From Squalus acanthias (lineage: Eukaryota), in contig CM059431.1 of the NCBI GenBank assembly GCA_030390025.1, positions 119,972,001 to 120,036,000 of the forward strand: 64,000 nt of DNA. Reading direction: 5' to 3'. This document shows, in pieces, positions 1 to 64,000 of the stretch. The number at the start of each line of letters is the position of its first letter. The first letter of the stretch is position 1. The notes below the pieces were generated by a model. It was given only the letters and a program-made list of their open reading frames with translations. It did no database searches and had not been told where the DNA came from. The translations under genes were made by a program, and so were the position numbers.

Positions 1-1593
1 ACGCGGCTCTGTGCAGCCTGTATGTCAGTGCGGGTTTAGGCCTTGTTGCCTGTTCTGGTCTCCAGCCAGTCTGGGAGCACTAGACACACCTGTGAGTGGT
101 TCGAATCACTCGCCCTTACGGTTCTACACACTGGACTTAGATGCGAGAGCAGTAATGGAGATGAAACTCATGTAGACTCGGTTGAATGGTACGAAATGGA
201 AAATCTTTATTGCATGATATTTAAGATTACGAAATACATGTCATAAGCACAGATTAATGACAGTACAATCATACAAGCAGTTATATAGCTGATCCTAGGG
301 AAACGAGGAACGAACGACACACCGTAAATAGGGGCACACATTACAAGTATCCTTAATACTTAAACCCTCCCCTATCAATATCTGTCCTAGCTAGATTCGT
401 AGGATTTCGAGACTCATGCTCACCACTCGTGATAACTCGGAGAAATTCCGAATAGCTGATCGGATGTTTTTCACCGCAGCAACCACGTGTCGATCAGGAG
501 GTCTCCTGGTCCCACTTGTTTACTTGCTTCTGCTCCGGCTAGCAGGCTGGACCGTCTGCTGTGATGAAGATCTGTGTTGGTTGGTTTAACAGGTACTTTC
601 CGAATACAGCCCAGTCAATATCATCTTTGACGATCCGTTCTTGCAAGTTCAAAGAAGTCTTCCTGGCAAGGAAAACTTGGCTGTTCGACCTACAGGCACG
701 GTCGGGATTTACTGACCGTGGCGATGAGTATGGTCTTCCTCTCTTCTCCTCTCATCTCATCTCATCTCATCTCGGGCCTTTGGTTCCGATGCCAGTTACC
801 AACATAGGTCTTCGTTACGCGACACGAGGTAGATCCGAACGGATCAGAAAGTTCAACAGTCTTTTTCAAAGAGGCACCAGGCAAGCAGGAACAAGACTAC
901 GAGTCAAAAACACAGGAGCAGCCACGAGGTTACGAGTCGATCGGATAAGAGAATAAGAGAAAGATGGACGGTTGGAGCTTGTAATTATAGTACAAAATCT
1001 TCCGTTTCCCGCCCAACCTTAATGTCCTTTCTTTTGTTTGAGTTTGGCGCTCAAATGTCTTGTATGGGTGATCTCCGTTCTTAATGGGTTTCGGGGCTAC
1101 TCGTAACTGTCTGAGTACCTGTTAATATTTCTCCCATTGTTAAATCGGTCGGTGTTCTCCCTGGAGGGGTTTTGGGGCTTCCAAGTGTTTTGTATAACTA
1201 CCTGCTAACGGCTCTCTCATCGTAGAGTCGTTGGGATTTTACATATTAATGTCTTTTGGATGGGCCCTTGATTACTCGGTACAATAGCTTTCATTCGTAC
1301 CTGGGAGACCGATTTCAGTATTTATGTGTATACTGCAAACCCATAATGTCTCGTGTATTATCTTCACTGTGCTGAATCTTAATCGATCTTGCACAAATGT
1401 TTATTGGAACGCCATCTTGTCTGCCTGTCGAAAAGTCTAGAATGTTCTGTCACGAGGTGCGGCGGCCATTTTACAGGCTGCTTGTGTCCACTTTGAGAAA
1501 CCTGACAGCATTCTGCTGAAATAAAAGCTGTTTGAACGAAACTCTGTGTTTTCTCCTTATTAATAAAAATCGCGATATATTGCGAATTCTACA
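1..1593 (-). mobile_element. Long LTR (probably a solo LTR; its 3' end runs off the window), inserted into an RTE LINE
   Basis: On the minus strand it begins TGTAGAATTCG at 1593, exactly where RTE coding sequence (ALDNVDHFPYLGS) resumes. It has a TATA-like CTATAATT at about 982-990 and AATAAAGATT at about 202-211. Its 3' motifs are shared with the LTR at 39477-40878. The other end and the TSD are not visible. Confidence 0.6.
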
Positions 1594-2415
1594 GGCCTTG
1601 GACAATGTAGACCACTTTCCATACCTCGGGAGCCTACTGTCAACAAGGGCAGGCATCGATGATGAAGTCCAACACCGCCTGCAGTGTGCCAGTCCAGCCT
1701 TCGGTCGCCTGAGGAAGAGAGTGTTTGAAAACCAGGACCTCAAACCCAGCACCAAGCTCATGGTCTACAGAGTAGTAGTGATACCCGCCCTCCTGTATGC
1801 TTCAGAGACATGGACCATGTACAGCAGGCACCTCAAAGCACTGGAGAAGTACCACCAATGCTGCCTCCGCAAGATCCTGCAAATCCATTGGCAGGATAGG
1901 CGCACCAACGTCAGTGTTCTCGCTCAGGCCAACATCCCCAGCATCGAAGCTTTGACCACGCTCGATCAGCTCCGATGGACGGGCCACATCGCCCGCATGT
2001 CCAATACGAGACTCCCAGAATAAGTGCTCTACTCGGATCTCCGACATGGCAAGAGAGCCCCAGGTGGGCAGAGGAAACGCTTCAAGGACACCCTCAAAGC
2101 CTCCTTGAAAAAGTGCAACATCCCCACCGACACCTGGGAATCACTGGCCCAAAACCGCACAAAGTGGAGGAGAAGCATCCGGGAAGGCGCCGAACACCTC
2201 GAGTCTCTTCGCCGGGAGTAAGCAGAAGCCAAGCGTAAACAGCGGAAGGAGCGCACGCCAACCCAAGCACCCCACCCACCCGCCCCTTCAACCACCGTCT
2301 GCCCCACCTGTGACAGAGACAGTAGGTCCCGCATTTGACTCATCAGTCACCTGAGAACTCATCTTTAGTGTGGAAGCAAGTCATCATCGGTTCTGAGGGA
2401 CTGCCTAAGAAGAAG
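1594..2415 (+). mobile_element. RTE-clade LINE, 3' portion of RT ORF (pseudogenised) plus 3' tail
   Basis: Translation reads VDHFPYLGS..FGRLRKRVF..LLYASETWT..QLRWTGHIARM..GGQRKRFKDTLK..CPTC..SHLRTH, with in-frame stops at 2021 and 2219. It ends in an (AAG)n tail. Confidence 0.9.
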
Positions 2416-3554
2416 TGCAGTTTGAGGAGAGGTTTGTCTTTTATATTTGGGGAAACATTACTTCTGTTTGCCACCATCTGACAGAATGGAAAGACTTAGA
2501 ACTAATTGTATGGAGAATCATAGATCCATTGGAGTACCTATATGCTGTATATTTGTTTTAGTTTTCCCCCTTTTCCTTCTGCCTTTTCCCCTTTGTGTCT
2601 CATACTGTGTTTTCTTAGTATCTTTTTCTGTTTTCTAACTTCACTCTCCATTCCTTTCTTTCTTCCCCCCTAACTTTGTGTTTCCTTCTCCCTTTCTTCT
2701 CTGAACACACATCGACACAAGTTCCAGCTCCTGGGTCAACAATGAATCATGACTGTACCAGCCAGATTATGTTGCCTACATCCAAAGGGCCACTGGTTTT
2801 CTCCTAGAAGTCAGACTGCCACTGTATGTGTACCATGGGCACCCAAAAGATTTTGAGGTGTTGTGACACCTCGGAATGTTAGACTGGAGCAACATAATTC
2901 GAATCCACTGGAAGATCTGTGGAACATCTGTTGGACCATTCAAAAATCTCAATTACTTGACAAGAAAGCCTTCAAGCAAAATACAATCTATAATTCACAG
3001 TAAGTCTATAGCTTTATACCGGAGGTTTAAAAATAGTTTGGAATGCTCAGTAACATGGGAAGCTTAAGTGCACCGAAGCAGGTTTGTGTGTATTCCACTT
3101 GGTTTAGCTTCTTAGCCCTTTCCTGACCTGTGATATACAGGAGATGTAAGAATTGTATTGTTGTGACACTGGGATATTCTGTAATCAAGAATGAAACTAA
3201 AATATTTCTTAAGCTCAGAGAATTATTGTTGCCTGGGAAGAAACTGCTAAATAAACATTGAAGTTATGTTTAATATAAGCAATTACTGATTGACAGACAA
3301 AAGTTATACAGGGTGTATATACATATTTATAATGAAGAATGTAGATGGATGGAATATGTCAAAAAGTTCACCAAACAATTTGGGGCCACCTACTGACTTA
3401 TAAACCCTAAGGTTGCGTGAGTTACGCAATTCAGTGCCACACGTGGATTGTTTTGTATATTCCACTGCTCTAAAGTCATTTATTACATTTCTACTGCTTC
3501 TGTATTTATGGGAGCAAAAAATGTTACGTAATTGTTTAGACATATTTAAATGAT

Positions 3555-3667
3555 ATAGTTAGATGAGGAAAGACGGGAAGAGGCTCGAGTGGAGCATAAA
3601 CACCGGCATGGACTGGTTGGGCCGAATGGCCTGTTTCGATGCCGTATATCCTATATAATCCTATGTA
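3555..3667 (+). mobile_element. CR1-group LINE/SINE 3' tail fragment (a reverse copy lies at about 37875-37978)
   Basis: GGGCCGAATGGCCTGTTTC hairpin tail followed by a short microsatellite-like end. The reverse-complement homolog is at 37875-37978. Confidence 0.6.
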
Positions 3668-4294
3668 AAAATAAAATTACGGAGAGGACTTAAAGCTGAA
3701 TATGTGTTTTGTATTGGATATTTAAACCTTTTCTGTGCTGGCCTGCTATTTGTACATGTTGTGGTTTGGAAGAGCCCATTCCAATCAACAAATTTCAAAT
3801 GTCAAGGTGACAATATCACTGCACAAGTGGCAGAACAATTATTAGTAGGCAGTTGGAACCTAGCGCTTTCTACTTCTCATTCACCTGGTATTGTTAGTAT
3901 GCCAGTATCGTTTTTGTCAGGAGCTGCGTACTCACCTAATTGTTACTACGGAGTCTCATGTCCACTTTTATACCACAGATTGAGTGTCTCGTACTGTTGA
4001 ATACATCCACTGGATACAAATAAGCCTGTGCTGTTTTAATCATATATATGGGCATGTCATTACTTAATGAACTTAAATTATAGGGTGATTCGTTTTACTT
4101 TGCTTTCTTTTATTTTTTTCAAAATGTAACTATGGTTGTGAGCTTCTGAAATTTCCATGGTCATCTCATTATATATTGCCCATGATCATTCCATTGTCCT
4201 ACAGCAGCATTTGAAACAGGTCACCCCATTCTCATATCCAATGTCAATGGCCTATTTCCTGTTTGCCTCTGGACTCAACCGAAAGTGACTGTAA

Positions 4295-5009
4295 GACCGG
4301 AATTTTCTTCCGGGAGGCAGGTTGGGGGCGGTGGCGGGGGGAGGGGGATCCGAGGAAATCCAGGAGGCTGTGCCTAATTTGAATGTGAGGCCTCGGTTTC
4401 CCGCCCACAGTCAGCCAGCTTGAAAGGCTGGCTGGCTGCCAGCAGGTAGGCTTCAGTTGCGAGGGGGAGGGAACGCAGGAGGGGTGTCAGGGATCGGCGG
4501 AAGGCGGGGTGTCAGGAGTCGGGAGGGGGGTTGGCAACCAGTGGAGGGGGGGGCGGGAATCGGGAGGGGGGGCGGGAATCGAGAGGGGGTTGGCAATCAG
4601 GAGAGGGGAGAGAAGATCAGTAGAGAGTGTTGCAGGATCGACAGGGGGTGGGTATTTTAGGGACCCTGTATCCAGGAGGTAGGTACAAAGCCACTTACCT
4701 CCTGGATGCAGCAGTCCCCGCCTCGGTTTAACTGCCGGGTTCCACGAATTGTGTGTAACCCGTCCCCAGGCAGTTAACTTCAGAATGGAGGGGAAAATAG
4801 AGGCTTCCAGCCCCATTACAATATTTAAATTAAGGTAACCCCCCTGGGAGCGGGTTGGTCGCCCGTCCCCCATTCTGCCCCCGTCCGGACTCTGGCAAAA
4901 CCGGAAGTGGGTGGGTTGGAGGCGGGATCAGGTCGGGAATCCCATTTTTAACAATTTAACTGTCCCCACGCTCCAAACCCACCCGTGTTTTTATGGGAAA
5001 ATTCCGGCC
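4295..5009. mobile_element. Non-autonomous Harbinger-type element (MITE) with a G-rich core
   Basis: TIRs GACCGGAATTTTC / GAAAATTCCGGCC, flanked by TAA/TAT. Homologous to 13843-14200, 17900-18889 and 26422-27372. Confidence 0.7.
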
Positions 5010-5395
5010 TATGCCACTCAGTCTCGATAGCCCTGATTTTAACTACAGCCACGCTTGGATTGGACAAGGTGCAAGGGCAACCCACACGGTGAATCGAACT
5101 TCAGGCCTGGGCCATCATAGCATCTGGGCATCATTTGAATATGGCAGAACTGTCACTGCCTGAAACCGGCGAGAGCAATATCAGGGCGGAGGGCAGGAGT
5201 GAGAATTCGTCCAGGGGGACGCTACCACCGCGGAATCAAGAGAATGATCCCCGGTGTAATGGTTACTACTGGGAGAGGGGGTTCTGAAAGGAGCTGCCAG
5301 GGGTGGGAGGGAGAGGGAAGGCCGGGGATAAGGAGGCCCAAGGACTCCTTGCGGGGAACATTCCTGCTTCTCCTGGTCCAAGGAATTCTCACTAA

Positions 5396-6777
5396 GGCTG
5401 GAATTTTCTAGGGTGTCAGCGGACGGGATCGGTGGCGGGTTGGGTGGGAAAATGTTTTGTTTGACAGCTGGTTGGGAACCAAGTCTTTTCACAAGTCTCC
5501 ATCCAGTCTCACCTCATTACCTCACTCACCATTGACAGATCACTTCTGTCTTCTGTACTTCACCTGCCATCTATGCCATCAGCATGGGTGCCATTTATAC
5601 TGTCTCAGCTTGCTCCTCAGAATCCCATCACGATCAGCCCCAACACCAGCAGCACCAGGCACACCTGCAGCACCAACAACAACACCAACCTTCTCCACAA
5701 TCACCTGATGCTGCACAGGACTCAGGGCACCAGCACCCAACCACATTGCTGGCCGGGATGGCCTCACCATGGCCAGATTTACTTCACTTGACGCTGTACA
5801 CCCTGCCTGCCACATGATGCACCAGGTTGGCACCACCCCACACCAACACCATAAAGCATCCCTACAATGCCCAAGCCATTCCTTTCACACTCATGACCAC
5901 TGCCGGGGGTGGGGGTGGGGGGGGGGTACCGTTATGTCTCACCATTCACTGCAACTCACTAAGCCAGATTTCAATGTTTGACAGCACATTAATAGAAATT
6001 TTACATAAACTTTGGATAAAATACCTAAGTGGCTACCCTTGTGTGTTGTTAGTTGGTTTGATTGCATTAGGATGAGAGTGAGTGTGAGGGGTGGCTAGTG
6101 AGATGGAGATGTGATAATGTAGATAAAGAGGGATGGGTGGAGGTGCAAGGTCAGTTGATGTGAGTAAGGATGTGCAGGAGTAGGGTAGGGAAGGCAGAGT
6201 GATGGGGATGTGATGAGAGGTACAGCAGGATGAAGGTTTGTGTGGCTTTGTACTAACGTTTCGTGATCTACTGAGATCATTGAAATGTTTGCGCCACTGC
6301 ACCCAGGTCCTCCTGACCACATCCCTGCTTGTGCACTCCTGTGCGATGTGCAACCAGATTGTGTTGGTCTCCTGGGGACGTGTCTTCCACCCATCGGAAG
6401 GAAAGGGGACCTCACTGCGTGCTCTGACTACCTCCATAAGAATATGGAGGGAGTCATGGGAGAACCTGGATGCAGCCCTCTGCCTCTGTGCAGTCATTGT
6501 CAGGGTTTGCAACACCTCAATGCCGTAGAACACTTACAGCATAAATGACAATAGAAAGTTGGCCATGGTGCCTTTAAGGAAACCGGTTGATGGCGTGTCA
6601 TGAATGACGTCACCTGACCTGCTTCCTCTAATTGGGCCGGGAAACAAGCTGGGCAGGTTTAACAAGCCTTATCAACGTAAATTCATTTTAGACAGTGGGA
6701 TGGAGCCAGCAGCGGGGACGCGATCCACCACCAACATCGCCCGCTCCGGACCCGCCGAGGTGAGCAAAATCCCAGCC
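5396..6777 (-). mobile_element. Internally deleted PIF/Harbinger transposon
   Basis: TIRs GGCTGGAATTTT / AAAATCCCAGCC with TAA/CAA flanks. It retains Myb exon 1 (minus) and a Gln-rich transposase N-terminus remnant (plus, from 5584). Confidence 0.8.
6258..6497 (-). pseudogene. Harbinger Myb/SANT-like DNA-binding protein, exon 1
   Basis: MTAQRQRAASRFS..LMEVVRAR..W..IAQEC..RRTWVQWRKHFNDL (Myb_DNA-bind_5/NAIF1-like), ending at a GTTAGT donor. Confidence 0.8.
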
Positions 6778-7243
6778 CAAAAGTTTAAAAAAAAGATTTG
6801 GCCTCTTCTGGCCACTCTGCTGCCTCCCACCATGTTTTGCTGGTAGGTTTGGTGCCGTGCAGTCCTCCTGTTTCCCATCCCACCCCCCCGACCAGAGTTA
6901 AAATGGCGTTGTTGCACCAATGACATAATTCAACAGTGAAATTAGCACATTAAGTAGGCCCCGGCTGCCTTGCATTGATGGCCCACCCGTGCCTGAAATA
7001 TTCCTGATAAAAATTGCATCAGGCAGGAATCCATCCAGACCATGGTGCAAACCCATTGGCCGCCATTTTAACTCTTTGACCCTTGATAGTCGGAATCCCA
7101 CCAGGAGCATGTTGTGAAAGTCTAATGAGCCCAACAAAGGGAGATGGGTTGGACCTCAAGTGGACACTGAGGGGCAGGCAGAGGTATTATCCCGCTGAGA
7201 CTATTGTTATAATCAAAGGTTTTTAAACTAGGTATTAATCTAG

Positions 7244-7684
7244 TTGCTTGAACACCACCCCATCCACCACCTTAAACATTCACTCCCTCCACCACCGGCG
7301 CACTGTGGCTGCAGTGTGTCCCATCTACAAGATGCACTGCAGCAACTCGCCAAGGCTTCTTTGAAAGCACCTCCCAAACCCGTGACCTCTACCAGCTAGA
7401 AGGACAAGGGCAGCAGGTGCATGGGAACACCACCACCTCCAAGATCTCCATAAAGTCACACACCATCCTGACTTAGAATTATACTGCCACTCCTTTATCG
7501 TCACAGGGTCAAAATCCTGGAAATCCTTACCGACCAGCACTGTGGGAGTACCTTCACCACAAGGACTGAAGTGGTTCAAGAAGGCGGCTCACCACCACCT
7601 TCTCAAGGGCAATTAGGAATGGGAAATAAATGCTGGCCTTGCCAGCAATGCCCACATCCCATGAATGAATGAATAAAAAAAAAA
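7244..7684 (+). mobile_element. 3' fragment of a CR1/L2-superfamily LINE (same family as 27608-32030 and 60601-61800)
   Basis: Near-identical to the 3' ends at 31640-32030 and 61370-61800. Ends ...AATAAATGCTGGCCTTGCCAG..CCCATGAATGAAT followed by an A tail. Confidence 0.85.
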
Positions 7685-9069
7685 CTCCACCCCAAAGAGA
7701 AACATCCAGGCGTATATATTCAATTATCTGTAATTATTGAACACTTATCCTACACTTGTTAAGGCATGCAGGTACAAAGAAATAAATAATTTCAGACAAT
7801 AGCTTAATATGGTGTTACTGCATGACAGGGGCAGTATTGAGTCACTTATGCTGTGCATTTGATCCATAGAGTAGAGGGTTGTGAGTTTAAGCTTCAACTT
7901 TACCTAGTTCTCAATTTCAAGTTTGTTTTGCACGGAGGCACTGGACAGAGATTGGGTGGCTCTTACAGCAGTAAGTCAGCATTCGAAAAGATGTCCTTGC
8001 CAGGCAGCTGTCAAGCTCCTCTTGGCAGCTGCCCAAGAGCAATGTTGGCTGTGGTCTGGGAAGGGGGCAAGCAGCCTTACCATCTGGGCTGCAGAGCTGC
8101 TTGAGTTGGGCAGGATCTCCGAGTGAGAAACAAATAAAAGTGGGTCTCTGGCCTCCTTGGGCTGTGATGATACTGCCGAGCTACTTTCAGTGCTAAGCAG
8201 AAAAGCACATTTTACTCAAGATTGCATTAAGGTGATGAGTTAAAGACTTTTGTTGCATCTCCTATGATAGATTTTGTCATTTTGAAATGAAACATAAAAG
8301 TTAACCGGCAGATCTTAAATAATTTCCATGCAAGCATTTATTCAGTTACTGGAAAAATCAACAATGCTGGGCCCACTGTAGTGAGGAAAATTGGACCTCT
8401 GAGAGCATTTTTATAACGTAGTTGCTGGTCTGAATAGATTCCAAGCAGACGGTACCTTGTTTATACTGCCTGGCTGCGAATTGAATTCTCATGACCAGGA
8501 GAGAGCTTTGTGCTCGCGTGCATCTATGTATACACAGAGCTGCACTCCCAGCTGTTCAATGTTTAATGTTTTGAGAGCATACACAGGAGCACCCTTCTTC
8601 TCAAAACATTTAAAACAAACTGCGTTTAAGCTTATAAAGTGCCTATGGGATCCAAGAGATCTCCATACGCATTTTTAAACTCATTTGAAACTGCATTGGA
8701 GTTATACTCCAAGGGATGGAAATTCATTATCGCCCAGGAATGGACGCTAACTTCTGAAAAGTTTGAGATTTAGCGCTAGGCGCTAATGAATCTCGCGGCA
8801 CGCAAAATTCAGTGTCATCGCTCAAAGAAAGGATGGGAGCGCTAAATCAAGTGTTAATGACCTAGCTCAGTGGCGTTAGACTCGAAGCACTAAACAATTT
8901 CAGGTGCAGTCTAATCGCTAGTCATCATTGCCACAGGCTCTTTCCAGTTCTTAAAGGGGAGGTTCAATCATGCTGCAGAACCTCATTCTCAGCATTGCTG
9001 GTTCTGCAGCTGTCTCAACAAGCATCGGAAGGCCAAGGAGAAGGAACCGGACCACTGAAGGAGGTGTCA

Positions 9070-10417
9070 TTATAGCAGATCATCGGCCCAGGGAGAGAGC
9101 TCGCAGACTCGGCAACTCAGGCATGGAAGGCATTGGTCTTCACTGTGGAGAGACGGAGGGCAGTGCTGTACCCAGCAAGTGGCAGGAGGCCCTCGCCGCA
9201 ATTCTTCCGCGCCATGTGGAGGGAGGTAGCCCAGCAGGTCTCGGGCAGCACTGTGGTCCCCAGGACCCACACACAGTGCAGGAAGAAATTAAACAACCCC
9301 ACTCGAGTGGTCAGGGTGAGTCAATGCTTCAACAAATGCTACATACCACCATCTGAACCTCTGTCTGTACACACTGCCCAAAGCACCACACCCCCAGCAC
9401 TCATCCACCAACAATCTCTACCTACCAACACTCACACCCACATCTCACACCTTGCACACAATGGCAGGCACATCTCCCAAACACATTGCTCCACACTCAC
9501 TCACACACTCACTTTCCTCTCTCTTACAGGCCAAGGTCACTCACAACAGGAGGGAGCAGGAGCGCACAAGCGGGGGACAACCTGACACCCAACCACTGTC
9601 TGCGCTGGAGGAAAGAGTGCTGCAAATCATTGGGCGGCAGATGGTGGGCGCGTGGCTACCGGCGACGTTGACCCCCTTTGGGGACAACAATGGTATGTTC
9701 ATCCCTGCTCCTTCTCACATCCCACCTCCCCCTCACCCCACAAACCTTTCCAACTTTCCAGCTAATCACGCTGTACGCATGCCTTTCTCCCTTCCTGCCT
9801 CCCTCCCCTCACCTTAACCAAATTCTTGTGCCTTTATGCTTTCAGATAATGAGCAAGCAGCTGAGCAGCCTGTCCCTGAGGGCACCATAGAAAGCGAGGC
9901 GGAAGAAGAGGAGGACGAAGAACACACCGCGTCACTGCATATCTCATCCCCAGGCACAAGCTCAGATACTGGCACTACGCGTTCTTTAGAGGCTAGTATA
10001 GTAGCGGGATCTGCACAGGGTGATGCACCGGGGACGAGCGGGCTGCAGCAAGGCCAGGGGGAAAGGGTAGCTCGGGAGTCAGCTCCCAAGAGGGCGAGTT
10101 CGCAGGACTCAGATGAGGATCTCGATGGGGAGGCCTTTAGAAGAAGGGTGATGGGCATGCATGTGGAGATGATAGGTGCAATGTCAAGGGTGCCTGAGAG
10201 CCTCTCAGCAATAGTAAGGAGCGTGGAGGAATCCGCCTCCAACATTGCACAAGGCTCTGCGCACACCATGGAGCCCACCATTTACAGTCTGCAAAGGATG
10301 GTGGACTCCCAGAGAGACCGTGGCAACCCAAACCTTTTGCCGCATGTCATGGGCGATGTCACAGCTTCCATTGCAGCACAGGCAGAAGCCATGCAACGTC
10401 TTAGTGCTGTAATGTAG
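9070..10417 (+). pseudogene. Harbinger Myb/SANT protein gene, three exons (about 9070-9315, 9530-9692, 9846-10417)
   Basis: Exon 1 reads VERRRAVLYP..MWREVAQQVS..RTHTQCRKKLN then GTGAGT. Exon 2 follows the acceptor TTACAG and reads AKVTHNRREQERTSGG then GTATGT. Exon 3 follows TTCAG and encodes an acidic and coiled-coil region. Frameshifts are present. Confidence 0.8.
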
Positions 10418-10449
10418 ACAGGGATGGAATGATGGAGATGTGGTGAGCA

Positions 10450-11671
10450 ACGGGGATCTGGGGTTTAATTTATTGGAACTGCAGTTTGATGAGGCGGTCA
10501 CAGACCACCCTTCCAAAAGGTCGATTCAGTGGCTGCCTCCTCCCTCGCTCCTGTTCCTTCTCCTCCTCCTCCTCCTCCTCGTCCTCCTCCTCATCTTCCT
10601 CTTTCTCCTCATCCTCATCGTCGTCCTCCTCCTCCTCTCCTTCTTCCTCCTCCTGAAGTGGTCCCCCAATCCCTGGTGCAAGGGCTGGACACTCATCATG
10701 GCCAAGTTGTGGAGCATGCAACAAACCACGATGAAATGGGACACCTGCTCCGACGAGTACTGGAGGGCTCCTCCTGAGCGGCCAAGGCAGTGGAACTGTT
10801 GCTTGAGCACCCCAATGGTCGATGATGTTCCTGGTGGCAGCATGGCTCTCATTATATGAGTGCTGAGCAGGAGTGCTGGGGTTGCGGAGGGGAGTCATGA
10901 GCCAGGTGGAGAGCAGATAGCCCTTGTCTCCGACCAGCCAGCCGCAAGCTTGATGTGGTGGCTGGAAGAGTGCTGGCGCAAAATGACGGCATCGTGGCTG
11001 CTGCCAGGATAGCGGGCATTCACATTGAGGATTAACTGTCTCTGGCCGCACACCAACAGCACATTAAGTGAGTGGTAGCCTTTGCAGTTATGGAAGATCT
11101 CAGGATTGTTATGCAGTGCCTGCAAAGTAATGTGGGTGCAGTCAATAGGCGCCCTGCACCATGGGGAAGCCCGCTATCCTGGCAAAACCACATGTACGTT
11201 TGTCCTGCTTCTCTCTGGTGTTGGGGTAGGAAATTTAGTCCCTTCTCCTACTGTAGAGAGCCTCTGTGACCTCCCGGATGCAGTGATGGATGGCGAACTG
11301 TGAGATGTTCACTATATCTCCTGTTGCAGACTGGAAGGATCTGCTGGCGAAGAAATTGAGGGCAATGCTGATCTTGCCTGCCACTGAGAGAGCCGTGGTC
11401 GATCTGATCTGAGGCTGGAGCTCTGGTTGCAGGAGGTGGCAGAGTCTGGTGACCACATCCTTGCTGAAGCGACGCCTTCTAATACACTGCTCCCCGCTTA
11501 ATTGGAGGTAGGAGAAGTGCTCTCGGAATACCCTCGGAGGGTAAGGCCTCCTGTTGAGAGCCCTGATGGCCCTCCTCCTCCCTCTGGCCACATCTTGCAA
11601 TCTTTCTCGCTTCACCGCTCCATCTGCAGTAGATCCTGGAGGGCGAGGTCGATTACCAGTACAGCCCCCAT
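10450..11671 (-). pseudogene. Harbinger (HARBI1-like) DDE transposase, frameshifted
   Basis: Motifs [80 protein letters not shown], followed by a poly-Glu tail. Confidence 0.9.
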
Positions 11672-12010
11672 TAATGTAATGATGTGTAGCACTTTGAAAT
11701 TTTGTCAGAATAAATGTAACAAATTTTTAGTAGCCACAACACTCCTGATACTAAAGAACCTTTAAATGACTGAATTAAACTCTTGCACAATTGCAAACTG
11801 ACAAAGAAGCAGCGAAACAGCACTAACCTGACAGCTGTGACTGATCCCTTTAAATAATGCTCCTGGAGCCGCCATCCGCCTGTTTCCCGCCTCCCCTTCC
11901 TATCGTAGTCGGGGCGAGGCACTAAGGCAGGGGGCGACAATCAATTTGGCAGATTGGGTTGCTGACTGAGCGTTGCATGCTCACTGACGTCACGATCTGC
12001 CTGCTGCTAA

Positions 12011-13290
12011 TGAAGGGATTATTACTAGTCCTAGCCCCTTTTGGGCTACCCCGGATCAGGCATATTCCCCAGACGTTCACCTTCAACTAAAGTTAAAGGG
12101 AGCTGAATCCTAAAGACGCTTAATTGGGTCTAAAGGTCCAGACTATCTCTCCCTAAAGGAAAGGAACAGCTTGAAGATGTTACCATCCTCCAGATAGCAC
12201 TTTTAATAAGTTTAGCTAGACTGTAACCTTCCGGACATTATGAGGGTCCGGAAAACTCCCTCAGAATTCTGCAACTCCTCACCAAAGAGTGTACAGAGAT
12301 TGAGTTTGCGAGTTTGATTCAGAAGTACTATGTGAGACGATTCTAAAAATATATAGATTTATTAAAGAACCGACATGTAATTACAGTAAGTATTTCAATC
12401 GCAACATTAACAGTTCCAAATACAAAAATCTTTCAATTCTTATTATCAGAGATCCTTATTCTCAAATCTTAACTTTGTTACATTTTTACATTTCTTAGTC
12501 TTATTCCAGGATATCCACCAAAATCAAATACAAGTACCTTGATCCCCGAGATACAAAGTTGTAGACTTACAGAGCTTGCCTCTGAAGCCTGAGAATCACT
12601 TTGCCCCTTTACAGCGATTCTGTCTTCCCATTTGAAAGTTCAATTTTTATACCCTTTCTCAGTGGTATTTCCTTTGAAGTTTTCTGCTGATGTAAGCTAA
12701 TTATCTCTAGTCATTTTTCTGTTGACCCCTTCTATTCTTACAGTCAGTTCAGCTGGTAGCAAGCAGAATCGTGTCTCTCCTTTAGGTGTTTCAAGTTCCC
12801 CCACTTGATGCCAATCTTACCAAAGTCTTCTGTTTGTGTCTTTTGCATTTAGCACACCTCAGCTGGTTGCACCATTGTCTTCTTAGTTACCTCAGTTGGT
12901 TGCATTAAGAATTATGTCTCTACCCTAGGTGTTCGAAGCTCATCATAAAAAGCAGTGTAACAGCAGTGGTTCTATTTGATGTCATTTTTACAAAGGCATA
13001 TGTTTCTTTAATTTTCTGTGTTTCATTTCAAAGTGTTGGTTTAAGACACCTTAACAGGGTATACCATTGTGTTCTTTCCAAAGCTGCAGACTTTAAGAAC
13101 CTCCAACCTTCTGATTCAACAAAGCTATTGATTCAGTGTCAACAACTTATCTTATCTCAATAGCCTGTATGCTGTTTACAGCTTGAGATTGTTGAGGCTT
13201 CCAGATTTTCAAACGTAGTTTGTCATGTTACAAAGGCCAGAATATTTCATAGAATGGTGTATTTTTCTGAATATGGCGTATTCCTTCACA
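12011..13290 (-). mobile_element. Solo LTR (about 1.28 kb)
   Basis: TG...CA termini and a CTAA 4-bp TSD on both sides. Minus-strand TATAAAA at about 12646-12652 and AATAAA at about 12358-12363. A second copy lies at 55745-57056. Confidence 0.85.
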
Positions 13291-13842
13291 CTAAAGCCCC
13301 AGGCGCTAACTGTTAGCAGCGGCGCTAAGGGGTGACTGAATTTGGCGTGCTGTGCTGGATTCGCCTCGCCCCAGTGCTACTTCATTAGCGTCCCATTAGT
13401 GCCCCCGGCAGGTGCTAATGGGAGGTGCTAACCAACCGAATTGCTCCCCCCAAGTATTTTTGAATCTAAGCGATGTGAGACAGTGTTTCTGAGGGTTGGG
13501 TCCTTCTACTTTCCTGCAGAATTGGGTCAGAACTCTTGGACTGGTTTTAATCACTTGAGAGGATCAGCAAGGAATATTCCAGATATTTTTATTTCCTATA
13601 TTGGCCCTCTTTATCTTTCTGTTTTTTTGCCTCTCCCAGGAGATTACATGGCTGTGGAGGCGGGGGGAGGGGGGGATGGGGAGGTGTGGGGGGGCGGCGA
13701 TGGTGAATGTACAAACTGTCTAGTCATGTTGCTCCAGACATCATGAGTGTGGTGCAGGCTTGATGGACCTTTTATTACCCATCATTTTCATACGTTTTGT
13801 ATGTGAGAATGAGACACCCAAGTTATACTGTCACTGTCTTTA

Positions 13843-14200
13843 TGCGGGGAATTTTAACCCCAAAAAATGGGTGGGTTAGGGTCAGGTGGGATGTTAAAGT
13901 GTTAAAAAACTGAATCCTAACCCCAACCTGCCTCCAACCCCCCCACTTCCGGTTTTAATGGAGGCGGGATGGGGGGCGGGCAACCAACCTGCTCCCAGGA
14001 GGCAGGTGGTCGATTTAAATATTATAATGAGGCTGGCGTGCCTCTTGGTGAACCATCATTACAAATTTAACTCTTGTTGATCGGGCTTCCCATGCCTCAG
14101 CGAACCCGCCAGCTAAAGTAAGGCGAGGACAGTTGGATCCAGGAGGTAGGTGCCTTCCCACTTTCCTCCTGGATCCAGCATCCCTGCCTCATCCAAACCC
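13843..14200. mobile_element. Partial MITE of the 4295/17900/26422 family (reverse orientation)
   Basis: GGGGAATTTTAACCCC terminus. Homologous to the reverse complement of 4660-5009. Confidence 0.65.
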
Positions 14201-14287
14201 CCATGATCGACAGGTTAACCTGATGTGCAAGCAGGCTGACAGTGGTACAGTGGTGATGCCTGCACCTCTTAAAGGGACAGACAAATC

Positions 14288-15152
14288 GGCCGCGATTTTG
14301 TCGGCGCTCAAAGAGGCAGGTCAGAGGTTAAAGTGCAATTGATTGACGGTGGGTCCCGAACTCGCCGTCAACCCGCCTCCAAACAGCTTTCCCAAGTGTC
14401 GGGTCCCCAATTTGCGAATGGACCCAACACCTAGCAGCGGGAAGCGGATTAAAATCAATTACCTGCCTATTAACAGGTACTTGCCAGTAGTTGCCAGCCT
14501 ATTTTTGGATTTTCCCACTTCTGGGTCTGCTTTCCCGACATCCGGACACCACACCAGGTAAGTGTGGCGTGTTGTGAGTCTGCTGTAATGTTTCTGGAAT
14601 GATGACAGCTGAAGAAGTGGTGTGAAGGATCCAATGTTGCACATGGTGAGTTTCAGAGCAAAGAAAATGTTGGTTACTGCATTTTTTATACATTTACAGA
14701 TTTTTTTAGATTACAAGTTTTGAAATCCATGTCCAGTGCCACCTCATTGGGAGAACCTCTCTCACCAGTGACAGATCGCTTCTGTCACCTCACCTGCAGC
14801 TACCATCTGTTATAGCCTATGGAGGGAGTCATTGGAGAGCCTGGCTGCAAGAGGTCACCTTTGTGCAGTGATTGTCAGTGTTTTCAGCGCCTCAATGCTG
14901 TCAAACACTGAGAAATCAACTGTCAAAATAAAATTGTGCGTGGTCCCTTTAAGGAAACTGGCAGATGACGTGTCAGCAAATGACGTCATCAGACCCGTTT
15001 CCTGTTAATTGGCCGGCAAGCCCGCAGGGACGGCTCAACAAGGTCAATCAAGGCAAAATCACGTCTGTGGAGCGGATGCAGCGGGGGCGGGAGTGGAAGC
15101 CAGAAACCAGCTGACCCGCGCTCAACCCGCCTCCATTAATAAAATCGCGGCC
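14288..15152. mobile_element. Non-autonomous Harbinger deletion derivative
   Basis: Perfect 12-bp TIRs GGCCGCGATTTT / AAAATCGCGGCC with ATC duplicated on both sides. 14815-15100 is homologous to the Myb promoter/start region at 6440-6760. Confidence 0.85.
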
Positions 15153-15245
15153 ATCATTCAGGTAAGTTTGGATTTAAGGATTTGGACTTTGTTTTTTTGA
15201 TTTTATTGAACTGGTGGCTTGCTGCAATAGATGTGAAAATATTTT

Positions 15246-15385
15246 AAATAAAAACAGAAAATGCTGCAAATACTCAGCAGGTCAGGCAACATCCATGGAG
15301 AGAAAAACAGAGTTCACATCTGAGGTCGAGATGCTGCCCGACCAGCTGAGTATTTCCGGGATTTTATGCTGTTATTTCACATTTA
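15246..15385. repeat. Short imperfectly palindromic Penelope-associated repeat (related fragments at 25021-25105, 32713-32817, 41280-41402)
   Basis: AAAACAGAAAATGCTG..ACTCAGCAGGTCAGGCA.CATC and its inverted copy. The same sequence recurs four times in the window. The Penelope link rests on recall of shark repeats. Confidence 0.55.
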
Positions 15386-15386
15386 C

Positions 15387-16746
15387 AGCAACCGCTCGCG
15401 GAGGGAAGAGGAAATCACAGAAGAGGAGAAAGCCGTAGAGGAGGAATCTGCAGTGGAGGAATCTGCAGAGAAGAAAGCAGAAGAGGAGGAATCAGACGGA
15501 TGGATGCATCCCAGACAGCCCCTTTGTGGCCGGGATTTCTGGGATAGAATCATCCACCTGCAGTACCAGTGACCACAACCCCAATTCCCCTTTCAACATT
15601 AGTCCCACACCTTACCTTCCATCTGTTACTGACCATCACAATGCCCTCTGAGCCACGAAGCTGAAATAAAAGCCACCTTAAAGCAAACTTTCCAATCCAC
15701 CTATATATGTCTATCCATCCAATGTGACATCAAGAAATCAACTCATCACCCGTATGCATTCCCTTGGTGACGGTTTTGTGTGTGCCTTTACCTATCCTAC
15801 TGATGTCACACAGTGCTACCCCAGTGGCTGCAGCATGGCTGGCGGAAAGCTGCTGACATTCAGTGGGGGACACTTCAAATGTCCTTGCTGGTTGACTTTG
15901 AGGAGCTGGTGGCTGGGAGTGTCAAATCAATCTTCTTCTTGTTCTTCTTCACTCTCCTCTCCCTCTTCTTGTCATCCACTGGCTGGGCAGGCTGCATTTC
16001 TTGGGTGTGTGAAATGAGGAAGGCACAAAGGTGGAGTTGTGGTGATGGGTGGACGGGAAAGCATGAGGTGCATGCGAGAAGGAGGATAACATATGAGGAT
16101 ACCAGCATCTTGTATGCTTTCAGACCCACTGCTGGCCAATGGCTCAGCCATGCCCCTGCCAAGAATGGCCTGCACCATCCCCTCCAAGGGGGTGAGGTGA
16201 GGCTAGGAATGGGAGATGTGCCTTGTGATTGGCACAGATTGTTGGTAGGTGACTGATTGGAGGTGGGGGTCGTGCATTGAGCAGTGTGTGAGGCTAGTGG
16301 TGCAGTTGGTAGGAGACGGCTTTTGAAGAGGTATTCACTGACCTTGACCAGTGGTCTGAGGTCATGAAGCTTCTTTGGGCACTGGAGCCAAGTGGTGAGG
16401 GTGACACTGCTGACAGTGACGGCCTTTGTGGTGTGATCCCACATCGTTCTTTCTGGAGGGCCTCTCAGCCCCTGTGGGTAGAGGGCGTGTCTTGCATTGT
16501 TGACCTCCTGCACAAAGTGGGAGTGCTGCGTGTGAGACCCTTGGTGCTCCTTCACACCAACTTCGCCTCAGATGTCTCCAGCAACGCCACCAGGACGGCA
16601 GTGCACAGAAGGTAAGCGCTGCATCAACAATCTCCATGCCCCCCAGATCAATTTCACTCCCTTAGCGTTGTAGCCATTTCCAGCGGCCGTTAACTCCAGT
16701 TGCCGGCGACACCAGCAACTTTACTGGCTAAAACAAATTTCTCCCC
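15387..16746 (-). mobile_element. Truncated Harbinger: transposase C-terminus (plus, 15387-15572) and decayed Myb gene (minus, about 15800-16637)
   Basis: Glu-rich tail ending RIIHLQYQ*. Myb remnant MWDH..TTWLQCPKKLHDLRPLVK followed by a GT donor. TIR AAATTTCTCCCC followed by TAA at 16747. Confidence 0.7.
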
Positions 16747-16769
16747 TAATGGCTTTAAAATAATGTAGG

Positions 16770-16900
16770 TACATGGACTGCCAGACAATGAAGGCATTCG
16801 TGGATTACAACCACTAACATACATAATGAAATCAGATACCGCTTGAACATTAATTGAGTGGAATCCCTTTCTCTTCAAAGTAATTATGAGGTTGATATCA
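16770..16900 (-). pseudogene. Older HARBI1-like transposase fragment
   Basis: RKGFHSINVQAVSD and, after a frameshift, H.AFIVWQS. Confidence 0.6.
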
Positions 16901-17074
16901 AGACCCTGATATCAAATGGATTCATGTGTATCTCTTTGTAGCTGGCCCGAAATTGCATTCTTCCATTGGGCAAGCTGCCTAAGGAGGCGTTGGCAGTTTG
17001 CCCTGATTATTTAGGTAAGGCTTGAGGACCAATTTCTTGAGCTCCTCGGGCCTCTGACTTCAAGCACAGAGAAG

Positions 17075-17762
17075 ACCCCATTGTGTCTAGTTCTGGTCCT
17101 CTCACATGGTGGAAGATATAAGGCTCTATAAAAGGTTCAGAGGGGGGCCCTGAGATTAATACCTCGTTTAAAATCCTTTGGTTATGACAATAGGCTCATG
17201 GAGCTGGGTCTTTTTACTCTAAAAAAGCATAGACTTCAGGGAGACTTGATGGAAATACTTAAAATGATGAAGGGACTGGACTGTCTACATGGGGACAGAT
17301 TATTTGAATTAGATAAATTAGGATGAATGAGGGGGATATGCATACATGCCATAAAAGCAGAGAACTAGGTTAGATCTCAGGAGGCTTTTCTTTTTCCAGG
17401 GGATCATTAACCTTTGGAATAGGTTGCAAACAGCAAAAGGAAGCTGGACAAGTTCCGGGAGGAGGCTGACATCACTGCGTAGGGAAGGTAGGTGGGATGC
17501 TGGGTAATTTACTTTGTGGTCATTGTTATCTACCAGAACTCGTTTTTGATCACCTTCAGGGGTCGGAGAAGAATATCTTTCTTTCCTTGAAATTTTCTAG
17601 GCTTTTTTTAATCTTCTTTTTGTTTGTCTCTCCCAGGAGATTACATGTTTGCTCATGAGTGGAGTTCATGATGCTTTAGTTGCAATATAGCTGAATGGGA
17701 TAGACTTGATGGACCAGCGGCTCTGTTTCTGTCCATCTTTTTCCTATGTATGTTTTGTATGC
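17075..17762 (+). mobile_element. Degraded CR1-group LINE 3' end (related 3' UTR pieces at about 13520-13803, 41690-41850, and 32030-32260 reverse)
   Basis: Decayed coding sequence resembling HCVQFWSP..LGLFTL..RLQGDLMEILKMMKGLD, followed by a shared 3' UTR (CTCCCAGGAGATTACATG..GATGGACC). Confidence 0.65.
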
Positions 17763-17899
17763 AGAAAAGTCCCAGGTTTAGTTCCCAAATGTGCTGTTGC
17801 AACTCTTGGAGACATATATTTATCCCTAAATTCCCAGTTAGGGAAGTGAAGTTTAGCTTGGTTTCTTGCTGTGCTGGAACTATGCCTGTGTAGATATCA

Positions 17900-18889
17900 A
17901 GTGATGGTAAAACTCTGAGAGTGGGGTGGGGTGGGTGGGGGGGGGCTCCCTCAGGCCCTGCTGAATTTAACGGCAAGGCCTGATTAGCATTTTGTTTCTC
18001 TGTTTCTTGCCCGGAGCCAGCCAGATGGAGAGGCTGGCTGGCTGTCAGGGGGTGTGTGGGGGGGGGGGGGTGGTGGGGGGCTGGAGCGTGTAGGCCTGTG
18101 GCACCAGGTCACAAAGAGGAGTGAGGGAGTGATCGGGGGGTGGGTGGCGACGGAAGGCTGGGATCGGGGGCATGGGAGGGGCGGGTTTGAAGGACGGGGA
18201 TCGTCAGAGGGGGTCGGAAGGATGGAGGTTGGAGGGGGGGGGGTTCGGGCCGGGGATCTGAGGCTGGAGGAGGATCAGCGGCCAGAGGGGGGGATTGGAG
18301 GCCGGAGTGGGGATCGGAGGCCGGGGTGGGGTGTCGGAAGGCATGAGGAGGGATTGGAGGCCAGAGGGGACAAAGGGAGGGTTGTCGGGGGGCTGGGGGT
18401 TAGAAGGTTGGAGTGGGGGGAGGGGGCCAGGGATGGGAGGCCAGGGGGGGTCAGAAGGCCGGAGGAGGGATCGGAGATCAGAGACCTGTGTGGAGGGGGG
18501 CGGGGGGGCAAGGTCGGAGGCCTCAGTGGGGGAGGTTCGGGCTGGGAGTGTCTGATCGTGGGGGGTTTGGTGAGACAAGAACGCACTTACCTCCTGGATC
18601 CAGCAGTCCTCGCCTTCCTTTAGCTGGCAGGTTTCCCGAGGCCTGGGAAACCCGGCCAGCCAGAGTAAAATTTAAAATGGAGCTACAAAATGAGGCATGC
18701 AGCCTCGTATAATAGTTAAAGTGCCAACCCACCTCCTCGAAGCGGGCTGGCTGCCCACCCTTCCTGCCTCCATTAAAACCAGAAATGCACGGGTTGGAGG
18801 CAGGTTTGGGGTCGGAATTCAGATTTTTATCACTTTAACCTTCCACCCGACCCCAAACCAACCATTTTTATGGGGTTAAAGTTCCCCCC
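17900..18889. mobile_element. Harbinger-type MITE with an expanded G-rich minisatellite core
   Basis: Right TIR GGGGTTAAAGTTCCCCC. Flanks are homologous to 4295-5009. The core at 18050-18570 is built of GGGATCGGAGGCC-like units. The left end is uncertain. Confidence 0.65.
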
Positions 18890-19948
18890 TCAGTGTCAAA
18901 ACTCACGTGCAAATAATGCAAGGTGCTGAAGGGTGCCAGTCACCCAGGGAACCATAGCCCAGCCAGAGATCAATGCTTTCTGGAGAGAGGAGAATATTGG
19001 CAAGAAAAAAAAATCAAAGTCTGCTTTTATTTTATTTTCAGTGCTTCAAAACAGTGCATAGAAACCCCTTGTGCTGGAATGTGTTAGTCTTTTGTTCAGC
19101 AAGTCACTTTAAATCATACAATAAGTATCAAGGCATATTCAGTCAAATTGGATTAGACTTATTGCATATTCTACTCCAATCTGTGTGTCAGTCACAACCA
19201 TGACAATTGTTTTGGCTGAATAAATAAACCAGTTCAAATTAATTCAATGCTTGCTTGAAGTTGCAGTCATTTAAGTAAAGATTTTTTTATACATTATTTA
19301 GAATTTTTCCCCAACTTGTTTTTGGCTGAGAACAATGCCTCGGCATTGAAGAATGACTGCGGCACTCCGAGTATTTTAAATTATTCACAAAAGACTGTGG
19401 CAATTTAACAGCTGAAAGTCTGCATACACCACTCAGTGAACTTTGTTGCTTGTTCGTCTTATTTTTTGCACATTAATTTGGCCAAGGAAGTCGCTTATGG
19501 AGGTTCATGAATTTTCATAGATTTGTAAATGAACATTCAAGAATTTGCATGCGTTTGAATCTTCTCATTATAGTAGTAATACTTATGAATAACCATGAAA
19601 CTGAAAGGAGTCACTTAACATTCAAAGGTATTGCAGAATATACAAGGATCACTTGAACTTTGATGATGATCATTAATAGCCGTTTATCAACTCAATAAGT
19701 TCAAAATCATTTTGGCAGGGAAAATGCATGTGCGCTTCACTGCTAAAGTGAGTAATTTCTACTAATGGTTTAGTCAGCATATAAAGCTCATTTTGTTGTT
19801 TGTCTTTTCAAATGTTAAAGCTCATTATTAAATTAGGCCCTGAAATTACAGTGCGGGATCTGAAAATGAAGATGAGGTTTTTAAAGTAATTGCGCCAACG
19901 GATGGAGAACCAGTGGGGGTCGATAAGGAAAGGAGTGGTAAACGAATG

Positions 19949-20185
19949 GGACTTTGTGTGGGATAGGGTGATGTGTTGGTAGGTGAATGGGGCTCTGCGT
20001 CAGATAGGCTGTGATGAGTTGGACTTTGTGTGGGATAGGGTGATGTGTTGGTAGGTGAATGGGGCTCTGCGTCAGATAGGCTGTGATGAGTTGGACTTTG
20101 TGTGGGATAGGGTGATGTGTTGGTAGGTGAATGGGGCTTTGCGTCAGATAGGCTGTGATGAGTTGGACTTTGTGTGGCATAGGGT
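19949..20185. repeat. 72-bp tandem repeat, about 3.3 near-identical copies, inside an L2-like remnant
   Basis: GGACTTTGTGTGG units start at 19949, 20021, 20093 and 20165. Confidence 0.95.
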
Positions 20186-21274
20186 GCGATAGTTGGAATT
20201 TGGGAGGGTAGTCAGGAAGATGTTGGAAAATTCAAATCTGAAGGTGAAAAAGGCATGAGTTAGGGTTTCAGCAACACTAGAGGTAAAGATGGAGGTGGGT
20301 GATATTTACATATACATAGATACAAATAGTAAAATGGCAGACTTTTTTTCCAATCACGTTTTTAAATAATCTTCCGTTGATATGACAAAGCCCTGTTGGG
20401 GAAATACACATATAGGTGATTAAACACAAATATTTTCCATTATCTCAAGGTTTTATATAAATATATATAACATATTGAATAAAAAGTTGCATGTTTTTAT
20501 ACTTTCACAAATTAGCCTATTCTTTGTGGTTATTATCCCCATCTGAGCCTAACCAGCAATATCTCTTCTCATATAAACTTTGACACCGACCAGTGACTCA
20601 ATGGATGCATCACAGATTTGCCCCGGCATTTATGTGCAACGTACAATATTAATTAATTAGCAGTATCAATTAGTTTTTGATCCATTTGTGTATCGTGTGA
20701 GGTACTTGCAATGGAAGATGTATTGAGCCAGCAAACAATTTGAATATGTATCCATTCTTTCAGAAGGTTTCCCCGAGCTGGAGCTAATGCAGTGAAATAT
20801 TTTCCAGCATTTCTAATGGTCGGAATCAGATCTCAGAGATAAAGGGCCCAATTTTCCTGTCGTTAACTCAACCCTGCATTCTGGGTTTCCTTTCCTTTCA
20901 TTTCGTCTGTTGGTTATTAATTCCTTGCCCCTGCGGCCTTGGCAAATGCTGCTAAGGGGGTGAAATGTGTTTACAGCCTTTCTGTGGACTTTCAGGAGAT
21001 TATTTTGTCCAAAGGATGAAAACAGGCGCTAAGTGGGTGTTGTGCTAAAAATAAACGCCTGTTTGTAAGTGTGGATTTAGCACGCAATTTTCAGGCTAAT
21101 TGGTGATTATCATGATTTAAACGTACCTGCAGGGGCTGAAGCCGACAACTGTTGGTTCGGCACTCAAGCGCTGATTAGATGCAATTTTCCTCGATCTGTA
21201 TATCTAGCCTGCACTCACCTACTTACACTAAAGGGATGGAGTGCACTGTCTGGAAGAAAAACCAACATGGAAGG

Positions 21275-23123
21275 ATGTCTCAGGAACCTAGAGAGAGTGT
21301 GCCCAGATTATTTGATGCGGCAGTGGAGCTCCTGGTGTAGGAAGTAGAGAGGAGTCCTCCGACCACAGCGGGGAAGGAGGCCACAGAGGCAGCTAATGCA
21401 GTGCATGTGGGAAGAGATTGCCCAGGAGGTGACAGCCAGGAGCCCTGGCCCCAGGGCTTGGCTGCAGTGCCACAAGAAATGTAATGACTTGACATGAGTA
21501 TTTAAGGTATGATCCCAACTCACAAACACACAGCTCAATAACTGCACCACCACCAGCATCACAACCTCAACACACTTCATCCAACCATCTAACTATACAC
21601 TGACATTCACACACCCCACACTATTGCATCTTCATAGGTACTATTCACAGCTCAGATACATCTCACGGCTCTTCAACCATATGAGGCATCACACACACAC
21701 ACACAAATACACCTGTCAATACACTCATTCACAATCACTACTCTTTCTATTCCTGGAAAAAATAGCACATAACAGGCGGCAGCAGGACCTGACCGTGGAA
21801 GGTCAATCACGTCTGTGTGAGATCACTCCATTTGAGGAGGCAGTGCTGACCGTGATCAGGAGGGGAGTGTGAGACATAGTGGCCAGGGGAAGAGCAGGGG
21901 GCATATCGCCTAGAGGTATGTGGCTACTCCAGCTTCCTCACAGATCCACAACTATTCCTGATCACTAATGACCCAAAGCTATTCTCACTCCCAAGCTCCA
22001 TATGATCTGATCACACACATCCCCCTGTAGTGGCCACATGCACTGCACCCTAACCCTTCCAGCTTTATCATTGCAGGCTCCTAGGAGCAAGATCCATCTC
22101 GGTCTCCAGAGCAAGTTCAAGATGAGCAACATCCACCCCGCACCCCCTCCCCCCCCATCCCAAGGAAGAGGAAGAAGAAGAAGAGGAGGAGGAGGAGGAG
22201 AGGGAGTAAGAAGGTACTGCATCAATAGCTAGCACTGTCACAGGCACCAGCTCAGAGACTGGCACCATGCATAACTTAGAGGCTAGGTAGAAGATGGATC
22301 CTCACACTGGGATGTACTGGGCACTAGCGGGCAGCAGCCATGCAGGATGGAAGGGATACCACAGGTGCCATGTTTCCAGGAGGCAAATTTGCATACTAGT
22401 TCTGCTGTAGTGGAGTCAGATGAGGACCTCGCAGGGCCAAGCTTCAGAATTAGGTTGATGGGTGCGATGGAGAGTCTGCCTGACAGCTTACGGGTTGTGG
22501 CTAGGGGGATGGAGGAGTCTGCCCCCATCCTGGTCCGTGGCTTTAACATCCTCACCAGCGTGGAGAGGCTGGTGACCTCCAGCCAGCGACCTGTGGAGCT
22601 CGACATCGTGCAACGTCTGATGACTGAGGTCGCAGCTTCCACTGCAGTCATTGCAGCTTGCATGGAACGGCAAAGTGCTGCAATGGAAGCTCAGGCAGCT
22701 GCCATGGTGGTTCTGGGGTCTTCAGTTGAAAGGGGCTTGCAGAGTGTCTCTGATGCCCACAGAACTGTCCTGGGCGTGCTGAACAGAGGCCCCGAGGTAG
22801 TGGTGTGTGAATCATGAAGCAGGAACCTACTGGCCTCTCTCCGGTTGCCAGGATTGTTGCTCCCTCCTCCGCCACTCCACCATTGCCCTTGCCATTGCTT
22901 GTCAGCCAGGCAGCCCAGACTGCTGAAGCCCGTGCTGAGATGGTACAGTTTGAGGCGAGGCCATCACGGCCCACAGCTTCTCGAGGGCGTCACAAAAGGA
23001 CATCTGAATTTCACTCTTCAGATTCTCAATAGCCATCCACCTTGTCTGCTGCTATCACTGGGGTTGCATTTTGTAGAAGCACTAGATTACGTGAGAGCAC
23101 TTATAGATAGCCACAAAGGGTAA
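21275..23123 (+). pseudogene. Harbinger Myb/SANT gene, three exons (21275-21506, about 21756-21915, 22077 to about 23123)
   Basis: Exon 1 reads MSQEPRESVPRLFDAAVELLV..WEEIAQEVT..RAWLQCHKKCNDL then GT. Exon 2 reads EKIAHNRRQQDLT then GT. Exon 3 is acidic plus heptad-like and homologous to 9846-10417. Confidence 0.75.
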
Positions 23124-23394
23124 GCACCAGATTGAATAGTTCAATATTTGTAAGTGCTGTTGGTTGTGTTATGTTTCCCTTGTTTTTTTTTGATGTAGAT
23201 AAAGAGTGATGATGGTAATTGGGTAGTGGTGGAATCGGTATTTAGTTTTCTTGTAATCTACATGGAGAAGGGGTTCAAAGGATTGAGTGCAGATGATGGA
23301 TGGCCTGATGCATCGTAAGTCATGGAAGATACATCATATGGCAACAGTGCTCTGGAGTCTGATAGTGGAGAACATCTTTCAAAAGCGCTCTTCA

Positions 23395-24560
23395 ATTAGA
23401 TGGTGGCGTGTGTCCTTCCCTGGTGCGGCCTGTTTACCTGAAACCCTCTGGTGGTCCCCCTGGACCTCTTCTCTTCCTCCTCATCTTCCCCCCCCCCCCC
23501 ACCCCCCCCAATCTCATGTGGCTCCTCAGCTTGACCCTCTGGCACAATTGCTGCTGGTACTGCTGGTCTCTCATGATCACCAGATTGTGGAGCTTGCAGC
23601 AAATCACCACGAATCTGGTGACCTCCTCGGCCGAGTACTGCAGGGCACCTCCTGACCGGTTAAGGCATCTAAACCTTTGTTTCAGGACCCCAATGATCTG
23701 CTCAATGATATTCCTGGTGGCGGAGTAGCTCTCATAGTATAAGTGCTCAGCTAGTGTCTGGAGGTTTCACAGGGGAGTCATGAGCTATGGCATCAGAGGG
23801 TATCCCTTGTCATCTAGTAGCCAGCCATGCACATTACGTTGGGGCTCAAAGATCTGTGGGACGGATAACTATCTCATTATGAATGCAGCATGGCATCACC
23901 TGTAAGTTGCGCTGCCAGTGGTCACAGACAAGCTGTACATTGAGGGAATGGAATCCCTTCCTGTTCCTGAACACTCCCAGAGTTTAAAGGAGGGTCTTGC
24001 ATGGCCACATGTGTACAGTCAGTGGCTCACTGGTCCATGGGGAACCCCGCAATCCTGTCAAATCCTGGAGCACTCTGCCTCTGGTCTTCTCTGGCAATAG
24101 GGAATATTGCTCTGGCAATATAATCATTCCTCACAACGTATAAAGCCACAGAGACCTCCCTTCTGCCGAAGTGCACAGAGGATTGCAATGTGTGACTTAT
24201 ATCACCTGTGGCAACCTGGAAGCTTCCAGTAGCATAAACATTAAGTGCTACTGTGACCATAACTGCAACAGGCAATGCAATCCTGGCAGTGCTGCGACAT
24301 CTGCATTTCCACGAGGCCACAGATCTCTGTGATGACCTCCTTGGTAAAGTGCAGCTTGCTCATGCACTGGTCTTGGGTCATGTGACTGTAGGAGTAGTGC
24401 TCTCTGAAGATCCTGGGTAGATGGGGCCTCCTGCTGAGAGCCCTCCTCACCCTCCTGTCCCTCTCTCCTGCAGCAGCTGCTGCTCTGCCTGGCCTCATCT
24501 CCTCCCGCTATTGCTCATGCAGAGCAAGGGGGACCCCCAGCAAGATGCGAATGACCAAGT
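23395..24560 (-). pseudogene. Harbinger DDE transposase, heavily mutated
   Basis: RRPHLPRIFREHYSY, ALNVYATGSFQ, RKGFHSLNVQLV, WLLDDKGYPL, IEQIIGVLKQRFRCL..GGALQYS. Confidence 0.85.
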
Positions 24561-26039
24561 ACTCCCTTTCTCCTGGTGACTCTTATAAGGTATCCAATAA
24601 GGCACAGCACTTACTCTTTTTAGGTGAAGTCCTGAGAGAATATCCAGGAAAGATGTTGATAGAGTGTTGGTGAAGTCTTGACAACGTTTCCCAGAAATTC
24701 TCCCCATGTGTCTCAAAAGTCCTCTTCAAACACAGTGTAATCAGTCGAACTCAATCGGCAAGTGAACAGTGAAAGCTGAGCATGGCTTTATGTAGCGCTC
24801 GAAATCCTCAGCAACGACTTGTTTACTGCTGTTCAGCTGATCGCTGTAGCGATATCCACAAAAATGCCATTCAGCCTCTTTAATGAACAGTAGCAGGCAA
24901 TTTGATTGTCAATCAGCCGCTTAAAGATCCTCTGGGCGGCCATTCCTAACACACACTTCAACTCCTTTATCAAAATGGCGCCTTGCGCTAAAGACGGGCT
25001 AAACCGGCGTTGCAGCTTAAGACCTGAAACGTTAACTCTGTTTCTCTCTCCACGGATGCTGCCTCGCCTGCTGAGTTTTTCCAGCGTTTTCTGTTGTTAT
25101 TGCAGCTTAAGACCCCATCTTGGCCACCTCAGAGGCTCTTTAGCGTCTATACTATTCGGCCAAAACTGCCCCCTCAGAATTTTTGTCCTTGTATTGCAGC
25201 GCTTCCTTTTAATTGTTCCCATCATTTAAATTTCACTGAAATGCATTTTTCTGCTCCCACCTGCACAAGCCTGTAAACAATTATGCAAATGTTCTGACTC
25301 ATGAGATTTCACTACCATTAACATTCTGGTCTTAACCATTTAAATATGACTTAGGCCAGTGGAGAAAACATCAGCCGCTACCTATTTAACGAGGTGCTAC
25401 CCTTATCGTTGCACATCTAGAAGTGTGAATTATTCATTATATTGATACATCAGGGCTAAGAACTCACTGTTCTGCTTTAATTTGTATGAATCATGTAGTA
25501 TCCCTCTCCCTGGCAACTTTCTGAAGCAGAGCCAGACCATTTGCAACCATGGTGCATTTCTTAAGATTGTATTATTCACCGAGTCACTGTAATAAATAGT
25601 TGGGTTTCTTCTGTGTCTTTTTTAAACCTGCATTTTAAACCACCAATAAAATGCAATTTTTTTAATGCAACTTAAAAAACCTGATTTCATTAAAGTAAAA
25701 GAGACAATCCAGCGAAATTATACAGCTTCATTATTCTGCGTTTCAATTTCAACCAATTCTTCACCGAATTGTTTTGAGGATTTACATTTTTTTACTGCAT
25801 AATACAAGGAATAAAGATAGTACCAAATACAATAGTTCAGTTAAGAAAGTATAATTTTTAAATTGGCTCAGCACTTTTCTAATCAATATAAAGTTTCACT
25901 CTTTCATCCTTCTTTCTGTGTAAACAAAATCATTTTTATTGGATTGTTAACTGTTGGAATAAAATGGAACATGTCCATTAAATAAAATGCACCATGTCCA
26001 TATTATGATTGTAAAGGCAATCACCCACACACACATCAA

Positions 26040-27600
26040 CACCAACTTGCACTTATATACTACCTTAGACAAAAAGCACCCCAAAGGGCTTCACAGAGAT
26101 GTAATCAAAAAATGAACATCAAGATATTCATGGGTGCTTGGTCAAGGAGGTTGACTTTAAGGAGGCTTTGAGAGGAAGAGAGGGAGGTGAAGAGTCAGAG
26201 GACTTTAGGGAAGAAATTCCAGAGCATAGGATCCCGGCAGCTGAAGGCACGGCTGCTAATTGTGGGACAAAAGGAGGAAGGAATGCACAACATGTCAGAG
26301 GAACAGAGATTTCTTTTGGGGGCGAGGAAGTTGCAGTGCTGGAGAAGATGACAAATATAGGGAAGGGCAAGGCCAAGGATGAAAATGTTTAATTTGAGGT
26401 GTTCAGGGACTCAGAATCAATGGGTTGGATCTTAACTCCCTAAAAGGCGTGGGTTGGAGTTGTGCCCGAGGTTAAAATGCAAAAACATCTGAAATAGGAA
26501 CCCAATGTGCTATGAACCCGCCCACATCTGGTTTTAATAGAGGCGTGACGAGTGGCGGGCAACCAATCTGCTCACAGGCAGCCGGTTGGTCATTTAAATA
26601 TTTTATAATGAGGCAGCCTGCCTTCATTTTTACAGGCTTTCTATTTTAACTCATTTCGGTCAGGTTTCCCAGGCATTGGGAAACCCGGCAGGTGAAAGAA
26701 GACGAGAAGGGCTAAATCCATGAAGTAAGTGCCTTTACAGCAATGCTCGTGGGCCAGGAGTAGCAGGAGTGCTTCCTCAAGGCCCAACAAGCTTACCAGT
26801 AAACCTCACCCCACGCTCTGTCTGCTCCCTCCCTACCACCATCGGACCCCCCGACCATTATCAGACCCACCTCCCGACAACCATCTGCCCACCCAACCAA
26901 CATCGGACCACCCCCCCCACCACAACTGGGACCCTCTGACCCCCATCGGAATCCCCCCCCCCCCCCCCCCCCCCCCGCTATTGGGACCTCCACCGCCACC
27001 ATCGAAACCCCACACGCTATCGGGGCCACACGCAATCATGAGCCCCCTCCCCGATCTGGATCCACCCCATGATCCAGGCCCCACCCGCGATCAGGACCCC
27101 CCCGCGATTGGAAAACCCCACTATCTCTCACTCTCCCAATAAACCTACCTGCTCTCGTAGGCTTTGGCCTTGAGAAGCAGGCTTTCTGCCCAAAATGACT
27201 CCAGCTTGTCAATCAGGCTGCCTGTGGGCGGGAACCCAACAGTAACATATTTAAAGGAACCCTGCAGTTAAAAGCTGCAGGACATTCGGGAAACCGTTCT
27301 TCCGGGTTTCTCAACATCATAAAAGCTCCTCCAACGCGGCATGGAACTCGCCTCTAGGCTAAACTCCAGGCCAATGTATGTCAGTGACAACAAGAATGAT
27401 GGACAAACAGAACTTGATGCAAAATAAAATACAAGCAGCAGAGCTATGAATGAGTTGAATTTGACAGAGGGTAGAGAATGGCAGGCTTCCCAGAAGAGCA
27501 TTGGAATAGTCAAGCCTGGAGGTGACAAAGGCAATAAATGAGGGTTACAGCAGTTGATGGGCTGATATAGGGGTAAAGGTGGGTGTTGTGATGAGCATAT
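26040..27600 (-). mobile_element. L2 LINE 3' fragment, interrupted by the MITE at 26422-27372
   Basis: L2-type 3' end (AACTTGCA.TTATATA..CCCAAAG.GCTTCACAG). Sequence is continuous across the MITE at GAATCAAT|GTATGTCAG. Confidence 0.65.
26422..27372. mobile_element. Harbinger-type MITE with a C-rich core (reverse orientation)
   Basis: AAT TSD on both sides and imperfect TIRs GGGTTGGATCTTAAC / GCTAAACTCCAGGCC. Homologous to 4295-5009. Confidence 0.75.
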
Positions 27601-29324
27601 GAACATACCTCATCCTCACCAATCTACCTGTCACAGATGCATCTATCCATGACAGTATTGGTAGGAGTGATCACCGCACAGTCCTTGTGGAGACAAAGTC
27701 CCAGCTGCACATTGAGGACACCCTCCATTGTGTTGTGTGTCACTAATTAGGATAGATTCAGAACAGATCGAGCAGCTCAAAACTGGACATCCAATGAAGC
27801 ACTGCGGGCCATCAGCAGCAGCAGAATTGTATTCCACCTTAATCTGCAACCTCATGGCCTGACATAGCCCTCACTCTACCTTTACTATCGAGCCAGGGGA
27901 CCAACCCTGGTTCAACAATGAGTGTAGAAGAGCATGCCAGGTGCAGCACCAGGCGTACCTAAAAATGAGGTGCCAACCTGGGAAAGCTGCAACACAGGAC
28001 TACATGCATGCTAAAAAGCAGAAGCAGCATGCTATAGACAGGGCTAAGTGATCCCACAACCAATGGACCAGATCAAAATTCTGCAGTCATGCCACATCCA
28101 GTCGTGAATGGTGGTGAACAACAAAACAACTAACAGGAGGATGAGGCTGCATGAACATCTCCATCCTCAATGATGGCAGAGCCACATACGTGAGTGCAAA
28201 AGACAAGGCTGAAGCGTTTGTAACCATCTTTAGCCAGAAGTGCCGAGTGGATGATCCATCTCGGCCTCCTCCTGAGGTCCCCATCATCACAGAAGCCAGT
28301 CTTCAACCAATTCGATTCACTCCACGTGATATCAAGAAACGGCTGAATGCACTGGATACAGCAAAGGCTGTGGGCCCCGACAACATCCCGGTTGTAGTGC
28401 TGATGACTTGTACTCCAGAACTAGCTGCACCTCTAGCCAAGCTGTTCCAGTATAGCTACAACACTGGCATCTACACGACAAAGTGATAAACTGCTCAGCT
28501 ATGTTCTATCCACAAAAAAGCAGGTCAAATCCAATCCGGACAATTGCCACCCCATCAGTCTACTCTCAATCATCAGCAAAGTGAGGGAAGGGGTCGTCAA
28601 CAGTGCTATCAAGCGGCATTTACCTGCTCACCGATTCTCAGTTTGGGTTCCATCAGGACCACTAGGCTCCAGACCTCATTGCAGCCTTGGTCCAAACATG
28701 GACAAAAGAGATGAATTCCGGAGGTGAAGTGAGAGTGACTGCCCTTAACATCAAGACAGTATTTGACTGAGAGTGGCATCAAGGAGCCCTCGTAAAATTG
28801 AAGTCAATGGCTGGAGTCATACCTAGCACAAAGGAAGATGTTTGTAGTTGTTGGAGGCCAATCATCTGATTCCTAGGACATTGCTGCAGGAGTTCCTGAG
28901 GGCAGTGTCCTAGGCCCAACCATCTTCAGCTGCTTCATCAATGACCTTCCCTCCATCATAGGGTCAGAAGTGGGGATGTTCGCTGATGATTGCACAGCGT
29001 TCAGTTCCATTCACAACTCCTCAGATAATGAAGCAGTCTGTGCCCACGTGCAGCAAGACCAGGACAACATTCAGGCTTGGGCTGATAAGTGGCAAGTAAC
29101 ATTCGCATCACACAAGTGCCAGGCAATGACCATCTCCAACAGAAGAGAATTTAACCACCGCCCCTTGACATACAACGGCATTATCATCGCTGAATCTCCC
29201 ATCTGTAAGAATACATCATTTACTGTAAAAGTTTGCTGTAACTTGACCAAACTTAAAAGCTGACCTAATTCAATGTTGAGAGGTCGCACAACACCAGGTT
29301 ATAGTCCAACAGTTTTATTTGAAA

Positions 29325-29366
29325 TCACAAGCTTTCGGAGCTATCGATTGCTCCTTCCTCAGGTGA
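29325..29366 (-). ncRNA. Minimal type I hammerhead ribozyme motif
   Basis: Minus strand reads UCAC-CUGAGGA-A-GGAGC-AAUCGAUA-GCUCC-GAAA-GC-UU-GUGA, giving conserved CUGANGA and GAAA cores, a 5-bp stem II and a 4-bp stem I. Confidence 0.7.
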
Positions 29367-29696
29367 AGTAAATTAGATACAGAATCGCCAAAGCATATAT
29401 AGATAGAGAACAAAGCATGTGTACCTTACAATTGCAGACCACTAAATTAAATCATCCTGACTATCTGCCGAGGTGTGATAAAGTTAATCAAGTCAGCCAG
29501 GAAGGTACCACATCAAAGACATAGCAAGATACAACTGAGACAATGAGGTGTAGTCGCAGGGGTTCTAACGTGTCAAAAGCTGCCGTCTGTATGTAAAACG
29601 AAAAGCTTTAAAATTTTTACTTTTTTACTGGGAAAATTTTTACTTTTTTACTGGGAATCACATCTGTGAACAAGCCAACGACGACTCGAGTCCGGA

Positions 29697-30725
29697 TCAC
29701 GTCATGTATCGTGACATAAACCCAAGATCCCGGTTGAGACCGTCTTCATGAGTGCGGAACTTGGCTATCAGTTTCTGCTCGATGATTTTGCGTTGTCGTG
29801 TGTTTCTAAGGTTGCCTTGGAGAACGCTTACCCGCAGATCCAAGGCTGAATGTCCTTGACTGCTGAAGTGTTCCCCGACTGGGAGGTAACAATCCTGCCT
29901 GGCTATTGTTGCGCGGTGCTCGTTCATACGTTGTCTCAGTGTCTGCATGGTCTCGCCGATGTACCATGCCGCGGTGCATTCTTTCCTGCAACGTATGAGG
30001 TAGACAACGTTGGCCGAGTCACATGAGTATGTACCATGTACCTGGTGGGTAGTGTCCTCACGTGTGATGGTGGTATCTGTGTTGATGATCTGGCATGTCT
30101 TGCAGAGTTTGCCATGGCAGGGTTGTGTGGTGTCGTGGTCGCTGTTATCCTGAAAGCTGGGTAATTTGCTGCGAACGATGGTACTTCTGAGGTTAGGCGG
30201 CTGTTTGAAGGCAAGTAGAGGAGGCGTGGGGATGGCCTTAGCGAGGTGTTTGTCGTCATCGATGACATGTTGAAGGCTGCGAAGAACATGGCATAGTTTC
30301 TCCGCTCCGGGGAAGTACTGGACGACGTAGGGTACCCTGTTGGTTGTGTCCCGTGTTTGCCTTCTGAGGAGGTCTATGCGGTTTTTCGCTGTGGCCCGTC
30401 GGAACTGTCGATCGATGAGTCGAGCGTCATATCCCGTTCTTACGAGGGCGTTTTTCAGCGTCCGTAGGTGTCCATCGCGTTCCTCCTCGTCTGAGCAGAT
30501 CCTGTGTATTCGCAGGGCTTGTCCATAGGGGATGGCTTCTTTAACATGGTTAGGGTGGAAGCTGGAGAAGTGGAGCATCATGAGGTTGTCCGTGGGCTTG
30601 CGGTAGAGTGAAGTGCTGAGGTGTCCGTCTTTGATGGAGATTCGTGTGTCCAGGAATGAGACCGATTCTGAGGAGTAGTCCATGGTGAGTTTGATGGTGG
30701 GATGGAACTTGTTTATGTTATCGTG
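29697..30725 (-). CDS. Penelope RT (thumb) plus GIY-YIG endonuclease, open but 5'-truncated
   Basis: FHPTIKLT..VSFLD..LYRKPTD..FSSFHP, a CxxxxCxxC linker, NVVYLIRC..WYIGET..LRQRMNEHR..GEHF..GLNRD. No stops over about 340 codons. Confidence 0.85.
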   Translation of the reverse strand, partial: HDNINKFHPTIKLTMDYSSESVSFLDTRISIKDGHLSTSLYRKPTDNLMMLHFSSFHPNHVKEAIPYGQALRIHRICSDEEERDGHLRTLKNALVRTGYDARLIDRQFRRATAKNRIDLLRRQTRDTTNRVPYVVQYFPGAEKLCHVLRSLQHVIDDDKHLAKAIPTPPLLAFKQPPNLRSTIVRSKLPSFQDNSDHDTTQPCHGKLCKTCQIINTDTTITREDTTHQVHGTYSCDSANVVYLIRCRKECTAAWYIGETMQTLRQRMNEHRATIARQDCYLPVGEHFSSQGHSALDLRVSVLQGNLRNTRQRKIIEQKLIAKFRTHEDGLNRDLGFMSRYMT

Positions 30726-32289
30726 ATTCAATGTACCAGCATTCCTTGAGGCCAAGAGACTTTCTGCTGAACAAATGTAAAATAAACTGCTGTGACTGTG
30801 AACTGTGAAGGCTGCAAGTTGTTAATCAGATAAGGAAGCGACAGGCCCTGAGCAGGAACAAACTGTTGGGCGGTACAAAGACAGGAACATCTTCAGGCAA
30901 ATGGTATGAACAGCCTTGGGGCCCACTGATTAACTGACAAGATGATAAGAAGAAAAGGAGAACAACTGCCGACCATTTGTCACAGTTCGGGACACATATG
31001 CATTGAGGGACTTGCCCAGGTTTTCAGGGTATAAGAGATGCTGTTTTAAGACACTCGGGGCTGCAGCCTGGCGACCTGGTCAGTTGCCAGAAATCATACG
31101 CCTATTCACTGCAGGATTGACCACTCGCTGGTGTTAGTACGTATGTAGAGTTGGCTTATTATCGCTTGATCTTAAAGTAAAGGGTTAGCCCTGTGTATGC
31201 TGAGGTATAATTGGGAATTATTATACTCTACATAGCTGTCGGATGCTTACTTGTAATCTCTTGCTGATTTTAAGTAAAAGGAAGTTATTCTCAAATCCTT
31301 GTGTTTTGTGTTGTCTGTTCCACGGGTCTGAACTTTGGAAACTGTTGGAAGGGTTAAAGGACAAGGGTGAATTTAAACGTCTGACACATCATCAACATCC
31401 TGGGGGTCACCATTGACCAGAAACTTAACTAGACCAGCCACATAAATACTGTGGCTACAAGGATGGGTCAGAGGCTGGTTATTCTGCAGCAAGGGACTCA
31501 CCTCCTGACTCCCCAAAGCCTTTCCACCAACTACAAAGCACAAGTCAGCAGTGTGATGGAATACTCCCCACTTGCCTGGATGAGTGCAGCTCCAAGTACA
31601 CTCAAGAAGCTGGACACCATCCAAGACAGAGCAACCGCTTGATCGACTCCCCATCCACCACCTTAAAGCTTAACTCCCTCCACCAATGGCGCTCTGTGTC
31701 TGAAGTGTGTGCCATCTACAAGGCATCTTCGGCAGCACCTCCCAAACCCTCGACCTCTACCACCTAGAAGGCGCATCGGTACACTACCACCTCCAACTTC
31801 CCCTCCAAGTCACACAACATCTTGACTTGAAAGTATATCGCCGTTCCTTCATCGTCGCTGCACCAAAATCCTGGAACTCCCTCCTAACAGCACTGTGGAA
31901 GTACCTTCACCACAAGGACTACAGTGGTTCAAGAAGGCAGCTCACCACCACCTTCTCAAGGGCATTTAGGGATGGGCAATAAATGCTGGCCTTACCAGCG
32001 ATGCCCACATCCCATGAATGAATTAAAAAAATAGAAATAAATAAGGACATGAAAAGACCAGCTGGTCCATTGAGCCTGTCCTTCCTTGGCATGATGTAAC
32101 TTCTGAACATTGTCACCACCATCCCCCCCCCCGCCACCCCCCGACCCACCCTCCACCCCCCAACAGAGGGGGAGGCAAAAATAACAAAGACCAATTTAGG
32201 AAAAAAAAACTCTTGGAAATTCCTCTTAGACCCTCAAGAATGATCAAACAAGCTTCAGAAGACTACAGTCACTGGTGACAGAAGTGTTG

Positions 32290-32490
32290 AGGATCTTTTA
32301 TTGGTAAGGAAGGTGATGGCTGGAGTTTTGATAGTGAGAGGGACAGTTCCTTAGGATAAGGAAGCATTTACAATGTCGGCTGGCATAGAAACCAGCAAGC
32401 GATTTGGGTTTTTCAGCAGTTTAGTCGGAATGGGGTTGAGGGAGCAGGAGGTGGGTTTGATGTACAAGATGAGTTCCGAGTGTGCATGGG
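32290..32490 (-). mobile_element. L2 LINE ORF2 fragment
   Basis: The reverse strand encodes KPTSCSLNPIPTKLL, a typical L2 pre-RT motif. Confidence 0.6.
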
Positions 32491-34122
32491 GCTAGATAGG
32501 GACTCGGAGCGGAAGCGGAAAGCAGTTGAGATTGTTTCATTCAAGTCCGCACCACGCCCACGGCCGCACATTCAACACCAAACCCGAAACTAATATTATA
32601 ATGAGGTGGCTCTGTTGAAATACCGCAAACTAACGTGCTGAAACTTCTTCCGGGTTTCCCACCCGATTATCACACCCTCCCTGCTCCAAACTCACCTCAG
32701 AGTCATCGGGGCTATTAACTCTGTTTCTGTCTCCACAGATGCTGCCTGACCTGCTGAGTGTTTCCACCATTTTATTTTTTTATTTCAGATTTCCAGCATC
32801 CGCAGCATTTTGCTTTGGTAAAAATAAATGTGTTGGGTGCCTTGTCAAAGACTTTTGCAATTTCTTTTGAATATTCCTCGCATTTCGGTGCAAATTTTGT
32901 GTTCTACGATGTAGAATACACCACCAGTTGATTCACTGACTAATACGAAAATTGTAAAATGAACTGACTGCCATTTACGGACTGCATTGAATCATGACAA
33001 TAATATCAAACAAATCGTCACACACAGATGACTCACTATACTCTTGATGATTTTCTAATAAAATATTGCTTTTTATTTACTAAAAGCTAAATAGAACTGA
33101 AAGGCAGGATTCTTTTCTAATTTACACCATTAAAGTGTACTATTCATTGAAGATGACATTATTATAATGATAAACGCCCGACTGATAATTCTTGAATGCT
33201 GGAGGGCTCATCTTAATCTCTTTGCTTGCACATGACTGCACTTGAAATGCAGATCAGAAAGGATATAAACCATTGGTTTAAATTCTGTATCTATGCACTG
33301 GTGTATTATGTATTCTGCCCCATATTTCTTGACATGGGCTGTACTCCATTTTGAATTGCGATGCATTTGATCTTGGCAGCATGTAGACAGTGGATAGTAT
33401 TTCCTTTTGAGATGTAATTTTCCTGTATATAAATGAGCAGCTTGAGCTGAAGCAGCTGCTCTGTCAGAAAAATGTTTCTTTTTAATGTGTCACTCAAATC
33501 AGAGGGACACTGTCTTTGTAAAAATAGGTTTGCAGACCTTTTTGCGTGTTCATAAACACACAGAGCAATAATATCAAGTGCATTACAAAGCACTATCAAG
33601 TCACTTGTGTCTCATGTTATGAGGAGAAAATGACGAATCGCCCTCATGGATTAAAAAAGGGTTTGGCAAATACTTTTTCATTTGGATTGACAGTATAAAT
33701 GGGACAATTAGATATGTTTCTTGAAAAGGAGGGAGTGAGGGAAAATGGGATTTATTGAGAAAAGGGTTTTCCATTTCCTAAAATGTCTCATGCTCCTGTG
33801 CAGACAGCGCTTTTGAAAGAAGGTCAGGCAAGCAAAATAGATGGAAGTGGAAACATCAGCCACTCAAGTAACTCTTTGAGAGATACTGACACTGGGAATT
33901 TAAATCATGGAGACATGCAAACTCTGACACACAACTGCCAATATTCTGCTGCAGCTTTACAGAGCAGAGAAAGACTGACAAGCACCCTGCCGTATGTCAT
34001 TGTCTTAAACTAATCAATGGGTTAAAATATCAATAGTTCAAATCGAACCAAATTTTGGATTTTCAAATAAATCTCCTCAGAGAGCACCCCGAATGACTAA
34101 TGATTTTTAAAATGTCATCATA

Positions 34123-36228
34123 GGTGTATTTGGACTTTCAGAAGGCTTTCGATAAGGTCCCGCATAAGAGATTAGCGTGCAAAGTTAAAGCACACGGGAT
34201 TGGGGGTAAGGTACTGTCTTGGATAGAAAACTGGTTGGCAGACAGGAAGCAAAGAGTTGGAATAAACGGATCTTTTTCCGAGTGGCAGGCAGTGACTAAT
34301 GGGGTACTGCAGGGATCGGTGCTAGGACCCCAGTTATTCACAATATATATTAATGATCTCGAAGAGGGAACTAGATATAATGGGGTAGAAATTAGGTCGC
34401 GCCCCATTTGGGGCGCAAATATCGTCTGGACGCAAATATTAGCGCCTGGCGCTAATTATCGGCACTGACTGGAAACTTCACTTTTACCGCCCCGGGAGGT
34501 GAGTGGAGCGCTAAAGCAGGCGCTGCACACCTGTCTTAAGGCGCAAAGGCCAAGGAGTGAGGCGCTAACTCAGAGCGCTGGCGAAGCTCATGTAATGTCA
34601 GTCAGCAATGGAACACACACACAATGGCACGGGCCAGTTCTTAAAGGGGATGGTTAATCTTGCTTTCCATCCACATCCTGTTCATTGCAGCCTTGAATCT
34701 TGGCCTGGAGAGACTTGCACATCAAATGTGCTGGAAAGAACAATGGAGAGTACCAGGCAAAGAGCTCAGAGTGCAGCTCCCACAGTCTCTGCTAAATCGA
34801 TACAAGGAATGGCAAATCAAAATGAACCTGCAAAGTGCTGCTCAGTACCCAAAACTCCTTCACACAACGTTGAATCTCTCCAGAAGTCTCTCCCTCTCTC
34901 TCTCAGAATGCGTAGTTCAAAAATGCCACCAACAATAAAAGACAGGAAGAGGCCCCCTTTAAATAGCGCCACCCCCAGCCCCACAGCGATTGATAGCGTT
35001 CCAGTCTTCTGGTCGTTGGATGCGCCAGGCGGTAAGGCAGGGGGCGCCACTCAATTTCCGCTCCGGGGCGCCACAAGGGCGTTGCACCATGGAATGACGT
35101 CACAATCTGCGCGCGCAGGTGGTCGCAGCGGTAAGTTTTAGCGCCGCCGCACAATCTCAAGTTAAGTTCTCGAGCGGCGCAAACATCGCTGCGCCCGGGC
35201 GTTAGCGGCTTTGCGCCCCATTAGCGCCCTCTTAAGGCGCTAACGGGAGGCGCAACCAACTGAATTTTTACCCCAATATCTCTAAGTTTGCAGACGACAC
35301 AAAGCTGGGTGGGCGTGTGTGTTGTGAGGAGGATGCAGAGAAACTCCAGTATGATTTGGACAGGTTGGGGTGATTGGGCAGATGCATGGCAGATGCAGTA
35401 TAATGTGGATAAATGCGAGGTTATCCACTTTGGTGGCAAAAACAGGAAGGCAGATTATTATCTGAACGGCAATAGATTGGGAAAAGGGGAAGTGCAATGA
35501 GACCTGGGTGTCCTTGTGCACCAGTCGCTGAAGGTAAGCATGCAGGTGCAGCAGGCGGTTAAGAAGGCAAATGGTATGTTGGCCTTCATAGCGAGAGGAT
35601 TCGAGTACAGGAGCAAGGATGTCTTGCTGCAGTTGTACAGGGCCTTGGTGAGACCACACCTTGAGTATTGTGTGCAGTTTTGGTTACCTTATCTGAGGAA
35701 GGATGTTCTTGCCATGGAGAGAGTGCAGCAAAGATTCACCAGACTGATACCTGGGATGGCAGGAATGACGTATGAAGAGAGATTGGGTCGATTGGGCTTG
35801 TATTCGCTAGAGTTTAGAAGAATGAGAGAGGATCTCATTGAAACTTATAAAATTTTAACAGGACTAGACAGACTAGATGCAGGAAGGATGTTCCCGATGG
35901 CGGGGCAGTCCAGAACCAGGGGTCACAGTCTAAGGATAAGAGGTAAGCCATTTAGGACTGAGATGAGGAGGAATTTCTTCACCCAGAGAGTGGTGAACCT
36001 GTGGAATTCTCTATCACAGAAGGTAGTTGAGTCCAATTCATTAAATATATTCAAGAAGGAGTTAGATATATTTCTTAAGGCGAAGGGGATCAAGGGATAT
36101 GGGGAGAAAGCAGGGACAGGGTACTGAATTTGGATGATCAGCCATGATCTCATTAAATGGCAGAGCAGGCTCGAGGGGCCGAATGGCCTACTCCTGCTCC
36201 TATCTTCTATGACTCTATATTTCTATGT
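34123..36228 (+). mobile_element. CR1 LINE (HER1-like), 5'-truncated, split by a Harbinger MITE
   Basis: [29 protein letters not shown], then after the MITE ISKFADDTKL..RPHLEYCVQFW..RRNFFTQRVVNLWNSL, with a CR1 3' hairpin tail. Confidence 0.95.
34382..35274. mobile_element. Non-autonomous Harbinger deletion derivative
   Basis: TIRs GGGGTAGAAATT / AATTTTTACCCC and an AAT TSD. It interrupts CR1 RT just before FADD and retains a Myb start remnant (MESTRQRAQSAAP). Confidence 0.9.
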
Positions 36229-36274
36229 AAAATTGTTGCAAACTTTCCAATGAACTGACCAAGACACAAGGAAA

Positions 36275-36475
36275 ACTCCTTGCTCTAATAATGTCATAGG
36301 ATTTTTTATCTCCATCTGAGAAAACAGACAGGGCCTTTTTTAACGTCTCATCCAAAAGTGAGCACTTCCAACCCCTTCAGTGCTGCACTGAGGTTTCAGC
36401 CTAGCTTATATAGTCGAGTCTCTGGAGTGAGCCTTGAACCCACAGTCTTCTGACTCTGAAGCAGGAGTGCTACAA
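36275..36475 (-). mobile_element. Deu-domain-type SINE fragment
   Basis: Homologous to 38620-39476 and 40879-40925, including the tRNA-like head (CTTGAACCCACA on plus). Confidence 0.6.
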
Positions 36476-37329
36476 AGAGGCAGTTCGGAGCTGTGCCATC
36501 TGATGTAAGGACACCTCCACCACAGGGTACAGCTCTTCCAGTCGTAGTCAAGGTCGCCTCCTCCCTCAACTGTTATGTCTTTGCCTCCTTCTGGGTGATT
36601 TCTAATATCAGCTAATTTTCTGCTTGCAGATACTTCACTCAAGTGACTGATCAATTGTTCAGTAGGGCCACCACTTCCATTTCTTTTCCACCAAGTACTA
36701 AAAGCAGCATGACAAGCTGCCCACTTTCAGAGCATTGCTACATTGCACAAAGTGCAGCATATCATTGATGCCTCCATGTGGCCATCCTGCAGTCCATCCT
36801 ATGTGTTAATAGCTGAACATGCATTATTCAGCTAGGGTTGAAAGGACTTGTTGAGTGAGGCACTGATAAGATTTCAGCGCAACAGCAGTTCCAAATATAA
36901 CTGGCATTCTGCACTTCTACATATCGAAGGTTTGGACATGTAAGCTAAGGATTCAAAACGCTATAAGGCTACATTAAACCTTTTACCAAGCAAGCACTGC
37001 AAGGGTTTCTGTGGACAAAGTTTGACGCCTGGACACTTGGGACATAAACTTGCTCATTGAATCTGCTGGGTAGTATTACTTTGGCATTTTCTTCCACCTT
37101 CTTCCACATTTGCAGTCAAGTCCTCTGGATATTGCAAAGAGCATTCACCCTTTCAGATATCACCTACCAGACATTTTGAATGACTCTTTCTGTGGAGTGT
37201 TCCCTCGACTCCAAATCACAGCAACCCTTTTTGAATTCCTAATTGGATTTATTAGTGACTATCTTATATTTATGGCACCTAGGTTTGGACCTCCCCACAA
37301 CTGGAAACATCTTCTCGACATCTAACCTA

Positions 37330-37562
37330 TCAACCCCCTTCATAAAGACCCCTGTCAGCTCATCCCTCAGCCTTCACTTTTCTAGAGAATAGAGCCCCAG
37401 CCTGTTCAGTCTTTCCTGATAGTTATAATCTCTCAGTTCTGGTATCATCCTTGTAAATCTTGTTTGCCCCTTCTCCAGTACCTCTATATCCTTTTGAAAA
37501 CTGGAGACCAGAACCGTGCATAGTGTGGTCTAACCAAGGTTCTATATAAGTTTAGCATAACT
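37330..37562 (-). mobile_element. CR1 LINE ORF2 fragment
   Basis: The reverse strand resembles LNLYRTLVRPH..VLVS..KDIEVLEKGQTRFTRMIPELRDYNYQERLNRLGLYSLEK. Confidence 0.7.
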
Positions 37563-38660
37563 GCATGTATCAGCACATCAAGAAGACCATCGATTAATAA
37601 GCCAGTGCATTTTTGAGAACCTTGCGTTATTGAGAAATATATGAATCTTTAATCCCCTTCAAAAAATAAATTGAATAAAGTGATGAAAGAAACTTCTTGA
37701 ATGATTTGCATTATAACCCTTTATATCATATGGGAGTTTAATGCAGACTATTGATTAATTTTAATTCAAAATGTTTCTCTCATGTCTTTATTCAATGCAT
37801 TTTTTATTCATTGGCCAGCTGGGGAAACCTTGTATAAGAGTTTGGCTGCAGCCTGCTCATCACTGATTTTACACAGATATGTAGAATTTACAACACAGAA
37901 ACAGGCTATTCGGCCTAACTGGTCTATGCCGGTGTTAATGCTCCACACAAGCCTCCTCCCACCCTACTTCATCTAACCCTAGCTGCATATCTTTTGCAAT
38001 CTATCGAGTTTTGCTTTGTAAAGAAATATCACTGTCATATATATATCTGATCTTTACTGCGTCTGCTTCTCAGTACAAAATAAAAAACAATTGAACTAAA
38101 AGAAATAGAAGATACTGAACAATTGGCTTCATTGCAATACAAAGGCCAGGCTTCTCCTCTTTGGGGCAGAGTTCCAAATGGGCTGGACTTCCTCTTCTCC
38201 TTCCGAATCTGCCCCAATGCCGACCCATTTCCCTGGGTTGGGAGTCATTAGCAACGCATGGTGGGCTCTCAGCAGAATTCCCTCCACTAACAGGGAGTCC
38301 ACCAGTGCTAAGAGGACAATCCCACAGTGCTGCAGCAAGGATTTCACTGACAGACTTGACCAAGAGTGGGCCCTCAATAGAAAGAAATTTAAAAAAAGAA
38401 ATACTTGCATTTATATAGCACCTTTCATGACCTCAGCACATCCCAAAGCACTTTGCAGCCAATGAAGTACTTTTGAAGTGTAGTCACTGTTGTAATGTAG
38501 GAAACGCAGCAGCCAGTTTGCACACAGCAAACTCTTACAAACAACAATGTGATAATGACCAGATAATCTGTTTTTGTTATATTGATTGAAGAATAAATGT
38601 TGGCCAGGACACTGGGGATAGCTCCTCTGCTCTTCTTCAAAATAGTGCCATGGGATCTTT

Positions 38661-39338
38661 GGGGGAAAAATTGAGTCGTGCCCCCTTTGGGGCGCTAACT
38701 TCGCCGGGGCGCTACTTTTAGCACCCCCGCGGCCGAAATTCATCAGTAGCGCCCCAAGAGGGAAGCGGGGCGCTGTGAGGGAATATCGCGGCATGCACTG
38801 CGGGATGTTGCACCGCGGTACTGCAGGCCTTCCTCCCCTTCTTAAAGAGGAGGGGCCTTGCGCAGCGTGACCTGGGGCTCAGCTGGGCCACCAGGGATCG
38901 GAGTGCCAGCAAAAGAGCTCGGCACTCAAGAGAAGTGCCGGGCTCATGGAGCACAGCTGGCACGCTGCGGGGAGGCTGAAGAGGAGGCCGGGGACGGCAA
39001 CTGGGGCAGGTGCTGGCAGGCAGCCAGCAACAAAAATGGCCGCCTGGCACTTCGCCTTTAAATAGCGCCGCCACGGCCGCAGGTATGCCCCCCTGACCCC
39101 GTCGGACATAGCGTCCGGCGGTAAGTCAGGGGGTGCCACCGAAGATTGTGGCCGGGGCGCTGTGCACGGCAATGACATCATCGCCAGCGGCACAGTGCCG
39201 CACGGCGCTAACGGCTACCGCCGCCACTAACCTCCCGCTGAATTTCACGGGAGGCATTGGCGGCGCCACACCCGGGCGCTAGTTGCTTTGTGCCCCGTTA
39301 GCGCCCTCTTAGGCGCAAAGCAACCAAGTGTTTTCCCC
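38661..39338. mobile_element. Harbinger MITE (GCGCTA-motif family)
   Basis: GGGGGAAAAATT / GTGTTTTCCCC termini. Homologous to 48055-48537 and 34382-35274. Confidence 0.8.
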
Positions 39339-39476
39339 ATTATGTCCACCTGAGAGAGTAGACAGGGACTCGGTTTAACATCTCAGCTGAAAGACAGCAC
39401 CTTCAACATTGCAGCACTCCCTCCATCTAGATTTTTGTGCTCTAGTTTCTGGCGAGGGACTTGAACCCACAACCTT

Positions 39477-40878
39477 TGTAAGGTTTCCAAAATTTGCAGA
39501 TCCCCAAAATCTATGGAAAAAGGACTTGGAACTACCTCAGAGTGATAAAAATGCATTTGGGCCTAACATAAGGAATTTAAGACCAAAAACCAAGTTTTGG
39601 CATTTTAAAAACATGTCTGGGCCTGTAAAGTGAGAAAAGGCTGCGAAAGAAGTTGGGTTCAACGTCCGCAAAAGCAGTTTTGGGTATTGCAGTTAATTGC
39701 ATTGTCTGGGAATCGGGATGACCTCACTCAAGCCCCAGCAAGCATTAACATTTTGACAATAGACCCTAGGAGGAGACAGTCCCACCCAAAACAACAGGTC
39801 CCATCAAACCGATTACAGAACCCATTAAAGACATGCATAAAGCAAATATTCGATCGAAGTCCGAGGCCTAGTCAAGAAACCCAAAACATGAGGACAATTC
39901 AAACTCCGATTAAACAACAGATCAACAGGATGGAGCTATCCTGAAACCACTTCACACATTTACAAAACCAGTTAACACGCTAGTAAAGTCGTTACTGTTA
40001 ACGAGGTCTTACAATGACCGGGATTTGATTTGGTTTTGGTAAGGCCACTTCAATTTAGTATAATTGAAGACCCATTAAGCAGTTCAAAAAAAAAGCAGTG
40101 ACAACAGTTCAAGTTCAACAGAAGGCAGTTCTTCAGTTTTGGAGTTCAATTTGAAAGCCTGTTTTCAGCAGAAGTCAGTGCTGGAATTACAGAGTTCAGG
40201 AGAAGCAAGTTGGGCAGTTAAAGAAGACAGTTCAGTAAGAAGGGAGTTCTCCAGTTCTCCAGTAAAACAGTTCAAGTTCAACAAGCAGGCAGAAGGCAGT
40301 TCCCACAGTTCTGCAAGAAGACAGTTACAGTTCTGCAAGAACGCAGTTCCACAGCTCGGAAGAAGACAGTTTAAACAGAGGCAGAGTTCAACAGAAACAT
40401 TTCAACAAAGAAGGCCAACAGCTCCAGAAGCAGGCCGACACGCAAGAAGAAACCAGAGCGGCCACCTCAGTGACCATCGGACACCTCGCGGCAACAAGGG
40501 CCTTACAAAACTTTTTACTCCAAAGACTCTAAACCCGAACTCTCACCTGTCAAGGATTCGTTTGGTGAGCATTATCCCTGGTTCTCCAGAGTCCAACCTA
40601 GCTAGTGAAGTGGGGTTGGGAGGGGTGAAGTATTCTTTTAATGTTATTTCCCTCACTTGTACCGAAGTGTACCCCACCTTTAGAGTGTTAAGAGTGTTTG
40701 TGTTTTGTTTTACTTTCATGAATAAAGATTGAAGTTCCTTCATCAAACTCAGTTGTCTGCTGCACCTTTTGTATCACAACCCCCAAATAAGTCCAAGGTC
40801 TAGAACCAAGGGATAGGAAGCGATTCGAACCGCTCAGAAGTCAGGGGCAAAGCTGACACAAAAACACCACCCCCTACA
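39477..40878 (+). mobile_element. Solo LTR (about 1.4 kb)
   Basis: TGTAAG...CCTACA termini and a CCTT TSD on both sides. TATA-like GTATAATT at about 40058 and AATAAA at 40721. Confidence 0.85.
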
Positions 40879-42207
40879 CCTTCTGCCTCAGAGAGCAAGA
40901 GTGCTACCCACTGAGCCACAGCTAAGTTTTGGGAGTGGAATAGCGGGAGAGGAGAGCACTACAATGTCATCTGCAGGAGCAGGGTCTATCACCACCTTCT
41001 TCAAAGCACCCCAGGAAATGGCCATGATAGGTGGATATCTGCTGGGGTTCCATACCCTGCCCACCCCCACCCCCACTTGCGTTTACATGTGGTGGGTGGA
41101 GAAGGAGAACCCAGCAATCTCAGTGGGGGTGGATAGAGGGAAATACTGCTTGGGCAGTGATGTGACAGTCGGCCTCATTCTTTGAATTTTCCTCAATTCT
41201 CCTCCTATATCATGCCAAAATTAGGCAAGATTATGGAGGTCAGTCTTGAGCAAAATGTCTTAACTCACATAGAAAGTTAGAAAACTGCAAATGTTGCAAA
41301 TCTGAAATAAAACAGAAAATGCTGCAAATGCACTGTAGGTCCATCAGCATCTGTAAAGAGAAATGACAGGTTGATGTTTCTGGTTTAGCCCCTTGTTCAC
41401 AACTAATGCCTTTGTTCATGGTATTCACAACTTTGTTGCGATGACTAGGTAGGACTAAAAACTCTAGGCAAAGATTGATGTCAGGAAGTATATTTTTTCT
41501 CACACAGAATCATCGACCTCTGGAACATATGAATAAAATCCACTAAATAAAGAAATGAGAGAAATGTTTAAAATTAAAATCAATCAATTATCTACATTAA
41601 ACTCCAATGTGATATAAAGGGGCTTAATGCAGATGAAGTTCCTGAGTTACAGAGCGTAATTTGCAAGTTAGCTGTGGTTCTGAGCAGTCTCCAGTTTGCT
41701 GGATTGCCTTAAGGGGTCAGAAAGGAATTTTCTTTGAGTTTTTCTTGAATTAGCCATGAATTTTTTCTTTGATTTTCTTTTTTGCCTCTCGCAGGAGATA
41801 ATGGAGCTTGATAGTTTTTTCCTGTCCTTTTTATCTGTTTGTACTTCTCACTATATCATGTAGGTAGAATTGTATACTCACTTGCCTAGTTTGTGAAGTG
41901 TATTTTTTTTCCCTCATTCACTTATTTCTCTGACAGTAACTATTATAGAGCAACATTTTTTGCTTCTAGTAGCTCCCCATCTTAGCACAAACATCCTAAT
42001 GAATCATGGTAACGTTCCATGTCTCTGTCTTGCATTTATCACTTATTACTTTTCCAAGCTAGATACACAGGGAAGCTTTAAATTTAATTCCCATTTACTT
42101 ATATTTCTGCATAAAACATTCCAACTGTTTGTATTTCAAAGCATTATGTTTTGATTTATAATTCTAAAGATTAATAGCATAGGGAGGGCAGAAACCAATA
42201 AACACTT

Positions 42208-42378
42208 TGGGGGTGGAATTCAACTTCAATAGGGATGCAAAATGGGCAGTGGCAGATTCGCTGCCAATATACACCCCGCCCGAGATTTCAATGGAAAGTA
42301 AAATTGGTCAGGGTGCATAACTGCTGGCCGATCCATTACCTCCCATTTTGCACTCACGCAGGAGTTGAATTAAACCCA
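42208..42378. mobile_element. Small palindromic MITE (related partial copies at about 42432-42570 and 48648-48755)
   Basis: GGGGGTGGAATTCAACT ... AGTTGAATTAAACCC termini with internal inverted arms. Confidence 0.55.
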
Positions 42379-42817
42379 CTTTGAATCTTACTGCTGCAAC
42401 CCTATAAATACCCGCTGTAATACAGGATCCTGGGGGTGAAATTCAACTTGGGTAGGGGCACAAAGTGGGCGGTAGCAGATCGGCCGCCCATTATACACCC
42501 CACCCAATATTCTGAAAATTGAGTGGGCTGTATAACAGGCGGCCGATTGAATTTTACAGCACTCACGCCCCACTCCCCCCGCCCCCTTCCCATTCTCTTA
42601 AAAGCAAGCTCCCAGCAGTAGCTCAGTGCAGGGACAGGAGCTAACATGGAATAAGTACTGAGCCCCAAATGCTGAAGTTATGGCTGGGGTGGCTGTGCAG
42701 AAGCAGCTGTACGAATGACTCACTTTGCACTTTACCCAACCTGGGAGTGCACAAATCAGAAAATCCACCTAATGTAGCATGAGAAGTACAAAGTAGTCTT
42801 CAGGTTAAGCACTGTAA

Positions 42818-43172
42818 TGGCTCTGGCAATGCCTTGATTTTAAAATTCTCATCCTTGTTTTCAAATCCCTCCATGTCCTCACCCCTCCCTATCTCTGTAA
42901 CCTCATCCAGCTCTCCAAGATCTCTGCACTGCTCCAATTCTGGCCTCTTGCGCATTCCTGATTTTTTTCGCTCCACCATTGGTGGATGTGCCTTCAGCTG
43001 CTTAGGCCCTAAGTTCTGAAATTCCCTCCTTAAACCTCTGCACCTCTCTATCTCTCTCTCCTCCTTTAAAACGCTCCTTAAAACCTACCTCTTTGACCAA
43101 GCTTTTACTTACCTGTCCTAATATCTCCTTACGTTTGATAATTGTTCCTGTGAAGCGCCTTGGGACATTTTA
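42818..43172 (+). mobile_element. L2 LINE 3' fragment
   Basis: FKILILVFKSLH..GGCAFSCLGPK..FKTLLKTYLFDQAF, followed by the GTGAAGCGCCTTGGGACATTTT tail. Confidence 0.8.
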
Positions 43173-43313
43173 CTGGAGAAATGGTGTAAACAGCCATAGT
43201 TACGGTGGGAGATATGGAAACTCCCGCAGTAATTCTACCCCAACTATCAAACCATACCACAAGCTTTACCCCAGGTTTTAATCTGTTTTATTGATATAGT
43301 CTTAAAAGACTTT

Positions 43314-46300
43314 GGGCTCGATTTTACCAGGCCCGAGGAGGCGGGTTTGGAGGCATGTGAGTTGTCAAAATCGCAAAAAATGGCAGCCGGGCCCGATCCC
43401 GCCTCCATCCCACCTCCGAGCAATTTTCCCACATTCGTGTTTTCAGACCCCATTTCCATCCCGCCTCCAAGAGACGGGATAGGCCCTTAAGGCCCTTAAC
43501 AACCACTTCATTGCCTCTATAATCCCATTTTGAGAGGCCTTTCTGATTTTTAGACATTTCCCCCATCCTACACGCCTCCTCTGGAACATGCCAGGTAATC
43601 CTGGTGGCCTCACAATTGGATTGCTTAGTAACAGCTGCAGCTCCACCATTAAAAAGGAGTTTTCAGCAGTCATCATTTGCAGGTGGCAGAACTTTGTTGT
43701 CTCAGGTCTGGGGGAGCTTTTAGCAGGTCTACTCATTGTTGTGGAAGTTTGGAGCCTGACACCCATCTCCAGTGTGTCCTGCTGGGAAACCCCTCTCCCC
43801 ACCTTGACAGAGCGCTTCCTCAGCTGAGGCATATACCAGAAGCATGGCGAACATTTATTTCCTTTCCTCCTGGACATCAGATTCAGACGAAGACCAGCCG
43901 TGGCAGCAGCAGAACCCTGAACAACAGCAGCACCAACAGCAGCAGCAACAGCAGGAGCGCCAAGCTGCTGCTCACCCACCTGAAGCTGCACAGGCCAGGA
44001 GGCACCAGCGCGCGACCACATTGCTGCCCGGGATGCAAGGGACGCACTCATCTTGGCCAGATTTGCTTAGCCTGCACAATCAAACACTTTTGCCTTGCAC
44101 CTTCTTACCAGACCATCGACAATGGACAAGAACCTGCGGATTCCTATTACTCTGACCACCATACTGACAATTGCAAGTCGCCCTAAGCCCTCAATGTGAC
44201 AGTCCCATTTGCGAAATGACACAGGCCACAACTTCAACAGTTTGCAATCAAATCTCTTTATGATACCATGACAAGGATGGCTGGTCAAAAAACAATACAT
44301 CACAGCACCCAAGTGACTACCCTTGTGACTACTTGTGCTATATCTTCCTCTTACGCATGCTCCTATGTGGTGCTTCCCCTGTGGCTTCAGCAGATGTGGT
44401 GGCCCCTTGCTCAATTTCTTGCTGCTCCTGTCTTGACACCTTTGGAGGGCGTCCTCTGAGGTTGTGAACCTGTGAGGACTCGGCATCAGTCTACTGCTCC
44501 TGCGGCTATGCAGGGGCTGAGACGCCCATCTCAGTTGGGTGAGGACTCTGGTGGGGCTCTGACCGAGGGCTTTGCATGGTCACATGAGCGCTTGGAGAGG
44601 AGCTCCCACTTCCTTGTTGTCTGCCACCAGCATCCCTCTCATGGGTCAGCCCCACTTCAGAGCTAGCAAGTGGCTTGACAGCACCTTGCTGCATTGCAGG
44701 GGGGCCATGAGGACCCATTTCTGCACTGGAAGTCCTACTCCAGAGACTTCCATGAAGGTCTGGTTTGTATGCTTAATAGCTGACCATCGCTCCTCAAGAG
44801 ATGTCACTCTATTCTGAACAATTACCATGTTTTCAATACCCTGGCGACTAAGCTCCTCCATGGCCGTAGCCATCCTCTCCTCTATGGTATCTAGCCTCAC
44901 CACAGTGTTAGCCATCCTTTCCACGGAAGTTGCCATCTTTTCCGCGGTGATGCGTTCATGCGTCAATGCCTCCACAAAGGCTCTGCTCATGTTCACGATG
45001 GACTCCTCCATTTCGCTCCACACTCGCAGCGACCCTGGAGACAAAACCTGCCAGAGACTCCTGCACCTGTTCCTGGAGTTCCAGCACTGCTCTCCTTCTG
45101 GATAGACCTGGAGGCACAGGGTCGACATGCAGCTGAGCCGAGCTGGCAGAGTCCTGCGCCCTCCGATGAGGACTCTCCACTGCTGTCCCTGTCTCCACCA
45201 TCTACTGATGCTCACTACTCTATCTCGCAAAGGTCCCACTGATGTGTGAGTGTCTGCGCTGGTGCTGGGTGCGCTGAATTCTGCTGATGCTGCGCCCTCA
45301 GAGGTTGCAGCTTTCTCTGAGGAGTCTGGAGGCTCAGGCTGTTCCTCCTGGACAGTGGGGACGGGGGCTTACGATGGTCCTGTGGGGGAGTAAAGGAAAG
45401 AGTAGGAGATGTGAGGTCAAGGTTACATGCACATTGAATAGTGCAGATGGTCATAAGTCAATCTGTTAGAGCATTAGAATCATTATCAGTGACTCATCCT
45501 ATGTCAATGAGAGAGATGCCAAACTATTCTGTCATCAGCTTGCTGTGATGTGCCCGTCTGTCCATCCCCCACTTGGGAATCCTCCTCGATCCCAGCAATT
45601 TCCAGGGCTGCCTCCTCCCAGGCAGTGAGCTGGGCTACTGAGGGTGGCCCTCCTCCTGTCATGGCTCTTTCCCTCTTATTGTGGGCTCTCTTTTCCTGCA
45701 ATGAGGGACACAAGTGGAGTTTGAGTGAGAATGAAGGAGTTAGTGTAGAGAATCCATAGCATAGATGCTTAGAAGGAGACAAAGGACCCTCCCTGTGTAT
45801 TGTAAGTTGTTGTCATTGCATCACAGTGATAGGGAGTGTGAGGGCTGCATGGTCGAATAGTTAAGTGAATGTGACCATAGAGAGAGAGGGAATGGGTAAG
45901 GCTGCAGGGATGTCAGTGTCAAGTGGGATGTGGAGGAAGAGGTTGGCAAAGCAGGGTGCTGGTGAGGAGAGACGATGGGGATCAGATTGAGGGTGATGGG
46001 AAAGTCATATTCACTTTTCCTGTGCGGAGAAGGTCATGAAACCTCTTCCTGCATTGCAGCCAGGTTCTGCGGCTCATCGAGATGGAGTTGACCTCCTGGG
46101 CCACTTGCAGCCACACAACTTTAGTCTGCTGGGGTGGCTTTTTTCTCCCTGAGGAAGGGAAGAGCACCTCCTTATTGGATCTTGCTCCCTCCACCAGAGC
46201 TTGGAGGGAGGGCTCATCAAACCTTGGAGCACACTTTGGCCTACTGCTGGACATAGTTGATCAATGAAGTGCTTACTACAATGGCCATAAAATTTGCAGT

Positions 46301-46534
46301 CTCCAGAAGAAGCAAGGCTGCTTGCAGGCCTTGAATCCAGCAGCATTGTTGCCGTCATCGGAGGTGACTTTCTGGATGAAAAGACTCATTGGGCCAGGGG
46401 TTCCATCACACTGGAAATCAATTGCCCAATTAGGGGAAAATCGCACTTTTTCCCCACTTCACTTCGGAGTCGGGGTCCTGACACGAATGCCACCTGACAC
46501 ACCCCAGCCCGCCCACAATGGCAAAATCGAGCCC
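43314..46534 (-). mobile_element. Harbinger transposon with a near-complete Myb gene but deleted transposase
   Basis: TIRs GGGCTCGATTTTACCA / TGGCAAAATCGAGCCC (15/16 match) and a TTT TSD. Only the polyQ N-terminus of the transposase remains (plus, 43844 to about 44040). Confidence 0.9.
44450..46254 (-). pseudogene. Harbinger Myb/SANT gene, three exons (46254-46015, 45695 to about 45537, about 45380-44450)
   Basis: Exon 1 reads MSSSRPKCAPRFDEPSLQALVEG..W.QVAQEVN..RRTWLQCRKRFHDLLRTGK then GTGAAT. Exon 2 follows TGCAG and reads EKRAHNKRERAMTGGGPP. Exon 3 has heptad repeats (EKMATSVERMANTV..ERMATAMEEL). Confidence 0.85.
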
Positions 46535-48054
46535 TTTTATTAATTTTCAGAATTTCTCCTTTGAGTATTGCACAAGTGTGATTCTCACCTTTGTCGTTCC
46601 ATCATTAAGCATGTTCTATTCCTAGCACACTGTTGCCATAATACAAGACATCATTCATCTAAGTGAGTTTATAAAGCAAATATTTTGAAAAATAAGATGC
46701 CACCAAAACATGGTATTACTATACTTTTACATGACATGTGTGCCAACTATTTTTCCATTTAATCTGGTTAGAGTTTGTACCTGTTAATGATCTACAACCA
46801 TGTCAACGTTCAAAGTTTGGAGCAAGCAGATTGGAAAAAAAATACGCTTGCCATACTGGGCAAGCAAATTCTGAAAAAGAAAGTCTTTCAGAACTACATA
46901 AATAGAACAGGTTAAAACCCCATTGTAAAAGCTGCAATGTGGTTATATAGCAGAAAGCTGTTTACTTGAACACTATTTATTTGCAGCAATTGGTTATCTG
47001 ACCCAGCTGGACCTTTCAGCATGCCTTGTGTGGAATAATGATTTCATTTAACTATATATAATTTCCTGTATTGATGCAGTGAGACTCGCAATTAATATCT
47101 AATCAGTAATGCAAATTGTGTAGTTATCCAAACAGGACTCGTTGCTGACACCGACACCCACACCTTATCTTGTTTTTCAGAAAGGGATCTTTGGAGCTGA
47201 GGAGGTTTCCACAGAAAGACTACAGCCAATTATACAAGTCAATCGGGGCAGAGCTCAGACTTCTCCTGGCACCAGTCAAAGAGCTGCATGGGTAACGATC
47301 AGGGTCATTTGTCAACCCTCTTGACTATAAAGGTGGAGTCAAGCGCCCACAGAAATCTTTTGCGAGCAGGCGCTTAAAATCCTGGGCACAACCATAGCAC
47401 TTTTATTTGGTACACTGTGTCTGACAGCACAGCAGGCAATTTGGCAGTGGTCCAGCAGCATTTAGGGAGACCTTCCCAACCCACAAGATTTATTTTATTG
47501 TCCGTTAGTTTCCTGCTCATAACAGTAACATTTGTGGACACGTGTGAGAACAATTCTTAAGTACACCTAATAAACTGTCAATGACCAGTTGAAAACATCA
47601 AAGTAACAGCAAAATAAGCACAGCATGAACTCCTACGCATGCATGAACACGTTGGCAATCATTACATTCTATTTGATTTATGGTTTCTTTTCCTTCTTTC
47701 ATCTTACAAGTGAATGAAAATGCTTGCGGAGAAAGTCAAATTGAATTTGTGCCTGCTTAACAAACTGCTGCTTTAACTGTTTGAAAATCTTGATATTTCT
47801 TTTCTTCCAATGGCTGAAAAAACTCAATGCAATAAATAATTTATCCTTGACCAGAAAAAGTAAAAGGATCATTATGAGATTGAAATGACTGCATTTTTTG
47901 ACTTTGCCTTTGTACCATTTTGTGGAATCAACTGCTTTGGAACAAAGGAAAATCAGACTTTCTAGAAATGCTACATCGATCCTATTCCTTTTTTTTGCTC
48001 CAATTGTCAAGACACTACAACAGCAAATAAAGCTCCTTTCAGAAAAAATTTCAA

Positions 48055-48537
48055 GGGCTAAAAATTGAGTTGCGCCCCCTTTGGGGTGCTAACTTTGCCA
48101 GGGCGCTACTTTTAGCGCCTGGAAAAATTAGCATCCCCGCGACGGAAATTGAGTGGTAGCGCCTCAAGAGGGAAGCGGGGCGCTACTGGAAGGGGAGGGG
48201 CCTTGCGCAGCGCGACCCGAGGCCCAGCTGGGCCCCTGGGGTTCAGGAGAGCCGGCAAAAGAGCCCGGCACTCAAGAGAAGTGGTAGGCCCCCCTGACTC
48301 CGTCAGACATAGCGTCCGGCGGTATGTCAGGGGGCGCTACCAAAGATCGCGGCCGGGGTGCGAGCGGGGTGCTGCGCATGGCGATGACATCATCACCGGC
48401 GGCACAGCGCCACGGGACATTACTGGTTACTGCCGCCGCTAACCTCCCGCTGAATTTCGCAGAGGTGTTGACGGCGTCGTGCCCGGGCGCTAGTTGCTTT
48501 GCTAACGGGAGGCTCAAAGCAACCGAATTTTTCCCCC
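48055..48537. mobile_element. Harbinger MITE (GCGCTA-motif family)
   Basis: GGGCTAAAAATT / AATTTTTCCCCC termini and a CAA TSD on both sides. Confidence 0.85.
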
Positions 48538-51500
48538 CAAGCTTCTTGCAAGGCTCAACACAAAACATTTCCATAACAAGCAGCTTTCTCAGGAATGTTG
48601 CACAGATTGAACAAAAGTAACCTCCAGTTTCTGTTCAAGGCTCATCGGAGTAGATCTTGTCTTTGTGTGATGGCGTAAATCGGGAGAGATATAAAACGGG
48701 CTGCTGACTCACTATCACCCGTTTTACACTGTCGCAAACAGTAAAGATCTATCACATTGAATGTAGACATTTTGAGGAACAACTTTGTTGCTCTAGTAAC
48801 ATTATTTGCCAATTCACAAGGATGAAATTAAAATAACATTCACAGTCGTAGTATCTTAACTTTTTCCTACTTTATTTTGACCTTGTAGTTTTTATTATGT
48901 GATTGTATTTGATGTGTGGAATGATTTTCAGTGTAATGCATGCCTGTTTTATGTATTGGATAATTTTAATAAATATTAATATTTTGAAGGTACTTTGTGA
49001 TAATTTTCTCACAGCTGTTAAATTACATTTTTGGAATACTGTTCCTTTAAACCTAACCACATCTGAATCCAATATGAATTGCATTAGTGTGATTTATAAG
49101 TTATGAGTCGATTGCAGCACAGGCATTTTGTTGCTTTTCACTCTAGTGCTTATTTGTCTGTTTCTATCTTGCCACTTTCCCTCATAGCTAATCAGCCTAA
49201 TTGCCTTCTTTCTCACCCTGTTTTTTTCTCTCTGCCTCTCTCTGCTTATTAACCTGACTTGCATTCACTTATTTTTCTTTCAGTTGTTTCACCATTTCTC
49301 CCCTGGCATCAGAAATTCTGTTCTGCTACTTTTCCCACTGGACCCTTAATCTCCATCTGTTGAATTGGTTGGTGATCTCTCCATCTCTATCTTCTTGCTT
49401 TCACTGGTTGCCAGTAGGTGTCCTTTTCAGAGCTTTCCTTCCCACCCTATTTCTGATACTCCAACTGCTCTGCCTCCTGGTTTGCCTCCCTCTCACCATT
49501 TCCCCTCCCAACTGCCTGCTCTCCCCAACTGTTCTCTTCAGCTGCTCTTTACAGATGCCAACTTTGACCAATAACCATCTGCCATTGTGCAGCTTTGATT
49601 TATGCCGATTAAACAGATTTTTCCATAGGCTGCCATTTTTCCTATGGTGTAAATTGTTGGATAGAAAATTAGATGATTTGTGCTTTAGAATCAATTAATA
49701 TAATCATTAATTCAGTGTGGATTGTGCTGAAATGCCTTACTCCATGAAATACCACAGTACAAATAATATGTTAGTAATTACCACAGTCGTGCATAGTGCA
49801 GCACAAACACAAATGGAATCACAATGCAAAATGCAACACGTACTACCGCGAAACATTACCGAATTTAATCAACTGTAAATGGTCCAAGATGCATAAACTC
49901 TTAAAAATGGTTTCACTTAGTTACTCAAATTGGCAATATGTTTTTAAGTTGAACTACTGCATTGCTGCTGGCAAGTGTCTTACACAATGCAATGCCAAGT
50001 GCCTTTTATAGAATACATAAGGGTTTAGGCTGTCACTAACCAAATTGCTGTATTATATTGCTTTATAGTGCAACACTTTAGACATAATAGTCTAACCACT
50101 AAATCAGTTGGCTCAGCAATGAGTAAAAATGTCACTCTTTGAGGTATCGAACAAAAAATAAATAATGGCTTACCTATTATCAAAATAAAACAGGCAAATT
50201 GCTATAGTTCTTTGCGTTCTCCTTTTGGCTTAAAATGATGTAACTAAAATTTCAAATTGCCTACTGTGCAGTTCTCAAATATTGTACAAAATAGTTCAAA
50301 GCTTTTTAATCCTTCGACTGCCAGCAACTCTAGGGAATTCCAAGCTCCCTGAGCTTGCTATATTTTTTATTGAGATTTCAGCTCACATGCTATGGCACTG
50401 AACAAACACTATTATAATAATACCATGTCAGCAGTACCTCTGCTGCGGTAATGTTACTACAAAAGGAAAAATATTGACATTAAATTAAAAAGCTCAAAAC
50501 GCTTTTCTTCTGACCTCCCTGGCTTCGCTTCTTCCCCTATCTCTTGCTTTCTTTATTTTTTTATACTTTAACTTTGCGTTTATATTCTTTCTAAATAATG
50601 TACTTTCACTTTTTATGACATGTTTTTAAGTATTAAGTCACTTGTTTTACACTGCTACCAGGGTTTTATCATCTATTCTATTGGTGTGCTCCACTTCATC
50701 AAAACTCGGCCTCTAGTTGATTGAAAACCAGTCCAGATCCCTTTGTTCGACTAGTTGAGGCTCATGACATTAAAAATTGATGACTCCAATATTAATGTGG
50801 AGGCGGCTTCTCAGTGGGGGGTGGAGGTGGAATTGCGTGGGTGAAACACAGAAGTCAAGTCAACATGTTGGATTCTTTGATTTCAGCTTGATTGAGGCAA
50901 TAAATTTTGACTTCCAGCTTTCGCATCTCCAAGCTGCACAGTGGGCGTGTCGCGCACCTGCATGACACAATGTCAACTCTATTTAATGGGACAATTTAGA
51001 ATAGAATTTGGAGGAGCCAGGAGGTGTTTAGGATGGATGCACAGGGCAGCACCCAGATTTAATGATTCATCGCCCTAATTACTGCTGGGTGCAGTCAGGA
51101 GCAGGAGGGACATACATTTCCCCGCAATGGAAGAAACCTGCAGCTCTCACCAATAAGGTGTGGTTAGAGGTAGTTGAGCAGGTGAGCAGCAGGAGCGTTG
51201 TACCCCAATCTTGGATGCAGTACAGGAAATGATTTAATGACCTAACCAGGTCAAGAAAAGTGAGTACATTTGCTGATTCACCTACATCCTGTTGTTTAAG
51301 CCCTCGCCTCTTTCACTCTGTCTTGCCAAGTTTTCTCCATCACATCGCTCCTCAGACCCACTCAACTTTCAGCAGCACCCAGCCTTCACTCTCAATGCAC
51401 TTTATGACCTCCCCATTTGTTTATCCAATGTTGCCACTCACCCTAATCCTTATGCAACGTGATGAATCTGTCTCATAGTCATCCTCAGTGCATCCATCGT

Positions 51501-52308
51501 GTGAATACCTGACCTTCAGTCACTCACAGATCTGTTTCTTCGCCCCTTGTAGAAGTAGAAAGTGCAAACACAAGTGTGATTGAGAGGACTGGACGTGGGC
51601 CACCACAACTAGCCCAGCTCACAGATGCAGAGGAGGATGTCATGGAGATAAGTAGCACATCTGCACGTCTCTCTGGAACTCACAGATAGCTGGCGACAGA
51701 ATTGAAAAATCTCTGATACACATGCTGACGATGAGAAGACTGAGTATGGTGACTGTCAAGGTTGTTACTTTGCCACAACTATTTCATATCCTTTTCTTTT
51801 CTCTTCCAGGGCGTTTACACATACAGCAAGTGTAACTGGACATGCATGAGGACGCTTCTTCAGATTCCTCAGAGGGCCTCATTCCTTCTGAGGGTGCACC
51901 ATTACAGATGCACGTTGATAGATCCACTTAGATAGTTAGTTGGGTTTTGACCTAGTGATTCACAATTCACAAGTGAGCATTGACATGAATCTTGTAATTC
52001 ATGTGGAAATGACTTATGAAATAATACTGGGCGGCCTGCTGGTGGCGCTGTCCATGGAGAGTATAAATACTCGGGCATGGGCCCAGCTTGCGCGGGACAT
52101 TCTTAACAGGAACTAGTAAAGGACACAACTGGACCTCCATGTTGTAAAACAGTTGATTAAAGCTTTGTGTAACGCTTAGACCAAGTGCCTAGTAGTTTTC
52201 TTACGTCAATTTAATCAACTGGACCTGCTCCACGCTCTGAGTGGTTTTGGGAACAGACAGCTATGACTCAAACGGTAAAAAGGAACTGGATGTAGTAATC
52301 AAGCCATC

Positions 52309-53465
52309 ATGGAGAAACTACTCCGACCCGGCCGTCTTGACCTGGAACCGAATTCACCTACAACTGCTAAGGTATGGAAACACTGGTATCGTACCTTCAG
52401 CAACTTCCTCAGGGTGTGTGGTGAGAATGTTCCTGATAAGTTAGAGATACTTGCCAATTATGTATCCCCTTATGTGTTTGACTATATCGAAGACTGTGTC
52501 GACTATGACTCCACTATCCGAATACTACAGCAACTATATGTTAAGGCCCCAAACAAAATTTTTGCTCGGCATCTACTAGCCACAACTCGACAACAACCCA
52601 GGGTATCACTTGACAAATTCCTTCAAAAGCTTCACAGGCTCAGCAAAGATTGTAATCTCAAGGCTGTCTCGGCTGAGCAGTACCAGGAGGAGTTAATTTG
52701 TGATTCTTTTATTAATGGAATTGCGTCTCCCTTCATACGCCAGCGTCTGTTGGAGAATAAAACCCTTGAGTTACAAGCTGCCTATATCCAGGCATATTCT
52801 CTGGACTTGGCAAAAAAAATGCAGATGCCTATTTTTTACCACGTGCACGGACCGCTGCTATCACTTTTAGTGACTCCTCCGATAAGCCTCAGGCAGAAGC
52901 CCTCACTGATGATGACTCTATCCTAGCTGATGACGACCCTACCCTAGCGGCATCTTGGCGATCTAAAAGGAAGTGTTTCTTCTGTGGAGGTGCATTTCAC
53001 GATAAGAAATTTTGTCCTGCTCGTAATGCAACCTGCAATCATTGCAGTAAGAAAGGCCACTTCTCGAAAGTATGTCAGTCAAGAGCCTCTTCTAGGGTTA
53101 CAGCTGCTATCTATAAAACTGCTTCCCCCCCAAGAGCCACTACTAATGTTACAGCTGTCATCTATAAAACTGCTCCTCCCCCAAGAGCCACTACTAATGT
53201 TACAGCTGTCAAGGATAAAACTACCCCTCCTTCCATCACAGCTGTTTTTCCCCAAAGCCTGTCGCATGCAGCCACAAAGGTTTCGGTAAATGGACACATT
53301 TTGAGTACATTAATCGACTCATGCAGCTCTGACAGCTTCATCAGTGAGCAGGCTGTTAGTAAGTTAAAACTGCATATTTACCCCTCGGACAGGGAAATTG
53401 CAATGGCTCTGATGACGCTGACCACCAACTCTTCCAGCTTTTGTCTTGTCGACCTTATTCTCGAT
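52309..53465 (+). pseudogene. Gypsy gag and protease
   Basis: MEKLLRPGRLDLEPNS..WKHW, then a frameshift at the A-run near 52812. Twin Zn knuckles CFFCGGAFH..C / CNHCSKKGHFSKVC and the protease motif LIDSCSSDSF follow. Confidence 0.85.
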
Positions 53466-54420
53466 GGCCGCCTTTGGCTACACCATACAGTATCGACCCG
53501 GCAAGGAGAATGTGGCCCCGGATACCCTCACGCGTGCATTCTGCTCTTCCATGTCAACTTCGACTCTTGCGGATCTTCATACTGACTTATGCCAACCTGG
53601 CGTTACCCGTATGTTGCACTTCGTTCGATCTAAAAATCTCCCATTTTCTATGAGAGGCGTGAAAAGTACATGCTCCACTTGTAGAATTTGCATAGAATTA
53701 AAACCGCAATTCTTCCGTCTGCCGGATGGCTCGCTCATAAACGCTACACAGCCTATGCAGCGACTCAGCATTGACTTTAAAGGGCCATTGCCTTCCTCAA
53801 CGCGAAACAACTACTTGCTTACTATGGTGGACGAATATTCATGCTTTCCCTTTGCTTTCCCAATATGCTTACTTCCACAGTGATCAAATGCCTCGATCAG
53901 GTCTTTTCCCTTTGCGGTACGGCCAATTTCAGCCACTCTGAGCGGGGTCCCTCCTTCATGTCAAGTAAACTCAAAAGTTATCTTTCCCAACGGGGAATTG
54001 CCACAAGTAAAACAACACCGTATCATCCTATTGGAAACGGACAGGTTGAGAGATACAATGCTATCATTTGGAACGCTGTTCATCTTGCACTGAGGTCACA
54101 CAATCTACCAGACCAGCAGTGGGAAACTATGCTCCCTGACGCGTTGCATTCCATCAGGTCTCTTCTTTCTACATCCACCAATGTTACTCCTCATGAACAA
54201 TTCTTCGGGTTCCAGCGTCGCTCCACTCATGGGACGTCCCTACCATCATGGTTAGCAGCTCCTGGCTCCGTGCTGCTCTGAAGATTCGTCCGATCCTCCA
54301 AGAGTGATCCCCTCATCGACGAGGTGGAACTAACGGATGTCAATCCTACATACGCGTACGTGTGGTACCCTGATGGCCGGGAGTCCACAGTTTCACTTCA
54401 GGATCTGGCTCCCTGCCCAA
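53466..54420 (+). pseudogene. Gypsy integrase (with the connection/RNaseH tail), frameshifted
   Basis: YTIQYRPGKENVAPD, H..C(H)PG..CxxC, SIDFKGPLP..VDEYS, HS(D)RGPSF, PYHPIGNGQVERYN, TPHE.FFG. Confidence 0.9.
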
Positions 54421-55744
54421 CTGGTCCCACAGACCCAATCGATAGACGGACCCGTATTAACGACGCTGATACTCCGCGCTCCTCCGAGGATGACGCCCTA
54501 CCCGGGACATCAAGGGATCTGCCAGCTACTCCGCTGGATCAACCCGGGGAACAGAGCACTCCCTGTGGGATGGCCGTCCGAAGCCAGGACGCCGGTCAAT
54601 CACCGGCTACTGAGCAGGATGAAGCCAGCTCTGCACCTGTGGGGGCCCGCACCCGGAGCCACAATCTCCCCAGTCCCCTTCAGGTCGATCGAAGTGACAC
54701 GGGCTCTGTCAGCCCGCCGGTACGAACCAAGCGACCTAGGGACCAAGACACGGTCCGAGGAGACGTGTCTTCCAGCCACAAATGGAGATCCAAACGACTG
54801 CGGCTATTCATAGTCTGATTAATCCGATAGAAGGAAGTCGCCGGACTTCCAATCTTTCAGGTGGGAAGAATGACATGAATCTTGTCATTCATGTGGAAAT
54901 GTCTTATGAAATAATACTGGGCTGCCTGTTGGTGGCACTGTCCAGGGAGAGTATAAATACTCGGGCACGGGCCCAGCTTGCACAGGACATTCTTAACAGG
55001 AACTAGTGAAGGACACAACTAGACCTCCATGTTGTAAAACAGTTGATTAAAGCTTTGTTTAACACTTAGACCAAGTACCTAGTAGTTTTCTTAGGTCAAG
55101 CATGAGCAGACACTAGGGGCAGGGACAGCTGTGTAGAGTCCATGTCGGGAGGTGCAATCCTTTCTGAGCTCTACTCAGCCAGGCACAGATGCTGAAGCTC
55201 GGGGGCTATTGTTGAGAAGGAGAATGCTAGAGGTGCATGAGCAACTTTGCCAGATACTAAAAGACATGCCAAGCACACTCTTCACAATATTATGGATAAT
55301 AGAGGAGTCCATCTCGATCACTAGTGGATTGGTGGTACAGGTAATTGTGAGAATGTCTGCCATGGAGAGAGTGACCACCTCCATGGAGCTTCAAGCACAG
55401 CTCACAAATGAGTCCATGCAGGTCATTTGCACAGCCTTGCAGGCTTTGGATGCAAACATGTCTGCCGTTCAAAACAGGGTGACAGATACCTTATCCTTGG
55501 CCTTCCAACACATCACTGATCTTCAGCAAGCTAGTCTGCAGCAGAGTGATGTGGCATTGGCCCAGGAGAGGGATGATGTCAAAAGGAGACATGGAAGTGG
55601 GAACTCCACTCAAAGCGCTCCCACTTCTCACATGTTGACCCCCCCCCCACCTCAGTCAGTACCCGACATGCTGCCTCCTGTCACAATGGTGGGTCTGCCC
55701 CTGTCCAGGTGCAGGTGGAGCAGACTTTGGTGTGGCCCTAAGGG

Positions 55745-57056
55745 TGAAGGGATAACTACTAGTCCTAGCCCCTTTAGGGCTACCCCAGATCAGGTGTATT
55801 CCCCAGGCGTTCACTTTCAACTAAAGTTTGAGGTAGCCTGAATCCTAAAGACACTTAATTGGGTCTAAAGGTCTGGACCATCTCTCCCTAAAGGAAAAGA
55901 ACAACCTGAAAATGTTACCATCCTCCAGATAGCACTTTTAATAAGTTTAGCTAAACTGTAATGTTCCGGTAATTATGAGGGTCCGGAAAACTCTCCCAGA
56001 ATTCTGCAACTCCTCACCAAAGAGTGTACAGAGATTGAGTTTGCAAGTTTGATACAGAAGTCTTATGTGAGACAATTCTAAAAATATACAGATTTATTAA
56101 AGCACCGACATGTAATTACAGTAGGTGTTTCAATCGCAATATTAACAGATCAAAAAAGAGAAAGCTTACAATTCTTATTATCAGATCTTAACTTCATTAC
56201 ATTTTTACAGTTCTCAGTCTTTATTCCAGGATATCCACCAAAATCAAATACAGTACAATACCTTGATCCCCGAGGTACAAAGAGTTGTAGACTTACAGAG
56301 CCGCCTCTGAAGCCTGAGAATCACTTTGCCCCTTTACAGCGAGACTATCATCCCATTTGAAAGTTCAATATTTATACTCTTTTTCAGTGGTATTTCCTTT
56401 GAAGTTTTCTGCTGATGTAAGCTAATTATCTCTAGTCATTTTTCTGCTGACCCCTGCTACTCTTACAGTCACCTCAGCTGGTAGCAATGCAGAATTATGT
56501 CTCTACCCCAGGTGCCCCAAGCCCACCATATAAAAAGGTATAACAGCAGGGGCATCTATTTGATGTCATTTTTACCAAGGTCTTCTGTTTGTGTCTTTTT
56601 AAGAAGTGTAAATTAAAACACCTCAACCAGGGTGATCTATGCAATTCTTAGTCACCTCAGCTGGTTGTAACACAGAATTATGTCTCTCTAGGTGTTCCAA
56701 GTTCAACACAAAAACGGTTTGACGGCAGGTGTTTCTTTTACTTGATGTTATTTTTACGAAGGCATTTGTTTCTTAATTTTATGTGTTTCTTTCTGAATTG
56801 TAATTTAGAACACCTTAACAGGGTGTACCATTGTGTTCTTTCCAAAGCTTCAGACTTCAGGAGCCTCCAACCTCCTGTTTCAATAAGGTTATTGATTCAG
56901 TGTCAACAACTTATCTTATCCCAATAGCCTGAATGCTGCTACAGCTTCTCCATTGTTAGGCCTTCAGATTTCCAAACCCAGTTTGTCATGTTTTAATAAG
57001 GCCAGAATTCTTTCATAGAATGTTGTATTTTTCTGAATACGGCTTATTCCTTCACA
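55745..57056 (-). mobile_element. Solo LTR, second copy of the 12011-13290 family
   Basis: TGAAGGGAT...TTCCTTCACA termini and an AGGG TSD on both sides. Colinear with 12011-13290. Confidence 0.9.
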
Positions 57057-57097
57057 AGGGGAGCCAAAACCCAAAGGTCATTGGCCAAGAGCACCTC

Positions 57098-57320
57098 AAC
57101 AACAACAATAACTTGTATTTATATAGCACCTTTAAAGTAGTACAATGTCCCAAGGCGCTGCACAGGAGTATTTTAAGACAATAAATTTGACACCGATCCA
57201 CATAAGGATAAGTTAGGGCAGGTGACCAAAAGCTTGATCACAGATGTAGGTTTTAAGGAGCATCTTAAAGGAGGAAAGAGAGGTAGAGAGGAGGAGAGGA
57301 TTATGGAGGGAATACCAGAG
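57098..57320 (-). mobile_element. L2 LINE 3' end
   Basis: (AAC)n tail plus TTGTATTTATATAGCACC..GTCCCAAGGCGC, the reverse of the L2 tail at 43150. Confidence 0.75.
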
Positions 57321-57345
57321 CTTCATTTTGTTCATCCAGAACTGT

Positions 57346-58157
57346 GGGCTGGATTTTGTCAATGGGGGCGCATTGGGGACGGGACTGCTGGTTTTCGGGT
57401 TTCAGTCCTGCCCCCAACAAGTTCTGGCCAACCCATGCTATTTTCCCTTGATTGACCTTGTTAAGCCCGCCCTGCGGGCTTAGCCGGCCAATTAAGGGAA
57501 AGCCGGTGACAGGACGTCAGCATATGATGAATTGTCAGCGTTTGACTGCTTTGTGAAGCTGTCAAACACTGAAAATTTCTGTTCTAAGGTGAACCCTTGC
57601 ACAAAGATTCACCAAAACCTCTCTCCTCAAAAGAAAGCAGATGGCTGCTGCATCTGAGAATGCAGCAGCCATTCTGTCATCTCTGCTGTTGAGATGAGGC
57701 ACCTCCGGATCCCCAAGGGTTGAAGCCTGCAGGAAGAAGGAAAGGCAAGTAAACTTTTTCTTACACTTTACACTCACCTCTCATACTTACCTGTCCACAC
57801 TTGCAGCCATCACTCACCTCTACAGCGAACATTTCGATCCCTCTAACCCCCGCAGACCCACTGCTCGCCTCGCTGACCCTGGCGAGGTTCGCAGCCATCG
57901 GGAAGCCCGCACTTGCAGGGGCAAAATGGGGATAAGCACAAAACTGCCTTTTAACTACCTGTTAACAGGCAGTTAATTGGCTCTAATCCCCTTCCCGCCT
58001 CGAGGAGACGGGTCCCTGCGCGAGTCGGGGACCTGCCTCCGAGGAAGATGGCACGGAGGCAGGTTGGGAGCGGGATTGGTACCCGCTCCCAGTTTCCTCC
58101 ATTTTCCCGGCAGTCCCGCCTCCATACCCACCTCCCCAGGGCTGGCAAAATTCCCCC
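57346..58157. mobile_element. Non-autonomous Harbinger derivative
   Basis: GGGCTGGATTTTG left TIR and CAAAATTCCCCC right TIR, with CCCGCC subterminal motifs. The TSD is not clearly preserved. Confidence 0.55.
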
Positions 58158-58169
58158 CACATCAGACAA

Positions 58170-58580
58170 GCAGTCTGACAAGTTAGTCCTCAGCAGTCAG
58201 AGCAGGGATCTGAGCAGCCTGCCTCTACCTCTGCTGATGCCATCGGGCCCAGCAGGGAGCAGGTCTTCTTCTAGGAGGCTGCAGATGTCTGCCATCACCT
58301 GATGCGACAATCTGCGCCTCCGGAAGCACTGCTGTTCTGACACGTTAAGGAAACTCAGCCTCTGCCTGGGGTCGCGGGTAGTGCCTCCTGCAAGCTGCAC
58401 CTATCTGCTGCTCTCCTCATTGCTGCTCCCCTCTCTGTTGTCCAGCTCCAGGTCTGTCAACAGTAGGCTGTTGCTGCTGGTGCTCCCCTCTCTGACATCT
58501 AGCTCCAGGTCTGTCAACAGCAGCAGGTCACATTGCTCCTCGTCCAGGGTCCAATCTAAGGCAGCCAAGGCAGCCCCCAT
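58170..58580 (-). pseudogene. Harbinger transposase N-terminal fragment
   Basis: MGAALAAL..RQRLSFLNVSEQQCFRRRRLSHQVMADICSLLEEDLLP, parallel to 11235-11671. Confidence 0.7.
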
Positions 58581-59904
58581 CCTGACCTGAGTCAGAAAAT
58601 CTCCAAAGTGTAGAAATTAAACTTCTCAGCAAAAGTACTGTGAACACACCCTTTCCCACTGGTAGGTAAGAAAGCAGCTGAGAGTTCTGAGTATCTATTG
58701 CAGTATTTCCATGAGTTTTAATCAGCTCATTTAATTGTCGTTGTGTTCTCGCCTTGCTTTCAATGGCGATTTTCAGGAAACCCGTGGATGCAACGTTAAT
58801 GTTAAAAGTGAGTTGAAATATCACTCTAATTGAGCGATTAGCATATGTTAACAGGCAGCCCGCCTCTCCTGAAGAGGTTGCACGCAACCACCCTAACAGA
58901 CCAGAGTTCAATGCGTAAATTGGCAGGTTGGAGCCGGCTTCGCGTCGCGCTCGCATTTTTGCCGGCTTGAACCCCCCCCCCCAAACTGCACCCAAACCCA
59001 CACGCTCTTCCAGGTTAAAATTCCCCCCATAAATTCTTACAGCTTCTCAGCATTTTATTTGATATGGTGGTAAATATGTGAGATTTATTTCTCATGGAGT
59101 TCCTAGTGGCATGTTTGAAGGTGAGTTCAATAGAAATTATAAGATGAACTATACGGGTGCTTTTTCCTTTGGAGTGGAATCAGTCTTTTTGAACGTTGTC
59201 CTGAATTAACTGTATCAAAGCAATCTGACATTACAATAAACAATACGTTAATGGCCTAGGAATAGTATCACCTCTAAGCGACATTCTCCCCTCCATCAGT
59301 TTTAATGGTTTTTAACATCCAATGACAGAGGAAATTACATTTTCAGGCTATTATCACAAGGAGGAGAGCTGCATTGGAAACAAGTAATGAGCTCTGAGCT
59401 AGCCAGACATAGACTGAAGCAATAATGACAATACATTTAGGATAGACATTCCATTGAAAGAGTTGACCACCATAATTGCAATGCACCAGCATTATTGCCA
59501 GCAAAACAAAATCTCATACAGGAACAGTTGGTTGGAAGTAAGCTGTCTTGATGATGGAGGTGATCTGAGGATTGAAGCTCTGCTCAATTTGAATAGGATA
59601 TCAAGGTTTTTCCTGGCTGGCTTAGCCTAAGCAGGTTTTAGGGAAGTGAATGGAGTCAGTAACAAGGCTATGGGGTTTATGACAAAAGGTGGAGGCAATT
59701 TTGATTCATCCATAACTTTGGCCTCAATTTTAACTCGGGGATTGATGCATGCAGGGGCCAGGGCGAGTGTCAAGCTCACATGCTGAGGCCTGGAGGGACT
59801 TGAATGTTAAACTTGAATCCAGAGGGTTCAAAATTCTAATGTCAATCTGATACAAAATTTGGAAACCTATAATGCTGGTTACCAAATGGGATGGAATCTG
59901 TATT

Positions 59905-61912
59905 ACATAAGAACATAAGAAATAGGAGCAGGAGTAAGCCATACGTCCCCTCGAGCCTGCTCCACCATTCAATAAGATTATGGCTAATGTTTGACCTCAA
60001 CTCCACTTTCCCGCCTGATCCCCATATCCCTTGATAACCTTTGAGTCCAAAAATCTGTCGATCTCAGTCTTGAATATACTCAACGAATGAGCATCCACAG
60101 CCCTCTGGGGTAGAGAACTCCAAAGATTCACATCCCTCTAAGTGAAGAAATTTCTCCTCATCTCAATCTTAAATGGCTGACCCCTTATCCTGAGACTATG
60201 CCCCTAGTTCTAGACTCTCCAGCCAGGGGAAACAACCTCTTAGCATCTACCTTGCCAAGCCCTCTCAGAATCTTAAACGTTTCAATGAGATCACCTCTCA
60301 TTCTTCTAAACTCCAGAGAGTATAGGCCCATTCTACTCAATCTCTCCTCGTAGGACAACCCTCTCATCCCAGGAATCAATCTAGTGAACATTTGTTACAC
60401 CCCCTCTCAGGCAAGTAAATCCTTCGTTAAATACCAAAACTGTTCACAGTACTCCAGGTGTGGTCTCGCCAAAGCCCTGTACTATTGCAGCAAGACTTCC
60501 TTACTATTGTACTCCAAACTCCTTGCAATAAAGGCCAACATACCATTTGCCTTCCTAATTGCTTGCTGTACCTGCATCTTAACTTTCTGTGTTTCATGTA
60601 CAAACATGGACAAAAGAGCTGAATTCCAGAGGTGAAGTGAGAGTGACTGCCCTTAACATCAAGGCAGCATTTGACTGAGTGTGGCATCAAAGAGCCCTAG
60701 TAAAATTGAAGTCAATGGGAATCAGGGGGAAAACTCTCCACTGGCTAGAGTCATATCTAGCACAAAGGAAGATGGTTGTGGTTGCTGGAGGTCAATCATC
60801 TCAGCCCCAGAACATCACTGCAGGAAGTGCTCAGGGAAGTGTCCTTGACCCAAACATCTTCAGCTGCTGCATCAATGACCTTCCCTCCATCGTAAGGTCA
60901 GAAGTGGGGATATTCGCTGATGATTGCACAGTGTACAGTTCCATTCACAACTCCCCAGATAATGAAGCAGTCCATGCCCACATGCAGCAAGACCTGGACA
61001 ACATTCAGGCTTGGGCTGATAAGTGGCAAGTAACATTTGCACCACACAAGTGCCAGGCAATGACTATCTGCAACAAAAGAGAGTCTAACCACCGCCACTT
61101 GACTTTCAACGGCATTACTATTACCAAATCCCCCACCATCAACATCTTGGGGGTCACCATTGACCAGAAACTTAACTGGACCGGCCACATAAATACTGTG
61201 GCTACAACAGCAGGTCAGAGGCTGTGTCTCACCTCCTGACTCCCCAAAGTCTTTCCACCATCTACAAGGCACAAGTCAGGAGTGTGATAGAATACTCTCC
61301 ACTTGCCTGGATGAGTGCAGCTCCAACAACACTCAAGAAGCTCGACACTATCCAGAACAAAGCAGCCGACTTGATCGGCACCCTATGCACCACTTTAAAC
61401 ATGCACTCCCTCCACCACACACGCACCATGACTGCAGTGTTTACCATCTCCAAGATGCACTGCAGCAACTCGCCAAGGCTTCTTTGACAGCACCTCCCAA
61501 ACCCGCGACCTGTACCACCTAGAAGGACAAGGGCAGCAGGCGCATGGGAACACCATCACCTGCAAGTTCCCCATCAAGTTACACACCATCCTGGCTTGGA
61601 AATATATCGCCGTTCCTTCATGGGCGCTGGGTCAAAATCCTGGAACTCCCTCCCTAACAGGACTATGGGAGTACCTTCACCATAAGGACTGCAGCAGTTC
61701 AAGAAGGCGGCTCACCACCACCTTCTCGAGGGCAATTAGGGATGGGCAATAGATGCTGGCCTTGCCAGCGATGCCCACATCCCAGGAACAAATAAGAAAA
61801 TAAACACCCAAATCCCTCTGAACACCAACATTTAATAGTTTCTCACCATTTAAAATATATACTGTTTTTCTATTCTTCCTACCAAAGTGAATAACCTCAA
61901 ATTTCCCCACAC
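59905..61912 (-). mobile_element. CR1 LINE 3' fragment, split by an antisense LINE
   Basis: FTRLIPGMRGLSYEERLSRMGLYSLEFRRMRGDLIE and the (TTCTTATG)n tail at 59905. The upstream part GKFEVIHFGRKNRK lies at 61803-61912. Confidence 0.9.
60601..61800 (+). mobile_element. CR1/L2-superfamily LINE, 5'-truncated, inserted in CR1
   Basis: WHQRALVKL..QGSVL..IFADDC..WADKWQVTF..EYSPLAW. Same family as 27608-32030. Confidence 0.9.
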
Positions 61913-63045
61913 TTCAGGCCGCCAGTTGGAGCGGGCCATTGTCTGCCATATCTTTGAATGTGGCAGCCATTAGATTTAATCGCACTTCTAATTGCGCCAT
62001 GTTACATCTACCCCAGAATCTTATGCACCAGCCGTCATGATATAATGAGCTTAAATTCTTAACCTTTTAAGATATTTTTGAAAGCAGTTCTTTTGATGGC
62101 CAAGTGGCACTTGTGAAATAGTTCTGGTGCATTTCATGACTAATGAATGCAGTCATAGCCATGTTTGATGTGGAAATTGTGCTTTTCTTTAATGACTCAT
62201 TTATGTACAGTTTGCATAAAAGAGGCAAGTGCCTCCAGCCTGGAAGCAGCATTCAGTGACTGGCCCTCATTATTAAGAGTCAACTCTGATTGCTTCAAAC
62301 AAGGCAAACGTCTATCAGTTTAATGAACGATCATTGTAAGGATGAATGTATTTGTTTATGTTAGTTACACAGACAATATTACATTTATCTTGTTACCAAA
62401 AATATATTTACCAGCTTTTATGGCTAATAAAAACAAATTCTAGAATTAAGATATAAAAATAATCATGATACAATCAGATACATTGGCCTGTATTTTCCTT
62501 TGCTATCCCATACCAAATCGGGTGACATAGTGGCAAAAACAGCGGAAAATTTTTTGGTAGAAAGGCCGAGTGCCACCTCCCCACCCCGGCCTTGACTTTC
62601 CTCCCCATCCTCACCTTGACTTTCCTCCCCACTCGACCTTGATTTTCCTTCCCACTGCGGACTTGATTTTCCTCTCACGTCCAAGCTGCTGCTACTGGCA
62701 GCCCCTTCCCCGCCCATCGTATGCAAATACCGGCAATGGATGGGGCCCAGGTTCACGGCTCACATTCTTCCCAACCGCCTCTTTTACCATTGCTTTCTGG
62801 GTTGGCCTGGTGAAAGATGGTGATAAGCTCAGAATAGTGGCAGTAATGGCCCCAAATGTTGTAAGGGAGAGGAGCCAAGTGCCTATGGGCAAGAAATTGG
62901 GCTCGGTTGCACCCATTTTTTGGGCGCTACGATTGCCCTTAGGATTCCAAAATGGCATCCGTGGCACCGCGCACTCTTCTGATGTGAAGCGCACTGGACA
63001 CCATCTTGGTAAAGGCATTAGAGTGCACACAGTTAGCCTCCGACA

Positions 63046-64000
63046 GAACATAAGAACATAAGAAATAGGAGCAGGAGTAGGCCAATCGGCCCTTCGAGCC
63101 TGCTCCGCCATTCAATAAGATCATGGCTGATCTGATCCTCACCTCAAATCTAAAGAACACAAGAAGTAGGAGCAGGACCTGGCCACTCAGCCCCTGGGCC
63201 CACTACGCCACCCACAGGGCCTCGACCGATCCGAACTCAGCCTCATGTCCAATTTCCTGCCCGCTCCCCATAACCCCTAATTCCCTTTACTTCTAGGAAA
63301 CTGTCTATTTCTGTTTTAAATTTATTTAATGATGTAGCTTCCACAGCTTCCTGGGGCAGCAAATTCCACAGACCTACTACCCTCTGAGTGCAGAAGTTTC
63401 TCCTCATCTCAGTTTTGAAAGAGCAGCCCCTTATTCTAAGATTATGCCCCCTAGTTCTAGTTTCACCCATCCTTGGGAACATCCTTACCGCATCCACCCG
63501 ATCAAGCCCCTTCACAATCTTATATGTTTCAATAAGATCGCCTCTCACTCTTCTGAACTCCAATGAGTAGAGTCCCAATCTACTTAACCTCTCCTCATAT
63601 GTCCACCCCCTCATCCCGGGGATTAACCGAGTGAACCTTCTTTGTACTGCCTCGAGAGCAAGTATGTCTTTTCTTAAGTATGGACACCAAAACTGTATGC
63701 AGTATTCCAGGTGCGGTCTCACCAATACCTTATATAACTGCAGCAATACCTCCCTGTTTTTATAATCTATCCCCCTAGCAATAAAAGTCAACATTCCGTT
63801 GGCCTTCTTGATCACCTGCTGCACCTGCATACTAACTTTTTGATTTTCTTGCACTAGGACCCCCAGATCCCTTTGTACTGCAGTACTTTCCAGTTTCTCG
63901 CCATTAAGATAATAACTTGCTCTCTGATTTTTCCTGCCAAAGTGCATAACCTCACATTTTCCAATATTGTATTGCATCTGCCAAATCTCCGCCCACTCAC
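63046..64000 (-). mobile_element. CR1 LINE 3' part with an open ORF2 C-terminus (63243 to window end)
   Basis: At least 244 uninterrupted codons: KCEVMHFG..RPHLEYCIQFW..RRNFCTQRVVGLWN. Ends in a (TTCTTATG)n tail. Confidence 0.95.

Follow-up and report, generated by a model that had tools for sequence, protein, structure and literature searches.

A defective retrotransposon in the 64,000-nt stretch of Squalus acanthias DNA analyzed here (the window) is an RT-deleted copy from a widespread lineage of animal Gypsy elements. The primer-binding site (PBS) of this lineage is the complement of a 12- to 13-nt stretch of its own long terminal repeat (LTR), and that stretch probably serves as the primer in place of a tRNA (we put the probability of this reading at about 0.7). 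The feature is real and its signature is robust across the lineage; from the sequences we infer the mechanism, and on those grounds self-priming appears well supported.

A defective Gypsy element and its LTR complement

The element occupies 3,118 bp (51981-55098) and is of the Ty3/Gypsy type, retaining protease (PR) and integrase (IN) sequences, TG..CA LTRs, a target-site duplication, and a polypurine tract. Its features are as follows.

51976-51980, + strand: 5' target-site duplication AGCAT, equal to the 5-mer at 55099-55103
51981-52208, + strand: 5' LTR, 228 nt, TG..CA; both borders coincide with loose ends of other copies
52062-52069, + strand: TATAAATA box, present in both LTRs, 100 nt upstream of the arm end
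52125-52145, + strand: predicted family-specific hairpin containing the upstream copy of an 11-nt repeat (52126-52136)
52150-52161, + strand: candidate self-primer CAGTTGATTAAA; its 3' end is the poly(A)-signal-like hexamer ATTAAA (52156-52161), with the putative cut after 52161
52162-52186, + strand: possible counterpart of the lineage RCC..GGY hairpin, GCTT (52162-52165) with AAGT (52183-52186)
52209, + strand: lone A separating the LTR CA from the primer-binding site; all 28 families read CAA here
52210-52221, + strand: primer-binding site TTTAATCAACTG, pairing with the LTR segment
52216-52226, + strand: downstream copy of the 11-nt direct repeat
52309-53471, + strand: gag with twin CCHC knuckles, plus N-terminal protease; frame disrupted near 52820-52940
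53458-53471, + strand: deletion junction, where the end of protease, RT, and RNase H (about 458 codons in an intact relative) are absent
53458-54557, + strand: RNase H tail and integrase; disrupted near 53860, stop near 54280
54859-54870, + strand: polypurine tract AGGTGGGAAGAA
54871-55098, + strand: 3' LTR, 228 nt
55099-55103, + strand: 3' target-site duplication AGCAT (5 bp)

The LTR borders agree with loose ends of contigs from other sequencing runs at 51979-51981 and 52208-52209, and the two LTRs are 93.4% identical (15 differences). Both RT and RNase H have been lost: residues 348 to 805 of the intact relative P0001, whose best PDB match is Ty3 Gag-Pol, find no match in the window copy, and a contig of another run carries 1638 other letters between 53471 and 53725. 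With its reading frames broken and RT and RNase H deleted, the window copy is defective; any movement must have preceded the deletion or drawn on the RT of an intact copy. In all four runs, the LTR bins are far deeper than the internal bins and 52208 is a loose end in many contigs, a pattern suggesting, with depth not being equivalent to copy number, that there are many solo LTRs.

Several other repeats were seen in the window. Within the element, a short tandem duplication lies between the zinc knuckles and the protease (53110-53240, “TAVIYKTA.PPRATTNV” repeated), an interval that varies among other copies. ORF-like stretches at 44646-45368 (- strand) and 55137-55841 (+ strand) resemble each other, and two copies of a repeat that flanks the 3' side of the element lie at 12011-13174 and 55745-56938; these are possibly DNA transposon remnants. 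A LINE-type reverse transcriptase fragment is found at 60679-61239, with more copies at 28690-29104 and 31387-32037, and a 72-nt tandem repeat is present in at least 3 copies at 19944-20186.

The preliminary description of this DNA reported that the 12 nt at 52210-52221 (TTTAATCAACTG) are the exact reverse complement of 52150-52161 (CAGTTGATTAAA), and re-reading of the sequence bears this out; the two arms are 48 nt apart. Its accompanying observations also held: the 12-mer is identical in the aligned 5' and 3' LTRs, it overlaps ATTAAA (the hexamer at 52156-52161 closes the arm), the gag has two CCHC zinc knuckles, and there is no TGG-type site next to the LTR, the sole nearby TGG being at 52220, 12 nt past it. 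When the LTR was base-shuffled, a complement of any 12-mer starting 0 to 5 nt past it arose in 19 of 200,000 trials.

The leader RNA is not unusually stable relative to shuffled sequences (z of +0.96 and -1.06), and the case therefore rests on register and covariation rather than on folding energy. The GCTT/AAGT stem is weak, not significant when judged from the window copy alone (P=0.57), and missing from the minimum-energy fold. One contig (run X13) connects 52162 with 52208 across opposite strands and has a 48-letter side, so that the loop between the arms is inverted; this single record could reflect a micro-inversion between the inverted repeats or else a fold-back product that was captured.

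Covariation of the two arms across the lineage

A search with the gag N terminus yielded 170 proteins from 596 candidates, the best 120 of the 170 at 47 to 71% identity; mantis shrimp, prawns, lobster, an isopod, corals, a sea anemone, a snail, and an aphid are among the hosts named in the matches listed. From a search with the gag alignment, we took the best 80 of 237 confirmed metagenome loci (L001-L080) and 2 GTDB contigs (L081 and L082). Loci were picked by gag and not by primer site, and the 82 loci plus the window fell into 35 families at 80% gag DNA identity. The two GTDB contigs place this eukaryotic-type lineage inside two bacterial metagenome-assembled genomes, a placement that is likely host contamination. 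Scans of IMG/VR found no relative, and neighbors in the ESM Atlas were generic retrotransposon-gag proteins only. All 8 intact full-length relatives have the domain order PR-RT-RH-IN, and target duplications in the lineage are 5 bp. RT-like outgroups in the locus flanks were few and without names.

In 28 of the 35 families, a perfect complement to the LTR of at least 10 nt (10 to 19 nt) lies just past the LTR, compared with 8 of 580 shuffles of 29 family representatives that reach 10 nt. The register is the same throughout, with the site directly after CAA in all 28, and the distance from arm to site is 24 to 72 nt. A TGG, our sole criterion for a tRNA-type site, is found at the site in none of the 28, and there are 26 distinct 12-mers among these families. 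As for the other families, L060/L079 and L063 fit with one wobble or one mismatch, L064/L065 look rearranged, L011 has no clear fit, and usable upstream DNA is missing for L024, L050, and L072.

Counted from the 3' end of the arm, Watson-Crick pairing stands at 93 to 100% at positions 1 to 12 (partly circular for positions 1 to 10, the 28 families having been chosen for a perfect 10-mer), 89% at position 13, 75% at 14, 61% at 15, and 54% at 16, reaching background from 17. Positions 12 to 14 hold 73 of 84 possible pairs, against 37.9 (maximum 54) when the families are swapped. At positions 15 to 18 there is a small excess (44 of 112 versus 33.2, reached by 58 of 5,000 permutations), and positions 19 to 24 show 47 of 168 pairs versus 44.4 swapped. 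Individual pairings of 16 to 19 nt occur in L003, L033/L039, L061, L076, and L082.

The preliminary description had named covariation between the arms as the check on its proposal, and this check supports it across the 28 families. Changes were counted by parsimony on a gag tree built with IQ-TREE from 35 distinct arm/site types: two-sided ones make up 62 of 65 at positions 5 to 12, while position 13 has 7 of 9 and position 14 has 2 of 15. The deep branches of this tree are weakly supported, and it omits duplicates, loci with <14 nt, and L007, L058, and L009, for which anchoring was misplaced or impossible. On this sequence evidence, the complement is a lineage trait and not chance.

One locus, L031, has position 7 altered in both LTRs and in the site, while diverging by 1.1 to 1.7% from 5 of the 6 family members compared and by 3.6% from the sixth. 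A double change of this kind would arise in one step if the primer were copied into the site; two selected mutations would be a less economical account. One-sided mismatches were seen in L012/L014/L016, L019, and L033/L034. The change in L014 postdates insertion, since its 3' LTR is unchanged, and the mismatch in L033 is present in both LTRs. A mismatch at position 14 persists in young copies of one family (L038, L041, L046, and L052).

The arms also share features beyond pairing. In the 28 families, the 3' hexamer of the arm is ATTAAA in 14, AATAAA in 3, and a variant in 11, and the bases that follow the arm are GCC in 18, ACC in 6, GCT in 3, and GCG in 1. In 22 of 28 families, the first base past the arm opens a stem of 4 bp or longer, that of the RCC..GGY hairpin (shuffles, mean 4.6 and maximum 10). 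Within the arm, G is kept at position 10 in 26 of 28 families, T occupies position 13 in 19 of 28, and position 12 is variable (A in 7, G in 7, T in 9, and C in 5). The arms of L015 (1981-2060), L027, and L044 end in GTTAAA, and a separate AATAAA or AATAAG lies inside the loop; these families indicate that the primer end and the poly(A) signal can be uncoupled.

Other candidate signals were not shared. The box TATAAATA at 52062 is present, as first described. The argument built on it, that the complementary segment is probably not at the cap site, is weak, with a spacing that is not common to the relatives. Only 8 of 28 families have any TATA-like match within 220 nt upstream, at distances scattered from 43 to 219 nt, which rules out a TATA box at fixed spacing as a lineage feature. 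The 11-nt direct repeat CAACTGGACCT likewise exists at 52126-52136 and 52216-52226, the upstream copy differing at one base in the 3' LTR; the competing fold suggested for it does not extend to the lineage, a repeat of at least 10 nt being found in 1 of 28 families, that of the window. In the window copy, CCATGTTG (52137-52144) could also pair with CAACTGG (52216-52222), and some copies from other runs have an extra base after 52222.

A proposed priming route and its competitors

We propose the LTR arm as the primer on account of the fixed register at the LTR end, the apparent lack of a tRNA-type site, and the two-sided pattern of change. The 5' LTR copy in the RNA would fold onto the site, and the RNA would be cut right past the hexamer, where the duplex meets the hairpin; if Tf1 is a guide, the element's own RNase H is the likeliest agent. 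Because the stem begins right past the arm, this predicted cut would fall at the junction of two helices. RT would then extend the new 3' end over the 24- to 72-nt remainder of the LTR, and the strong-stop DNA would move to the 3' R. Plus-strand synthesis would copy the kept primer back into the site, so that the arms stay matched. The primer would lie at the RNA's 5' end or near it, with a length possibly set by the gap of about 13 bp between the active sites of RT, and the poly(A) signal, in the 5' LTR alone, would be buried in the same duplex.

RNase H cutting directed by the 5' end of an RNA is familiar from work on retroviral RTs. In Tf1, pairing with the PBS involves bases 1 to 11 of the RNA, and cleavage by RNase H falls between bases 11 and 12, as described in the available text of PMC7175516. 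The portions of PMC11042837 at hand report that a DNA copy of the PBS is kept in about half of the Tf1 cDNA and that the retained primer serves as template for the PBS. The active sites of Ty3 RT are given as about 13 bp apart in the relevant part of PMC5371799; by analogy, we infer a link between this distance and the 13-nt edge of covariation in the present lineage.

Evidence on where the RNA starts points both ways. The assembled contigs of other runs, none of them on record as RNA and none able to reveal start sites, gave no peaks of starts or ends. The sharp edge at 13 nt favors a short primer, which fits as well as or better than a start based on the TATA box, whereas the strong TATA box of the window's family, the 16- to 19-nt pairings, and atypical start bases would favor a longer one. 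Positions 12 and 13 are not typical start nucleotides, which counts against a short capped primer, and neither the 16- to 19-nt pairings nor the small excess at positions 15 to 18 would be predicted from a strict 13-nt primer. We dropped a fixed 11-nt primer beginning at an initiator A, an idea prompted by the conserved G at position 10, given that position 12 pairs in 27 of 28 families despite using all four bases and that position 13 covaries. A primer built by splicing is unneeded, the complement being contiguous in the LTR.

An alternative hypothesis, which we consider unlikely, is that these elements self-prime with the 3' end of a longer 5' fragment (starting near the TATA box, at about 52090), or with the 3' LTR copy, either from the same RNA or from one packaged along with it, cut past the hexamer. 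The atypical bases at positions 12 and 13 and the 16- to 19-nt pairings of several families would suit this reading, as would the presence in both LTRs of TATAAATA, which lies 100 nt upstream of the arm end, and an arm whose terminal hexamer is a signal for 3'-end formation (17 of 28 families have AATAAA or ATTAAA). It is opposed by TATA spacing that is not common to the families and by two-sided change that ends past position 13. The position-14 mismatch that persists in L038, L041, L046, and L052 also speaks against it; such persistence is expected if the copied primer stops there. No precedent was found in the self-priming literature, as far as the accessible parts of those sources go.

It is still less probable that the duplex serves only to hide the 5' poly(A) signal, priming having another source. 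A hexamer that always ends the arm, with a partner that exists solely beside the 5' LTR, is what such masking would produce, and masking is plausible as a second role of the duplex, judging from where the hexamer lies. It leaves unexplained why the register at the LTR end is fixed: a masking partner need not start one base after the CA, yet it does in 28 of 28 families. Moreover, by the TGG criterion no family of the 28 is left with a tRNA-type site, and pairing is kept even in the 11 of 28 families whose hexamer is neither AATAAA nor ATTAAA.

We regard as very improbable a host tRNA fragment or other small RNA as the primer, with the LTR match as a by-product. The LTR arm bears what we take to be a loose likeness to a tRNA D-loop, and half-tRNA priming is known in Copia elements (PMC6317226, in the part available). 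Against this stand the 26 different sites among 28 families, each matched by its own LTR, the 62 of 65 changes that are two-sided, and a search of Rfam with 51900-52400 that gave no match up to an E value of 1. ARAGORN predicted no tRNAs in the window and loci L001 to L080, leaving nothing to match against the sites. A chance inverted repeat, to which a leader that folds no better than shuffles might point, has a negligible probability, being refuted by the family comparison (28 of 35 families versus 8 of 580 shuffles) and disfavored by the 19 in 200,000 obtained for the window copy.

Relation to known elements and implications

Self-priming by the LTR arm would make the lineage Tf1-like in its working, as judged by sequence features, but two features of Tf1/sushi elements fail here, the chromodomain and the pretzel fold. 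As in Tf1, Tf2, and Tj1 of the Tf1/sushi group, the PBS beside the 5' LTR complements an 11- to 13-nt stretch of the element's own LTR, and the domain order is PR-RT-RH-IN. A tRNA site, which the Tf1/sushi group lacks, is probably missing here too (TGG in 0 of 28 families). The chromodomain that Tf1/sushi elements carry at the C terminus of integrase is missing in all 8 intact full-length relatives at Pfam E values up to 0.05. The three-duplex pretzel is defined in bioRxiv 10.1101/2022.12.06.519325, according to the part of that source available. In a crude test of 28 families, its duplexes were not in excess: the longest stems between the loop and the post-site sequence measured 5.9 versus 5.6 in shuffles, and those between the LTR end and the loop measured 4.4 versus 4.3. 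The present lineage further differs from Tf1/sushi elements in its local RCC..GGY hairpin, an arm that ends in a poly(A)-like hexamer, an arm-to-site distance of 24 to 72 nt, a twin CCHC gag, and hosts that include crustaceans, cnidarians, a mollusc, and an aphid.

Self-priming has been predicted for the TAR and Tcn1 elements of plants from a stretch of at least 10 nt, located 0 to 5 nt past the 5' LTR, that is complementary to the LTR (PMC6317226, in the sections available), and the window element carries such a stretch. In that source, TAR is a Copia lineage and Tcn1 a chromovirus, both of plants, and the self-primers listed in those sections include no animal non-chromovirus.

Among animal Gypsy clades, Mag, CsRn1, Cigr-1, MolGy, and Saci-2 are similar in their short LTRs, single ORF of about 1,200 amino acids, and lack of a chromodomain. 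The gag of Mag has twin CCHC knuckles, a trait matched by the gag here, and Mag is primed by tRNA. CsRn1 elements have a CHCC gag, a tRNA-Trp site, and 4-bp duplications, and Saci-2 has a CCCH gag (both from the available text of PMC2582038). The CsRn1 clade is ruled out by the twin CCHC knuckles, the absence of TGG, and the 5-bp duplications, and Saci-2 by its gag motif (CCHC here versus CCCH in PMC2582038). Primer sites are unmentioned in the main text of two surveys of mollusc and annelid Gypsy clades (PMC6238403 and PMC8556966), and the lineage may for this reason equal a clade named there whose trait went unremarked; a motif search aimed at naming the clade, in part of the supplements of two papers, gave no match.

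The literature covered, which lies outside subscription journals and Repbase Reports and was in part available, holds nothing on self-priming in an animal Gypsy lineage other than chromoviruses; an earlier note may exist. In those sources, self-priming is shown only in Tf1 of fission yeast; apart from that, it is linked with the chromoviruses related to Tf1 and with two plant lineages. We speculate, with less than even confidence and from sequence patterns, that self-priming evolved separately in a large animal Gypsy lineage outside the chromoviruses. A single 12- to 13-bp duplex would conceal the poly(A) signal of the 5' LTR and, when cut at the RCC..GGY junction by an RT that measures about 13 bp, would turn that signal into the 3' end of the primer, possibly making the element independent of host tRNA and letting it escape silencing through tRNA fragments.

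The proposal makes sharp predictions, namely, the cut site, the length of the primer, and natural compensatory variants. It suggests that LTR finders with tRNA-based PBS filters would miss such a group. If self-priming by the LTR arm is true of this large non-chromovirus animal lineage, whose RNA architecture differs from that of Tf1, then priming without tRNA arose or survived more often than has been assumed, which bears on the idea, raised in PMC3601003 (in the part available), that tRNA priming was a late addition in the evolution of LTR elements.
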